Positions 1 through 36,831 of a DNA stretch of 36,831 nucleotides are shown piece after piece. A program made the translations under genes and the position numbers. The DNA comes from Candidatus Tayloriibacteriota bacterium. Lineage in GTDB: Bacteria; Patescibacteriota; Minisyncoccia; Phycocordibacterales; PALSA-1337. The notes under the pieces are model-generated. The model was given only the letters and a program-made list of their open reading frames with translations, was not told the DNA's origin and made no database searches. The stretch spans positions 1 to 36,831 of the forward strand of contig JANXRK010000065.1 in assembly GCA_025353045.1 (NCBI GenBank), read 5' to 3'. Numbering within the stretch: position 1 is the first letter of the stretch; each line of letters opens with the position of its first letter.

Positions 1-434
1 TTTTCTTTTGGTACAAAAACTTCTTTAAATCCATGTAGCTTCGCTCCTTTGACTAAAGGCAGTACCCCATTTACTTTTCTAACATTCCCCTCGAGAGACA
101 ATTCGCCCAAAAAAATCTTTCTCTCTGGGTCAAAATCAATATCACCGCTTGCGCAGAGATATGCTAAAGCCATACCAAGATCAAACGAAGGTCCTTCCTT
201 CTTGATATCTGCTGGTGCAAGAGAGATTATAACTTTTTGATTTTTTTGTTTAGGTGAGACGTAGCCACTGTTCTTTATGGCTGCAGCAATACGATCTTTT
301 GATTCATCGATAGCCTTATCTCCTAAGCCTACAATAGAAAAAGCATGAAGACCGTTCGAAAGATCGACTTCTATATCTATGATGTGACTATTTAGTCCGG
401 ACAGTTGTGCACTGTATACTTTTGATATACTCAT
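1..434 (-). CDS. comM: YifB/ComM Mg-chelatase-like ATPase, N-terminal part (gene continues beyond the window start)
   Basis: It is absent from the ORF track because it is open at the window edge. Hand translation from CAT at 432-434 gives MSISKVYSAQLSGLNSHIIDIEVDLSNGLHAFSIVGLGDKAIDESKDRIAAAIKNSGYVSPKQKNQKVIISLAPADIKKEGPSFDLGMALAYL... This matches the typical YifB/ComM N-terminal domain pattern (VGLxDxAxxESxxRI ... LAPADxxKEGxxFDL). Confidence 0.8.
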   Translation of the reverse strand, partial: MSISKVYSAQLSGLNSHIIDIEVDLSNGLHAFSIVGLGDKAIDESKDRIAAAIKNSGYVSPKQKNQKVIISLAPADIKKEGPSFDLGMALAYLCASGDIDFDPERKIFLGELSLEGNVRKVNGVLPLVKGAKLHGFKEVFVPKE

Positions 435-514
435 GTGCAAACTCTACACTATTTAGATGAAATCCTAATAAAATTCTGATAAAAAAGGGATAAAATTCAA
501 CAATAGAACACGGA

Positions 515-883
515 TTATTTAGTTTGCATATGCTTCAAACAAGTTCTTGCTGAAGGATTGGCTTCAAGTCTTTCCTTTTCAATTTCTTCTCCTGAGATTT
601 CACAGATTCCGTATGTACCATTTTCTATTCTTTCAAGAGCTGATTTTACATCATTAAACTGAGGTTCTAATTTATTTAGAATTACTTTATTTTCTTCAAG
701 TTCTTCAAACTTGTCAGCTACTTCATTATCATCAGCACTATCAGTGTCGATTTCTCCAGGAGTTGCAGACCAGTCTTCGGGGTGTTCTGGGTTTGATTGG
801 CCAACAGTTTTAAGTTCTTCTTCCAAGATTGTTTTCTCTTTCAGTAATTTATCCTTGAAATGCTGTATATCTTTCTTGTGCAT
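515..883 (-). CDS. DksA/TraR-family protein with a Cys-depleted zinc-finger region
   Basis: The 122-aa ORF has a coiled-coil N-terminal half. The C-terminal GTYGICEISGEEIEKERLEANPSARTCLKH matches the DksA/TraR CxxC...RLxAxPxAxxCxxC layout, but only one Cys of each pair is kept. Confidence 0.6.
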   Translation of the reverse strand: MHKKDIQHFKDKLLKEKTILEEELKTVGQSNPEHPEDWSATPGEIDTDSADDNEVADKFEELEENKVILNKLEPQFNDVKSALERIENGTYGICEISGEEIEKERLEANPSARTCLKHMQTK

Positions 884-892
884 GTATGCATT

Positions 893-2341
893 CTAGCGCA
901 TATATGTCTGTTTTTCAATACGATCTAAAAGTTCAGGTATGACGTCTTCGGAGGTAGTTATGATCAGCGTGTTTTTATCTATAAAACTATAAAGAAATAA
1001 AATATTACCACTTTGATCCAAAAACTCTCGAATATCTCTATTCGCAATAACTTTATCTTTGAAAGTTCCTTTGAAGTTATAAAGTGAAGTGATCGAAGAT
1101 GTTGCTTGTTGTCTAAAGCTTAAGAGATCTGCCAAATCTTCTGGCATAGAGGGCTCCCATTTAAGCATTCCTGCATACGAATTCTGGAAAAAGTCGGTTG
1201 TGAGTATTATAAAAGGAAGATTGGTTGAAACTTCGCGACCATTTGATGAATATACTCCTAACATCCATTGATCAATCAAAGATCTCTTGAGGGTGTCGGT
1301 AATATCAAAATTCATTGCAGCAATAAACTCTGATCCAGTCAATTTATTTTTAGACCCATCAGATGTAAATTCTGGAACAATCTCAATTATTTTTCCTGCA
1401 GAAACTTTTTGTGTATTGAATTGATTTACAATAAAGGACGTTAATTGTTCTTTTTTTAATGAGGGTATGCTAACAATATTCTGGGAATCGGGCTTGATGA
1501 TGCTTGGAACTATTGGTTTTGTTGCTACAACAGGAACCACGGCCAGAGGACTCTTGAGATATAGATAATATCCACCACCAATACCCCCAGCGATAAATAA
1601 AATACTTATGAACACAACCAAAAGCTTTCTGCCAAATTGTGATGGAGGTTTATCCTCTTCAACATCCTCACCGTTTGCTGCTCTTTCCATTTTTCTACGA
1701 TTTTCTGCGATAACTATGCTCAAAACGGAAGATTGCTTGTTGGCCATAGCACCTGCTATATCACCCTCATATGTTCGAAGTTTCGGTTGGGCTGGCTGGA
1801 GTCTTTCAGGCAACTTTACCTCAGGCACTGCTTCTCTCACAATTGGTTGTGGAGGGCGAGGTATTACTTGTGGTTTTTTTTCTAAATTTTTAAAATCTTT
1901 AGTATCCGAGGTTTCATTGAATGTGTATTCAGGATTTTCATTATCTTCATCGCCAGGGCCAGCAACTGTAGGTATTTTTTGTTTGTCTACTTTGGGTAGA
2001 GGAGCTTTTTCAGGTATTTTTTGTTCTATTTGCTGTGTTTCAATGATGAGTGGATTTAATTTTGGTTTTTGGGGCTGATTTTCAGTCTTTGCACTACCAA
2101 AAAAACTCATGAATTTCTTTGGAACTTGTGATTTATCTAAATGAGAAAGAGCTTTACCCAGATCATTTTCATATGTTCGAAGGGATTCTTGAGGAATATC
2201 AAGCTTCTTTTTAAGTTCAGGGTCAATCTGATTGTGGAGTACGTGGAGGGGATGTTCTTCTGTTGTCGGAATTGCATTCCCCGCAATGAGTTTCAGGGGT
2301 TGATTGGGTTGTGAGCTTTTGTTTTGATCTTCGTTCATCAA
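893..2341 (-). CDS. hypothetical single-pass membrane protein with a low-complexity Pro/Lys/Glu/Gln-rich N-terminal half
   Basis: The 482-aa ORF has one clear TM helix (LLVVFISILFIAGGIGGGYYLYL). It ends 9 nt upstream of the DksA-like gene on the same strand. No family was recognised. Confidence 0.5.
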   Translation of the reverse strand: MMNEDQNKSSQPNQPLKLIAGNAIPTTEEHPLHVLHNQIDPELKKKLDIPQESLRTYENDLGKALSHLDKSQVPKKFMSFFGSAKTENQPQKPKLNPLIIETQQIEQKIPEKAPLPKVDKQKIPTVAGPGDEDNENPEYTFNETSDTKDFKNLEKKPQVIPRPPQPIVREAVPEVKLPERLQPAQPKLRTYEGDIAGAMANKQSSVLSIVIAENRRKMERAANGEDVEEDKPPSQFGRKLLVVFISILFIAGGIGGGYYLYLKSPLAVVPVVATKPIVPSIIKPDSQNIVSIPSLKKEQLTSFIVNQFNTQKVSAGKIIEIVPEFTSDGSKNKLTGSEFIAAMNFDITDTLKRSLIDQWMLGVYSSNGREVSTNLPFIILTTDFFQNSYAGMLKWEPSMPEDLADLLSFRQQATSSITSLYNFKGTFKDKVIANRDIREFLDQSGNILFLYSFIDKNTLIITTSEDVIPELLDRIEKQTYMR

Positions 2342-2380
2342 AATAATTATAGCACGCGATAGTAGATTTTTTTAAAACTT

Positions 2381-2995
2381 TTACTCTTGTCCTGAAAGAT
2401 CAGCGATATCATCTGCGACTGTTCCAACGGTTGCATCTTTGGGTCCACGTCGTTTGTTATTGAAATTTGCTCTCATCATTCCCTTTCGAGATCCAATGAG
2501 ATATTTCTGTACATTTTCATCAAGATCAAAGAAATCGTCTACAACCTCTCGAAGTTTTGATGACGTTGATTTTCCAAATGAAACTACTTCTACCTGACAT
2601 CCTTCATTGACCTGCAAATATTCTACAAGTGGAACAAAATCTCCATCTCCTGTAAGAAGGATGACGGCATCGAGCTTCGGAGCGAGCTTCACGGCATCAA
2701 TTGCCATACCGACGTCCCAATCGGCCTTCTTCGCTCCACTACCGAAGATTTGAAGATCTTTTGTCTTTGTTTCGATTCCCATCTTTGTAAGAGCTTCGAA
2801 AAAGGCCTTTTCATCTCCCGCTTCTGTTGTGATAACGTACGCTACTGCTCGAATGAGTGATCTCTCCCCTACAGCATCTCGCACAATGTTCCCGAAATTT
2901 ACTTTTGAATGATAGAGATTCTTTGCGCTATGATAAATATTTTGTGTATCGATGAAAACACCAACACGCTGTTCCTTATGTTTGATAACTGACAT
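2381..2995 (-). CDS. NYN-domain (LabA/DUF88-like) protein, putative RNase
   Basis: RVGVFIDTQNIYHSAKNLY ... ADWDVGMAIDAV ... AVILLTGDGDFVPLVEYLQ ... VEVVSF is the LabA-like NYN acidic-residue layout. Confidence 0.7.
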   Translation of the reverse strand: MSVIKHKEQRVGVFIDTQNIYHSAKNLYHSKVNFGNIVRDAVGERSLIRAVAYVITTEAGDEKAFFEALTKMGIETKTKDLQIFGSGAKKADWDVGMAIDAVKLAPKLDAVILLTGDGDFVPLVEYLQVNEGCQVEVVSFGKSTSSKLREVVDDFFDLDENVQKYLIGSRKGMMRANFNNKRRGPKDATVGTVADDIADLSGQE

Positions 2996-3096
2996 ATAAA
3001 AAATTACTAACTAAATTATTAAAACTATTAAACAAAACCAACAAACTTACATATTAAAAACCTACAGAGATTATACCATCAAAAGATAAAGCAAGC

Positions 3097-3366
3097 TTAT
3101 TTAGCCTTGATTTCGAGCTTCTTTGCAATAGATGCGTGTCGCTTTGGATGCTTCTTCTTCAAATAGTTCATATGAGACTGTCGATCAGCCACCATAGCAA
3201 GCAAACCCCGTCGTGAGTGATTATCTTTCCTATGCTTCTTCAAGTGAGTAGCCAATTCGTCTATTCTCTTTGTAAGTATTGAGATCTGAACCTCTGGAGA
3301 ACCAGTGTCCTTGTCGTGAATTGCGACTGTTTTGATGATATTTGACTTCTGTCGTGTTGTTAACAT
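3097..3366 (-). CDS. rpsO: 30S ribosomal protein S15
   Basis: The 89-aa ORF contains DTGSPEVQISILTKRIDELATHLKKHRKDNHSRRGLLAMV, which matches the S15 consensus. Confidence 0.95.
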   Translation of the reverse strand: MLTTRQKSNIIKTVAIHDKDTGSPEVQISILTKRIDELATHLKKHRKDNHSRRGLLAMVADRQSHMNYLKKKHPKRHASIAKKLEIKAK

Positions 3367-3443
3367 GATGGCACTACAATAGCACGAATGGCTTTAAAAC
3401 ACAAGCGATATATAGGGTTTTAATAAGATGATATACTGAAGAC

Positions 3444-4376
3444 ATGTCGCACAATCTTTTAACTCTCAAGACCGAATTCCTTCAATATGTGGAAATAGAA
3501 AAAGGCCGAAGTCTAAATACTGTAAGAAATTACGATCAGTATCTCACTCGTTTTTTAAACTATACAAAGCTCAAAGATCCAAAGGCTATCACTGACAATG
3601 TTGTCCGAGACTTCCGTATTTGGCTCAATCGACAAGAAACTAAGAGTGAAAAAGGAAAAGCAAACACTACGCTCAAGAAGCGAACCCAAAACTACTACCT
3701 CATTGCTTTACGTGCTTTTCTTAAGTATCTAGCTCGACAGAACATCACTTCCCTATCTCCTGACCGTATTGAGCTGGCTAAAACACCTGAAAGATCTTTG
3801 GATCTTATAACTATTGATGAACTCGAGACTATTCTAAAAGCCCCAGACACTTCTACTCTTAGAGGACTACGAGATAAGGCGATGTTCGAGATGTTTTTCT
3901 CAACTGGCCTTCGAGTTTCTGAACTTTGTGCTCTACCGAGGGATATAAATCTAAAACTGGATGAAATGTCAGTGCGAGGAAAAGGAGAAAAGGTCAGGGT
4001 GGTATTTATTTCTGATAATGCACGAGAAGCAGTGAAAAAATGGCTAGATAAGAGAGATGATATGGACGATGCACTCTTTGTTCAAATAAAAGAAGGAGAA
4101 AAATTGGCTAAAAGCAAGGACTCTATGAGAATTAGCAGTCGTTCTGTAGAAAGAATCATCAAACAGTATGCAATTAACTCTGGAATATCAAAAAAGGTAA
4201 CACCACACGTTATTCGTCACAGTTTCGCGACAGATTTATTACGAAATGGAGCTGATCTACGCTCAGTGCAAATGCTTTTAGGACATGCAAATATTAATAC
4301 TACACAGATTTATACCCATGTGACAGATACGGAGCTAAAAAAGATACATAAGAAGTTTCATAGGAAGAGCGAATAA
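3444..4376 (+). CDS. tyrosine site-specific recombinase, XerC/XerD family
   Basis: It has an N-terminal SAM-like core-binding domain. The catalytic residues lie in GLRVSELCAL (Arg I), HVIRHSFATDLL (HxxR) and LLGHANINTTQIYTHV (His and the Tyr nucleophile). Confidence 0.85.
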   Translation: MSHNLLTLKTEFLQYVEIEKGRSLNTVRNYDQYLTRFLNYTKLKDPKAITDNVVRDFRIWLNRQETKSEKGKANTTLKKRTQNYYLIALRAFLKYLARQNITSLSPDRIELAKTPERSLDLITIDELETILKAPDTSTLRGLRDKAMFEMFFSTGLRVSELCALPRDINLKLDEMSVRGKGEKVRVVFISDNAREAVKKWLDKRDDMDDALFVQIKEGEKLAKSKDSMRISSRSVERIIKQYAINSGISKKVTPHVIRHSFATDLLRNGADLRSVQMLLGHANINTTQIYTHVTDTELKKIHKKFHRKSE

Positions 4377-4412
4377 GGTGAGTAAAAAGATATTTTCTGT
4401 TATGATGTCTTT

Positions 4413-5210
4413 ATGAAAATCCTCTGCTGGAATGTTAATGGTCTACGTGCAAATGTTAAAAAGGGCGGTTTTGAGTGGTTTTTACAGCAATCCCCTACGT
4501 TTTTCTGCCTCCAGGAGACCAAAGCCCATCCAGATCAGCTCGAAGAAGGAATTCGAAATCCTGTAGGCTATCATTCATACTTTGATCATTCTAAACTACG
4601 AAAGGGCTATAGTGGAGTAGCTATTTATGCTAAAGAGAAAGCCGATCGAGTGGATTATGGTTTTGGTAATATAAAATCAGAAGATTTAGACAAAGAGGGT
4701 CGATTCATTGCTCTTTTTTATGATAATAAGACACTTTTGGGTAAAAAATTCGTACTTATTACTACCTACTTCCCTAACGGAGGAGGCGGACCAGAGAGAT
4801 TGGATTTCAAGATGCGATTTTATGATGAATTTTTGAAATATATCAATACTCAGAGAAAAAATGGCTACGAAGTAATCTTCTGTGGAGACGTAAATACTGC
4901 GCATACAGAAATTGACCTTGCTCGACCAAAAGAAAATGAAGAGAATACAGGTTTCCTACCACAAGAGCGCGAATGGATTGATCAATTAATTTCTGCAAAC
5001 TATATTGATATTTTTAGACATTTAAATCCAAAAAAAGTTCGAGCCTATACGTATTGGGATATGAAAACATATGCAAGAGAAAGAAATGTTGGATGGAGAA
5101 TCGATTATTTTTTCATAAGCCCTGCCCTTCTCGAAAAAGTCGAAAAGACTAAGATTCACAACACTATTTTAGGATCTGATCATTGTCCGATAGAACTTGT
5201 TTTGAAATAA
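4413..5210 (+). CDS. xth: exodeoxyribonuclease III (AP endonuclease)
   Basis: CWNVNGLRA, LQETK, FCGDVNTAH, WRIDYFF and SDHCP are the EEP/ExoIII signature blocks. Confidence 0.9.
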   Translation: MKILCWNVNGLRANVKKGGFEWFLQQSPTFFCLQETKAHPDQLEEGIRNPVGYHSYFDHSKLRKGYSGVAIYAKEKADRVDYGFGNIKSEDLDKEGRFIALFYDNKTLLGKKFVLITTYFPNGGGGPERLDFKMRFYDEFLKYINTQRKNGYEVIFCGDVNTAHTEIDLARPKENEENTGFLPQEREWIDQLISANYIDIFRHLNPKKVRAYTYWDMKTYARERNVGWRIDYFFISPALLEKVEKTKIHNTILGSDHCPIELVLK

Positions 5211-5238
5211 TTTTAGTTTGTCTTTTATAAAAGACAAG

Positions 5239-5247
5239 TTATCCACA
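5239..5247 (+). promoter_or_regulatory. perfect DnaA-box 9-mer TTATCCACA
   Basis: It is an exact match to the consensus DnaA box. It is intergenic and lies 41 nt upstream of the extended -10 at 5286-5294. Confidence 0.4.
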
Positions 5248-5285
5248 TATTTTATATATTATGTCCTTTACATGTCTTTTATGCT

Positions 5286-5294
5286 TGTTATAAT
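5286..5294 (+). promoter_or_regulatory. extended -10 promoter element TGtTATAAT
   Basis: TGTTATAAT is read directly at 5286-5294, in the 498-nt gap between xth and cca. Confidence 0.4.
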
Positions 5295-5299
5295 GATCC

Positions 5300-5666
5300 C
5301 AGATTAGTTTTGACTTTAACCGAGGATTGTCAGAATTATGTTCTTTGAACAGTCGAATTGTCAGGGGTAGCATCACTAATTTTTTGAGTTCAATATCGAA
5401 GAGAAGTGACCCTTATTCAGCTTCAGCTGAGTATTGCAAGACTTACCAATCTTATTTATTTTTGGAGTACTTTGCAAAATTCCCTTTAGGTGGATTTGAG
5501 GTCAATTTCGCTGAGACGATGATCATACATCATTATCTCCTTCATCTATTTTGAACTCCGTTCTAGTTTCTTGTTTGGTTTCCGTTCCCAACAGCCACAG
5601 GTGTTTGTTCACTAATCTTTCAGAGTAAAAGAGATTAGCGCACAGGTACATGTGGCTGTTTTTTTA
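5300..5666 (+). ncRNA. candidate structured non-coding RNA of unknown class
   Basis: A promoter-like element at 5286-5294 is followed by about 365 nt with no convincing ORF. The only ORF is a TTG-started 75-aa one with an implausible sequence. The stretch ends in a roughly 70-nt imperfect hairpin plus a T-tract on the + strand. I found no tmRNA, RNase P or SRP signatures. Confidence 0.25.
5590..5666 (+). terminator. long imperfect hairpin plus T7 tract (intrinsic-terminator-like)
   Basis: AACAGCCACA (5590-5599) pairs with TGTGGCTGTT (5651-5660). An inner stem pairs CTAATCT (5612-5618) with AGATTAG (5632-5638). TTTTTTT follows. Confidence 0.55.
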
Positions 5667-5708
5667 CCTAATTCACGTTTCACGTGAAATAACTACTAAT
5701 TATGTTAC

Positions 5709-7187
5709 TTATGAAACGTGGTATTTCTTACGTATTTCCTCGATATTTTCATTCTCAGCTTCCTTTTTCCTATCTGCACCTTGTTTTCCGAGTGTTTCGA
5801 GCTGCTTTTCAGGCAAAGCAATCAATTCTTGTGCTTTTTTTTCGAGATAAGCTTCAGTATTTAGTTTAGGGTTATCAAGTACTTCTTCTAGTAAAACATT
5901 AAGAACAGAGCCAATCTTTGGTCCAGGAGTTACATGTGTAACGTCCATTATCCTTTTGCCATTTATCTTTAGCATAGCTACAGAGACTGGATCTCTCAGG
6001 GCTTCTTCAATCATTGCCTTATACTTTCTCAATCGATATGGATTCTCTTTAGGGCGTCCTGTGCCTATACGGTCACAAATACGTATATTCATAAGATCCC
6101 AAATGTTTTCATGACCAACGTTTGTAATCATTCTTCGTACAGCTGAAAGGGTAATTGTTTCTGTATCAGAGAAAAACATATGCCAACGAACCATTTTACT
6201 TACATTTTCGATAGCTTTCTGCGGAAACTTCAGTCTTTCAAGGATTTTCTTTGTTACACGTGAACCAACAACCTCATGTCCATAAAAGGTTATTTGCTTA
6301 GTTTCATGTGAAATTCTACTTGTCTCAGGCTTTGAAATATCATGAAGGAGGGCAGATAATCGTATTTCCAAAGGCCATTCCTTGTCGGCAGCATGTTGAA
6401 GAGTACGAAGAAGATGTTCCCATACGTCATAAGCGTGAGCTTGAGGCTGTTTAACGTTCTTTGCGCTGAGTAGTTCGGGAACAATGAACTGGAGTAAATT
6501 GAATTCATCTAATAGCTCAATGCCTAGCTTAGGGCTGTTAGACATAAGTATTCTTATAAATTCATCACGAACACGCTCAATAGAGATCTCTTTTAGGAGG
6601 TTAGAGTGGCTCAGTATAGCCTTTTTTGTATCAATGTTAATCGTGAAACCAAGCTCTGTTGCGAGCCGAACTGCTCGCATCATACGTAGAGCGTCCTCAG
6701 TAAAGCGGTCGTCAGCATTTCCCACAGCTTTTATAGTTTTGTCCTTAATGTCCTTTAATCCACCGTACAGATCAACAATGTCTTTTATTGCACCTTTTGA
6801 TAAAGACATGGCAATCGCGTTAATCGTGAAATCCCGCCGTTTTAAATCGTCTTCAATGGATTTACTAAATTTGACCTCATCTGGATGTCTATGGTCAGTA
6901 TAGGAGCTTTCAAGACGGTATGGCGTAACTTCTACAATCTTCAATGTCTCATTTTCAGTATTTTCATTTACAACTCCAACCGTTCCATATGAATTTTCAT
7001 AAAAAGTTTTAGGGAAGAGGGGAATAATTTCTTCGGGAGTAGCGTTTGTTGTTACGTCCCAATCTTTAGGAATTTTTCCTAAAAGTAAGTCGCGAGTGCA
7101 TCCACCCACAAGAAAAGCCTCAAAACCAGCTTCTTCTAGTTTCTCAACGATATCGATAATTTTTTTAGGGATAACACTACTTTTCAT
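5709..7187 (-). CDS. cca: CCA-adding tRNA nucleotidyltransferase / poly(A) polymerase family with an HD domain
   Basis: LVGGCTRDLLLG, DWDVTT and RRDFTINAIA form the class II NTase head. An HD-domain region (LLHDISKP) follows. This fits the finding that none of the four tRNA genes here encodes CCA. Confidence 0.85.
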   Translation of the reverse strand: MKSSVIPKKIIDIVEKLEEAGFEAFLVGGCTRDLLLGKIPKDWDVTTNATPEEIIPLFPKTFYENSYGTVGVVNENTENETLKIVEVTPYRLESSYTDHRHPDEVKFSKSIEDDLKRRDFTINAIAMSLSKGAIKDIVDLYGGLKDIKDKTIKAVGNADDRFTEDALRMMRAVRLATELGFTINIDTKKAILSHSNLLKEISIERVRDEFIRILMSNSPKLGIELLDEFNLLQFIVPELLSAKNVKQPQAHAYDVWEHLLRTLQHAADKEWPLEIRLSALLHDISKPETSRISHETKQITFYGHEVVGSRVTKKILERLKFPQKAIENVSKMVRWHMFFSDTETITLSAVRRMITNVGHENIWDLMNIRICDRIGTGRPKENPYRLRKYKAMIEEALRDPVSVAMLKINGKRIMDVTHVTPGPKIGSVLNVLLEEVLDNPKLNTEAYLEKKAQELIALPEKQLETLGKQGADRKKEAENENIEEIRKKYHVS

Positions 7188-7253
7188 GGCTCCATACTAG
7201 CACTTATCTTACAATTTTCCACTTATTGTATATATGATATAGTATCATATGAC

Positions 7254-7799
7254 ATGACATATAGTATACAAAACGTTAAAAAAGCTAGAGAAATGAGGAT
7301 TTCTGGTGGTACTCTGTCAGAAATTTCAAAGGAAATCAAAATTTCTAAGAGCACCCTCTCATATTGGCTTAAAGATATTATTTTAAATAAGGAACAACAG
7401 TCTGAGGTGGCTCATCGTATCAAAAATAAAATGAGTAGGGGAAGACTAAACTCTTCAATTATCCTTAGAGCCAAAAGGATGTTCAAGGAGAAGAAGATCT
7501 ATGAAGATGCAGAAAAAGAGTTTAAACACCTCAATGCAGATTCATTTTTTATGAATGGATTGGGACTCTATCTTATGTCCGGAACAAAGAAGGGTAGTTC
7601 ATTCCAGTTCTCAAGTTCAGACCCTCTTATTATTAGCTTTATGACCAAGTGGGCAAAAAAGTACTTAGGAGTAGATCAAGTGCTTATAAAAAAAAGAAAT
7701 TATGATGGATATCTGAGAATAGATATAAGTCGGGTAGATGTTTTAAGAAGGGTAATCGCTTGGCAAAAGCTTTTAATTAAGTATTATGGTAGTCTATAA
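7254..7799 (+). CDS. hypothetical protein with an N-terminal helix-turn-helix; the C-terminal half is faintly LAGLIDADG-like
   Basis: GGTLSEISKEIKISKSTLSYWLKD is HTH-like. FFMNGLGLYLMSGTKKGS resembles a degenerate LAGLIDADG block. It lies directly upstream of the tRNA cluster. Confidence 0.4.
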   Translation: MTYSIQNVKKAREMRISGGTLSEISKEIKISKSTLSYWLKDIILNKEQQSEVAHRIKNKMSRGRLNSSIILRAKRMFKEKKIYEDAEKEFKHLNADSFFMNGLGLYLMSGTKKGSSFQFSSSDPLIISFMTKWAKKYLGVDQVLIKKRNYDGYLRIDISRVDVLRRVIAWQKLLIKYYGSL

Positions 7800-7810
7800 G
7801 TGTTTGATAT

Positions 7811-7882
7811 GCACCCGTAGTGAAATGGATATCATGCCGGTCTTCGGAACCGTTGTTGTAGGTTCGAATCCTACCGGGTGCA
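7811..7882 (+). tRNA. tRNA-Arg (anticodon TCG)
   Basis: Hand-folded cloverleaf. The acceptor stem is GCACCCG/CGGGTGC with discriminator A. The T arm is GTAGG-TTCGAAT-CCTAC. The anticodon loop CTTCGGA gives anticodon TCG. No CCA is encoded. Confidence 0.9.
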
Positions 7883-7936
7883 CAAAATAAGTGAAATTGG
7901 TTTTTAAAAGATATTTGTATATAATGTGCAAATATT

Positions 7937-8007
7937 GCGGGCATGGTTTAGTGGTAGAACACGTCCTTGCCAAGGACGAGATTCGGGTTCGATTCCCGGT
8001 GCCCGCA
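7937..8007 (+). tRNA. tRNA-Gly (anticodon GCC)
   Basis: The acceptor stem is GCGGGCA/TGCCCGC. The anticodon stem is CGTCC/GGACG with loop TTGCCAA. The T loop is TTCGATT. No CCA is encoded. Confidence 0.9.
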
Positions 8008-8050
8008 CAGATAGATAGCAGACTTTTGTGAGAGACTAATTGTGTAAAAC

Positions 8051-8059
8051 TGTGGATAA
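8051..8059 (-). promoter_or_regulatory. perfect DnaA-box 9-mer (TGTGGATAA on +, TTATCCACA on -)
   Basis: Exact 9-mer, intergenic, between tRNA-Gly and yraN. It overlaps the -35 position relative to a TATAAG at about 8076. Confidence 0.4.
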
Positions 8060-8126
8060 CATTGGGGACAATGGGTATAAGACAATGAAAATATGGCTTA
8101 TATACGTGTCTTTGTCTTTTTAAACT

Positions 8127-8504
8127 ATGAAAACTAATAATCGTAAAACAGGAGATAAGGGTGAGGATATTGCATGTTTCTACCTAGAGAAACATGGGTA
8201 TTTTGTGCAGGAAAGAAATTATTTAAAGAAGTGGGGAGAAATAGACATTATAGCGGTCAAAGACGAAATTCTTCATTTTATTGAAGTAAAAAGTGTTATA
8301 GCTAGGGGAGATATGAAAGGCTATAGGCCAGAAGAGAATGTCCATGAGCTAAAACAGAGGAAACTTCGAAGAATTATCCAAACATATCTCAACCATCATA
8401 AGTATGGATTGGAATCAGAATTTAAGTTTAATGTTATAACTGTTACGATGAATAATGTCACAGGGAAGGCAGTTGTGAAGATATTTGAGAATATTATTCT
8501 CTAA
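8127..8504 (+). CDS. yraN: YraN-family (UPF0102) endonuclease-like protein
   Basis: GDKGEDIACFYLEKHGYFVQERNY ... GEIDIIAVKDEILHFIEVKS is the YraN PD-(D/E)xK pattern. Confidence 0.8.
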   Translation: MKTNNRKTGDKGEDIACFYLEKHGYFVQERNYLKKWGEIDIIAVKDEILHFIEVKSVIARGDMKGYRPEENVHELKQRKLRRIIQTYLNHHKYGLESEFKFNVITVTMNNVTGKAVVKIFENIIL

Positions 8505-8569
8505 TACAGGCCAATTTTTATGGATTTTCTTTGGATTTTCATGAGGCCTGTGCTAGTATAGTCAGATAT

Positions 8570-8642
8570 CGGAGCGTGGTGTAACGGCTAACATTCCTGT
8601 TTTGGGAACAGGCGACTCCGGGTTCGAATCCCGGCGCTCCGA
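8570..8642 (+). tRNA. tRNA-Pro (anticodon TGG)
   Basis: The acceptor stem is CGGAGCG/CGCTCCG. The anticodon stem is CCTGT/ACAGG with loop TTTGGGA. The T arm is CCGGG-TTCGAAT-CCCGG. No CCA is encoded. Confidence 0.9.
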
Positions 8643-8660
8643 CAATTTTGAAATATTGAT

Positions 8661-10025
8661 ATGAGAATAAATAAATCACCCTGGATACATCAACTTGATC
8701 AGGAGAGAAAGACCACTGTTCTTAAGAATGATCTTGATACGGACATAGCTATAGTTGGAGCTGGAATCGCAGGTGTATCAACAGCATTCTTCACACTCAA
8801 ATACACTCAAGAAAGAGTGGTACTCCTTGATCAGGGAAAATTAGCCCATGGTGCAACAGGACATAATGCAGGGCAAGTGGTGGCTCGATTTGAGAGGCCC
8901 CTTAGAGAAATTGAAAAAGAGTTTGGATTTGAAAATACAAAAGACGCATTACAAAGTCTTCATTCGGCTTGGCTTCTCATTGAGGAAATGTATGAAGATG
9001 CTAAACTCGGCATCGTTTTTTCTCACACAGAAGGGAATATTGGTTTTTCTAATTTGTACCAAGTGCTCTTGGCGCTTCAAGATAATGAAATAGAGATTCT
9101 ATCGGGATTAGTTCATACAAAGTTTTTTGTCAGTGACAATGCACCTTTTTTGAAAGATATTCCAAAAATATACCAAAATTTATATAAAATCGTTCCTCAG
9201 TCAGAAATTCTCAAGAAAATGGAGACTGAGGATACGAGTTTTTATGCTTTATATTCGGATCAAGCAGCTTGTATGAACTCTGCACTTTTCTGTCAGGAGG
9301 TTGTTCTATATCTTTTAAAAAAATATCCAGAAAGATTTTTACTATTTGAAAATACAAGAATTAATAAAGTTGTACTTACTACAAATCATGCACTTTTGGA
9401 TGCTGAGAAACATACTATCAATGCAAGCAAGGTGATTTTGTGTACAAATGGTTTTGAAAATTTTGAAATATTTAATAAAGGAGGTTTGGAGATAAACAAA
9501 AACTTTCACCATTCAGTACAAGGGACTGTTGGGTATATGTCAGCATACATCGAGAAAATGAATAAGATGCCGACAGTTATTGCGTATCATACAGAAGATA
9601 CTGATCCATCGAAAGATAGCTCTACATATTTTTATTTAACGCGAAGACCATCCGAAAATCATGAAAAAAAAGATAATTTGATTTGTGTGGGAGGTCCAGA
9701 AATTGATATTGACGATCGCGCTGAATATTTAAGAGACTATGAGTATCCGGATGAAATTCCAGCAAAGATAGATCAATTTATAAAAAAAGAATACGACTCT
9801 GATCCAAATCATAAAATTGATTATGAATTCACTTGGCACGGTCTTATGGGGTATACACCAAACAGGATTCGGCTTATCGGTACTGAACCGAAAAATCCTG
9901 TCCTTTTATACAATCTTGGTTGTAATGGTATCGGTATTATCCCGTCAGTGTATGGTGGTAGAAGAATTTCAAAAATTCTAGCAGGGGAAAGACTTCGACC
10001 TTCAATATTTGACCCAAAAGGGTAG
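8661..10025 (+). CDS. FAD-dependent oxidoreductase (DAO-like)
   Basis: There is an N-terminal dinucleotide-binding motif, DIAIVGAGIAGVSTAF, and a C-terminal NLGCNGIGI block. The gene is embedded in the tRNA cluster. The substrate is unknown. Confidence 0.65.
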   Translation: MRINKSPWIHQLDQERKTTVLKNDLDTDIAIVGAGIAGVSTAFFTLKYTQERVVLLDQGKLAHGATGHNAGQVVARFERPLREIEKEFGFENTKDALQSLHSAWLLIEEMYEDAKLGIVFSHTEGNIGFSNLYQVLLALQDNEIEILSGLVHTKFFVSDNAPFLKDIPKIYQNLYKIVPQSEILKKMETEDTSFYALYSDQAACMNSALFCQEVVLYLLKKYPERFLLFENTRINKVVLTTNHALLDAEKHTINASKVILCTNGFENFEIFNKGGLEINKNFHHSVQGTVGYMSAYIEKMNKMPTVIAYHTEDTDPSKDSSTYFYLTRRPSENHEKKDNLICVGGPEIDIDDRAEYLRDYEYPDEIPAKIDQFIKKEYDSDPNHKIDYEFTWHGLMGYTPNRIRLIGTEPKNPVLLYNLGCNGIGIIPSVYGGRRISKILAGERLRPSIFDPKG

Positions 10026-10078
10026 CAGAATGGAATGTTTTCTGCTAGTATAGATTCCGTGCTAAATTGTGAGTAATT

Positions 10079-10149
10079 GCGGGGCTAGTTTAATGGTAGA
10101 ATAGAAGTTTTCCAAACTTTTGGTGGGAGTTCGATTCTCCCGCCCCGCA
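10079..10149 (+). tRNA. tRNA-Gly (anticodon TCC)
   Basis: The acceptor stem is GCGGGGC/GCCCCGC. The anticodon stem is GAAGT/ACTTT with loop TTTCCAA. The T arm is GGGAG-TTCGATT-CTCCC. No CCA is encoded. Confidence 0.9.
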
Positions 10150-10191
10150 CAACCAAGGAGTTTAGGGTGTGTTTAGTTGGAAACTTTGGGT

Positions 10192-10226
10192 AAAACAAAA
10201 ACCCGCCCTACGGCGGATTTTTGTTT
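10192..10226. terminator. bidirectional intrinsic terminator
   Basis: A CCGCC-ctac-GGCGG hairpin is flanked by an A-tract (AAAACAAAAA) and a T-tract (ATTTTTGTTT). It sits between tRNA-Gly (+) and hup (-). Confidence 0.6.
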
Positions 10227-10262
10227 AGTCTAGTCTCGAGCGAGCGATTATTTTGTAATGAT

Positions 10263-10535
10263 TTATTTTACTGCGTCCTTTAGTCCCTTTGCTGCTCGGA
10301 ACTTTGGAACCTTCATGGCTGGAACCTTGATAGCCTCACCTGTTCGAGGGTTTCGAGCGTCTCGTGCCGCTCGTTCCTTTACTGAGAAGATACCAAGTCC
10401 TGCGATAGAAACTTCCTCACCCTTCTTGAGAGAGTCGATTATTGAGTTTACTACAATGTCTACTGCTTGCTCTGCTTGTACCTTTGTTCCTCCAAGCATT
10501 GCATGTACTGCATCTACGATTCCTGCTTTATTCAT
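10263..10535 (-). CDS. hup: HU-family DNA-binding protein
   Basis: The 90-aa ORF contains MNKAGIVDAV ... GLGIFSVKERAARDARNPRTGEAIKVPAMKVPKFRAAKGLKDAV, the canonical HU beta-arm. Confidence 0.92.
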   Translation of the reverse strand: MNKAGIVDAVHAMLGGTKVQAEQAVDIVVNSIIDSLKKGEEVSIAGLGIFSVKERAARDARNPRTGEAIKVPAMKVPKFRAAKGLKDAVK

Positions 10536-10628
10536 ATAATTTTTGACAAGATTAACTAATAATTGTTTAACGTAGGTAATTATATAATATGACCCTTTTT
10601 AAGCAATAGATGCCAAATTGGGCATATT

Positions 10629-12161
10629 TTAGCGAGCAAAGTCAATAACTCGAGTCTCTCTAATGATAGTTACTTTGATTTCCCCTGGATATTTGAGATC
10701 TTTTTCTATCTTGAGTGCTATATCCCGAGCCATATTTTTTGCTTCGAGATCAGTAATCTTCTCTGGAGTCACAAAAATACGTATCTCACGTCCTGCCTGA
10801 AGGGCATAGGACTTCTCAACTCCTTGGAATCCATTTGCAATTGCTTCTAGGTCGCCTAGACGTTTCAAATAGTTCTCAATGCTATCATGTCGAGCACCTG
10901 GACGAGCACCTGATACTGCATCTGCTGTCTGCACAATGCGTGATTCAACCGTTTCATATGGATATTCTTCATGATGAGCTTGCATTGCTTTAACAATATC
11001 CTCACTTGCACCAAATTTCTGAAGAATTCTTCGTCCGATCTCTACATGACTTCCAGAGACTTCATGATCGAGTGCCTTACCTAGGTCATGGAGCAGGGCA
11101 CCAGCCTTTGCTACAGCGACATTTGCTCCTATTTCTTCAGCAATCATTCCTGCGATGTGTGACATCTCTATAGAGTGCTGCAAGACATTTTGACCATAAC
11201 TCGTTCTAAAGTGGAGACGGCCAAGGATAAGGATAATTCGAGGATCGAGACCAATAACTCCACATTCATACGCAGCTTGCTCACCTTTTTCTTTAATTGT
11301 TTTATTTATACCAGCTTGAGCTTCAGCTACGATCTTTTCAATCTTTGCAGGCTGAATACGACCGTCTTTGATAAGTTCCTCAAGAGCAACTCGTGCTACA
11401 TGACGTCGAACAGGATCAAAAGAGGAAATAGTAATAGTTCCTGGAGTATCGTCAACGATAACTTCAACGCCTGTCATTCTTTCGAACGCTTTGATATTTC
11501 TACCTTCTTTACCGATAATCTTTCCTTTTATTTCATCACTTGGAATAGCCACAGAAGTTGACATGATGTCTGAAGCTACAGAGTTAGCTAGACGCTGAAT
11601 AGATATAGCAAGAATGTCTTGAGCCTTTTTCTCAAGAGTTTCCTCGCCATTCTGTTCAAGCTTAGAAATACGAACAAGTAAATCTTGTTCAGCATTCTTT
11701 TCAATTGTTTTGATAAGAGTTTGGCGGGCTTCTTCTGCAGACATTTTTGCAACTCGTTCCAAAGCCTGAGCTTTTTCTTGTTCAAGTTTATCGGCCTTTT
11801 CTCGGATTACTTTTATCTGATCTACCTTTTCTTTGATTTGTTCTACCTCTTTATCTATATCAGTCTGTCTTTTATCGAGTAAATCTTCCTTCTTGATTAA
11901 TCTTGTTTCTGATTGTTGAACCTTTTCTTCTTTTTCTTTTATCTCCACTCGAGCCTCTTCAAGAAACTTTTTTGATTTTGTATCTGCGTCAGCTGTGATT
12001 CTTTTCGCCTCTTCTTTTGCCGTGAGAAGCATTTCTTTTATTTCAAGCTCCATCGATCCCTTTTTCCCTAGGGATATAATGAGGCGGAGGTAGTAACCGA
12101 TTGCGACTCCGGCTACTCCTGCAATACTCAAGAGTACTGCTACGGTTTTTAATGATGTCAT
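10629..12161 (-). CDS. rny: ribonuclease Y
   Basis: It has an N-terminal TM helix, a long coiled coil, a KH domain (GKIIGKEGRNIKAFE) and an HD domain (HSIEMSHIAG, LLHDLGKA). Confidence 0.9.
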   Translation of the reverse strand: MTSLKTVAVLLSIAGVAGVAIGYYLRLIISLGKKGSMELEIKEMLLTAKEEAKRITADADTKSKKFLEEARVEIKEKEEKVQQSETRLIKKEDLLDKRQTDIDKEVEQIKEKVDQIKVIREKADKLEQEKAQALERVAKMSAEEARQTLIKTIEKNAEQDLLVRISKLEQNGEETLEKKAQDILAISIQRLANSVASDIMSTSVAIPSDEIKGKIIGKEGRNIKAFERMTGVEVIVDDTPGTITISSFDPVRRHVARVALEELIKDGRIQPAKIEKIVAEAQAGINKTIKEKGEQAAYECGVIGLDPRIILILGRLHFRTSYGQNVLQHSIEMSHIAGMIAEEIGANVAVAKAGALLHDLGKALDHEVSGSHVEIGRRILQKFGASEDIVKAMQAHHEEYPYETVESRIVQTADAVSGARPGARHDSIENYLKRLGDLEAIANGFQGVEKSYALQAGREIRIFVTPEKITDLEAKNMARDIALKIEKDLKYPGEIKVTIIRETRVIDFAR

Positions 12162-12302
12162 TTGCGAATATAATTCGCCTTCCTCAGATTCTAACTAGTG
12201 TACTCAGTATGTTCAGTATATGTGTGTAATAATCGTGACACGTCGTTTACTTTCTTTAAAGGGAATTAAAATTAAATTTGTAACAAAGTTACTGTACCAC
12301 GA

Positions 12303-12905
12303 TTAGATTATCTTGTCGATGATACCGTATTTTCGTGCCTCATCAGCATCCATGAAGAAGTTTCGATCCATATCTTTTTCAATTTTTGATAAAGGTTGGC
12401 CTGTATTTTTGACAAGCATTTTATTAAGACTTTCTCGAGTCTTGAGAATATGCTTAGCGCTAATTTCAATATCTGAAGCCTGCCCCTCGACACCCCCAAG
12501 AGGTTGATGAATCATTATTTCAGAATTTGGTAATGCAAATCGCTTTCCTTTTTTTCCTGAAGCAAGAATGTGTGATCCCATTGATGCTGCCATTCCAACA
12601 CACACTGTTGAAACATCATTTTTAATATTATTCATGGTATCGATAATTGCGAGACCTGCGGTAACTACGCCGCCAGGAGAATTGATATAAAGAGTAATAT
12701 CTTTTTTTGGATCCTCGGCTTGAAGAAAAAGTAATTGAGCGATAATGATATTTGCGACATGATCATCGATGGGTCCAGCCAAGAAAATAATATTTTCTTT
12801 CAGCAATCTTGAATAAATATCATAAGCCCGTTCGCCCATGCTTGTCTTTTCTATTACAGTTGGTATTAACATATATTTTAAATTTAAATTAGATAATATT
12901 TCCAT
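12303..12905 (-). CDS. clpP: ATP-dependent Clp protease proteolytic subunit
   Basis: [18 protein letters not shown], the catalytic Ser in GMAASMGS and His in IMIHQP. The real start may be the internal Met at 12872 (MLIPTVIEK). Confidence 0.92.
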
Positions 12906-12991
12906 AATACCTTATGTCTCATATTTAGCAACTTCAGGAAAAGAAAATGCCCAAGTTATTCACTTGAGCATTTCATGCGTGCGATGTGGAA

Positions 12992-14002
12992 TCATCTCTC
13001 CATTCCTTTTAGTACTTCAAGGTAGAGGTCTTCCACAATGCGTTCTTGGGCTGCACCTGATTTGGCATAGTGGTCAAGTCCTGGGGCGGAGTTGATTTCG
13101 AGAATCCAATACTGGTTAGGTTTATTGCTAATATCTCCTTCAATCATGAGGTCAACACCACACAATCTCAACCCCATATCCCTGGTAAGTGCAACGCAAA
13201 CTCTCCTGAAATCTCGGTGGATCTTATCAGTCACATCCACGGAATCACCGCCATTTGACAAGTTCGCGTTATCGAGGAGATAGATCAACCTACCTTTCTC
13301 AAGTACTGACTCAAGGGTCAAACCTTGATGTTTGAGTTTTTCGATCATTCTCGAATCAGAGAAACTAATGCGTGTGTCTCGATAGTCACGAACGAATTTT
13401 ATCTGTTTTACATCGAGCAACTCACGGATAGATGATTCACCATCACCGGTGACGTTAAGTGGAATTCTCTGATAGGCAGAGATCACGCGCTTGTCTAAGA
13501 CGACTACGCGGTAGTCCTTTCCACGCACGACTTGTTGCACCAAGGCAACTCGATCACGTCCAAAGACAGACTTCATTGCATTGTAGAATTGTCGCTTGTT
13601 GTGAACCATGGCTACATTTGTTCCCTGACTTCCACTGTTAGGCTTAACAATGACTGGAAAACCAAGTCCTTTGGCGTAATGGTATGCACCGTTTACGTCT
13701 CTGTTACGCAAGCCAATCTTCGAAGCAAAAGATCTCGCAAAAAAAGTTCTGCTACCGGAAACAGTGCGGTAACCCATCTTTTTCATGAACATGTTGGCGT
13801 AGTCTTTATCCTTGGCGATCTCAGATGCTCCGAGCGGATTCAGATCAATGCAAGAACCACGAAAGTAACACCTTTTACCGTTTTTGAACGTGATTTGACC
13901 AACCACTTGCCATCTCGGTTCGATAAGCACCTTTGCTCCTATCAAGGGTGCTATTTTCTTGAGTACTTGACCGAGAATTGGTGTGACAGTTTCTTTTTTC
14001 AT
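12992..14002 (-). CDS. ATP-grasp ligase resembling the cyanophycin synthetase G-domain / RimK group
   Basis: GFPVIVKPNSGSQGTNV ... DYRVVVLD ... ANLSNGGDSVDVTDKIHRDF ... CGVDLMIEGDIS ... ILEINSAPGLDHY is the ATP-grasp motif layout as seen in the CphA ATP-grasp domain. GC is visibly elevated: line 13501-13560 has 34/60 G+C. Confidence 0.65.
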   Translation of the reverse strand: MKKETVTPILGQVLKKIAPLIGAKVLIEPRWQVVGQITFKNGKRCYFRGSCIDLNPLGASEIAKDKDYANMFMKKMGYRTVSGSRTFFARSFASKIGLRNRDVNGAYHYAKGLGFPVIVKPNSGSQGTNVAMVHNKRQFYNAMKSVFGRDRVALVQQVVRGKDYRVVVLDKRVISAYQRIPLNVTGDGESSIRELLDVKQIKFVRDYRDTRISFSDSRMIEKLKHQGLTLESVLEKGRLIYLLDNANLSNGGDSVDVTDKIHRDFRRVCVALTRDMGLRLCGVDLMIEGDISNKPNQYWILEINSAPGLDHYAKSGAAQERIVEDLYLEVLKGMER

Positions 14003-14107
14003 AGATTTCTGATAAATTTGGTTTATTACGTATTCTTAAACGATCAGGTTGTAAGAATCTCTATTGAGAATACTCGAGCATAATTCCAAAGTCAACAATA
14101 ATCAAAT

Positions 14108-15391
14108 ATGAATAAAAAAAGATTTAAAAAATACTATAGGACAGTAAAGTTTCTTGAAAGTCTATCTACTTTATCTTCTAAACAAAATTATATGGTACAT
14201 AGAAATGATCTTGATATTTATTTGAAAAGAATGAGATATTTTTTAAATTTGCTTGATAATCCAGATAGATGGTTAAATTTTATTCACATAACGGGAACCT
14301 CAGGAAAGGGTACCGTTACAAACATGCTTCATGAGGTCATATATTCATCCGGAGTAAAGGTTGGTTCATTTACCTCTCCTTTTGTTACAACATCGATAGA
14401 AAAAATAAAAATTAACGATAAGTACATTTCAATGGATGACTTTGTAAAGATTGTCGAAAAAATGAAACCTGCAATTAAACAAACGATAAAAAGTAAATTT
14501 GGTGCAGTCTCATATTTTGAAGTATTCTTTGCAATATCGTTAGTCTATTTTAGACAACAGAAATGTGACTGGGTCGTTCTAGAAGTCGGTCTTGGTGGCA
14601 GATACGATGCAACTAATGTAATTGAAAATCCAGTTTTCACGGCTATTACTAATATTGATTATGATCACACTGAAATCCTGGGAAAAACACTTACCAAGAT
14701 TGCGAGAGATAAAGCAGGAATTATTAAAAAAGGTTCTACTTTTTTTACATCTGAAAATAGAAAATCAATTTTGAAGATATTTAAAAATATTTGCACAAAT
14801 CACAGCGTTGAATTTAATGCAATTCAGCACTCTCGTGATTATATGAAAAATAATATTTTATTAGTCACCAATATTTGTAAGAAAATAGGAATAAAGGATT
14901 CAGACATTCACGTTGGGATTTCAAAATCCAGACTACAATGTCGATTTGAAATTATCCAAAATGATCCAACTATTATAATAGATGGTGCACATAATAAAGC
15001 AAAAATTAAAAGCACTATCGATAATCTAAGGAAGATCAAATACAACAAATTGCATCTTGTCATAGCAATCTCGCAAAACAAAGATCATCTGGCAATCTTA
15101 AAACAATTAATACCAGTTGCTGATAATATTTATTTTACAAAATTTATGAATAGATTCAGAAAGTGTGCAGACCCTGAATCGCTCATTAATCTATCAAAGA
15201 ACTATTTTAAAAAAGATGCTATATATATGAAATATACATCATCAAAAAAAGCTACAAGTATAGCTCTTCAAAATGCAGATAAAAGTGACATTATTCTTAT
15301 AACAGGTTCGTTTTTTCTAGCCGGTGAAATTAGAAAATTGTGGTATCCAGAAGAGGAGATTCTTGAGAAACGCAATGCTTTTGATATTTAG
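14108..15391 (+). CDS. folC: Mur-ligase-family protein, folylpolyglutamate synthase-like
   Basis: It has the P-loop HITGTSGKGT, DATNVI, NIDYDHTEILG and IIIDGAHN. It is extremely AT-rich: line 14101-14160 has 12/60 G+C. Confidence 0.7.
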   Translation: MNKKRFKKYYRTVKFLESLSTLSSKQNYMVHRNDLDIYLKRMRYFLNLLDNPDRWLNFIHITGTSGKGTVTNMLHEVIYSSGVKVGSFTSPFVTTSIEKIKINDKYISMDDFVKIVEKMKPAIKQTIKSKFGAVSYFEVFFAISLVYFRQQKCDWVVLEVGLGGRYDATNVIENPVFTAITNIDYDHTEILGKTLTKIARDKAGIIKKGSTFFTSENRKSILKIFKNICTNHSVEFNAIQHSRDYMKNNILLVTNICKKIGIKDSDIHVGISKSRLQCRFEIIQNDPTIIIDGAHNKAKIKSTIDNLRKIKYNKLHLVIAISQNKDHLAILKQLIPVADNIYFTKFMNRFRKCADPESLINLSKNYFKKDAIYMKYTSSKKATSIALQNADKSDIILITGSFFLAGEIRKLWYPEEEILEKRNAFDI

Positions 15392-15429
15392 CAACTTCAC
15401 AACCTTTGGGAAAGGTATATAATTGTTAC

Positions 15430-16122
15430 ATGAAATTACAAAGGTTTTTTTATGAAGAAAAGCTGAACAATAAGTTTTCAGTGCTTATTACCCGTGACTC
15501 ATTTACCAATCAACTCAAGAACGTTTTTCGGTTGATAAAAGGTGATGAGATTGTGCTATTTGATAATTCTGGCTTTGACTTCCATTGTTTAGTAGAGGGA
15601 TATGATGGAGACTCTACGTCTTTGGCTATTAGCAAGGTAGTCGAGAATATCGTCCTGCCCTTGAGAGAAACATATCTCTTTGTTTCACTTGTCAAGAAAG
15701 ATAATTTTGAATGGATCATCCAGAAAGCTACTGAGCTTGGCGTTTCACATATTATTCCATTGGTTTCGGAGAGGACAGAAAAGAAAGATATCAATCTAGA
15801 AAGAGCCCAGAAGATTATCATAGAAGCTGCTGAGCAGTCTGGAAGAGGAACATTACCTATACTTTATGGTGTGGTTGATCTTGAATCAGCACTCCACACC
15901 TATGCCCACGTAAGATCGATCGCCTGGCATCCACTATCGCCAAAGTTCGTTTCACAAGACATAACTCACATTTTGGGTGCATATATAGGTCCAGAAGGGG
16001 GATGGTCTCAGAATGAGCTTGATCTATTCAAGACACATGGTATTCACGCACGATCTCTAGGTCCACAAATACTCCGTTCAGAGACAGCTGTTGTCGCTGT
16101 TATTTCTCAGCTAGTATTCTAG
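15430..16122 (+). CDS. rsmE: 16S rRNA (uracil1498-N3)-methyltransferase
   Basis: MKLQRFFYEE at the start, KKDNFEWIIQKATELGVSHIIPL and IGPEGGWSQNEL match RsmE. I prefer the ATG at 15430 to the TTG at 15406 used by the ORF track. Confidence 0.8.
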   Translation: MKLQRFFYEEKLNNKFSVLITRDSFTNQLKNVFRLIKGDEIVLFDNSGFDFHCLVEGYDGDSTSLAISKVVENIVLPLRETYLFVSLVKKDNFEWIIQKATELGVSHIIPLVSERTEKKDINLERAQKIIIEAAEQSGRGTLPILYGVVDLESALHTYAHVRSIAWHPLSPKFVSQDITHILGAYIGPEGGWSQNELDLFKTHGIHARSLGPQILRSETAVVAVISQLVF

Positions 16123-16124
16123 TT

Positions 16125-17087
16125 TTATTTTAAACTCTCAAGAAATACATAAGCAGCTTCGTTTGTTAAAACTGTTTCCGCATAAGCATATGCATGATCT
16201 TGATTTGCATCTTTGTAGTGTGCTAAAATATGTTTAACTTCTTCTTCAATTTTTTTAGTATCGACATTTATTTTTTCTAGTTTAACAATTTCGTTGAGGA
16301 TAAGTTGAAGCTTAGCTTTTTTCTCGGAAGAAGGCCTCCATTCATCGCGGATTTCTTCAATACTCTTTTTCGCATGTTTGAGATAGTCCTCGATCTTAAC
16401 ACTCATCCGAGAAATATCATCGTTAAATTGCGCTTCGATTCTGCGAGTTTCACTGTCGATCAAGAGCTCTGGAATTTCAAAAACCGATGATTGGAGAATT
16501 GCGTCTGATATTGCAATTCGCCTTTTCTCTTGGGCGTTTATTTTTTTATTTTCCAACAAATATTTTTTTATTTCTTCTTTTGATTCTGATGAATGATGGT
16601 CATGTCCTGTATGATCGGCATGAGATTTCTCAATTTTCTCAACTGCCTCAGAGATTTCTTTGTCTGTCACTTCAAATGTTTCTTCAGGCTTTTCATTTTC
16701 TATCTTCGCAGCTTTTTTATAATCACCTAATTTTATTTCTGGATAGACTGTAACTATCATTTTAAATTCAAGAGGATTGTCCAATGCTAATTTAGTTATG
16801 TTTATTTCAGGTCTTCCAAGTGTGTCTATCTTTTCTTTGATTATAATTTCTGGATATACTTTTGACAATGCAAGTTGAGCCATTTCTTCAAGAACACTCA
16901 TCTCTCCAACTTTTGAAATGAGTGTTGCCTCTGGAACTTTTCCTTTTCTAAAACCATCAATAGTTATTTCATCATTAATATTCTGTAGCGCTTGCTTTCT
17001 AAAGCTATAAAAATCCTTTGTTGCTACTGAGCCAACAATCTCAACTTTTGAGCCATCTAATTTCTTTATTTTGATATCTTTATACAT
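16125..17087 (-). CDS. tig: trigger factor lacking the PPIase domain
   Basis: The N-terminal ribosome-binding signature is DGFRKGKVP. The C-terminal arm domain is present. The FKBP region is replaced by a short His-rich linker, KSHADHTGHDHHSSES. I prefer the ATG at 17087 to the TTG at 17096. Confidence 0.7.
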   Translation of the reverse strand: MYKDIKIKKLDGSKVEIVGSVATKDFYSFRKQALQNINDEITIDGFRKGKVPEATLISKVGEMSVLEEMAQLALSKVYPEIIIKEKIDTLGRPEINITKLALDNPLEFKMIVTVYPEIKLGDYKKAAKIENEKPEETFEVTDKEISEAVEKIEKSHADHTGHDHHSSESKEEIKKYLLENKKINAQEKRRIAISDAILQSSVFEIPELLIDSETRRIEAQFNDDISRMSVKIEDYLKHAKKSIEEIRDEWRPSSEKKAKLQLILNEIVKLEKINVDTKKIEEEVKHILAHYKDANQDHAYAYAETVLTNEAAYVFLESLK

Positions 17088-17155
17088 AGTTTTCAAAGTC
17101 TACAGTATAATGTATGTGTTGACAAATAATAACTGTTGTATCTACTATAATTATT

Positions 17156-17317
17156 ATGAAAACCATTTCAAATATCAAAGTCGATAGGGAAGTGAGGGAT
17201 CAAGCGTTTGAAATCGCAAACGACATGGGTGTCCCATTAAACACACTGACAAATGTTTTTTTAAAAAAGGCTGATAGGGATATTAAAGATGGTAAAAACC
17301 TAGTTATTCCTAAATGA
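17156..17317 (+). pseudogene. short RelB/DinJ-like antitoxin remnant (53 aa)
   Basis: Hand translation gives MKTISNIKVDREVRDQAFEIANDMGVPLNTLTNVFLKKADRDIKDGKNLVIPK. This is the ribbon-helix-helix N-terminus typical of DinJ, with the C-terminal toxin-binding part missing. Its TGA overlaps the next ATG (ATGA). Confidence 0.45.
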
Positions 17318-17487
17318 AGATTTCGAGCCTCATTTTGCAGAAAGATTTTAAGAAGCAGTTTTCTAAATTAAATAAGAAAGCTCAAATTGAATTTGAATAC
17401 AAACTCAATATCTTCTTGGAAGACCAGTTTCACCCATTATTGAATAGTCAGTCACTCTTTGTGGCAATTGGTTCACATCGTCAATAA
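17314..17487 (+). pseudogene. truncated RelE/YafQ/ParE-family toxin remnant (57 aa)
   Basis: Hand translation gives MKISSLILQKDFKKQFSKLNKKAQIEFEYKLNIFLEDQFHPLLNSQSLFVAIGSHRQ. The N-terminal two helices and the HP motif of RelE/YafQ-like toxins are present. The catalytic beta-sheet half is missing. Confidence 0.45.
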
Positions 17488-17542
17488 AAAAGAAAAACCA
17501 CTTTACAAACAAAGGGGTTTTTCTTTTAGATATAAATTTTGA

Positions 17543-17845
17543 TTAGAAACTATAATCGATATCTTTTAGTTGTGCATCAAGATCAGCTTGAATTGCCGCA
17601 GAACTGTTTGTATCTGACGTAGATGAAGATATTTTGTTATTTGCTTCATCCATTTGGGTTTCTGGTATTACGTCAGCATTAGTATTTGAAGATGTATTTA
17701 GCTTTTGACTAAAGAAATACAAAGCTGCGATGATGATGAGAAGTACAATAACAAGTACTCCAACAATCGGGCCAATCTTTTTATTTTCCTGTGGGACAGG
17801 TGGAAGACCATTTAGCATTCCATTTGAATTTTGATTTGGTTGCAT
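17543..17845 (-). CDS. small single-pass membrane protein, hypothetical
   Basis: The 100-aa ORF has one TM helix (IGPIVGVLVIVLLIIIAALYFF) and a Ser/Thr/Asn-rich tail. Confidence 0.5.
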   Translation of the reverse strand: MQPNQNSNGMLNGLPPVPQENKKIGPIVGVLVIVLLIIIAALYFFSQKLNTSSNTNADVIPETQMDEANNKISSSTSDTNSSAAIQADLDAQLKDIDYSF

Positions 17846-17865
17846 GTGTTTATTTTGTTAGATTA

Positions 17866-18705
17866 TTATTTAGTAACAGTTGCATTGGAGTCTGTTTTCA
17901 TCTCTGTCTTGATTATGACAGCGAGTTTTATTGTAGCAAAAAATGCATCTCGAGCTTCTTTAAGTGCCTTTATAGCTGCATCCCCTTGCAGTCTAGGCTT
18001 TGTTACATCGACCGAAGCGCTTGCACTAGTGTCAGTAGTTGTAGTTGTAGTTGTAGTTGTTTTAGTAGGAGCTGGATCTGGGAGAGCAATGAAAGCGTCA
18101 ACCGCTACTTTTGCTGCTGCCAATTTAGCATCAGCTAGAACTAATGAAGCTCGAGCTGTTGTAGTGTCTTTTCCCGCACCTTCTAACTTTGTGAGAAGAG
18201 CGTCAATACGAGTTCGGTTAGTAGTTAGATTTTCAAGGGTAGTTGTTAATTGTTTTCCAAGAGCAGTCTTTCGTACTTTGAAAATATCCTGTTTCATTGT
18301 CTTTAGAGCTGTCTGTCGTTCTCCTTTAAAATTCTGTCGCATTTCTTCTACAGTAAGTCGAAGATCCATTCTCTGTTGTGGAGTTGAAGAATCATTCAAA
18401 GTACCTTTCATGGCTTTGATATCGCTATTCATCTTTGCCTTATCTCCTTGGAGCTGTCCTTTTACATCAGTTCGAATATCTTGAACTTCTTTTTTTCGTT
18501 CATCTCTAGTATCTTTTCGAATATCCAATACCTTCTTATCCCCTGAGCGTAGAGGTGGTAATGGTGGCTTTGGTTTAACGTTACCAGTAGTTACTTGGAC
18601 GTCGGCGTTCGCATTCACTGTAGTTTCTGCTTGAGCAATGCTTACACTAAAAGCAAGAGCAAAAACAAAACACAAAACTCCTATACTGATTTTATGTAAT
18701 TTCAT
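17866..18705 (-). CDS. secreted coiled-coil protein with a poly-Thr tract, hypothetical
   Basis: The signal peptide is MKLHKISIGVLCFVFALAFSVSIAQA (Met 18 of the tracked ORF). It has Lys/Asp/Thr-rich helical repeats and a TKTTTTTTTTTDTS tract. Confidence 0.6.
   Translation of the reverse strand: MKLHKISIGVLCFVFALAFSVSIAQAETTVNANADVQVTTGNVKPKPPLPPLRSGDKKVLDIRKDTRDERKKEVQDIRTDVKGQLQGDKAKMNSDIKAMKGTLNDSSTPQQRMDLRLTVEEMRQNFKGERQTALKTMKQDIFKVRKTALGKQLTTTLENLTTNRTRIDALLTKLEGAGKDTTTARASLVLADAKLAAAKVAVDAFIALPDPAPTKTTTTTTTTTDTSASASVDVTKPRLQGDAAIKALKEARDAFFATIKLAVIIKTEMKTDSNATVTK
18035..18058. repeat. tandem hexanucleotide (GTAGTT)x4 encoding the poly-Thr tract
   Basis: gtagtt gtagtt gtagtt gtagtt is read directly. 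On the coding strand this is (AACTAC)n. Confidence 0.85.
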
Positions 18706-18748
18706 TTGTATGTAATTAAATGTTAAAAGGTTAAAAACCTTGTGGCAA

Positions 18749-19882
18749 TTATACACCAGCTACTTGAGAATGGGTACCTGTGGATTGTATATCTATTTTC
18801 CAACCTGTGAGTTTTGCTGCAAGGCGTACATTTTGACCACCTTTTCCAATGGCAAGTGATTGTTGATCGTCAGAAACATGAACTACAGCTCGCTTTTCTT
18901 CTTTATTGAGATCAATTTTAATGATTTTTGCGGGAGAAAGTGATTCTTGAATAAATATTGAAGGATCTTCATTCCATTGAATAATATCGATCTTTTCACC
19001 AGCCAATTCACTCATAACTGTAGTAACTCGTACTCCTCTTTGACCAATGAGAGAACCAGTAGGGTCAATGTGACTGTCATTTGAATGAACAGCGATTTTT
19101 GATCGAGCTCCAGCTTCACGTGCAATAGCTTTTACCTCAACAACACCTTGTGCAATTTCTGGTGCTTCGATTTCAAATAGCTTTGAAAGAAATTTTGGAT
19201 GAGAACGAGAAAGTTTTAACATAATTCCCTTAGGAGATTCCTCGACAGCATAAAGATATGCTCGGATTTTCTCTCCTTGCTTATAGTGTTCATTTGGAAT
19301 CTGGTCTTCATATGAAATAATTCCCATCGCTCGTCCCATATCAACGAAGATTGAACCTCGTTCAACTCGCTGCACAGTTCCCATGACGATTTCGCCTTCT
19401 TTTTTACCATATTCTGCAAGAACTGAAGTTTTTTCAGCCTCACGAATCTTTTGGATAATAACTTGCTTTGCAGTTTGAGCTGCGATTCTTCCATAGTCGC
19501 CCTTTTCCTCGAGAGGGAAGACGATTTCGTCATCAACTACAGCACCTTTCTTGATTTTCTTGGCATCGGCAAGGAGAATATGATGTTCTGGGTTAAATCG
19601 AACTCGGATTTCTTCTTCGGCAATGTTCTTTAGATCCTGTTCATCCTCTTCATCACCCATGATGACTTTACTCTCATCTACAACGATTTTGACCTGATAA
19701 AACTCTACTTTTCCAGAATTATTATCAAAAATAGCCCGAACAATCTGGCCTTTTTTACCATATTCCTTTTTATAAGCAGTAGCTAGGGCAAGTTCAATAG
19801 CCTCAAGCATTTTTTCTTTTGGAATGCCTCGTTCATCTTCTAATTGTTGTAGCACTGAGTGAATTACTTTTAGGTCAAACAT
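18749..19882 (-). CDS. nusA: transcription termination/antitermination factor NusA
   Basis: It has the N-terminal domain, the S1 domain (GEIVMGTVQRVERGSIFVDMG) and two KH domains (IGQRGVRV, IGKGGQNVRLA). Confidence 0.92.
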   Translation of the reverse strand: MFDLKVIHSVLQQLEDERGIPKEKMLEAIELALATAYKKEYGKKGQIVRAIFDNNSGKVEFYQVKIVVDESKVIMGDEEDEQDLKNIAEEEIRVRFNPEHHILLADAKKIKKGAVVDDEIVFPLEEKGDYGRIAAQTAKQVIIQKIREAEKTSVLAEYGKKEGEIVMGTVQRVERGSIFVDMGRAMGIISYEDQIPNEHYKQGEKIRAYLYAVEESPKGIMLKLSRSHPKFLSKLFEIEAPEIAQGVVEVKAIAREAGARSKIAVHSNDSHIDPTGSLIGQRGVRVTTVMSELAGEKIDIIQWNEDPSIFIQESLSPAKIIKIDLNKEEKRAVVHVSDDQQSLAIGKGGQNVRLAAKLTGWKIDIQSTGTHSQVAGV

Positions 19883-19912
19883 ATTGATTTTTTGAAATTT
19901 TTATTAAAAAAT

Positions 19913-19929
19913 GTTCGCTTTCGGCGAAC
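19913..19929 (-). promoter_or_regulatory. weak terminator-like hairpin in the nusA leader
   Basis: On the minus strand, GTTCGC-cgaaa-GCGAAC is followed by ATTTTTTAATAAAAATTT. This lies about 30 nt upstream of the nusA ATG. Confidence 0.4.
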
Positions 19930-19961
19930 TTCAGACCTAGATAATATAGCATAAGAAACAA

Positions 19962-19970
19962 TTATCCACA
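19962..19970 (+). promoter_or_regulatory. perfect DnaA-box 9-mer TTATCCACA
   Basis: Exact 9-mer in the divergent nusA / 20014 intergenic region, 44 nt upstream of the ATG at 20014. Confidence 0.4.
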
Positions 19971-20013
19971 AGTTTAATAGTATTGCTCTACAAATAGTTG
20001 TATTATTGTATAT

Positions 20014-21297
20014 ATGAACATTAAAAAACTTTTTATAAAGATATCTTTTACATTATTCGTCGTAGCATTCTATTTTTTGGCGATAACTTCTCAAGTTAAA
20101 GCTGGTCCATTAAAACCTGTCGACGTCACCGGTTGGGCTTGGTCATCAAATGTCGGTTGGATTAGTTTTAATTGTATAAATACAGGTACATGCGGAACTG
20201 TATCGTATGGTGTGAAGCTTGCAACATCAACTTCAGATGCATTAGCTGGAACTCTTTCTGGTTATGCTTGGTCTTCAAATGTAGGTTGGATCGAGTTCGC
20301 TGGGGATACTTCTCTAGGTTTTCCTAGCCCTACTATTGACTTAGATAAAGGTGGGGTCTCTGGATATATTCGTGTTTGCTCTGGAACTATTCCTCCACCC
20401 AGTCCACCCACAACCACACATTGTAGTACAAATGCGTCTCGTACAGATGGCTGGGACGGATGGGCAAAGCTTTCAGAGTCACCACTGTATTCAACTAGAC
20501 AGAATGGTGGTGATAAGGGGGTTACGTACATTACGAGTGACGGATCCTTCGTTGGGTACGCTTGGGGAGGGGAAAATATCGGTTGGCTCCAGTTCAATGC
20601 AAGTTCTACATCAGGAAATGTCAAATGTCCTAGCTGTACAAATAACCCACCATCCACATTTACACCTTCATGTACTATTCCTTCAACTGTATCATACACA
20701 GCACCTGCAACATCAGGAACAGTGGCAGTAAGTGCAAGTTCTTTTGATGGATCAGCGTCATATACATTCTCAATACCAGTACTAACAAATATGCCAGTAG
20801 GACCGTATACATCACCAAGTATTCAAGTTACTGATAGTAGTAGTCCGACAAAGATAGGAAATATGGTTTGTAGTACAACGGTGGTGAATGGAAGTCCAGT
20901 CCCGCCGGGGGTTAGTATGTGGACGATGCAAAATCAAGCATCGACAGATAAAACAAAATTCTTGGTGGCAATAAAATTAGGACAAGATGCGTATGTAAAT
21001 TGGGAAGCAGTTGGAGGGATGACGTATGATGTGAATGCATGCGTTGCTCGTCTAGTGGATCCATCTAGCGCTTCATCAGTTCTATCGGGACTAAACTCTC
21101 AGCCCGTAAATGGATATTATAAGATTCCTGCATCGGCACTTACGTCAAAAGGTGATTATAAGTATAGTATGAGATGTACTGATACAAATTCAGCAGATAC
21201 AACCTTCGGACTCCCTGTCAGTGCAAAATCTACTGATCCAAATTCTCCACTGAGTTTGACAATAAAGGTAAAAGATCCTAAAGAAATAGAAAAATAA
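20014..21297 (+). CDS. secreted protein with three Trp-rich G(W/Y)AW(S/G)xN(V/I)GW(I/L)xF repeats
   Basis: It has a signal/TM segment, ISFTLFVVAFYFLAITSQVKA. The repeats are GWAWSSNVGWISF (nt 20131-20169), GYAWSSNVGWIEF (20260-20298) and GYAWGGENIGWLQF (20554-20595). The C-terminal half is Ser/Thr/Pro-rich. Confidence 0.6.
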   Translation: MNIKKLFIKISFTLFVVAFYFLAITSQVKAGPLKPVDVTGWAWSSNVGWISFNCINTGTCGTVSYGVKLATSTSDALAGTLSGYAWSSNVGWIEFAGDTSLGFPSPTIDLDKGGVSGYIRVCSGTIPPPSPPTTTHCSTNASRTDGWDGWAKLSESPLYSTRQNGGDKGVTYITSDGSFVGYAWGGENIGWLQFNASSTSGNVKCPSCTNNPPSTFTPSCTIPSTVSYTAPATSGTVAVSASSFDGSASYTFSIPVLTNMPVGPYTSPSIQVTDSSSPTKIGNMVCSTTVVNGSPVPPGVSMWTMQNQASTDKTKFLVAIKLGQDAYVNWEAVGGMTYDVNACVARLVDPSSASSVLSGLNSQPVNGYYKIPASALTSKGDYKYSMRCTDTNSADTTFGLPVSAKSTDPNSPLSLTIKVKDPKEIEK

Positions 21298-21336
21298 ACA
21301 AGAGTAAAGGGGCCCCGTGAGGAGCCCCTTTCTTGT
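21298..21336. terminator. GC-rich bidirectional hairpin terminator between convergent genes
   Basis: ACAAGA-gt-AAAGGGGC-cccgtgagga-GCCCCTT-TCTTGT is read directly. Confidence 0.7.
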
Positions 21337-21355
21337 TGGTCGCGTTGTCGCGATT

Positions 21356-22342
21356 TCATTCCACCAGCCGGAGCCGGTAGAAGAGATGTGATCGTGCCGT
21401 GGACTTGTCCGTGAAGGACTGCACTCCTGCCGGTGTGACCGGGAAGCGTCCGTTTGGAAAATCAATCCAGTTGACCAGGTCCGAAGACATCTGGTACTGG
21501 ACGAACATTCCAACCATCCCACCATGGCCCCTGAGGAGGGCTTGCGGTGATGGGGGAGGTTCCACAGAAGACTTCTTCCCATCCGCGTCCACAGGTGGAT
21601 AGAGGACGAGAGAGAGGGAGAGCGGAGGGACTTCGAGCTCCTGGCCTTGTTCGAAGGCTTGGAAAACCAGGTCACCGGTGCTGCTGCTTGAGAGGGTCCG
21701 GATTTGGATTGTGACGTCCTTATCCAAGACGAGCTCTGTTGCAATGAACACGTACGAGATGCCCGAGCGATGGATGATCTCCACAACCTTGGCGTTTTCG
21801 GTGGTCTGATTTGAGTCGGTGTTGAAGATGACGTCGTCACCCCTCGAAGCCGTCACGCCAATCCACTTGAGGTGGTTGAAGGTGTGCCCGATACGTCGGG
21901 GGAATTCCATCTTCACCCCAGACAAGTCCGGTAGAGTGTAACCAGCCGCCATTTTCACGAGGCTAAATTGCACACCCGGGACCTGAAAGTAGTTGATGAT
22001 TCCATCCTCATCGTGGTCGTCCCAGTAATACTGAAGGGCGAAGGCGACAATAGAGTAGGGCAGACTTCTGTCTTGACCTGCCACCTCTGTCGTGACCACT
22101 CTCAGTGCAGCCTTGTGAAGCTGCGACTGGAAAAACGATTCCAGCTCCGCCCGGTTGCTAACTCTGACGTTTGCAACCTCTTGGAGCAAGACTCGGTCTC
22201 CTTGCTTGAGAAAGATATCCAACTCCCTGACTTGCGCCAGCGAGTCCTTCTCCAAGCTGCCTCCCGTAGGGAAGGCCGTGATCTGCGCTTGCACCCCAAC
22301 AAAGGAGATGAGCGCAAACACGATTGCGTAGAACGCTTTCAT
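21356..22342 (-). CDS. secreted hypothetical protein encoded on a GC-rich island
   Basis: I prefer the Met at 22342, where GGAG lies 9 nt upstream. This gives the signal peptide MKAFYAIVFALISFVGVQAQ. The C-terminus is ...QMSSDLVNWIDFPNG...SHLFYRLRLVE. G+C is 36/60 in line 21361-21420 and 31/60 in 21901-21960, against 14/60 in flanking line 22441-22500. Confidence 0.6.
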   Translation of the reverse strand: MKAFYAIVFALISFVGVQAQITAFPTGGSLEKDSLAQVRELDIFLKQGDRVLLQEVANVRVSNRAELESFFQSQLHKAALRVVTTEVAGQDRSLPYSIVAFALQYYWDDHDEDGIINYFQVPGVQFSLVKMAAGYTLPDLSGVKMEFPRRIGHTFNHLKWIGVTASRGDDVIFNTDSNQTTENAKVVEIIHRSGISYVFIATELVLDKDVTIQIRTLSSSSTGDLVFQAFEQGQELEVPPLSLSLVLYPPVDADGKKSSVEPPPSPQALLRGHGGMVGMFVQYQMSSDLVNWIDFPNGRFPVTPAGVQSFTDKSTARSHLFYRLRLVE

Positions 22343-22428
22343 GATTGTAATCTCCGATGTGGCCTGTTGGCCGAGTTTACTGTTCCGAAAAATCTTCTGT
22401 AGCACGTCGAAGTGCTGTTACTGTTAGT

Positions 22429-22437
22429 ATTATACCA
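22429..22437 (-). promoter_or_regulatory. extended -10 element TGgTATAAT (minus strand) upstream of the GC-rich gene
   Basis: The + strand reads ATTATACCA. It lies in the AT-rich flank about 87 nt upstream of the ATG at 22342. Confidence 0.4.
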
Positions 22438-22471
22438 TAAAATACATATAAAAGTAAAGCAAATTAGGATC

Positions 22472-22480
22472 TGTGGATAA
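22472..22480 (-). promoter_or_regulatory. perfect DnaA-box 9-mer (TGTGGATAA on +)
   Basis: Exact 9-mer, intergenic, between the kinase stop (22495) and the promoter of the GC-rich gene. Confidence 0.4.
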
Positions 22481-22494
22481 GTACTTTAAAACAC

Positions 22495-24252
22495 TTATTT
22501 TACAAGGCTTTTTAGAAAATCAAAAGGGATGGTAATTATAACCCTTGCACCCATATTTTCTCCTTCTGAATTTATAGTCAGACTACCATGATGGGCTTCC
22601 ACGATCGATCTCGATACAGATAAGCCAATTCCCATACCGGTCGGATTTTTATTCTGAACTCTTTTGCTTCTGTAAAATGTTTTTTCAAATAAATTATTTT
22701 TTTCTTCCGTCGTAATTCCAACCCCTGTATTCTTAATTGTTATTTTAAATTGATCGTCATCAAATTCCGTCTCTATTTTTATGCTTCCTTCTGATGTATT
22801 GTAACGAATAGCATTTTCTATGATTACTAAAAGAACTTCTCGTATTTTGTTTGCATCGACTTTTATTTCCGGCCAATCAGCGATGTCTTTGAGGTAAGTG
22901 ACTGACAGATCCATGCTCGTTATGTCTATTTCTAGTTCCTTTAGGATTTTTTCTAGTGAAGGAAGCAGACTTAATTTTGATAAATTTAATATTTGCGATC
23001 CTGTTTTCATCTTAGCAATATTTTTGAAATCATCAGCAATGTCTGTTAAGTGTTGGACGGAAACCAGAGCCTCTTCTAAAGTTTTTTGTGCGTCAGTTTC
23101 AATCTTTACATATTTTCCAGAAATTATTTCATTGAGTCTATTATTTATATTCGTGATCGGCACTCTTAAATTGTGTTGAGCGATACTTATGAAAGTATCC
23201 TTTGTTTCACTCAACTTTTCGAGCTCTCTTCGGGCTTTTTTCTCTAATTCAAATGACTTGTTAATTTCTTGTGTTTGTTCAGCCACCTTGTCAGAGAGAG
23301 AAGAATTGAAAGATTTGAGAGATAGAGCAAGCGATTCGATTTTTTCGAGGTTGTCTTGTTCTTGTTTTCCGATTTGAATAAGAAGAATGCCAAGGATTAT
23401 TGAGATGATAAAAGTAATTATGGTAATAATGTGACTTGTATTTGCGTCTGTGATGGTAATGAGAGAGCCGATGAGAATCCATAGAGTAAAAACTAGGAGA
23501 TTCCGGTTGACGAGTTTGAGGTTGAAGAGATTGAATTTGATAGTGCTATAAATAAGGAAAATAAGAAATACGGGCATACCTAGTAAACCTAACTCTCCTA
23601 ATTTCCAGTCATTCGTGAAACTTCCAACCATATTGCCACAACTAAACGCAAGCAAAAATAACACTATACCTAAGGATAAAAGAACGACCTTCTTCTTATT
23701 GATTGGATTTTTACTCTCAATAAATTGCTTTGAAACGTAAAATATAATCCAACAAGTATATATAATCTCGATTATATAGCTATAATAAAGCGCAACTGGT
23801 CCCTCGACACTCATGCAAGTAATTATATTAAATCCTGACAGCGTTAACCTGCTAGGTAAAAAAACTAATATGGGGAGATATAATATTGCCAACGTTAGCT
23901 TTTGATAAAAAGAAATATCTCTTTCCTCAATTAGTACTTGAATTAAATAAAGCCCCCCAATGTAAATTAGCGGTTCAACTAATAAGGTAAATGCCCAGAC
24001 TGTCATTATGATGTCACCTCTGTCGCATGCCCAAAAAACTAGAGAAAATATTACCCATAAACTAAAAGGAATGAGAATTATGAGTAAGATCTGATTTGAT
24101 AATACTTTCCTACCTTTAATAATAATAAGTAAAGCAATTGTTATGCTGATAATAATCAGGGGTAAGTGGGAGTACAGTACTAGAGCCGGTATGTCTTTAG
24201 TTGCATTAAAATATCCGGTATTTGTCATGCTACATTGGGATAAATTTTCCAT
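22495..24252 (-). CDS. sensor histidine kinase with an N-terminal 7-TM (HisKA_7TM-like) domain
   Basis: It has about seven TM helices, a coiled coil, the H-box FISIAQHNLRVPIT and the HATPase_c blocks NAIRYN, IKNTGVGI and GMGIGLSVSRSIV. It is colinear with the kinase at 26443..28104. Confidence 0.85.
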   Translation of the reverse strand: MENLSQCSMTNTGYFNATKDIPALVLYSHLPLIIISITIALLIIIKGRKVLSNQILLIILIPFSLWVIFSLVFWACDRGDIIMTVWAFTLLVEPLIYIGGLYLIQVLIEERDISFYQKLTLAILYLPILVFLPSRLTLSGFNIITCMSVEGPVALYYSYIIEIIYTCWIIFYVSKQFIESKNPINKKKVVLLSLGIVLFLLAFSCGNMVGSFTNDWKLGELGLLGMPVFLIFLIYSTIKFNLFNLKLVNRNLLVFTLWILIGSLITITDANTSHIITIITFIISIILGILLIQIGKQEQDNLEKIESLALSLKSFNSSLSDKVAEQTQEINKSFELEKKARRELEKLSETKDTFISIAQHNLRVPITNINNRLNEIISGKYVKIETDAQKTLEEALVSVQHLTDIADDFKNIAKMKTGSQILNLSKLSLLPSLEKILKELEIDITSMDLSVTYLKDIADWPEIKVDANKIREVLLVIIENAIRYNTSEGSIKIETEFDDDQFKITIKNTGVGITTEEKNNLFEKTFYRSKRVQNKNPTGMGIGLSVSRSIVEAHHGSLTINSEGENMGARVIITIPFDFLKSLVK

Positions 24253-24336
24253 AGTCTATTAGATAGAATTTTGTCTTGTAAAACAAGAAGATTGTAGCAT
24301 ATTCCAGATTTTGTTTTATGGGGTATAATGTAGTCT

Positions 24337-24471
24337 ATGGATAAAAAATCTAAAATTCTGATAATAGTTTTTTTAGTTGCTATGTTTATTTCAGCATCCG
24401 TTACTTTTTATAGATATATGGTGGTAAAGGATTTTAAGGTAATTGACTCGACACAGCTAAAAAATAATTAA
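24337..24471 (+). CDS. possible 44-aa single-TM mini-protein
   Basis: Hand translation gives MDKKSKILIIVFLVAMFISASVTFYRYMVVKDFKVIDSTQLKNN. TATAAT lies at 24324-24329. The stop is 1 nt before the ATG at 24473. It is too short for the ORF track. Confidence 0.3.
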   Translation: MDKKSKILIIVFLVAMFISASVTFYRYMVVKDFKVIDSTQLKNN

Positions 24472-24472
24472 A

Positions 24473-25063
24473 ATGTATTCAGACAATTTAAATATACTAG
24501 GAATCGTAGCAGGTTTATTATCAATGGTATCCTTTATTGTCTATTATATTTCTATTTTTCGTAGAAAAACGATTCCCAATAAGACAACATGGTTTATATT
24601 GACCATTGTTGGTATTCTTATAGCTTCTAGTTATTATGCAGTAGGAGCAAGAGAGACTATATGGGTTCCGATTGTGTATATAATTGGTCCTTTTATAACG
24701 TTTATACTTTCTCTCAAATTTGGCCAAGGAGGATGGTCATCGTTTGATAAAATTTGCTTAATTTTATCTATCGTAAGTATTATTGTTTGGATGATCTCAG
24801 GTTATCCATTATTGACTCTGTTGATAAATATTTTTATTGATCTACTTGGAATACTCCCTACAGTTAGGAAGACCTATTTAAATCCTAACAGCGAAGATTT
24901 ACTTACTTGGTTGCTTGTCGTTATAGAGAGCATCCTGAACTTGTTTGCAATAAGAGAGTGGGTTTTTGGAATATATGTTTATCCTGTATATATGTTGGTC
25001 TTTAATGGATTGATATTATTCCTTATTTTGCTACCGAAATTAAAGAACATGCTTAAAGGATGA
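24473..25063 (+). CDS. 7-TM membrane protein, possibly PQ-loop/SWEET-like
   Basis: Seven hydrophobic helices are present. The loops after TM1 (YYISIFRRKT) and TM5 (LGILPTVRKTYLNPNSEDLL) resemble PQ-loop motifs, but with PT rather than PQ. The family call is weak. Confidence 0.5.
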   Translation: MYSDNLNILGIVAGLLSMVSFIVYYISIFRRKTIPNKTTWFILTIVGILIASSYYAVGARETIWVPIVYIIGPFITFILSLKFGQGGWSSFDKICLILSIVSIIVWMISGYPLLTLLINIFIDLLGILPTVRKTYLNPNSEDLLTWLLVVIESILNLFAIREWVFGIYVYPVYMLVFNGLILFLILLPKLKNMLKG

Positions 25064-25441
25064 TTTCTTTATCCCTCGTCTTTTAAACCAACCCTTTTCG
25101 TAGTCTTCATAGTCACATGTTAATTCCTCTCCAATATGAATATCTTTTTTCGCTATATCTCTGTCTGGTTTCGACTGAATATTTGGTTTTTTAGAATAGT
25201 TAATAAATCTTTGATCATCGCAACAAAGTATGTACTTCTTCAGTTTAAAGTCGAGATAGAGATAATCTAAAAATCTTTCACGGAAACTTTCTGGTAGTAT
25301 ATCTATACATTCTTGAGTGAAGCAGGTATCGTATTCAGGATCGTACTTCCACGTGATTGTTCCCTTTGGAATAAATTCCGCTGCGAATAGCCCTATTCCA
25401 TGCGTGGAACTCTTGTCTAATTTTGTTTTTACTAGTAACAT
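25040..25441 (-). CDS. minimal SET-domain protein (putative protein-lysine methyltransferase)
   Basis: The 133-aa ORF has HGIGLFAAEFIPKGTITW (GxG motif), RFINYSKKPN (NHSxxPN-like) and IGEELTCDYEDY (ELxxDY). Confidence 0.75.
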   Translation of the reverse strand: MLLVKTKLDKSSTHGIGLFAAEFIPKGTITWKYDPEYDTCFTQECIDILPESFRERFLDYLYLDFKLKKYILCCDDQRFINYSKKPNIQSKPDRDIAKKDIHIGEELTCDYEDYEKGWFKRRGIKKSSFKHVL

Positions 25442-26429
25442 GGTGAAATACTATCACATATTCATGACATTAGAAAATGACATAATTAACAGATTATATG
25501 ATGAGGTTTTAATCTTTTGTAAAAAAGAAGGTCTCGTCGATCAATTACAAAAAAGCTTGGTCGTACCAGAGGGAGATAGATTTTCTAATCGAGAAATTGA
25601 TAATACAGGGTTGGACGTCCTAGATGCTGTCCATTGTCTTGTGGATAAGAAAAGAACAATAATGCTTCTTGCCGCTGTGTATGAGCAAACTACAAAAGGA
25701 AATGTTGTTATCGAGGCAGGCTTGGGGACAGGTATTCTTTCTTTTATGGCTAACTTAAGAGGAGCTAAAGTTTATGGATTTGAAATTAACCCATCGGTCT
25801 ACGAGCTTGCAAATAAGATAAAGAAGCATCTTATTGAAAAAAGAATTATCACGAACGATATTGAGTTTATTAAAGCTGACGCTAGAAATATAAAGCTAGA
25901 AGTGAAGGCTGATATCATTATTAGTGAAAATATTTATACTGGCATGTTTTTTGAAAAACAGATAGACATAGTCTCTGGTCTATTGCCTTACTTAAAGAAA
26001 AAAGGCCACTTAATTCCTTGTGGTATGAAAAGCTCATTCCTTTTGTCTTATATTGATTTTCCAAAAAGAATAGCGTCTAAAAAATTTCATGTCTTATCGG
26101 AAATCAATGTCCAACCTAAGTACTTAACAGATCAGATCATATATGATCTACTTTCTTTTGCGGGTGTGAAAAAGAGCGGGGTTCAATTCAAAAAAGAGAT
26201 AAAACTTAATAGAAATGGTGAAATAAATTCAATTTTAGTCTGTAGTGATGTGTCGTTGCCTAGCGGTAAAGTAATAGATAGATTTGATACGGAATTTATG
26301 AATAACGACGTCGTCTTTTTTCTCGGCAATCCTTTTTTTGTTAAAAAAGGAGACAGGGTTAATGTAGAGATTTGCTATCTCTACGGATCAAATCCAGAAG
26401 AGGCTTATATTTCTGTGAAGAAGTTGTGA
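25440..26429 (+). CDS. PRMT-like class I SAM-dependent methyltransferase (putative protein-arginine methyltransferase)
   Basis: Motif I is VVIEAGLGTGILSFMA and post-I is KVYGFEINP. ADIIISENIYTGMFFEKQ compares with the PRMT double-E loop DIIISEWMGYxLxYES. LKKKGHLIPC compares with PRMT LAPDGLIFP. The C-terminal half has beta-barrel length. The start could be ATG 25440, which shares CATG with the SET start, or ATG 25464. Confidence 0.65.
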   Translation: MVKYYHIFMTLENDIINRLYDEVLIFCKKEGLVDQLQKSLVVPEGDRFSNREIDNTGLDVLDAVHCLVDKKRTIMLLAAVYEQTTKGNVVIEAGLGTGILSFMANLRGAKVYGFEINPSVYELANKIKKHLIEKRIITNDIEFIKADARNIKLEVKADIIISENIYTGMFFEKQIDIVSGLLPYLKKKGHLIPCGMKSSFLLSYIDFPKRIASKKFHVLSEINVQPKYLTDQIIYDLLSFAGVKKSGVQFKKEIKLNRNGEINSILVCSDVSLPSGKVIDRFDTEFMNNDVVFFLGNPFFVKKGDRVNVEICYLYGSNPEEAYISVKKL

Positions 26430-26442
26430 TATAATTAACAGT

Positions 26443-28104
26443 ATGAACTTTCCAGCGCTCTGTAATTTTCCAGGACCTCAATACCTGGTAATTTCTGAAA
26501 ACGTTCCTCCTCTTGTGTATTATTCACATCTGCCAATAGCACTAATCTCCCTCCTAATCGGTTCATATGTGTTTTTGAAAAATCGCAAAGCACTCGCAAA
26601 CCAAATAATTTTAGTGACGACATTAGCCTTTTCACTTTGGGTTTTCCTCGACTCAGTCTTTTGGGCTAGTGATAGAAGTGACGTCATTATGTTTGTCTGG
26701 GCGATGCAGGTCTTGGTCGAGCCGCTTGTTCATCTAAGTGCTCTTTATTTGTTGTATGTATTACTTTATAAAAAAGATACATCTTTTCTCTCTAAGTCAG
26801 TTTTGTTAGCTATCTATTTGCCGCTTGTTGTTCTTATTCCAACAAAGTATATCCTAACTTCGTTCGATATTGGAACATGTTTAAGTCAGGAGGCAGTTTA
26901 CTCGTATTATTCATATGTTATTGAGATTGTTTATACAATAACACTTGTGATTGTTGGTACTAAAAGGTTTATTTCTGAAAAAAATAAACAAACTAAAAAA
27001 GAAATTGTTTATTTAACTGCAGGTATGATTGTATTACTTTTTGCATTTTCCTGGGGAGCGATTACAGGGAGTTTTACTGAAGATTGGAATTTTGCGCAGT
27101 ATGGACTCTTCGGAATGCCCGTATTTTTGGCATTTCTTTCGTATACGATTGTGAAATTTAAATCTTTTAACCTCAAACTCATCGGCTCTAATGTTTTGGT
27201 GATCTCGCTGTGGATATTGGTTGGATCGCTTCTTGCTATTGAGGATATCAACATTAGTCATGCTGTTACCGGTATCACCCTCATCATTTCCATCATCTTC
27301 GGTCTTATTCTTATCCAATCCGTCCGCAAGGAAGTGAGCCAGCGTGAAAAGATCGAGAAGCTTGCTGGTGATCTTAAGGTTGCCAACACTCGCCTCCTTG
27401 AACTTGATAAACAAAAATCTGAATTCGTTTCTTTTGCCACTCACCAGCTCCGCGCGCCTCTGACTGCTATGAAAGGTTACGCCTCACTCATTCTCGAAGG
27501 AGAAATGGGGCAGACCACTCCGGAGACTAAGCAGGCAATTAGTCGTATCTTCGAATCTTCAAAGACACTTACTACGATTGTGGATGATTATCTCAATATT
27601 TCTCGAATTGAGCTTGGTACTATGAAGTATAGCTTCGATATGCTTGATCTTAAGCAAATGGTTGAGAATGTTATTGGCGAACTTAAGCCTAATATTGATA
27701 AAAAAGGTCTCAAGCTGTCATTTAACGCTGATGCCTCTGCTCGGTTTATGATTCATGCTGATAAAGATAAGCTCAAGCAGGTTATCGCTAATCTTATCGA
27801 CAATTCAGTTAAGTACACTCCTTCGGGATCTATTGCTATAGCTTTGATGCGAAAGAGTGCTGATAGGAAAATCCTATTCTCAATCAAAGATACTGGCGTT
27901 GGTATTGCTCCTGAGGTTATGCCAAAGCTTTTTGCCAAGTTCGTACGGGCTGAGAATGCCAATAAGCAGAATATTTATGGAACTGGTCTCGGACTTTTCG
28001 TGGCAAAGGATATCGTCACTGCACATAAAGGTAAACTTTGGGCTGAATCTGCTGGTGAGGGGAAGGGTTCAACGTTTTTCATGGAATTGGACATGGAGGT
28101 GTAG
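26443..28104 (+). CDS. sensor histidine kinase with an N-terminal 7-TM (HisKA_7TM-like) domain
   Basis: It has a 7-TM N-terminus (PPLVYYSHLP...), the H-box FVSFATHQLRAPLTAMKGY and the N, G1 and G2 boxes NLIDNSVKYT, IKDTGVGI and GTGLGLFVAKDIV. It starts 13 nt after the methyltransferase stop. Confidence 0.9.
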   Translation: MNFPALCNFPGPQYLVISENVPPLVYYSHLPIALISLLIGSYVFLKNRKALANQIILVTTLAFSLWVFLDSVFWASDRSDVIMFVWAMQVLVEPLVHLSALYLLYVLLYKKDTSFLSKSVLLAIYLPLVVLIPTKYILTSFDIGTCLSQEAVYSYYSYVIEIVYTITLVIVGTKRFISEKNKQTKKEIVYLTAGMIVLLFAFSWGAITGSFTEDWNFAQYGLFGMPVFLAFLSYTIVKFKSFNLKLIGSNVLVISLWILVGSLLAIEDINISHAVTGITLIISIIFGLILIQSVRKEVSQREKIEKLAGDLKVANTRLLELDKQKSEFVSFATHQLRAPLTAMKGYASLILEGEMGQTTPETKQAISRIFESSKTLTTIVDDYLNISRIELGTMKYSFDMLDLKQMVENVIGELKPNIDKKGLKLSFNADASARFMIHADKDKLKQVIANLIDNSVKYTPSGSIAIALMRKSADRKILFSIKDTGVGIAPEVMPKLFAKFVRAENANKQNIYGTGLGLFVAKDIVTAHKGKLWAESAGEGKGSTFFMELDMEV

Positions 28105-28133
28105 GTTTTCTCACGGGGGTTAAAAAACATACA

Positions 28134-29012
28134 ATGAGAGTAAAAATCTTAAAGAGAATAAATTGTATAAGATTGAAGGGTTCAGGGTTTTTTGAAAAAG
28201 ATGAGGTTCAGTATAGTGATAAAATTTCTGAAGTCTGGAACGAACCAATACAAATTAGTATTGATATAATTAGGCAATTAATCAAAAAACAGTTAGTTTC
28301 AGTTTATTTGAGGGGATCAGTTGAAAATAATACGCAAATTAGTCACATTTCTGATATTGACTTAGTTATTATATTTTCTAAAAGCATTTCTTTGGTGGTG
28401 AGGAATAAGTTACAAAGGCGGCTAGATGTTGTGAGGAAAGATTATCCTTTCGTCAGCAAAGTTGACCTCATGTATATTAATATTTTGGATATTAAATCAA
28501 CTTCCAAAAGAGTTCTTGTAAAGCTAACATCAAGATGTGTTTTTGGGTCGTCAGTTGAGAGGTTGATACCAAATTTACAAGCAGGTAATGACATTGCAGT
28601 TACCCTTAATACGCTTAAGGCGGATCTGCACAGTTTTCTTGGTAGTAATAAATATTCTTCAAAAGAAAAATGCACCTGGATGATGAAAAAGATATTAAGG
28701 TCAGGGGCTGAACTTGTCTCCGAACGATCAGGATTATATATTAGAGACTTGTACTGCTGTTATAAAGTTTTTATTAAGTTTTACCCTAAATATAGAAAAG
28801 AAATGTATGAATGTTTAAAGTTAGCCATCGCACCATGTGGAAAAACAAAAAAAGTTAGAGAACTTGTTGTACACACCACTTCCTTTTTGATGAATGAGTC
28901 TGTGAGACTTAATATAATAAACAACAACCCCAGAGCGGGGTTGTCTCGAGTGACTGGTCACAAGGTCGCCTCTGCTAGTAACCGTTCGGTTGTAACGAGG
29001 GGAGTGCTTTGA
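28134..29012 (+). CDS. Pol-beta-superfamily nucleotidyltransferase, ANT/AadA-like architecture
   Basis: The NTase motif is VYLRGSVENNTQISHISDIDLVIIF, with the third carboxylate in SKVDLMYI, followed by a helical C-terminal domain. The last ~27 aa (PRAGLSRVTGHKVASASNRSVVTRGVL) are encoded antisense to the neighbouring GC-rich gene. Confidence 0.6.
   Translation: MRVKILKRINCIRLKGSGFFEKDEVQYSDKISEVWNEPIQISIDIIRQLIKKQLVSVYLRGSVENNTQISHISDIDLVIIFSKSISLVVRNKLQRRLDVVRKDYPFVSKVDLMYINILDIKSTSKRVLVKLTSRCVFGSSVERLIPNLQAGNDIAVTLNTLKADLHSFLGSNKYSSKEKCTWMMKKILRSGAELVSERSGLYIRDLYCCYKVFIKFYPKYRKEMYECLKLAIAPCGKTKKVRELVVHTTSFLMNESVRLNIINNNPRAGLSRVTGHKVASASNRSVVTRGVL
28924..28944 (-). terminator. hairpin terminator of the GluRS-like gene, lying inside the 3' coding end of the NTase gene
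   Basis: The + strand reads AACAACCCC-agagc-GGGGTTGT. On the minus strand it is followed by TGTTTATTATATT. Confidence 0.5.
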
Positions 29013-30070
29013 CGAATCTTTTTGTAGACTTTGGAAATGGCATCTCGCTCAAGCATGTTCGATGCTGTGGCGAAAGAGACGCGTTCAGGTTTTTCAGAGG
29101 TGTTTTGTTGGTATCTTATCCTTGTATTTTTTGCGACTACCACATCACCTTCACAAAACACACTTTCAAGGCGGGTCTGCTGGTTACTCATGAGTAACGC
29201 AACTCCCCAATCTTTTACTGATACACCATGTTTATCTTCCAGGAAGGGTGTTCTTGGTAATTTCATCACTGGATTTTGGAATTTTATCCCAGGATGAATG
29301 AAAAGATGGACTTTCACATGCGGAAATAGAGTGGAGCTTATAGCAATAGCTCGACAGACTTGGGTTAAGGTCGTAAAGCCAACGACCAACCCCACCTCAT
29401 TGATTTTAAATTTATGTGCCAGAAAGTAGGGGAATATTCCTAGTGCACAATCAGGATCAAGAACTAAACCATCTAACAAAAGATCGCCTTGTTCTGGATT
29501 CCTGAGTTTCGTTATAATGAGCTGGTGCCTAGTAATCTCCCCATAGACTGTTGAGAATCTTCGTGCCTGAACTGATGGCGTGCAAAAAATATCTAGTTTA
29601 CCTAAAGCTGTAATCGCTCGTACTTCACTTTCTGCCGTCTCAATCATTCCGTGGCATCTTGTACAGACTTTGTCGGTGAAGTTATGACCTCTTCTTTGTA
29701 CCCCAATTACATTCAGCGCGCTCGTTGGAAGTTCTACAACCCCACACGTACAGCGTGAAAGGTTAATCGTCGCTCGCTGGGTTTTTCCTAACAGTGATTG
29801 CGTGACAAAATTTTGGAAATCACTATCAAGATCGGTTGCTATATCACACTCCTCAGTCGTGACACCAACCGCAGTCAAATCATGCCCGAAGTAGTTGACG
29901 ATTCTTTCGGGGTTGTTGGGTAGGGTGTTGCGTTGAAGTCCAAGAAGGTTAATTGGTAGAATAAGTCTTGATCCAGTAAGTCTTGCGAGTGTTTTGGCAG
30001 TGAGAATGGTTGAGAAGACTTTAAGACTTCTACCATGCCGATAACTTATCGGTAAAGTGGTAATGATCAT
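28958..30070 (-). CDS. diverged class Ib aminoacyl-tRNA-synthetase catalytic-core paralog (GluRS/GluQ-RS-like), without an anticodon-binding domain
   Basis: It is colinear by eye with GluRS/YadB as I remember them. The beta-loop-helix start is MIITTLPISYRHGRSL (HIGH region degenerate). LQRNTLPNNPERIV compares with LERSTPEAIEAI. FQNFVTQSLLGK..RCTCG ... CTRCHG compares with the CxC...C(R)H zinc knuckle. VGFTTLTQVCRAIAI compares with RGxDxxxxTxRQI. PVMKLPRT compares with KLSKR. G+C is elevated: 31/60 in line 29701-29760. Confidence 0.45.
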   Translation of the reverse strand: MIITTLPISYRHGRSLKVFSTILTAKTLARLTGSRLILPINLLGLQRNTLPNNPERIVNYFGHDLTAVGVTTEECDIATDLDSDFQNFVTQSLLGKTQRATINLSRCTCGVVELPTSALNVIGVQRRGHNFTDKVCTRCHGMIETAESEVRAITALGKLDIFCTPSVQARRFSTVYGEITRHQLIITKLRNPEQGDLLLDGLVLDPDCALGIFPYFLAHKFKINEVGLVVGFTTLTQVCRAIAISSTLFPHVKVHLFIHPGIKFQNPVMKLPRTPFLEDKHGVSVKDWGVALLMSNQQTRLESVFCEGDVVVAKNTRIRYQQNTSEKPERVSFATASNMLERDAISKVYKKIRQSTPLVTTERLLAEATL

Positions 30071-30121
30071 GGCGGTCCTGTGGCGGTTGTATTTTCAATG
30101 GTCTTTCCGTACTATATCATC

Positions 30122-30817
30122 ATGAAGACGGAAATCAAACACATTGAAATTTCCAAGCTAGTACTTAAGTATTTCGGGGTAGCTAGAGTTGTGTGTGTTG
30201 TTACTTATGGCTCATCGATAGATGAAGTTGGAAAAAAACCTGCAGATATTGATATTTTTATTTTACTTAAAAAATTTGATATAATGGATTTTACAGTTGG
30301 TTCAGTGCTTAAAAAAAGATTGCCTTCAGTATCGATATTTGTTGATTATGAGGATTCAATTATAAAGAAAGGGATAAATAATTATCAATTTGGTAGACAT
30401 GGTGTCTATTTCATAAAGATTCTTGAAAATGGTATTTGTTTATATGGTAAAAACAAATATATACAATGGTCAAAATTAGTTACAAACAAAAAAATAAAGT
30501 TAGATTTAAGATATAGAATCGATGAATATTTTTATAGGATATATAGAGAGATTACGGATAGAGCAGATTTGGACGTTATTAGAAAATATTTATGCAGAAT
30601 AATTATTGATATATTACTATACGAAAACAAAATTACATTCCCCGAGGTATCACAAGTACATTATCTACGTTTGATTCAAAATTATCTTACTTATAATAAA
30701 GATATACGTGAAGATTTATTCACTTCTATTATTAATATTAAATATAAAAATAGTGACCATTATTTATCTAGTTTGATTAATGAGTTGTACAAGATTTATT
30801 TAAAAATATATAATTAG
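30122..30817 (+). CDS. Pol-beta-superfamily nucleotidyltransferase (second copy)
   Basis: VVTYGSSIDEVGKKPADIDIFILL is the GS...DxD motif, with the third carboxylate in SIFVDYED, followed by a helical C-terminal half. I prefer the ATG at 30122 (MKTEIKH) to the GTG at 30080. Confidence 0.55.
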   Translation: MKTEIKHIEISKLVLKYFGVARVVCVVTYGSSIDEVGKKPADIDIFILLKKFDIMDFTVGSVLKKRLPSVSIFVDYEDSIIKKGINNYQFGRHGVYFIKILENGICLYGKNKYIQWSKLVTNKKIKLDLRYRIDEYFYRIYREITDRADLDVIRKYLCRIIIDILLYENKITFPEVSQVHYLRLIQNYLTYNKDIREDLFTSIINIKYKNSDHYLSSLINELYKIYLKIYN

Positions 30818-30820
30818 TAT

Positions 30821-31534
30821 ATGTCAATAATATATCATGGAGACCTCGCTTTTGAACTTTTTGAAGTCGCTCAAAAAAAAGGTACCATTATTCTAGCGGA
30901 TGGTTTACCTGGAAATCCAATATCTAAAAAGGAGTCGATAGCTGAATGGAACAGAAGAGGTTATGATATTGTGTTTCCACGCTACCTAGGATCATGGGAG
31001 TCTAAAGGAAGATTTTTAGAACATCCTCCACAACATGATTTTGAAATTTTAATTGACGCACTTAGTAAGGGAATAAATAATGTAGATAAAGTTTATATCG
31101 CAAAAAAAATATATTTACTTGGAACAAGCTTTGGTGGGGGGGTCATTATGTCAATAAAAGATGATACAAATATTGATAAAATATGCGCACTTTCTCCAAC
31201 TATCACTTATAGAGGTATTCCAGATATCAATACCCTAGCTTCATATTTGCAAACAAAATATCCAGGAAGCTATCGTTTTAAGGTATCTGATTTTGATAAA
31301 TTATTAAATGACGAAATTTCTTCACCAGTAAACAAATTCAGTCTTCCATCAAGTAAGGTCATGATTTTGGCTGGGGAACAAGACAATCAGATATCAATTA
31401 CTGAGTTGAGATCCTTTGCCACGCAAAAATCAATTAAACTAATCTCAGATCCTCAAGTTGGACATATCACCTTGTCTAAACTCAAAGTAGAACATTACGA
31501 TCAAATAGACACTTTCTTTTTGGGTCAAAACTGA
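30821..31534 (+). CDS. alpha/beta-fold hydrolase (dienelactone hydrolase / S9-like)
   Basis: The nucleophile elbow is LLGTSFGGG (GxSxG). The acid is in LAGEQDNQI and the His in VGHITL. It starts 3 nt after the NTase stop. Confidence 0.65.
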   Translation: MSIIYHGDLAFELFEVAQKKGTIILADGLPGNPISKKESIAEWNRRGYDIVFPRYLGSWESKGRFLEHPPQHDFEILIDALSKGINNVDKVYIAKKIYLLGTSFGGGVIMSIKDDTNIDKICALSPTITYRGIPDINTLASYLQTKYPGSYRFKVSDFDKLLNDEISSPVNKFSLPSSKVMILAGEQDNQISITELRSFATQKSIKLISDPQVGHITLSKLKVEHYDQIDTFFLGQN

Positions 31535-31538
31535 AACT

Positions 31539-31547
31539 TGTGGAAAA
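31539..31547 (-). promoter_or_regulatory. one-mismatch DnaA-box variant (TGTGGAAAA on +, TTTTCCACA on -)
   Basis: Read directly, about 60 nt upstream of pilB. It shares the flank CCACAAGTTT with the box at 19962. Confidence 0.25.
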
Positions 31548-31608
31548 TGAAGGTAGAAGTTCTATGCTATAATTTATGTAATTAAATTGATTTTTATATT
31601 GCATTTTT

Positions 31609-33357
31609 ATGCTCATCGAAGATTCACAGTTAAATAAATTTATCATCGATTCGAATCTCGTATCCAAAGCTGACCTTGATGTGGCTCAAAAGGAAGCTGA
31701 TAAGAAAGGAGTTAGAATAGGTGAGATTTTGGTGAGTACGGGTAAAATTACTGAAGACAATCTCCGTCGTATGCAGGCATATGTTCTAGGTATTCCATTC
31801 GTGGATCTCAAAACTAGAAAAATTCCTTTTGAAACTCTCTCACTTATCCCTGAACCTGTAGCGCGTACGCATAATATTGTAGCTTTTAAGAAAGACGGGG
31901 ATAGTCTCGAAGTGGCAATGCTTGATGTTGATGATCTTTCAGCTATCGATTTTATTAAAAAGAAGGTAAATCTAAAGATTCTGGCCCGACTCACTGATGT
32001 TGAGTCAATGAAGAATGTTATTGTTCAATACCAAAAGAGTCTAAAGGCTGAATTCGGAGATATTATCCAAAAAGAGTCAGCAACTCTCAAGACTATTGCC
32101 GAAGAGTCAGGGGAACCAGCTTCAGAGGAGGATCTAAAGAAAATCGCTGAGGATTTGCCAGTGGTACGCATTGTGGACACGCTTTTGAAGCATGCTATTT
32201 TGCAAGACGCATCTGATATTCACATTGAACCTATGGATGATCAACTCATGGTTCGATATCGAATCGATGGTTTGCTTCATGATGCTATGGTTTTGCCCAA
32301 AAATGCCGAATCTTCTATTACAGCGCGTATTAAAGTTCTTTCAAATCTTAAGCTTGATGAAAAGCGACTCCCACAAGACGGACGATTCAAGATCGAAATG
32401 AATAATGAGAAGGTAAGTTTCCGAGTTTCTATTTTGCCAACGTACTATGGTGAAAAAACCGTTATGCGTCTCCTTCGCGAGAATGTATCGGGCTTTACCT
32501 TGGAGTATCTAGGTTTCCATGGAGAAGGGTTGGAAAGAATTCACAATGCTACAAAGCTTACGACGGGTATGATTCTTACGACTGGACCGACCGGATCTGG
32601 AAAAACCACAACACTATACACAGTTCTCGATATTTTGAATCAACCTGATGTAAATATTTCAACGATTGAAGATCCCGTGGAATATCAGATGAAAAGAATT
32701 AATCAAAGTCAGGTTAAGCCGGAAATTGGTTTTACTTTCTCAATAGGACTACGAACACTTGTCCGTCAGGACCCGGATATTATCATGGTGGGGGAGATTC
32801 GAGATAATGAAACAGCTTCGCTGGCGGTCAACGCGGCGCTGACTGGGCATCTTGTGCTCTCGACACTGCACACGAACAGCGCCGCGGGTGCCATTCCGCG
32901 TCTTTTAGATATGAAAATCGAGCCCTTCCTTCTTGTTTCAACTATAAATATCATCATCGCTCAGAGACTCGTTCGAAAACTTTCCGATAAAAAGGAAAAA
33001 TATATTCTTTCAAAAGACGAATTAGCTGTTTTGGCCAAAACTGTCGATCTTGATAGAGTTTTGAAAATTCTTAAAGAAGAAAAAATAGTGAAAGCTACTG
33101 ATGATTGGAATAAGATCTCTTTTTGGAAACCCGTGGCTTCAAAAGATGATGATGGATATAAGGGTCGAGTGGGAATTCATGAGGTACTCAAAGTTTCGCA
33201 GCCAATTAAAGATTTAATTATTAAGGGTTCAACAAATTCAGAAATAGAAGGTCAAGCTAAGAAAGAGGGAATGATAACAATGCTAGAAGATGGTATATTT
33301 AATGCAGTTCTAGGGACAACTACTATCGAGGAGGTGCTGCGAGTAATATCAGAATAG
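31609..33357 (+). CDS. pilB: type IV pilus / type II secretion assembly ATPase (PilB/GspE family)
   Basis: It has an N-terminal MshEN/T2SSE_N domain, Walker A GPTGSGKTTT, Walker B DPDIIMVGEIRD and the His box TGHLVLSTLHTN. Confidence 0.9.
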   Translation: MLIEDSQLNKFIIDSNLVSKADLDVAQKEADKKGVRIGEILVSTGKITEDNLRRMQAYVLGIPFVDLKTRKIPFETLSLIPEPVARTHNIVAFKKDGDSLEVAMLDVDDLSAIDFIKKKVNLKILARLTDVESMKNVIVQYQKSLKAEFGDIIQKESATLKTIAEESGEPASEEDLKKIAEDLPVVRIVDTLLKHAILQDASDIHIEPMDDQLMVRYRIDGLLHDAMVLPKNAESSITARIKVLSNLKLDEKRLPQDGRFKIEMNNEKVSFRVSILPTYYGEKTVMRLLRENVSGFTLEYLGFHGEGLERIHNATKLTTGMILTTGPTGSGKTTTLYTVLDILNQPDVNISTIEDPVEYQMKRINQSQVKPEIGFTFSIGLRTLVRQDPDIIMVGEIRDNETASLAVNAALTGHLVLSTLHTNSAAGAIPRLLDMKIEPFLLVSTINIIIAQRLVRKLSDKKEKYILSKDELAVLAKTVDLDRVLKILKEEKIVKATDDWNKISFWKPVASKDDDGYKGRVGIHEVLKVSQPIKDLIIKGSTNSEIEGQAKKEGMITMLEDGIFNAVLGTTTIEEVLRVISE

Positions 33358-33374
33358 TTTATTTAAAAAAAGTC

Positions 33375-34598
33375 ATGTCACATTTTATTTATAAAGCAAA
33401 AAAGGCAAGTGGAGAAATATACAAAGGCGAAAAAGATGCTAATGATCGTTATGATCTATATAAAATTCTCAAAGAATCTGGCGAAGAGGTTATCGATGTG
33501 ACAGAAAAATCTGGAAAAGGCATGTCTTTGAAAAATATCACTATCACGCTTCCTTTTTTAAACTCTATAAAAGCACAAGATAAAATAAATTTTGCAAGAA
33601 ATCTAGGTTCTATGATTACAGCTGGTTTAGCAATGTCTCGCGCACTCAACGTTATGGAAAGACAAACTAAGAATCCTGCACTGAAAAAAGTTCTTATTGC
33701 TTTGCAAAAGGATATTAGTGAGGGTAAGACCCTGAGTCAAGCTATGGGTAATTTTAAAAATGTTTTCTCATCACTTTTCGTTTCTATGGTTGCAGCTGGG
33801 GAACAAAGTGGTTCGTTAGCTGAGTCTTTGAGAATCACTGGTCTGCAAATGGATAAATCTTTTGCCCTTCAGAGAAGAATACGAGGAGCTATGATGTATC
33901 CAAGTATTATTTTCTTGGCCATGGGACTTGTGGCTATTTTGATGTTGACCTATATCGTACCGACATTGATGAAAACCTTTTTGGAATTGCACGTAGACCT
34001 ACCGGCTTCGACTAAGTTCGTTCTTTTTGTTAGTTCAATGCTTAGAGATCATGGGCTTATTGTTTTGTCGTCCGCTTGTATTCTTATCGGTGGACTCATC
34101 ACATGGTCAAAGAAAGAGAGTGGGAAAAGAGTTTTTCATTACGCGATTTTGAAAATACCTGTAATAGGAAATTTGGTTAAAGAAGTAAATTCCGCAAGAA
34201 CAGCTCGAACTCTTTCATCTCTCCTTAGTTCAGGTGTTGATGTTGTTGAATCAGTGCGTATTACAACTGAAGTTATTCAAAATGTTTATTACAAAGATAT
34301 ATTAAAAAAAGCGGGTGAAGCAATCCAAAAAGGAGAACCAATTTCTAAACTCTTCACTGAAAATGAAAAGTTTTATCCAATTTTCTTAGGAGAAATGATG
34401 AGTGTGGGTGAAGAGACCGGGAAAATAGGGGAGATGCTTATAGGCGTTGCTGTGTTTTATGAAGATGATGTCGATCAAAAGACCAAAGACATGTCTACAG
34501 TTATCGAACCATTTCTTATGGTAATTATCGGAGCCGCGGTAGGATTCTTTGCGGTTGCTATGATCACTCCAATGTATTCACTCGTAAATGTTATATAA
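33375..34598 (+). CDS. pilC: type IV pilus platform protein (PilC/GspF family)
   Basis: It has two GspF-type repeats (FARNLGSMITAGLAMSRAL and TARTLSSLLSSGVDVVESV) and three TM segments. Confidence 0.9.
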   Translation: MSHFIYKAKKASGEIYKGEKDANDRYDLYKILKESGEEVIDVTEKSGKGMSLKNITITLPFLNSIKAQDKINFARNLGSMITAGLAMSRALNVMERQTKNPALKKVLIALQKDISEGKTLSQAMGNFKNVFSSLFVSMVAAGEQSGSLAESLRITGLQMDKSFALQRRIRGAMMYPSIIFLAMGLVAILMLTYIVPTLMKTFLELHVDLPASTKFVLFVSSMLRDHGLIVLSSACILIGGLITWSKKESGKRVFHYAILKIPVIGNLVKEVNSARTARTLSSLLSSGVDVVESVRITTEVIQNVYYKDILKKAGEAIQKGEPISKLFTENEKFYPIFLGEMMSVGEETGKIGEMLIGVAVFYEDDVDQKTKDMSTVIEPFLMVIIGAAVGFFAVAMITPMYSLVNVI

Positions 34599-36387
34599 AA
34601 CATTATTAAAAAATAGAAAAGGCTTTACTCTAGTCGAAACGATCGTTGGTATCGGAGTCTTTCTTGTCATTGCCACGGCTTCATATCAAGCATATGTCAG
34701 TCTTTTTCTTCTTATTAATGAAAATCAATATAAAATTATTGAGCTTAATCTCGCCAATGAACAATTTGAGATCGTTAGGAATCTCTCATATGCCGATATT
34801 GGAATTCCTGGAGGAATTCCTAATGGTAAGGTTCCGCATGTGCAAACACTCACTCGAGGAGGTATAACTTTTACCGTGACAACTACAATACGAAATATCG
34901 ATTTGCCTTTTGATGGACAAATCGGAAGTACTACAAAAAATGATCTATCACCGGCAGATAATAAAGCTGTGGATGTTGAGGTTGCTTGTCCAACATGTAA
35001 AAGCTCAAGTTCTGTCACTTTGAGTACAACTGTAGCCCCTAAAAATCTCGAGACTGCTTCTACAAATGGAGCCCTTCTTATAAAAGTATTTGATTCAAAC
35101 GGCGTTCCAGTCTCAGATGCTGCTGTCCATATTGTAAATGCTTCATCGACAATCACTATTGATGATGTTACAGATGTCGATGGAATACTTACTATTGTTG
35201 ATGTTCCTCCAGCTTCTAATGCATATAAAATTACAGTTAGTAAGGCGGGATATTCGACAGATCAAACATATCCTTCAGGTGCAGTAGAGAATCCGACTCC
35301 GACTAAGCCAAACGCTACAGTTATTGTTCAACAATTAACTCAGATTAGTTTTTCTATTGATAAAATTTCAGTGTTCGCATTTTCTTCCGTCACACCTGAT
35401 TGTGTTGTTGTGCCAAATATTGATTTTTCCCTAACAGGATTAAAGAAGATTGGTACAAATATTCCAAAATATTCGCAAAATTTAATTACAAATAGTTCCG
35501 GAACATATACAAATTCAGTAATGGAATGGGATTCATATACTGTAAATGGTATTGATGGGGCTTACGATATCGTCGGTATTAATCCGCTTAACTCAATAAG
35601 TTTAGGGGCAAACACAACACAGAACGTTTCTTTGATAGTTGAACCTAAAAACGCTAAAAGTCTTTTGATGACTATTAAGGATTCTACAACGTTACTTCCA
35701 ATTACAAATGCTGTAGTTCAAGTAACAAACGGTGGATACGATGTCACTCAAACAACAGGTCGTGGTTTTATAAATCAAACTGATTGGTCAGGAGGAAGTG
35801 GGCAAGTAGATTTTACGGATGAAACAAAGTATTTTACTGATGATGGAAATATTGCCGTATTAAGTCCAACAGGCGAAGTGAAATTAAAAAGTGCTTTTGG
35901 AGCTTATAATACAAGCGGAAGTCTTGAATCTTCAATAATTGACACGGGTTCGCCAAGTAATTTTTATAATCTTATCTGGACGCCGACAGATCAGCCAGTT
36001 CTTACTGGGCCAAACAGTGTCAAATTCCAATTTGCAACAAACGCTACAAGTACAGCAACGACAACATGGACGTATAAAGGTCCTGATGGAACATCATCTA
36101 CCTACTACACTTCAGCAAACGCAGCACTTTCTACAGTCCACAACGGTGATCGATATGCTCGTTATAAGGTATTTTTAAATACCACGAGTACTACGACTAC
36201 ACCAAATATTTCAGATGTTTCATTTACAGAAACTTCTTCATGTACTCCTCCTGGCCAAGCAGTTTTCTCAGGATTGGCATCGGGAACATATCATGTAGTG
36301 GTTGGAAAGAGTGGATATGCAACATCAACTATCGACGTTCCAGTTAGTACTGAGTGGAAGGAACAGGAAATAATCTTAGGACCATAA
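34588..36387 (+). CDS. giant pseudopilin: prepilin-type N-terminus fused to beta-sandwich (CarboxypepD_reg-like) domains
   Basis: The class III signal is KNRKGFTLVETIVGIGVFLVI. VHIVNASS..DVDGILTIVDVPPASNAYKITVSKAGYS and a second ..YHVVVGKSGYAT are carboxypeptidase-regulatory-like repeats. It overlaps pilC by 11 nt. Confidence 0.7.
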   Translation: MLYKTLLKNRKGFTLVETIVGIGVFLVIATASYQAYVSLFLLINENQYKIIELNLANEQFEIVRNLSYADIGIPGGIPNGKVPHVQTLTRGGITFTVTTTIRNIDLPFDGQIGSTTKNDLSPADNKAVDVEVACPTCKSSSSVTLSTTVAPKNLETASTNGALLIKVFDSNGVPVSDAAVHIVNASSTITIDDVTDVDGILTIVDVPPASNAYKITVSKAGYSTDQTYPSGAVENPTPTKPNATVIVQQLTQISFSIDKISVFAFSSVTPDCVVVPNIDFSLTGLKKIGTNIPKYSQNLITNSSGTYTNSVMEWDSYTVNGIDGAYDIVGINPLNSISLGANTTQNVSLIVEPKNAKSLLMTIKDSTTLLPITNAVVQVTNGGYDVTQTTGRGFINQTDWSGGSGQVDFTDETKYFTDDGNIAVLSPTGEVKLKSAFGAYNTSGSLESSIIDTGSPSNFYNLIWTPTDQPVLTGPNSVKFQFATNATSTATTTWTYKGPDGTSSTYYTSANAALSTVHNGDRYARYKVFLNTTSTTTTPNISDVSFTETSSCTPPGQAVFSGLASGTYHVVVGKSGYATSTIDVPVSTEWKEQEIILGP

Positions 36388-36388
36388 T

Positions 36389-36831
36389 ATGTATACAAAA
36401 GGATTTACATTGGCAGAAATTGTAGTTGTAGTAGGAATTTCTGGCCTTTTTGCTGTACTTGTTAGTAATTTTCAGAGAGATATTTTTCTTAATAATAAAT
36501 ATTCTCAAGACTCACTTTCAAGTGCTCAGGATGCTCGAACTATTATCCGCGTGATGGTAAAAGAGTTACGCACCGCATCCCCTGGAAGTGATGGATCATT
36601 TGCTATTGCTCAAGCAGCAACAAATACTATTACATTTTTTAGTGATACTGACGGGGATGGAATAAAAGATAAGATCCGATATTTTATTGCAACTACCACT
36701 TTGAAAAAAGGACTGATAAAACCAACAGGTAATCCCTTTACATATATTAATTCAAATGAAGTATTGACTACATTGGCTTCTGATATAAAAAATGCTACAA
36801 ACAGTTCAATGTTTGAATATTTTGATAATAC
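36389..36831 (+). CDS. prepilin-type N-terminal cleavage/methylation domain protein (pseudopilin), 3' end beyond the window
   Basis: It is absent from the ORF track because it is open at the edge. Hand translation gives MYTKGFTLAEIVVVVGISGLFAVLVSNF..., with the G/FTLAE prepilin motif. Confidence 0.7.
   Translation, partial: MYTKGFTLAEIVVVVGISGLFAVLVSNFQRDIFLNNKYSQDSLSSAQDARTIIRVMVKELRTASPGSDGSFAIAQAATNTITFFSDTDGDGIKDKIRYFIATTTLKKGLIKPTGNPFTYINSNEVLTTLASDIKNATNSSMFEYFDN

Follow-up and report, generated by a model that had tools for sequence, protein, structure and literature searches.

The 36,831-nt window analysed here (contig JANXRK010000065.1 of the assembly GCA_025353045.1, Candidatus Tayloriibacteriota) contains a GC-rich patch of about 1.1 kb, which raises the question of whether this DNA was imported or is native to its lineage. 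GC islands are routinely read as horizontal transfer, Patescibacteria surveys included, and a first-pass annotation made from the letters of the sequence had described this one as carrying a domesticated gene of foreign appearance. The patch is real, yet it is no recent import: it holds a long-resident gene of Taylorbacteria-like Patescibacteria with a putatively secreted, surface-type product, and a textbook-looking island is here a resident gene.

The compositional step itself is confirmed. Positions 21298-22420 have a GC content of 0.52-0.60 in 200-nt windows (from 21300 to 22400), against 0.26-0.44 in the left flank and 0.31-0.38 in the right one, about +5 sd from the genome-wide 600-nt windows (mean GC 0.376, sd 0.038); the island gene reaches 0.55, against 0.377 for the genome. 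The AT skew is near 0 in the island, with no sense-strand adenine depletion, and the edges correspond to a promoter at one end and a shared terminator at the other. The source genome, a MAG, is fragmented into 73 contigs, and high-GC DNA could have been chimerically joined into a low-GC contig during assembly or binning. However, the Logan assemblies of SRR20627849 and SRR23617308 are 100% identical to positions 19804-22784 and 20698-22784, respectively; as they derive from separate runs and are identical across both junctions, the junctions were assembled independently. The genomes of other species moreover show the same gene arrangement. The chimeric join against which the first-pass annotation had warned is thus not seen at the assembly level, both boundaries being spanned twice, and an artefact is extremely improbable.

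The locus comprises the following features (positions in the window):

20014..21297, plus strand: convergent partner, a 427-aa secreted protein with GWxWSSNxGWIxF repeats and AT-rich codons (GC3 0.26)
21190..21840, minus strand: shadow ORF, no gene, in another frame over the real CDS (GC2 0.65, no homologues)
21306..21331, both strands: shared bidirectional intrinsic terminator with an 11-bp stem, including 7 GC pairs
21356..22342, minus strand: CDS of the 328-aa putatively secreted protein P0001, with an ATG after GGAG and the stop TGA at 21356-21358 (GC 0.55)
21359..21547, minus strand: C-terminal five-stranded beta-sandwich module of P0001, aa 266-328 (GG.vG...Q.SsDL..W...FYRLR; AF2 and family alignment)
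21593..21901, minus strand: central beta-sandwich, aa 148-250 (AF2 model)
21923..22270, minus strand: N-terminal alpha/beta domain, aa 25-140 (domain model, pLDDT 92)
21968..22402, plus strand: shadow ORF, no gene, overlapping the P0001 CDS and unsupported
22043..22342, minus strand: first 300 nt of the CDS, the most over-folded part of the mRNA (synonymous-shuffle z)
22283..22342, minus strand: putative signal peptide, aa 1-20 (MKAFYAIVFALISFVGVQAQ; by inspection)
22343..22424, minus strand: GC-rich 5' leader of about 80 nt with two predicted hairpins and the SD GGAG at 22352-22355
22429..22458, minus strand: predicted sigma-70-type promoter TTTACT-18-TATAAT, TG-extended (10/12 matches)
22472..22480, minus strand: TTATCCACA, matching the consensus DnaA box exactly and lying some 10 nt upstream of the -35 region
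22495..24252, minus strand: upstream multi-pass sensor histidine kinase (HisKA and HATPase_c), conserved left neighbour

Taken together, these parts suggest that the island would be a single self-contained transcription unit made of box and promoter, a leader of about 80 nt, the 328-aa CDS and the shared terminator, with transcription probably starting just downstream of the predicted promoter. The P0001 CDS has GC1, GC2 and GC3 values of 0.59, 0.38 and 0.68, against a genome median GC3 of 0.29 and 0.24-0.32 in its window neighbours; codon-position GC and the lack of homologues for the shadow frames agree with the earlier view of one intact ORF accompanied by shadow ORFs. The host-type promoter, SD and DnaA-type box that had been placed at the AT-rich boundary were found there (TTTACT-18-TATAAT, GGAG and an exact TTATCCACA). 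At the same position the orthologous promoters of genomes G005 and G036 harbor TTATCCACA or TTATACACA, and a ttgctttactttta...TATAAT block is kept in three species. TTATCCACA is present in 16 copies genome-wide, against 4 for the reversed control, many of them just upstream of promoters, and the convergent gene has its own upstream copy at 19962-19970. The sharing of a terminator with this secreted neighbour (hairpin 21306-21331) also holds, and G005 and G036 have a terminator hairpin at the equivalent position. The leaders of the orthologues are similar in length and have different hairpins. Rfam covariance models identified only tRNAs in the window at gathering score, and nothing in the island at E up to 0.1.

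P0001 is a probably exported protein that is predicted to have three domains, an N-terminal alpha/beta domain with no known fold relative followed by two beta-sandwiches. By eye, its N-terminus (MKAFYAIVFALISFVGVQA|Q) has a lysine, K2, ahead of a hydrophobic core, with a cleavage motif of the VQA type, which looks like the Sec-type signal peptide proposed earlier, and the family alignment reveals a similar type of N-terminus in 14 of 16 members. Searches of Pfam, NCBIfam and PDB sequences assigned P0001 to no family; a Pfam DUF5730 match was rejected (13.3 bits, gathering cut-off 25). The N-terminal domain, although confidently modelled, has no significant fold match in the PDB (best E 0.06, TM 0.3); the family is an uncharacterised, putatively secreted one with a domain matching no solved structure. 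For the central sandwich and the whole model, Foldseek against PDB and BFVD gave just generic Ig-like, adhesin-extender and tail-protein matches. The best whole-model matches are tandem Ig-like adhesin extenders (PDB 6xi3, 4p99), likewise strings of beta-sandwiches in an exported protein; however, the match is weak (E 5e-4, TM 0.15), P0001 has no repeats, Ca-binding motifs or anchor, and its N-terminal domain is left unmatched.

The AF2 model of the whole protein (pLDDT 84) places five strands over residues 267-327, and residues 274-325 match four tandem copies in P0013, a 718-aa DUF11-repeat protein, with 43% identity, so that the C-terminal beta-sandwich suggested in the first-pass annotation is now supported by both model and repeats. 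P0001 thus shares with large secreted proteins such as P0013 a module of about 55 aa (SSDL..W....FYRL; 43% identity over 52 aa, predicted C-terminal five-stranded sandwich), but harbors a single copy, placed after two unrelated domains. This module has no Pfam or NCBIfam model, and with respect to C-terminal sorting signals (PEP-CTERM, T9SS CTD, LPXTG), the last 74 aa have no NCBIfam match (E up to 1) and none in Pfam. A match of P0004 (1364 aa; eight stretches against residues 39-82) proved spurious, driven by repeats. The most likely place of action of P0001 is the cell surface, where the convergent GW-repeat protein, also secreted, would be its partner. Because its gene lies beside this surface protein and a sensor kinase, and in relatives beside a type IV pilus operon, P0001 is a candidate host-contact protein of an episymbiotic lineage.

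The homologue search had been set beforehand as the test of a foreign origin. Searches by word index and by full HMMER, covering 5.8 and 1.84 billion proteins, identified only about 16 full-length relatives (294-336 aa), all from the same genus or order of this low-GC lineage, which largely refutes the import proposed in the first-pass annotation. At genome level, the family was detected by profile in 15 of the genus's 45 genomes and in 9 of 401 at the level of the order; a word search with the profile gave just 4 proteins, and metagenome contigs searched with alignment A4 yielded no relatives. All loci that were read have a Patescibacteria-type context, and the NusA relatives are labelled Taylorbacteria or Paceibacteria. 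In these searches the gene family is restricted to Taylorbacteria-like Paceibacteria (Patescibacteria). Four further families of the order contain weak partial matches, every one of them GC-enriched; no relatives of the N-terminal and central domains were found elsewhere. Of 80 related NusA loci just 2 carry the gene, a patchy distribution; it has also been gained and lost, or transferred between members of the lineage.

Gene order supports long residence. The sensor kinase adjoins the family gene in G000, G005, G036, G068 and G012, and the order kinase, family gene, convergent GW protein is found in the first four of these (at least four species); five more loci have the kinase or the GW protein beside the family gene, and homologues of the GW protein are convergent to it in at least eight other loci. 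Orthologues occupy the same slot in G005, G036 and G068, while many other relatives do not have the gene. This slot, upstream of NusA, varies among related species, which have there a pilus operon, GW proteins or different GC-rich secreted genes; the GC-rich gene in the slot of loci L052 and L053 is unrelated and no family member. No integrase, transposase, tRNA or flanking repeat was found at the boundaries, where short repeats are at chance level, and the nearest tRNAs lie 11 kb from the island.

Four-fold sites between G000 and G036 or G068 are at the saturation expectation, and the P0001 orthologue is only about 51-52% identical while NusA is 95% identical; across the family, sequences have diverged to about 25% identity. 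The gene has been resident at this slot since before the compared species diverged, and the protein evolves fast. Of the 18 family members, 17 nonetheless have a GC3 of 0.38-0.70; the genes next to them have 0.14-0.35. Given long residence and a GC3 that stays raised despite saturation, the GC-richness is no leftover of import. The raw pS of the family gene is not below that of its neighbours; because sites are saturated, synonymous constraint is undetectable by this measure.

What accompanies this composition is an excess of RNA folding. The mRNA was compared with synonymous-codon, block-local and dinucleotide shuffles, sense with antisense, and an AT-rich family member served as internal control. 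The window gene has z-scores of -5.3 (full MFE) and -7.6 (pair span 100) against synonymous shuffles, compared with -1.4 to -2.1 on the antisense strand; dinucleotide shuffles gave -4.96 (sense) and -2.93 (antisense), with -0.37 for a neighbouring gene. Among the 14 full-length members, the 13 GC-rich ones tested have sense z-scores of -3.3 to -9.9 against synonymous shuffles (mean -5.4) and a mean of -5.0 against block-local ones, while the single AT-rich member reaches -1.1; in 13 of 14 members the sense strand is more negative than the antisense. Control means are 0.03 for seven neighbour genes in other genomes, -0.36 for 16 typical genes of the source genome and -1.0 for ten E. coli genes of similar GC3, one of which reaches -5.6. 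This sense-strand over-folding of GC-rich family members, which ties composition to RNA folding, is newly found here.

The excess peaks at the 5' end. Successive 150-nt windows of the window gene give z-scores of -4.5, -2.1 and -2.7 against synonymous shuffles, and family-wide the first window has a mean of -3.3, or -2.4 with within-window shuffles; the initiation region is just slightly more open than the gene body. No positionally conserved RNA structure was found across the family, except for a hairpin over the FYRLRLV codons in 4-5 members, which may follow from the conserved peptide. Since the position of structure is not conserved, the selected property would be general foldedness, which is harder to prove. 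Other GC-rich genes of the source genome show a moderate excess (mean z -2.7), and some are DGR targets or guanylate kinase; one cause therefore does not cover all islands. The moderately GC-raised window genes 12992..14002 and 28958..30070 show no strong folding excess.

For this resident, lineage-restricted gene family we consider it probable that the GC-richness is kept up alongside selection for an extensively structured mRNA. GC-richness would then be a maintained property, paired with an mRNA selected for extensive base-pairing, chiefly across its leader and the initial 150-300 nt of coding sequence, and folding of this message in the cell, as predicted, could set the mRNA lifetime and/or the translation rate of the surface protein. 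A broader proposal is considerably more tentative, namely that GC-rich synonymous sites of surface and accessory genes of Paceibacteria are selected for hyper-structured mRNAs, especially in the leader and signal-peptide-coding start, base composition acting as a gene-specific post-transcriptional code. If true, this code could serve very long-lived or conditionally translated messages of host-contact proteins, for example, and the foreign-looking GC islands of Paceibacteria genomes would be regulatory signatures instead of imports. If general, it would mean that island-based transfer estimates in these genomes are inflated, and that an expression-control layer has gone unrecognised in organisms with very few regulators.

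A recent import from a high-GC (PVC-type) donor, with a host promoter fitted later, would account for the sharp step at both ends, and would be consistent with the similarity of the C-terminal module to the repeats of P0013, rich in Ala, Gly, Pro and Arg, and with the unrelated GC-rich PEP-CTERM gene that two related MAGs hold in the same slot, PEP-CTERM being typical of diderm phyla. This reading is nevertheless largely refuted: none of three large searches gave a full-length homologue outside the low-GC lineage, the synteny is shared by at least four species with saturated synonymous sites, raised GC3 is retained in nearly all members, integrase, tRNA and flanking repeat are all absent, and the excess folding would be left unexplained. 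We regard it as very unlikely. A foreign origin further back, in the ancestor of the order, is somewhat less improbable, although still unlikely; it would concern either the whole family or its C-terminal module, and selection would later have kept the GC-richness. The presence of the module in proteins outside the family and the GC-enriched partial matches in four other families of the order speak for it, but no donor clade can be named, and neither the N-terminal nor the central domain has relatives elsewhere. Such an origin is compatible with the maintained-structure reading of the present state.

It has a comparably low probability that GC was raised by biased gene conversion, or by alleles being replaced repeatedly, at a variable slot prone to recombination, with the folding excess as a side effect or unrelated. 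This reading would fit the variable slot upstream of NusA, the patchy family and the contrast between a protein 52% identical and NusA at 95%, and the conserved promoter and terminator could act as homology arms. On the other hand, conversion predicts neither sense-specific excess base-pairing nor a 5' peak, and the AT-rich neighbours (the GW protein and a 248-aa protein), which evolve equally fast, are not GC-enriched. To our knowledge, a GC3 shift from 0.29 to 0.68 is far above reported bacterial conversion-bias effects. Mutagenic retrohoming could likewise lie behind fast evolution and odd composition if the gene were a DGR target: the genome has a reverse transcriptase on contig C56 and a VR/TR pair with A-specific mismatches on C23, and at least one other of its GC-rich islands is a target. 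However, the island matches itself alone in the genome (9% unassembled), 22 family loci have no TR-like repeat (the C23 pair being the positive control), adenine is not depleted and AT skew is near 0, and the DGR targets of the source genome have weak folding excess. With no second copy or template repeat, this mechanism was rejected for the P0001 gene, and we give it almost no weight.

With atypical islets attributed to HGT, the locus shares the abrupt change in GC, the lone accessory gene and the patchy occurrence; it differs by homologues found in the same lineage only, synteny across species with saturated synonymous sites, GC-richness that persists with no amelioration, and the absence of mobility signatures. 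Katz and Burge reportedly described in 2003 that bacterial coding regions are under selection for local RNA structure. In E. coli, ORF-wide mRNA secondary-structure units set translation efficiency (Burkhardt et al. 2017, PMC5318159). As expected of such units, the native P0001 fold is more stable on the sense strand than both synonymous and dinucleotide shuffles, and the property concerns the whole ORF, is gene-specific and is encoded via synonymous sites. The P0001 family is distinguished by z-scores of -5 to -10, by a GC3 raised by 25-40 points in an AT-rich genome and by a 5' peak, and the predicted effect is conserved as a property across the diverged family. Firmicute mRNAs such as the aprE and ermC leaders carry 5' stabiliser stem-loops. 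P0001 resembles them in having a long leader with a predicted hairpin close to its putative 5' end, and an RNase Y gene is present at 10629..12161; unlike these stabilisers, the P0001 leader keeps its length and hairpin content between orthologues, and not its sequence.

The GC-rich stretch at about 21298-22420, which the first-pass annotation had described as an island in AT-rich surroundings, has 52-60% GC over 21300-22400 in 200-nt windows, against 26-44% in the left and 31-38% in the right flank, and is an extreme outlier with respect to the genome background (mean 37.6%, sd 3.8, in 600-nt windows over 605 kb), in agreement with that description. As also proposed, it harbors a single real ORF, at 21356..22342 on the minus strand and coding for a 328-aa protein (P0001); 21190..21840 and 21968..22402, being its shadow frames, were rejected as genes. 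The compositional signal resides in the third codon positions, the GC3 of this gene being 0.68, against 0.24-0.32 for its neighbours and a median of 0.29 (sd 0.08) over the genome. The previously noted promoter-like motif and the terminator in common with a convergent secreted-protein gene were both recovered:

22453-22458, minus strand: promoter -35 hexamer TTTACT, paired with the TATAAT at 22429-22434
22429-22434, minus strand: TG-extended promoter -10 TATAAT, predicted, just upstream of the GC-rich block
21306-21331: GC-rich terminator hairpin of 11 bp, common to the convergent gene 20014..21297, at the downstream edge of the block

Since the upstream edge lies a few bases from the predicted transcription start and the downstream edge at this hairpin, the island corresponds to exactly one transcription unit, including its untranslated ends. 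A chimeric join was rejected, because positions 19804-22784 and 20698-22784 of the window are each matched at 100% identity by one Logan assembly, the two coming from different runs and both spanning both island junctions.

The proposal that the gene was imported from a foreign source was not borne out, full-length homologues being found only in its own low-GC lineage and, in four genomes, in the same slot. One homologue (P0002, 49-51% identity to P0001) was retrieved from 5.8 billion proteins by word-indexed search, and HMMER, run in full on 1.84 billion representatives, gave 18 matches, 16 of them full-length relatives of 294-336 aa. By whole-genome profile search, the family is present in 15 of the 45 genomes of the genus and in 9 of 401 drawn genomes of the order, the sister genus contributing one clear match and four other families partial, weak ones. 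The NusA relatives of the window's genome (G000) carry the names Candidatus Taylorbacteria, Paceibacteria or Patescibacteria, and all family loci read have a gene context of these types. The order sensor kinase (22495..24252 in the window), family gene and convergent GW-repeat secreted protein is the same in G000, G005, G036 and G068, with NusA coming next in G000 and G005, and five more loci retain the kinase or the GW protein beside the family gene. Three species keep the promoter block, in which a box reading TTATCCACA or TTATACACA precedes the -35 by about 10 nt, and also the terminator position and the length and hairpins, but not the sequence, of a leader of about 85 nt.

GC3 is 0.38-0.70 in 17 of 18 family members and 0.14-0.35 in flanking genes. 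At conserved residues, the third bases of four-fold codons agree between G000 and G036 or G068 no more often than composition predicts (observed 0.21-0.43, expected 0.24-0.35, for the kinase, GW and family genes alike), indicating that synonymous sites have fully turned over while the gene kept its slot and its GC-richness. GC3 was thus held high through synonymous-site saturation, which neutral amelioration of an import cannot explain and which requires a gene-specific force. The protein itself is only 52% identical between G000 and G005, against 95% for NusA and RNase Y, and its pN is 0.32 versus 0.03 for NusA. Two neighbouring genes of similar evolutionary speed are AT-rich, so that speed alone does not bring GC-richness.

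The message of the island gene is over-folded. When synonymous codons were permuted within the gene, preserving protein, codon usage and GC3, the native sense strand had a folding energy of -391 kcal/mol versus -346 for the shuffles (sd 8.5; z -5.3), and z was near 0 for NusA, the GW gene and the kinase. With pair span capped at 100 nt, z was -7.6 for the sense and -2.1 for the antisense strand; with dinucleotide-preserving shuffles, the values were -4.96 and -2.93, with -0.37 for a neighbour gene. Among the 14 full-length members compared, 13 GC-rich and one AT-rich, which are kin and hence non-independent although their synonymous sites are randomised, the GC-rich ones gave z of -3.3 to -9.9 (mean -5.4; mean -5.0 with shuffling confined to 60-codon blocks), the sense strand was more over-folded than the antisense in 13 of 14, and the sole AT-rich member, that of G018 with host-like codons (GC3 0.25), showed no over-folding (z -1.1). 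Controls gave mean z of 0.03 (seven genes next to family members outside G000), -0.36 (16 typical G000 genes) and -1.0 (10 E. coli genes of GC3 0.45-0.58, with one outlier at -5.6). This outlier is the fimbrial chaperone gene ycbF of strain K-12 (L049:3948-4658). The excess is greatest in the first 150 nt of the coding sequence, where z is -4.5 to -5.2 for the window gene and -3.3 on average for the family (-2.4 with codon shuffling inside that stretch only), and where GC3 is maximal in all 13 GC-rich members. Apart from one hairpin over the FYRLRLV codons, no predicted pairs are positionally conserved beyond close relatives. Excess base-pairing of the sense strand, concentrated at the 5' end, is therefore family-wide as a property, and what is conserved is foldedness, not a single fold.

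Recent import of the gene is contradicted by its lineage-restricted, syntenic relatives, by the persistence of GC through synonymous saturation and by the over-folded mRNA. GC-biased conversion at a variable slot would match the patchiness of the family, carried by 2 of 80 NusA loci, and the varying slot content, but it predicts neither strand-specific folding nor a 5' peak, and we consider it unlikely. The C-terminal module may have come from a foreign source in ancient times, which would be compatible with what is seen today. Finally, a diversity-generating retroelement (DGR) was rejected as the cause of the island, because G000 holds no second copy of it and the family loci hold no template-like repeat.

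P0001 is a probably exported three-domain protein whose gene is resident, lineage-restricted and self-contained. Sequence searches of Pfam, NCBIfam and PDB matched no family. An AlphaFold model built on a 16-sequence family alignment (pLDDT 84) predicts:

N-terminus: signal-peptide helix
aa 25-140: alpha/beta domain
aa 148-250: beta-sandwich
between the two sandwiches: proline-rich linker
aa 266-328: five-stranded C-terminal sandwich

For the whole model, a fold search found nothing beyond generic matches of the Ig-like, adhesin-extender and phage-tail types, and the N-terminal domain modelled by itself (pLDDT 92) had no significant match in PDB (best E 0.06, TM 0.3). The C-terminal module (GG.vG...Q.SsDL..W....FYRLR) has four tandem matches, at 43% identity over 52 aa, in P0013, a 718-aa protein with DUF11 repeats, so that the module type named in the first-pass annotation was right at the domain level.

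As hypotheses on the purpose of the folding and the function of P0001, we propose that GC-rich codons are maintained for building a heavily paired mRNA, that such pairing would set message lifetime and/or translation in an organism having RNase Y (10629..12161), and that P0001 may work at the surface together with the GW-repeat protein. The two genes have a terminator in common and a TTATCCACA box before each promoter, also in G005. The family gene of G014 adjoins a pilus ATPase gene, and many relatives have a type IV pilus operon in the slot upstream of NusA, a context compatible with a cell-surface role but no proof of it.

Coding regions are known to be under weak selection for local structure; as far as we can tell, a gene-specific GC3 shift of 25-40 points linked with extreme folding within an AT-rich genome has not been described. 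In E. coli, ORF-wide mRNA structure tracks translation efficiency (PMC5318159). A survey of horizontal transfer in Patescibacteria used IslandViewer-type island calls and notes that the compositional signal fades with time (PMC12455944); methods of this kind would miscall loci like the P0001 island.

The 4 kb upstream of NusA (L050-L064) represent a variable slot in the group, directly occupied in many species by the pilus operon (ATPase, platform protein, pilins) and in others by a GW-repeat secreted protein or a pair of these, which may or may not be accompanied by a GC-rich partner gene. In two related Patescibacteria MAGs, an unrelated GC-enriched secreted protein lies in the equivalent slot (L052:1974-2663, L053:1914-2657), between the pilus ATPase gene and a GW-repeat protein. 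At its C-terminus is a PEP-CTERM sorting signal (TIGR02595, 21 bits, cut-off 16), which is unexpected as, to our knowledge, Patescibacteria are not known for exosortase systems. The GW protein of the window (20014-21297, 427 aa) has no Pfam or NCBIfam match and carries three GW(A/G)WSSN(V/I)GWI(S/E/Q)F copies near its N-terminus; in many genomes, its homologues and the family gene are in convergent arrangement. The perfect DnaA box reported by the island promoter is present (TTATCCACA at 22472), with further TTATCCACA sites at 5239, 8051, 19962 and 25640 and TTATTCACA sites at 14280 and 26520. The consensus thus occurs 7 times in the window versus 2 expected (0 of 100 shuffles reach 7) and 16 times genome-wide versus 4 for the reversed control. 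Many of these boxes, which are kept in G005, precede promoter hexamers by 10-40 nt, among them those of both convergent secreted-protein genes. They may represent a site for a transcription factor and not an origin.

About 14 of 540 G000 ORFs have a GC3 of at least 0.55; as a group these are moderately over-folded (mean z -2.7), and the other islands are a mixed set of differing natures. The GC-rich gene on contig C29 codes for a guanylate kinase. That of C23 (3299-4030) is a textbook DGR target, its variable repeat (3926-4025) being 86% identical to a template repeat (4419-4518), with A as template base at 14 of 15 core mismatches. C23:3299-4530 and C56:1-1599 together form a complete DGR, the latter with:

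C56:236-652, minus strand: Avd-like four-helix ORF
C56:526-1599: reverse transcriptase of 358 aa (PF00078, E 2e-31)

C58 looks like a second target. C58:487-960 has the C-terminal motif of the C23 target and an Avd-like ORF of its own. A 140-bp sequence is 100% identical at five contig ends (C3:1-141, C58:1-141, C70:3-141, C52:1-100, C31:3470-3586), beyond which the contigs part and continue with different GC-rich genes. Possibly it includes the 5' end of a gene on the minus strand; frame translations of it gave no clean open frame. The sequence represents either an element present in several copies or a single hypervariable locus of which the population carries several alleles. Three GC-rich genes have a 5' leader in common (C23, L031:480-545; C47, L032, minus strand, about 930-1000; C58, L035:190-260), which had no match in an Rfam search. 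It forms a long imperfect hairpin, TTCGC(C/T)A(T/C)AGCAGAAAA(C/T)GGCT..loop..TTCTCCGCTGTGGCGAA, and the differences between the C23 and C47 leaders preserve pairing.

Follow-up and report, generated by a model that had tools for sequence, protein, structure and literature searches.

The region described here, part of a 36,831-nt stretch (the window) from a Candidatus Tayloriibacteriota bacterium, is best read as a copy of a conserved signalling module of the membrane that is specific to Patescibacteria. Comparison of related loci shows that its invariant core is a single-pass membrane peptide of about 40 residues (37-46 aa) together with a histidine kinase, and that almost every copy of this kinase has one or more SAM-dependent N-methyltransferases encoded beside it, usually a minimal SET protein convergent with a 7-TM gene. 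An earlier note on the window had singled out a 133-aa SET gene lying head-to-head with a PRMT-like gene and adjoining a membrane sensor kinase; the arrangement is indeed there and the cassette is conserved, but it is bigger and centred elsewhere than first proposed. The fold or family of all four proteins and the conserved linkage to the kinase stand, whereas the methyltransferase pair is not the core, the operon reading is weakened and the proposed HU or pilin substrates find no support. We found no published description of a peptide, kinase and methyltransferase module in the literature, and the assembly looks like an undescribed signalling system. Its features are as follows:

22495..24252, minus strand: paralogous sensor histidine kinase, 585 aa (HATPase_c, weak HisKA, similarity to the right-hand kinase)
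24337..24471, plus strand: 44-aa single-pass membrane peptide (homologous small ORFs in related loci)
24473..25063, plus strand: 196-aa 7-TM protein with a PQ-loop/SWEET/KDEL-receptor fold (AlphaFold, Foldseek)
25040..25441, minus strand: minimal SET methyltransferase, 133 aa (Pfam SET)
25442..25463, no strand: divergent spacer, 22 nt (sequence)
25464..26429, plus strand: PRMT-fold SAM-dependent methyltransferase, 321 aa (PDB matches, AlphaFold, Foldseek, hhalign)
26430..26442, plus strand: spacer, 13 nt, TATAATTAACAGT (sequence)
26443..28104, plus strand: sensor histidine kinase, 553 aa (HisKA, HATPase_c, sensor-domain alignment)

Counts of gene neighbourhood rest on 34 non-redundant kinase-centred metagenome loci (labelled L001 and so on). 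The same gene set recurs in dozens of diverged loci, rearranged ones included, and its association is therefore not due to chance. Of the 34 loci, 30 encode one or more N-methyltransferases alongside the kinase (SET in 26, NNMT-like in 4); a SET gene lies within 1.5 kb in 24, a second SET subtype adds 2 more, and the linkage holds across sensor-domain identities of 41-75%. The PRMT-like gene, by contrast, sits beside the kinase in only 6 of 34 loci, about one in five, and NNMT-like enzymes take the place of SET in L009, L042, L052, L054 and L060, which argues against the SET/PRMT-like pair as the core. The linkage outlives rearrangement: in L003 the kinase is separated from the PRMT-like gene by SET, L035, L047 and L050 carry the block in inverted orientation, and L004 and L039 have a duplicated SET. 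The 7-TM protein is encoded in 16 of 24 loci and thus missing from about a third.

The small peptide, overlooked in the earlier note, reads MDKKSKILI...TFYRYMVVKDFKVID and contains one hydrophobic segment; its reading frame, stop codon included, falls 1 nt short of the ATG of the 7-TM gene, and a TATAAT sits 7 nt upstream of its own ATG. Homologues of 37-46 aa occur in nearly all related loci, and in the distant ones the peptide gene is found directly 5' of the kinase. By analogy with known small regulators, the peptide probably acts on the membrane kinase.

The right-hand kinase matches HisKA (2.4e-15) and HATPase_c (1.2e-25) and combines a 9-TM sensor domain (residues 1-296), in which basic and acidic loops alternate, with a HisKA domain carrying the family-conserved H334 and with HATPase_c. 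Invariant in the sensor-domain alignment (A5) are C7, Y27, H29, W74, E93, C146, E150, Y155 and Y158, and the outer face displays conserved acidic and aromatic residues (Asp/Glu, Tyr/Trp/Phe) and two Cys. The 'HisKA_7TM' label given to it before holds only as a distant relationship: 2 of 19 relatives match, and the window protein does not. The left-hand kinase matches HATPase_c (E 6.6e-22) and, weakly, HisKA; it aligns with its right-hand counterpart at E 1e-120, and its N-terminal 300 aa score 289 bits against the latter's sensor domain, revealing the same 9-TM domain. A second, paralogous kinase thus closes the block on the left, as had been claimed, transcribed divergently from the peptide and 7-TM genes, and one also flanks the block in L001, L002, L027, L032, L035 and L047.

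The reading of the 133-aa ORF as a minimal SET domain is borne out both by the motifs then quoted and by Pfam SET PF00856, which it matches at 41.2 bits (E 2.4e-10; cut-off 22.4 bits) over profile positions 1-104 of 105. A search gives 386 homologues; in the family N81, E106 and Y111 are invariant and H82 is at least 90% conserved; the window copy carries Tyr at this position (H82Y) and thus N-Y-S in place of the family N-H-S. The best matches in a PDB sequence search are weak (LegAS4, E 0.05-0.07). As described earlier, the gene overlaps the convergent 7-TM gene by 24 nt (25040-25063). The PQ-loop-like character ascribed to the 7-TM product is likewise backed by structural comparison: the protein has no family match in Pfam or NCBIfam and its 47 homologues are all uncharacterised, while its AlphaFold model (pLDDT 95.7, 7 helices, basic loops at residues 31-36 and 132-140) has as best Foldseek matches cystinosin (1.4e-3), Arabidopsis cystinosin, SWEET13 and the KDEL receptor, with TM 0.5-0.62.

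The plus-strand ORF facing the SET gene carries VVIEAGLGTGILSFMA, ADIIISENIYTGMFFEKQ and LKKKGHLIPC, segments previously taken for a PRMT motif set. PDB sequence matches of the 321-aa enzyme are nearly all PRMTs (CARM1 best, 5.2e-8), and in the CARM1/PRMT alignments both Glu of the double-E loop and the LKxxG..P segment line up; the two Glu (E155, E164) are invariant in 71 homologues, and so in the family are GxGxG and D61/R64, the equivalent of the SAM-carboxylate Arg. Foldseek with the AlphaFold model (pLDDT 91.4) returns only PRMTs among its top 50 matches (~320 columns, TM 0.60-0.72), C-terminal β-barrel included, and hhalign against PRMT-like proteins gives a probability of 99.8% (E 4e-30, 255 columns). 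The assignment therefore holds for the double-E loop, LKxxG..P and the two-domain fold but not for the THW motif, which gives way to a conserved DTxFLNND, nor does a PRMT-specific Pfam model pass: Pfam yields generic methyltransferase matches only, with PRMT5 (E 0.029) below the cut-off. Could the enzyme instead be a nucleic-acid (N6-adenine) methyltransferase? Residues 76-224 match mad2 (E 1.9e-14), a PADLOC profile for the DNA methyltransferase of MADS, a defence system (bioRxiv 10.1101/2023.03.30.534895), and some sources label homologues 'predicted RNA methylase'. We consider this very improbable: the mad2 match is confined to the Rossmann half, S-E-N-I-Y stands at the motif-IV position rather than (D/N/S)-P-P-(Y/F), the β-barrel and double-E loop are PRMT hallmarks, and Pfam and PADLOC profiles detect no other MADS or restriction components nearby.

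Two claims about gene spacing require revision. A CATG does lie at 25439-25442, but ATG 25464 is favoured over the alternative start at 25440 (329 aa) because of gene callers and homologue lengths, and the SET and PRMT-like genes are therefore separated by a 22-nt spacer (25442-25463) rather than sharing start codons with no room for a promoter. This spacer, 16-130 nt long in relatives, holds overlapping weak -10-like hexamers (TACTAT on the plus strand, TGaTAGTAT on the minus strand). The 13-nt and 29-nt (28105-28133) gaps on either side of the right-hand kinase, from which an operon had been deduced, are likewise correct, but the former, read with the preceding TGA stop, makes up an extended -10 element, TGATATAAT, that lies 7 nt upstream of the ATG of the kinase. 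TGnTATAAT is conserved 6-9 nt upstream of kinase ATGs, being kept in 13 of the 17 kinases that follow a PRMT-like gene and found at 16% of kinase starts versus 0.6% of all ATG triplets, and Shine-Dalgarno sites are almost absent from the window; the tight spacing thus probably reflects leaderless promoters and not necessarily one operon. Relatives show either an overlap of 1-4 nt between the PRMT-like gene and the kinase gene that follows it or a gap of 2-21 nt, and the gene 3' of the window kinase belongs to a strain-specific 3.4-kb insertion.

As the best explanation of these data we tentatively propose a Patescibacteria-specific signalling module with an N-methylated pathway component. The kinase, aided by the small peptide, would read an extracytoplasmic cationic cue, and the SET and PRMT-like enzymes would place N-methyl groups on the Lys and Arg side chains of a pathway protein or peptide (the kinase, its response regulator or another partner being candidates), such that methylation would set signalling strength; each unit would probably be expressed as leaderless mRNA from its own start-codon-proximal promoter, hence the near-absence of intergenic space. 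A pathway protein as methyl acceptor is favoured, again with some reserve, over a small cationic amine. To our knowledge, proteins or peptides are the substrates of all SET enzymes characterised so far and of nearly all enzymes with the PRMT fold (PMC3980110, PMC3417536), and methyltransferases that vary from locus to locus are more easily seen as modulators than as parts of a fixed pathway. We also count for this reading the fold and conserved catalytic residues of both enzymes, their linkage to the kinase through rearrangement, the topology and outer-face residues of the sensor domain, a single-domain receiver 3' of the L031 kinase and members of the same PRMT-like family that precede unrelated hybrid kinases in Methanothrix. 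Counted against it are the lack of any Arg column in the kinase alignment that tracks presence of the PRMT-like gene, the unconserved Lys/Arg positions of the peptide homologues, the lack of a demethylase or other eraser in the neighbourhood, H82Y in the window SET and the stand-alone homologues of the latter, and the conserved -10 element before the kinase with the doubt it casts on co-transcription.

Further points counted against a protein acceptor lead to the possibility, which we regard as rather unlikely, that the cluster produces, transports and detects a methylated cationic amine. An NNMT/PNMT/TEMT-like enzyme, from a family known to act on small-molecule amines, can stand in for SET; PRMT-like::NNMT-like fusion proteins exist elsewhere; and two members of the cluster, the decarboxylase and the protein with a transporter fold, look metabolic. 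The decarboxylase is a SpeD-type pyruvoyl enzyme of ~130 aa in relatives of the window (PF02675, ~1e-23 to 1e-27) with invariant pyruvoyl-forming ES site, His and Cys. Of the 17 kinase-centred loci whose flanks are long enough, 7 encode it; in L005, L008 and L029 its gene overlaps or directly adjoins that of the peptide or the 7-TM protein, and it stays in the cluster through rearrangements. The enzyme would yield agmatine, putrescine or similar, unless the amine is scavenged; SET or its NNMT-like substitute would methylate the primary amino group and the PRMT-like enzyme the guanidino group, the 7-TM protein, akin in fold to cystinosin and SWEET carriers, would carry the compound across the membrane, and the peptide-kinase pair, with an outer face rich in Asp/Glu and Tyr/Trp/Phe, would detect it extracellularly, either for homeostasis or as a signal of the autoinducer kind. 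Yet the decarboxylase is missing from about half of the loci, the window among them, as is the 7-TM protein from about one in three; the set of enzymes varies too much for a fixed pathway; the substrate class of the decarboxylase is not assignable from sequence; the 7-TM fold matches include a receptor (KDEL receptor) and have marginal E-values; and we know of no SET-domain enzyme that acts on a small molecule. Counted for this reading are three published findings: some SpeD homologues of the candidate phyla radiation decarboxylate ornithine or arginine (PMC10407285), SznE methylates free arginine (PMC11705231), and bacterial PRMT relatives are found in secondary-metabolite operons (Aravind et al., PMC3417536).

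Alternatively, SET and the PRMT-like enzyme could methylate abundant housekeeping proteins (HU, ribosomal proteins, EF-Tu, pilins), with kinase adjacency owed only to shared regulation or inherited synteny. SET homologues ~50% identical stand alone in cyanobacteria (Microcoleus) and the gammaproteobacterium Panacagrimonas, suggesting a widely available substrate, archaeal Go1-SET from Methanosarcina methylates the chromatin protein MC1-alpha (PMC3980110), and each gene seems to have its own promoter. HU is encoded in the window at 10263-10535, and in the clade of the window pilB, pilC and pilins are encoded 3' of the kinase; both had been named earlier as plausible substrates, a proposal that finds no support, as HU lies 15 kb away and is unlinked in other loci, and pilB adjacency is confined to the close relatives L001, L002, L027 and L032. 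Linkage to one kinase family moreover outlasts sequence divergence, rearrangement and non-orthologous methyltransferase replacement, a persistence hard to explain by synteny alone, and renders this alternative improbable.

Viewed against known systems, the module of N-methylated signalling that we favour resembles CheR/CheB-MCP-CheA adaptation in that histidine-kinase signalling has a genetic tie to a SAM-dependent methyltransferase; CheR, however, O-methylates Glu on separate receptors and works with a dedicated esterase, whereas here the enzymes are SET/PRMT-type N-methyltransferases with no linked eraser and the kinase itself is the membrane sensor. The peptide, ~40 aa long, single-pass and encoded with a membrane kinase, recalls MgrB or SafA with PhoQ, but has no sequence relationship to them and is co-inherited with its kinase across a phylum-level group. 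Like class 1b AdoMetDC/SpeD and its neofunctionalised Orn/Arg decarboxylases, the decarboxylase of the cluster keeps the ES cleavage site, His and Cys and matches the same Pfam family, but it clusters with kinase and methyltransferases and not with speE, hss or speY.

The window SET shares with vSET of chlorella virus and Go1-SET a length of ~120-135 aa, the absence of pre- and post-SET modules and GxG, NH(S) and ELxxDY-type motifs, and differs in its NYS motif, its tie to a kinase, its convergence with a 7-TM gene and its weak PDB matches. The 7-TM protein has the seven helices of cystinosin, PQLC2 and SWEETs, its best structural matches, and basic cytoplasmic loops where their PQ motifs sit, but shows no Pfam PQ-loop/MtN3 match, reads LPT(I/V)(K/R)K for PQ and reaches only marginal E-values (1e-3 to 0.1). 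Like PRMT1/3/6/7/8 and CARM1, the 321-aa enzyme joins a Rossmann domain with motif I to a C-terminal β-barrel and retains D-x-x-R for the SAM carboxylate, the double-E Glu and LKxxG..P; it departs from the eukaryotic enzymes in its ~16-20% identity, DTxFLNND loop, 9-residue insertion, different N-terminal helices and kinase-linked bacterial and archaeal genes. With bacterial PRMT-like methylases and SznE/StzE it shares, by description, membership of a prokaryotic PRMT radiation that acts on peptides or free arginine and not on histones, but while those enzymes belong to NRPS, oxygenase or N-nitrosourea clusters, the family in the window keeps company with a sensor kinase, SET, a small peptide and a 7-TM protein.

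The cassette on the Candidatus Tayloriibacteriota contig JANXRK010000065.1 brings a SET-domain gene and a gene resembling protein arginine methyltransferases (PRMTs) together with a sensor-kinase gene, and the cassette region is identical in NCBI assembly GCA_043763325.1 and an independent Logan assembly. All coordinates and motifs quoted in the earlier note, which had described a SET, PRMT-like and sensor-kinase cassette, are found in the sequence, and the genes concerned are as follows:

22495-24252, minus strand, left kinase
24337-24471, plus strand, small membrane peptide
24473-25063, plus strand, 7-TM protein
25040-25441, minus strand, SET enzyme
25464-26429, plus strand, PRMT-like enzyme (321 aa; an alternative start at 25440 gives 329 aa)
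26443-28104, plus strand, right kinase

The gene content of the window, which has a low GC content (~0.36) and encodes NusA, trigger factor, ClpP, RNase Y, HU, a Mur ligase and type IV pilus components, is typical of a small bacterial chromosome, and the names borne by homologues are those of Patescibacteria (Paceibacteria, Taylorbacteria, Nomurabacteria and Komeilibacteria, among others). Two genes to the left of the cassette are without Pfam families: one at 20014-21297(+) encodes a 427-aa protein with a hydrophobic N-terminal segment and three copies of G[WY]AW[SG][SG][NE][VI]GW[IL]xF, and the other is a 349-aa ORF at 21356-22405(-), which lies in a 1-kb stretch of GC 0.51 (vs. ~0.36 for the window) and has a similar gene at the same position in the related locus L027.

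The PRMT-like enzyme carries the sequence and structural hallmarks of its namesake. Motif I (GxGxG; VIEAGLGTGILS) and the acidic residue after β2, the Glu of VYGFEIN, are both invariant among 71 homologues and align to the corresponding PRMT motifs; D61 and R64 are likewise invariant in this set, as are E155 and E164 (numbered on the 321-aa protein) of the double-E loop, the guanidinium-holding pair of PRMTs, which align with both glutamates of CARM1 and PRMT8. In a PDB sequence search nearly all matches are PRMTs, with CARM1 at the top (5.2e-8) followed by PRMT8, 3, 1, 6, 2 and 9, and the aligned stretch begins at the D-x-x-R-T helix, takes in motif I and extends to both glutamates of the double-E loop. 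The AlphaFold model (pLDDT 91.4) adds strands over residues 177-320 that form a C-terminal β-barrel, and its top 50 Foldseek neighbors in the PDB are all PRMTs (301-357 columns, TM 0.60-0.72), the best being Trypanosoma brucei PRMT7 (E 1.9e-18, TM 0.72). With both glutamates aligned and the barrel in place, the PRMT-like assignment proposed from motifs stands, as it does in profile-profile comparison by hhalign with PRMT-type proteins (probability 99.8%, E 4e-30, 255 columns including the barrel). Within the PRMT fold the enzyme nevertheless belongs to a divergent prokaryotic branch and is not a canonical PRMT, since the THW loop is replaced in this family by a conserved DTxFLNND, without His-Trp, at the aligned position. 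Its matches in Pfam and NCBIfam are to generic class I methyltransferases only; the curated PRMT profiles are not passed (PF05185, PRMT5, E 0.029 and 14.7 bits vs. a cut-off of 22.9; PF22528, PRMT C-terminal, unreported). As to the dimerization arm and the N-terminal YFxxY helix of PRMTs, the model has a short helical insert at residues 197-224, of lower confidence, and an insertion of 9 residues is needed for the N-terminal region to align.

An exhaustive profile search places 153 representatives in this family at E ≤1e-30 and 1,417 at E ≤1e-10, with members also in DPANN archaea and Methanothrix. Of ten longer relatives compared with Pfam, four carry an NNMT/PNMT/TEMT-like methyltransferase as a fusion partner and another a CxxCxxCC domain. 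In the Methanothrix loci L014 (1724-6019) and L015 (8636-14404) the PRMT-like gene is followed by a gene for a kinase of ~1,095 aa; the L015 kinase, the sole Methanothrix copy scanned against Pfam, is a hybrid with PAS, HisKA, HATPase_c and two receiver domains, and in the same locus a B12-binding radical SAM gene lies ahead of the PRMT-like gene. The PADLOC profile mad2, for the DNA methyltransferase of the MADS defense system, outscores every Pfam methyltransferase model on the PRMT-like enzyme (E 1.9e-14) and would suit a nucleic-acid methyltransferase, but the match covers only the Rossmann half (residues 76-224) and at the motif-IV position SENIY stands instead of NPPY or DPPY, so that we regard this activity as highly improbable. 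No other MADS genes are found near the PRMT-like gene, and a defense-system reading was set aside, its further matches being limited to weak ones to PDC-M43B (kinase domain) and to a CBASS-like cyclase (nucleotidyltransferase).

The 133-aa SET ORF is a minimal but nearly complete domain that covers positions 1-104 of the 105 in the Pfam SET profile (41.2 bits vs. a gathering cut-off of 22.4) and belongs to a family of at least 386 homologues, 126-166 aa in length. Throughout this family N81, E106 and the catalytic-type Y111 are kept, and N81 and Y111 are present in the window copy. The family has both the NH(S) motif and the catalytic Tyr of ELxxDY; the window copy deviates at residue 82 (25196-25198), where Tyr replaces the His that at least 90% of homologues have in their NHS SAM-pocket motif, and the recurrence of this sequence in two independent assemblies, one from NCBI and one made from a public sequencing run, speaks against an assembly error. 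Homologues with ~50% identity are stand-alone genes in Microcoleus and Panacagrimonas. A second SET subtype, which is longer and has the canonical NHSCNP (L029 6590-7213, L037 5261-5773, L058 150-680), takes the place of the minimal SET in the same neighborhood, co-directional with the kinase, and its L029 copy has a Cys-rich tail.

The 196-aa 7-TM protein, for which a PQ-loop relationship had been guessed, has no family in Pfam or NCBIfam searches and is without PQ dipeptide motifs; its conserved loop motifs are KTxPN and LPT(I/V)KK. The guess holds at the level of fold: the AlphaFold model contains seven helices (pLDDT 95.7), its top 13 Foldseek matches are all cystinosin, SWEET (SWEET13 among the best) or the KDEL receptor (probability 0.95-1.0), and by predicted structure the protein adopts the 7-TM (3+1+3) fold of the PQ-loop/SWEET superfamily. 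Homology to the kinase sensor domain was rejected (hhalign probability 0.2%). One homologue, P0251 (315 aa), is called as a TPR-repeat fusion on a 1.8-kb contig, which could hint at protein-protein interaction or be a gene-calling artefact. Position 24337, where the region delimited in the earlier note begins, is the ATG of a 44-aa ORF overlooked there, MDKKSKILI...TFYRYMVVKDFKVID. In nearly all loci, among them those of a distant clade in which the cassette is reduced to peptide and kinase, a homologous single-pass peptide, 37-46 aa long, adjoins the 7-TM gene or directly precedes the kinase; these two thus form its most constant pair. The peptide was also considered as a universal Lys/Arg substrate and rejected, because its N-terminal Lys and YYR/KDY positions vary in loci that carry SET or PRMT-like genes.

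Both kinases share a highly conserved N-terminal domain. The right-hand protein matches HisKA strongly (2.4e-15) and has HATPase_c (1.2e-25), and its phospho-acceptor His, H334, is shared by 90% or more of 48 kinases; the left one has HATPase_c with a weak HisKA (2.1e-3). The HisKA_7TM label (PF16927) initially given to the right-hand kinase is not borne out: the protein is unmatched even at E up to 10, only two of 19 relatives match (best 3.2e-5), and hydropathy together with alternating basic and acidic loops points to nine TM segments, not seven, with the N-terminus outside. This predicted topology places the conserved C7, Y27, H29, W74, R78, D80, C146, E150, Y155, Y158 and TEDW on the outer face, and E93 in TM3. 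A cognate response regulator was not found, as the window proteins scanned hold no receiver domain, and in relatives one adjoins the cassette only in L031 (single-domain) and another lies 3.6 kb away in L008. Support for the kinase as a methylation substrate was not obtained either: no Arg column tracks the presence of the PRMT-like gene, and the one weak Lys column that does, K421 (0.81 vs. 0.28), likely reflects phylogeny.

In reference genomes searched around PRMT-like homologues, the order 7-TM(+)/SET(-)/PRMT-like(+)/kinase(+) is found in nine loci, with variants in which the SET gene lies between the PRMT-like gene and the kinase (L003) or occurs in tandem (L004); look-ups by SET and 7-TM add versions without a PRMT-like gene, where SET and kinase are head-to-head (L028, L030, L031). 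Metagenomes were sampled through an alignment of the kinase sensor domain, a sample that rests on a single peptide search pattern, with ORF-based gene models in the fetched loci.

Genes near the kinase; each count refers to its own set of non-redundant loci, all with sufficient sequence upstream
Main SET family, within 1.5 kb of the kinase: 24 of 34 loci
Second SET subtype: 2 of 34 loci
NNMT-like methyltransferase instead of SET: 4 of 34 loci
PRMT-like gene: 6 of 34 loci, in every case with upstream sequence accompanied by SET or NNMT-like
7-TM gene: 16 of 24 loci
SpeD/AdoMetDC-type decarboxylase gene: 7 of 17 loci

The remaining four of the 34 loci comprise three of a distant clade, which lack a methyltransferase, and L040, whose sequence breaks off at the PRMT-like gene. 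The proposed linkage of SET and kinase therefore recurs, but the PRMT-like gene is a member of only six of these kinase-centered loci. Beside the same kinase family, an NNMT/PNMT/TEMT-like methyltransferase replaces both SET and 7-TM genes in L009 (8979-9995), L042, L052, L054 and L060, and such a domain is fused to the PRMT-like one in L011 (1556-3406) and in several database proteins. The SpeD homologue (PF02675, E ~1e-23 to 1e-27 in seven loci) aligns to the Thermotoga maritima enzyme, with the pyruvoyl-forming self-cleavage site E76-S77 as well as H82 and C97 invariant; the window itself does not encode one. Downstream of the right kinase, a four-gene strain-specific insertion (28134-31534), its first gene 29 nt past the kinase, separates the latter from pilB, which directly follows the kinase in the syntenic L027, L001, L002 and L032. 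It encodes two nucleotidyltransferase-fold proteins (292 and 245 aa, the first with a weak CBASS-cyclase-like match, 1.5e-5), a 370-aa minus-strand ORF in a stretch of GC 0.43 and a 237-aa hydrolase-like protein, and no convincing flanking repeats were found.

Sequence divergence, rearrangement and non-orthologous replacement have not broken the link between methyltransferases and kinase, and we therefore take it to be functional; a loose coupling with housekeeping substrates strikes us as distinctly unlikely. Statements on function that go past fold and linkage are inferred here, and the structures are predicted models. That the SET and PRMT-like enzymes methylate a protein or peptide of the signaling pathway is a serious possibility, if somewhat short of probable, and follows from the known chemistry of both folds and from the adjacency of PRMT-like and kinase genes, seen in Methanothrix as well; rough tests of the kinase and the peptide revealed no substrate site. 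More tentatively, the target of the two enzymes may instead be a small cationic amine, produced by the decarboxylase, carried by the 7-TM protein and detected by the kinase, as could be read from the decarboxylase in the cluster, the carrier fold of the 7-TM protein, the replacement of SET by NNMT-like enzymes and the fusions with them, and the precedents of PRMT-like enzymes acting on free arginine or peptides. SpeD homologues of candidate-phyla-radiation bacteria can be ornithine or arginine decarboxylases (PMC10407285). In a further-reaching and on the whole unlikely form of this reading, the cluster would be a self-contained amine-signal circuit of ultra-small bacteria: agmatine or another amine would come from a SpeD-derived decarboxylase, acquire methyl groups at its amino and guanidino ends from the SET (or NNMT-like) and PRMT-fold enzymes, be exported by the PQ-loop-fold protein and be sensed by the peptide-assisted 9-TM kinase via an acidic/aromatic outer pocket. 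Such a circuit, if true, would contain a SET-domain enzyme with a small-molecule substrate, the first of its kind, and would be the first autoinducer-like system described in Patescibacteria.

The dense packing of these genes had been taken to leave no promoter space, with the SET and PRMT-like start codons sharing one CATG. That CATG is present, but gene callers and homologue lengths favor the ATG at 25464, a choice that puts a 22-nt spacer between the two divergent genes. Ahead of the right kinase, the gap of 13 nt that directly follows the TGA stop reads TATAATTAACAGT, and in 13 of the 17 kinases with a linked PRMT-like gene TGnTATAAT ends 6-9 nt upstream of the ATG. At that position a -10-like hexamer precedes 33% of kinase starts vs. 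4.5% of all ATG triplets, and its TG-extended form 16% vs. 0.6%. The small peptide gene has TATAAT 7 nt upstream of its start. Across the window, a -10-like hexamer lies 4-8 nt before the start in ~14 of 34 genes (e.g., 24324-24336, 26427-26442, 3420-3443), and a Shine-Dalgarno-like motif is found in two of the 34. A generic σ70 and terminator scan of 22300-28400 was uninformative (26 promoter-like sites vs. 24.2 expected, no terminator within the cassette). The likeliest reading of these motifs is that leaderless transcription is widespread in the host; they suggest that leaderless mRNAs may be the norm in this organism and that its extreme gene packing could be explained in this way. On this reading the argument from promoter space dissolves, and operon structure is not to be deduced from spacing alone.

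In eukaryotes, enzymes of the SET and PRMT types write chromatin marks, and to our knowledge their prokaryotic roles are barely known; the genomes of the host group, in turn, are tiny and retain few regulatory systems. In this cassette both folds are represented and recurrently tied to one sensor-kinase family across rearrangements, which offers a concrete, testable setting both for what SET- and PRMT-fold N-methyltransferases do in bacteria and for how symbiotic Patescibacteria sense their surroundings. Four uncharacterized families are defined in the process: a PRMT-fold methyltransferase without the THW loop, a bacterial PQ-loop-fold protein, a kinase-associated micro-peptide and a 9-TM sensor domain. 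Literature searches on SET, PRMT and kinase cassettes, on SET proteins in Patescibacteria and on bacterial PRMTs returned no description of the cassette, the peptide, the 7-TM family or the sensor-domain family. Bacterial SET proteins (PMC3980110) and bacterial PRMT-like peptide methylases (PMC3417536) are already known, and we regard the cassette as a new combination of known kinds of parts.

Follow-up and report, generated by a model that had tools for sequence, protein, structure and literature searches.

A MetRS-like synthetase core lacking ATP signature motifs is encoded beside nucleotidyltransferases and an esterase in Patescibacteria

The 370-aa protein X, encoded in a window of 36,831 nucleotides of a Candidatus Tayloriibacteriota genome, is a member of a previously undescribed protein family, which among named records occurs only in Patescibacteria (CPR). 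The structural model shows that this family probably descends from the catalytic core of a class Ia, MetRS-like aminoacyl-tRNA synthetase (aaRS). X, or a more divergent relative X2, forms the core of a gene module together with the nucleotidyltransferase (NTase) NT2 and an esterase, HYD. A second nucleotidyltransferase, NT1, has joined this core in some family members, that of the window among them, and is at times fused to NT2. Because a MetRS-like protein without ATP signatures stands, also in distant relatives, beside one nucleotidyltransferase or two and in most cases beside an esterase as well, the synthetase fold may here have a new role outside translation.

The genes are tightly packed. 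A sensor histidine kinase with several transmembrane segments (26443..28104, + strand; Pfam HisKA 2.4e-15, HATPase_c 1.2e-25) is followed after 29 nt by NT1 (28134..29012, + strand), a 292-aa nucleotidyltransferase of the Pol-beta superfamily in which the NTase domain is N-terminal and a helical domain forms the C-terminal part. X lies on the opposite strand (28958..30070, − strand) and consists of a Rossmann fold, a CP zinc knuckle and stem-contact-like helices. It overlaps NT1 by 55 nt because NT1 ends in a non-conserved tail of about 25 aa, which runs across the 3′ end of X. A divergent intergenic region of 51 nt (30071..30121, unstranded, read from the sequence) separates the start of X from the ATG of NT2 (30122..30817, + strand), a two-domain Pol-beta nucleotidyltransferase of the MNT/KNTase type, whose 231 aa are counted from the ATG that agrees with the N-termini of the homologues. 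A GTG at 30080, upstream of this ATG, is likewise in the open frame. HYD, a small alpha/beta-fold serine esterase of 237 aa with the predicted triad Ser103-Asp188-His215, follows 3 nt after NT2 (30821..31534, + strand). All four open reading frames were recovered at these coordinates and strands, as the sequence-only reading had described them. Both promoters must lie inside the 51-nt gap or overlap it; in the loci L004 and L005 the gap is 17 nt. A Shine-Dalgarno-like AGGA is found 6 nt before the ATG of X, at the X-proximal end of the gap. A terminator-like hairpin with a 10-bp stem and then GTTTATTATA (28923..28945, − strand) lies 13 nt downstream of the stop codon of X, within the NT1 tail, where it was read directly from the letters, and is the sole terminator-like site between 26 and 32 kb.

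X is not a chance open reading frame, since the probability of 370 open codons is about 3e-10 (the longest open run over 5000 shuffles had 218 codons), the codon-position GC is 0.51/0.41/0.38, AGGA and hairpin flank the gene and an exhaustive HMMER search retrieved 56 full-length relatives at 22-29% identity. That X is a functionless decaying synthetase duplicate or a spurious frame with unrelated neighbours has hardly any probability. The signature motifs are indeed lost, X has no match in Pfam, NCBIfam, PADLOC or the PDB sequences, and the window copy is off consensus at several conserved positions (W210L, W298Q, R287D, R191N). The family-wide conservation of invariant residues at such low identity, however, effectively refutes this explanation, and the fold is confidently predicted and the neighbours are kept across clades, with a gene fusion among them. 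The window copy may nevertheless be partly degenerate, because X departs from the consensus and NT2 carries Ser at the position of the third acid. With a median pI of 8.9 X is basic, but so are its neighbours, and the charge therefore does not specifically favour RNA binding.

AlphaFold2, run with an alignment of 54 sequences, yielded a model of X with a pLDDT of 91.7 and a pTM of 0.91. All significant Foldseek matches of this model in the PDB and in the viral library BFVD are class I aaRSs or aaRS-derived folds. The sequence-only reading had named a fold comparison as a test, and the class I fold that it proposed, HUP Rossmann domain plus CP zinc knuckle, is borne out. Its assignment to GluRS/GluQ-RS did not survive. 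In the PDB, MetRS occupies ranks 1-16 (E 1.9e-10 to 2.2e-8, TMq at most 0.66; best entries 7wpi with TMq 0.66 and 5gl7 with E 1.9e-10), followed by GluRS, CysRS and MshC. The first GluRS appears at rank 17 (E 2.4e-8, TMq 0.53), and the top 50 PDB matches contain no GluQ-RS. In BFVD the order is MetRS (E 1.1e-7), LeuRS, GluRS, CysRS and ArgRS, with TyrRS at a probability of only 0.3. Since MetRS tops both lists and GluRS ranks behind it, we regard the fold as MetRS-like (class Ia) and not as GluRS/GluQ-RS-like. The faint sequence signals of X point to class Ia only (LeuRS, E 0.26; tRNA-synt_1, E 0.041 in one member). The profile alignment of X with MetRS does not reach significance (E 0.016-3e-4, probability 3-38%), and the residues of X were mapped onto MetRS by motif and secondary-structure register.

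The motif strings quoted in the sequence-only reading are all present in the window protein, that is, YRHGRS (residue 10), LPINLLGL (38), MKLPRT (269), C107xC109 and C136xxC139-H140, but the family conserves neither H12 of YRHGRS nor H140. HIGH is absent in 54 of the 54 aligned members, the KMSKS position holds a [KR][MLI]S relic with 'KMSK' kept by a few members, and the AlphaFold2 model contains no anticodon-binding domain. X thus lacks a functional HIGH and KMSKS as well as the anticodon-binding domain, in line with the earlier description. The CP insertion retains its zinc knuckle of four Cys, and C107, C109, C136, C139 and D205 are invariant. At least 90% conserved are N41, G110, P165, R188, D207, P260, W298 and R353, and H259-P260 also belong to the conserved residues. 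In the cleft the family keeps T-L-P after strand 1, N41, S/R188, D205-x-D207 and H259-P260.

Could X nevertheless be a further-diverged GluRS/GluQ-RS (YadB-like) paralogue, which activates an amino acid, places it onto a modified tRNA base and is assisted by the nucleotidyltransferases and the hydrolase as accessory tRNA modifiers? X and GluQ-RS share a class I fold without anticodon-binding domain, GluRS is a significant structural match, and GluRS and GluQ-RS of E. coli have a CxC...C zinc site which the site of X resembles. Against this stand the preference for MetRS over GluRS in two libraries (TM-scores of 0.66 versus 0.53), the missing GluQ-RS among the top 50 matches and the class Ia character of the faint sequence signals. 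No tRNA gene lies consistently near the module in the loci compared. GluQ-RS activates Glu with ATP, and because HIGH is lost across the whole X family with KMSKS degraded, an ATP-dependent activation as in GluQ-RS is disfavoured. We consider this explanation very improbable.

X might still use ATP if the invariant D205xD207 served as a new Mg-NTP site. X might then be an ATP-dependent amino-acid ligase comparable to MshC or to the MetRS-like domain of hydrazine synthetase, which works with a non-canonical site such as D205xD207 plus Mg2+ and esterifies or amidates a non-tRNA acceptor that is then processed by the nucleotidyltransferases and the esterase. The aaRS-derived ligases MshC and PyrN-C are significant structural neighbours of the model, and MetRS paralogues are known which join an amino acid and an N-hydroxylated amine to an O-aminoacyl ester (PMC2922099, PMC12376268). 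The acidic pair and Asn41 would fit catalysis, and a few members keep 'KMSK'. Yet the X family is devoid of HIGH/KMSKS-type ATP motifs, which to our knowledge all known aaRS-derived ligase paralogues keep. They are retained in MshC (PMC9736012). In addition, neither a cupin nor a lysine N-monooxygenase neighbours the module in any of about 20 loci. Such a ligase appears quite unlikely to us.

The neighbourhood of X is well conserved. NT2 adjoins X in all 10 X-seeded loci, and X or the divergent X2 adjoins NT2 in 7 of the 8 distinct assessable NT2-seeded loci. HYD is present in 6 of the 10 X-seeded loci, and L007 has a divergent alpha/beta hydrolase instead. Counting all seeds, HYD was found in the window, L004, L009, L010, L011, L012, L094/95, L097, L100 and L102-104, and NT1 in the window, L003, L004, L005, L009, L096, L097, L099, L100 and L101. 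An NT1-NT2 fusion is encoded in two independent sequences (L094/95 and L098). In one locus (L103/L104) with an NT2-like gene and HYD there is no X within 1.1 kb. Order and orientation of the module genes differ between clades with adjacency retained, and the flanking genes vary from locus to locus; in L008 the module sits between ArgRS and IleRS. An integrase is encoded near the module in L011. A survey of the co-occurrence of the four genes had been put forward as a check; they are conserved neighbours in distant genomes, with the core confined to X, NT2 and the esterase. The module is an accessory chromosomal function of patchy distribution outside core translation.

NT1 exceeds the gathering score of Pfam NTP_transf_2 (5.5e-5), and the top PDB match of its family profile is ANT(9) (6sxj, E 7.3e-5). 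In the comparison with the ANT(9) family model the score is 25 bits, the cut-off being 340. CD-NTase cyclases, an anti-phage NTase model and PDC-S09 are matched weakly. NT2 stays below the cut-off of Pfam Polbeta (0.012), and its family profile retrieves the minimal nucleotidyltransferase 9xbd_E from the PDB (E 8.1e-7) as well as, weakly, HI0073 and KNTase. The classification, which had been put forward as a check, thus places NT1 nearest to ANT(9)/AadA and NT2 nearest to the MNT-type minimal enzymes, with KNTase as a weak match. Both enzymes had been credited with a full GS...DxD plus third carboxylate set. For NT1 this is correct, as RGS, SDxD and D111 are all invariant. In NT2 of the window GS and DxD are present, but Ser occupies the usual third-acid position, which is E or D in 13 of 15 homologues, and D75 lies four residues further on. 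Invariant in the NT2 family are G30, D42, D44, Y76, G109, N111, K155 and R159.

The similarity of NT2 to MNT antitoxin-type minimal nucleotidyltransferases (9xbd_E, HI0073) as its top PDB matches, and the weak one of NT1 to CD-NTase cyclases, the anti-phage model and PDC-S09, bring to mind a conflict or toxin-antitoxin-like system. NT2, with or without NT1, would AMPylate and neutralise X according to the type VII logic, X would be a toxin sequestering tRNA or aminoacyl-tRNA, and the esterase would be an effector or reset enzyme. The strict pairing of X and NT2, the patchy distribution with variable flanks and the L011 integrase are compatible with this. However, every component falls short of the PADLOC and NCBIfam cut-offs, PADLOC gives no match whatever for X, NT2 and HYD, a HEPN partner occurs in no locus, and phage or plasmid homologues of the module were not found. 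The settings are housekeeping and chromosomal, as in L008, and the cleft conservation of X resembles that of an enzyme or ligand binder. We therefore regard such a system as unlikely.

The esterase HYD remains under the cut-off of Pfam Hydrolase_4 (1.9e-4). Its family keeps the GxSxG Ser, the Asp and the His invariant, its profile matches cinnamoyl/feruloyl esterases (E 8.5e-10), and its nearest relatives are carboxyl-ester hydrolases. Homologues of the histidine kinase adjoin the module in L003, L004 and L007 and are found neither in the 12 NT2-seeded loci nor in L008-L012, and the window encodes no response regulator. The kinase is a neighbour in some lineages, outside the core.

These relationships also allow for resistance or detoxification. 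An ANT-like NT1 and a KNTase-like NT2 would O-nucleotidylylate an antibiotic-like compound which the esterase cleaves, and X, a catalytically dead synthetase, would bind an inhibitor directed at aaRSs, for example an aminoacyl-adenylate mimic, and act as a decoy or as a specificity subunit. The proximity of NT1 to ANT(9)/AadA, the weak KNTase match of NT2, the kinship of HYD to small carboxyl-esterases, the retained pocket residues of X with its catalytic ATP motifs lost and the sensor kinase in some lineages would agree with this. The nucleotidyltransferase matches, however, cover only the shared core of about 70 residues and lie far under the cut-offs, as the ANT(9) score illustrates, and we know of no commonly known natural antibiotic directed against MetRS. 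X is unlikely to mimic a drug target because it has no sequence-level kinship to the housekeeping enzyme. We consider this proposal unlikely.

We suggest instead that X may be a non-adenylating subunit which binds an aminoacyl group or an acceptor and works with a nucleotidyltransferase (hetero)dimer and the esterase. X would no longer form an aminoacyl-adenylate and would serve as a substrate-binding or acyl-transfer subunit. It could hold an aminoacyl ester that is already activated, for example at the 3′ end of aminoacyl-tRNA by analogy with the cyclodipeptide synthases (CDPS), or bind an amino-acid-like molecule in the pocket that it has kept. NTP would be needed in one step only, in which a homodimer of NT2 or a heterodimer of NT1 and NT2 O-nucleotidylylates either this substrate or X itself, and the esterase might reverse or edit the ester bond. 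This mechanism is tentative, and the identity of X together with the synteny is very probable; for the blend of both we estimate a probability of roughly 0.5.

Among known systems the MetRS core is the top structural match of X in two libraries. Both have the Rossmann fold, a CP insertion with a Cys-rich zinc knuckle, and the same order of motifs ('LP' at strand 1, Asp/Asn at strand 2, 'ISR' after CP, 'H[GP]' before the KMSKS position). X differs from MetRS in lacking HIGH, a functional KMSKS, the anticodon-binding domain and any significant sequence or profile similarity, in its zinc ligands (CxC + CxxC instead of two CxxC knuckles) and in being encoded beside nucleotidyltransferases and an esterase. 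The MetRS-like domain of hydrazine synthetase (Spb40/AzsN family; 'MtRS paralog', Aravind et al. 2010) is likewise MetRS-derived, serves chemistry outside translation and builds an aminoacyl ester on an acceptor other than tRNA (PMC2922099, PMC12376268). That domain, which condenses amino acids with N-hydroxylated amines, always occurs in fusion or linkage with a cupin and a lysine N6-monooxygenase, whereas X has neither partner in about 20 loci, has lost the ATP motifs and is so far confined to Patescibacteria. GluQ-RS and MshC are, like X, truncated or re-purposed class I paralogues that do not charge tRNA for translation, but both keep ATP-dependent amino-acid activation, and in the structural ranking of X MetRS stands ahead of GluRS and CysRS. 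Like KNTase, ANT(9)-AadA and the MNT minimal enzymes, NT1 and NT2 have a G-S...DxD core and consist of an NTase domain plus a helical domain; in contrast to these they form families of their own with core-only matches far under the cut-offs, have no HEPN partner, occur as a fusion in some genomes and stay linked to X. For an aaRS core that does not adenylate, the CDPS are the nearest precedent in function. They derive from class I aaRSs, no longer have HIGH/KMSKS or an anticodon domain, retain the aminoacyl pocket and work on aminoacyl-tRNA that is already activated (PMC3105412, PMC2922099). CDPS stem from class Ic (TyrRS/TrpRS), lack a zinc knuckle and are partnered by tailoring oxidases, whereas X is class Ia-like (TyrRS Foldseek probability only 0.3) and has nucleotidyltransferases and an esterase as partners.

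The four genes lie at the positions and on the strands that a sequence-only reading had given for them, as seen in a direct check of the open reading frames. They are the nucleotidyltransferase NT1 (28134-29012, + strand, 292 aa), the central protein X (28958-30070, - strand, 370 aa), the second Pol-beta nucleotidyltransferase NT2 (30122-30817, + strand) and the alpha/beta-fold serine esterase HYD (30821-31534, + strand, 237 aa). NT2 comprises 231 aa from the ATG which agrees with the N-termini of its homologues; the frame is open from a GTG at 30080 as well. The spacings are exact as well, that is, 29 nt between the preceding kinase and NT1, an overlap of 55 nt between NT1 and X, 51 nt between X and NT2 and 3 nt between NT2 and HYD, and the strings YRHGRS, LPINLLGL, MKLPRT, CxC and CxxCH are all found in X.

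X is a real gene. At its base composition 370 open codons would arise by chance with a probability of about 3e-10, and the longest open run in 5000 shuffles was at most 218 codons. The GC content of X declines from codon position 1 to position 3, an AGGA is located 6 nt upstream of the ATG and a terminator-like hairpin follows 13 nt past the stop codon on the strand of X, the sole such site in the 26-32 kb region. The 55-nt overlap exists because NT1 of the window bears a C-terminal tail of about 25 aa (PRAGLSRVTGHKVASASNRSVVTRGVL; 28935-29012, + strand) which is missing in all homologues. This tail crosses the X terminator hairpin and the 3′ end of X and looks like the result of a late stop codon, not like a functional extension. 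In almost every locus the GC content of X is higher than that of NT2; the GC step in the window thus stems from amino-acid composition rather than from an insertion. A structured RNA beneath the GC-rich stretch at 28.9-30.1 kb was rejected, as Rfam scans were empty with both the gathering and the E-value thresholds, and so was an origin of the module from a mobile element, as tblastn against phages and plasmids gave no matches. The chromosomal context is ordinary, with genes for a XerC/D-type recombinase, CCA-adding enzyme, RNase Y, ClpP, trigger factor, NusA and type IV pilus proteins. This NusA shares 80-94% identity with its counterparts in MAGs of Candidatus Taylorbacteria, Paceibacteria or Patescibacteria.

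X has zero matches in Pfam, NCBIfam, PADLOC and the PDB sequences, and a word-indexed search through 5.8 billion proteins had the query itself as its sole match. This result is misleading. An exhaustive HMMER search of 1.84 billion cluster representatives recovered 56 relatives with E ≤ 1e-3, nearly all of 340-397 aa, most of them aligned end to end at 22-29% identity, and we therefore reject a chance reading frame or orphan gene. A profile from the 54-sequence X alignment added at least two further members. Two members carry names, "Patescibacteria group bacterium" and "Candidatus Parcubacteria bacterium"; a scan of species-representative genomes with X alone gave no match. NT2 too seemed an orphan by word-indexed search, yet it has clear homologues. 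Word-indexed and profile-library searches hence miss the whole module, and similar modules are probably under-annotated.

The class I aminoacyl-tRNA synthetase (aaRS) fold that had been claimed for X is borne out. AlphaFold2 with the 54-sequence alignment gave a model with a mean pLDDT of 91.7 and a pTM of 0.91; the single-sequence model (pLDDT 32) was useless. The model has the HUP/Rossmann catalytic domain with the CP insertion in the class I core, as is the feature of this superfamily, and the Foldseek matches with E ≤ 1e-3 among the best 50 of the PDB and in BFVD, a set of predicted viral structures, are exclusively class I aaRSs or their paralogues. The proposed kinship with GluRS or GluQ-RS did not hold. 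In the PDB, ranks 1-16 are taken by MetRS (E 1.9e-10 to 2.2e-8, query TM-score 0.52-0.66); GluRS follows from rank 17 with lower query TM-scores (up to 0.53), then the GluRS-like C-terminal domain of PyrN, CysRS and MshC, and GluQ-RS is not among the best 50. In BFVD the order is MetRS, LeuRS, GluRS, CysRS, ArgRS and GlnRS. Judged by the predicted structure, X is a MetRS-like class Ia core and not a GluRS or GluQ-RS, a subclass which sequence methods cannot confirm. That X is a tRNA modifier of the GluQ-RS type, to which its GluRS matches would be congenial and its structural ranking is not, appears very unlikely to us.

A link to the aaRSs at the sequence level was rejected. The best match of the X profile among PDB sequences is a segment of LeuRS with a non-significant E of 0.26, and phmmer performed likewise; Pfam matches tRNA-synt_1 in one of the 54 family members (E 0.041). 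With hhalign the comparisons to MetRS, GluRS, IleRS, ArgRS, TrpRS and a class II control were non-significant, MetRS being the best and the class II control the worst. X2, a more divergent X-like form, gave nothing significant against Pfam and the PDB sequences.

Both ATP signatures of the synthetases have decayed in X. The HIGH site, described earlier as degenerate in the window copy, is so in all 54 sequences; the consensus is F-x-x-L-x-T-P without a conserved His, and the His of YRHGRS (H12) is not conserved in the family. The KMSKS site should presumably lie about 10 residues past the "HG" of MetRS, and with the register set in this way, about 10 residues after H259-P260, most members have a [KR][MLI]S relic. 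KMSK is retained in one member alone (P0014), and X of the window reads V-M-K-L-P, so the KMSKS-type loop is lost there as had been stated. The anticodon-binding domain is lacking, too: X ends at 370 aa after three short helices in the model, leaving no anticodon-binding bundle, and the MetRS targets are covered in part (target TM-score 0.37-0.50 vs query TM-score 0.55-0.66).

Other positions are strongly kept. C107, C109, C136, C139 and D205 are invariant, N41, G110, P165, R188, D207, P260, W298 and R353 are conserved to at least 90%, and strong conservation extends to T5-L6-P7, G44, E113, P115, S187, W210 and H259. The string LPINLLGL had been taken for a replaced amino-acid pocket; the string is present, but this segment holds N41 and G44, which are better conserved than any other position in the N-terminal part. 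From the order of the motifs and the predicted secondary structure, which give the register only, we infer that the conserved residues correspond in order to the MetRS elements "LPY", the Asp52 region, "DISR(233)", "VWLDAPIGY" and "H323-G". In the non-significant hhalign comparison, C136xxC139, the second Cys pair of the putative zinc knuckle in the CP domain, is aligned on C158xxC161 of E. coli MetRS (1f4l); the first Cys pair is a CxC in a position unlike that of the CxxC knuckle of MetRS. It is distinctly unlikely that X is still an ATP-dependent ligase with a non-canonical site on D205xD207; the two aspartates are well conserved, and neither canonical ATP signature is left.

The copy in the window is atypical of the family, as it deviates from the consensus at W210L, W298Q, R287D, R191N and R188K. 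These changes might suit a decaying gene, a reading which we regard as next to negligible given the conserved positions across the family. X represents a new family from Patescibacteria of MetRS-like class I cores without ATP signatures or an anticodon domain, which is under purifying selection and resides within a conserved module made up of X or X2, NT2, in part NT1, and an esterase.

The four genes also adjoin in other genomes, as found in searches starting from X and from NT2; this synteny is based on about 20 loci, several of them on short contigs. NT2 adjoins X in all 10 loci seeded with X (the window, L003, L004, L005 and L007-L012). HYD is carried by the window, L004, L009, L010, L011 and L012, and L007 encodes an alpha/beta hydrolase that is divergent but shares the triad of HYD. 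L008 is without HYD, and at L003 and L005 the contig ends. Among these loci NT1 occurs in the closer clade only (the window, L003, L004, L005 and L009). There X points away from NT2-HYD and towards NT1, and the gaps between the genes can be as short as 17 nt. In the distant clades the genes are on one strand in the order X, HYD, NT2 or X, NT2. The genes flanking the module vary from locus to locus.

The scan of metagenomes seeded with NT2 yielded 12 loci, of which about 10 are distinct (L098 and L102 end with their contigs and lie outside the assessment of X adjacency). The layout of the window recurs in L097 and L099, X stands beside NT2 in L093, and L096, L100 and L101 have NT1 followed by NT2 and in part by HYD. 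In L094 (4154-5671), L095 (4173-5690) and L098 (124-1650) a single open reading frame of about 506 aa joins NT1, at residues ~9-270, to NT2, at ~273-503. It occurs as two clearly different sequences and therefore represents a true fusion, which is strong evidence that NT1 and NT2 act together. In four of the loci the divergent gene upstream is X2, in the position of X and on the - strand (L094/L095, 2785-4077 in L094; L101, 2761-4041; L096, 1-666; L100, 2-349). X2 has about 417 aa, matches the X profile with E of about 1e-10 over positions 55-275 and carries CxxC...CxxC and "ISKAREYGLP", which we take to resemble the class Ia motif "ISRQRxWGxP"; by its motifs X2 looks closer to the canonical class Ia synthetases. 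In L103 (243-1386) and L104 (1125-2268) a truncated NT2-like gene of 142 aa, which retains just the C-terminal helical part, directly precedes a HYD homologue, and there is no X within 1.1 kb. The module may be present here in a degenerate or reduced form.

The sensor histidine kinase (26443-28104, + strand) was rejected as a core component; it is near the module in the window, L003, L004 and L007 and is absent from all 12 loci seeded with NT2. We also rejected tRNA genes as conserved neighbours, since they are inconsistent across the loci. A cluster of Thr-GGT, Tyr-GTA, Thr-TGT and Trp-CCA tRNA genes is located upstream of X in the two distant-clade loci L010 (1772-2449) and L012 (4027-4856, 145 nt from X) and is absent elsewhere; it is probably a matter of local gene order common to both loci, with no functional tie.

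Both nucleotidyltransferases had been credited with the full set of GS, DxD and third acid. For NT1 this stands, R60-G61-S62, S73-D74-x-D76 and D111 being invariant and Pfam NTP_transf_2 above its gathering cut-off. NT2 has invariant G30, D42xD44, Y76, G109xN111, K155 and R159 (15 sequences), but at the third acid, E or D in 13 of the 15 homologues, the window has Ser; its Pfam matches are below the cut-off. The two enzymes are not close paralogues. The G-S of NT2 reads G-P in 4 of 15 sequences, among them the fusion copies and some other loci containing NT1. This change, found in 4/9 loci with NT1 vs 0/5 without, is suggestive, and we reject it as proof of a partnership with NT1 because the loci are too few for significance. 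It hints that one half of a nucleotidyltransferase heterodimer may be non-catalytic. In HYD the triad Ser103 (GxSxG), Asp188 and His215 is invariant and in canonical order; the nearest relatives are cinnamoyl, feruloyl and chlorogenic-acid esterases (E 8.5e-10 over ~200 residues with a profile).

The nearest relative of NT1 is ANT(9), with E 7.3e-5 over the core region only, and against the cut-off of the ANT(9)/AadA model in NCBIfam it reaches 25.1 bits vs 340, on residues 38-108 only. A resistance or detoxification cassette, in which X would serve as binder or decoy, accords with the former value and poorly with the latter; we consider it unlikely. NT2 is nearest to minimal MNT-type nucleotidyltransferases (9xbd_E, E 8.1e-7) and weakly to KNTase. 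This kinship would suit a toxin-like module under nucleotidyltransferase control, to which we likewise grant a small chance: the MntA model of type VII toxin-antitoxin systems scores 12-14 bits vs a cut-off of 60, and the cognate partners in these and in CBASS systems, HEPN and Cap domains, are absent from the tables of the loci seeded with X. A defence-system assignment was rejected, as PADLOC has no match for X, NT2 and HYD, and for NT1 gives cyclase matches to the core motif only (~40 residues).

Some further features of the window are worth recording. At 21356-22405 (- strand) a sharp island of 52-57% GC, with flanks of about 33%, coincides with an open reading frame of 349 aa with an N-terminal signal peptide; it has no Pfam match and its Rfam matches are sub-threshold and at chance level. 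It probably encodes a horizontally acquired secreted protein. Two histidine kinases (22495-24252, - strand, and 26443-28104, + strand) are less than 6 kb apart, and there is no response regulator anywhere in the 36.8-kb window. Immediately upstream of the second kinase a SET-domain protein (25040-25441, - strand, Pfam 2.4e-10) is transcribed away from a class I SAM methyltransferase (25317/25467-26429, + strand) with TRM5/TYW2-like matches, whose long reading frame it overlaps; this pair is not conserved near the module in other loci. In the window the X/NT2 module is bordered by the kinase on one side and by type IV pilus genes on the other. The latter lie directly downstream of the esterase (31609-36387, + strand), code for a 599-aa pilin-like protein, whose N-terminus bears a methylation motif, together with a PilB-like ATPase and a platform protein of the PilC type, and are unlinked to the module in other loci.

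Our explanation has two parts. The identity of the genes and their synteny we hold to be right with a probability of about 0.9. The mechanism is tentative, at about 0.3 as a whole. X would no longer make an aminoacyl-adenylate. Its conserved cleft residues suggest that it could still bind an aminoacyl-type ligand or acceptor end. The sole NTP-dependent chemistry would come from the nucleotidyltransferase (hetero)dimer, and the esterase would serve to undo or edit an ester bond. Going beyond this, and with little confidence, one may speculate that X and X2 are a second, independent turn of a class I core into an ATP-independent enzyme acting on aminoacyl-tRNA or a pre-formed aminoacyl ester, here from a MetRS-like class Ia ancestor. 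In complex with the NT1-NT2 pair and the esterase it might make or control a product that is both aminoacylated and nucleotidylylated, be it a metabolite, a component of the cell surface or the 3′ end of a tRNA, in these ultra-small CPR bacteria. Experiments can draw on HMM-ready alignments of X, NT1, NT2 and HYD, on a confident model of X and on the NT1-NT2 fusion that occurs in nature. The named members of the X family belong to Patescibacteria, a group in which accessory biochemistry and dealings with hosts are still poorly charted.

How does X compare with known systems? No model in Pfam, NCBIfam or PADLOC covers it, and our full-text searches of the literature turned up neither such a family nor a module of aaRS-like protein, nucleotidyltransferase and esterase; the tie of X to nucleotidyltransferases and an esterase is thus a partnership not found described there. 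GluQ-RS and MshC retain ATP-dependent activation, whereas X is without both ATP signatures. By analogy, the closest functional precedent would be the cyclodipeptide synthases, class I-derived cores which have lost HIGH and use aminoacyl-tRNA as substrate (PMC3105412, PMC2922099). Their core is however of class Ic (TyrRS/TrpRS-like), and the Foldseek probability of X for TyrRS is 0.30-0.33 vs 1.00 for class Ia/Ib. The MetRS-like domain of hydrazine synthetases is a described family of MetRS paralogues, to which a cupin and a lysine N6-monooxygenase are always linked (PMC2922099, PMC12376268). The X loci are without either, as no cupin or lysine N6-monooxygenase Pfam domain is present among the module neighbours in any locus table. 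We rate X as an aaRS-derived paralogue, of a known sort but in a new form. Re-purposed synthetase cores have repeatedly exposed new chemistry, as in cyclodipeptide synthases, MshC, GluQ-RS and hydrazine synthetases, and the X family would add to them a MetRS-derived core in which both ATP signatures are gone and the cleft residues are still conserved.
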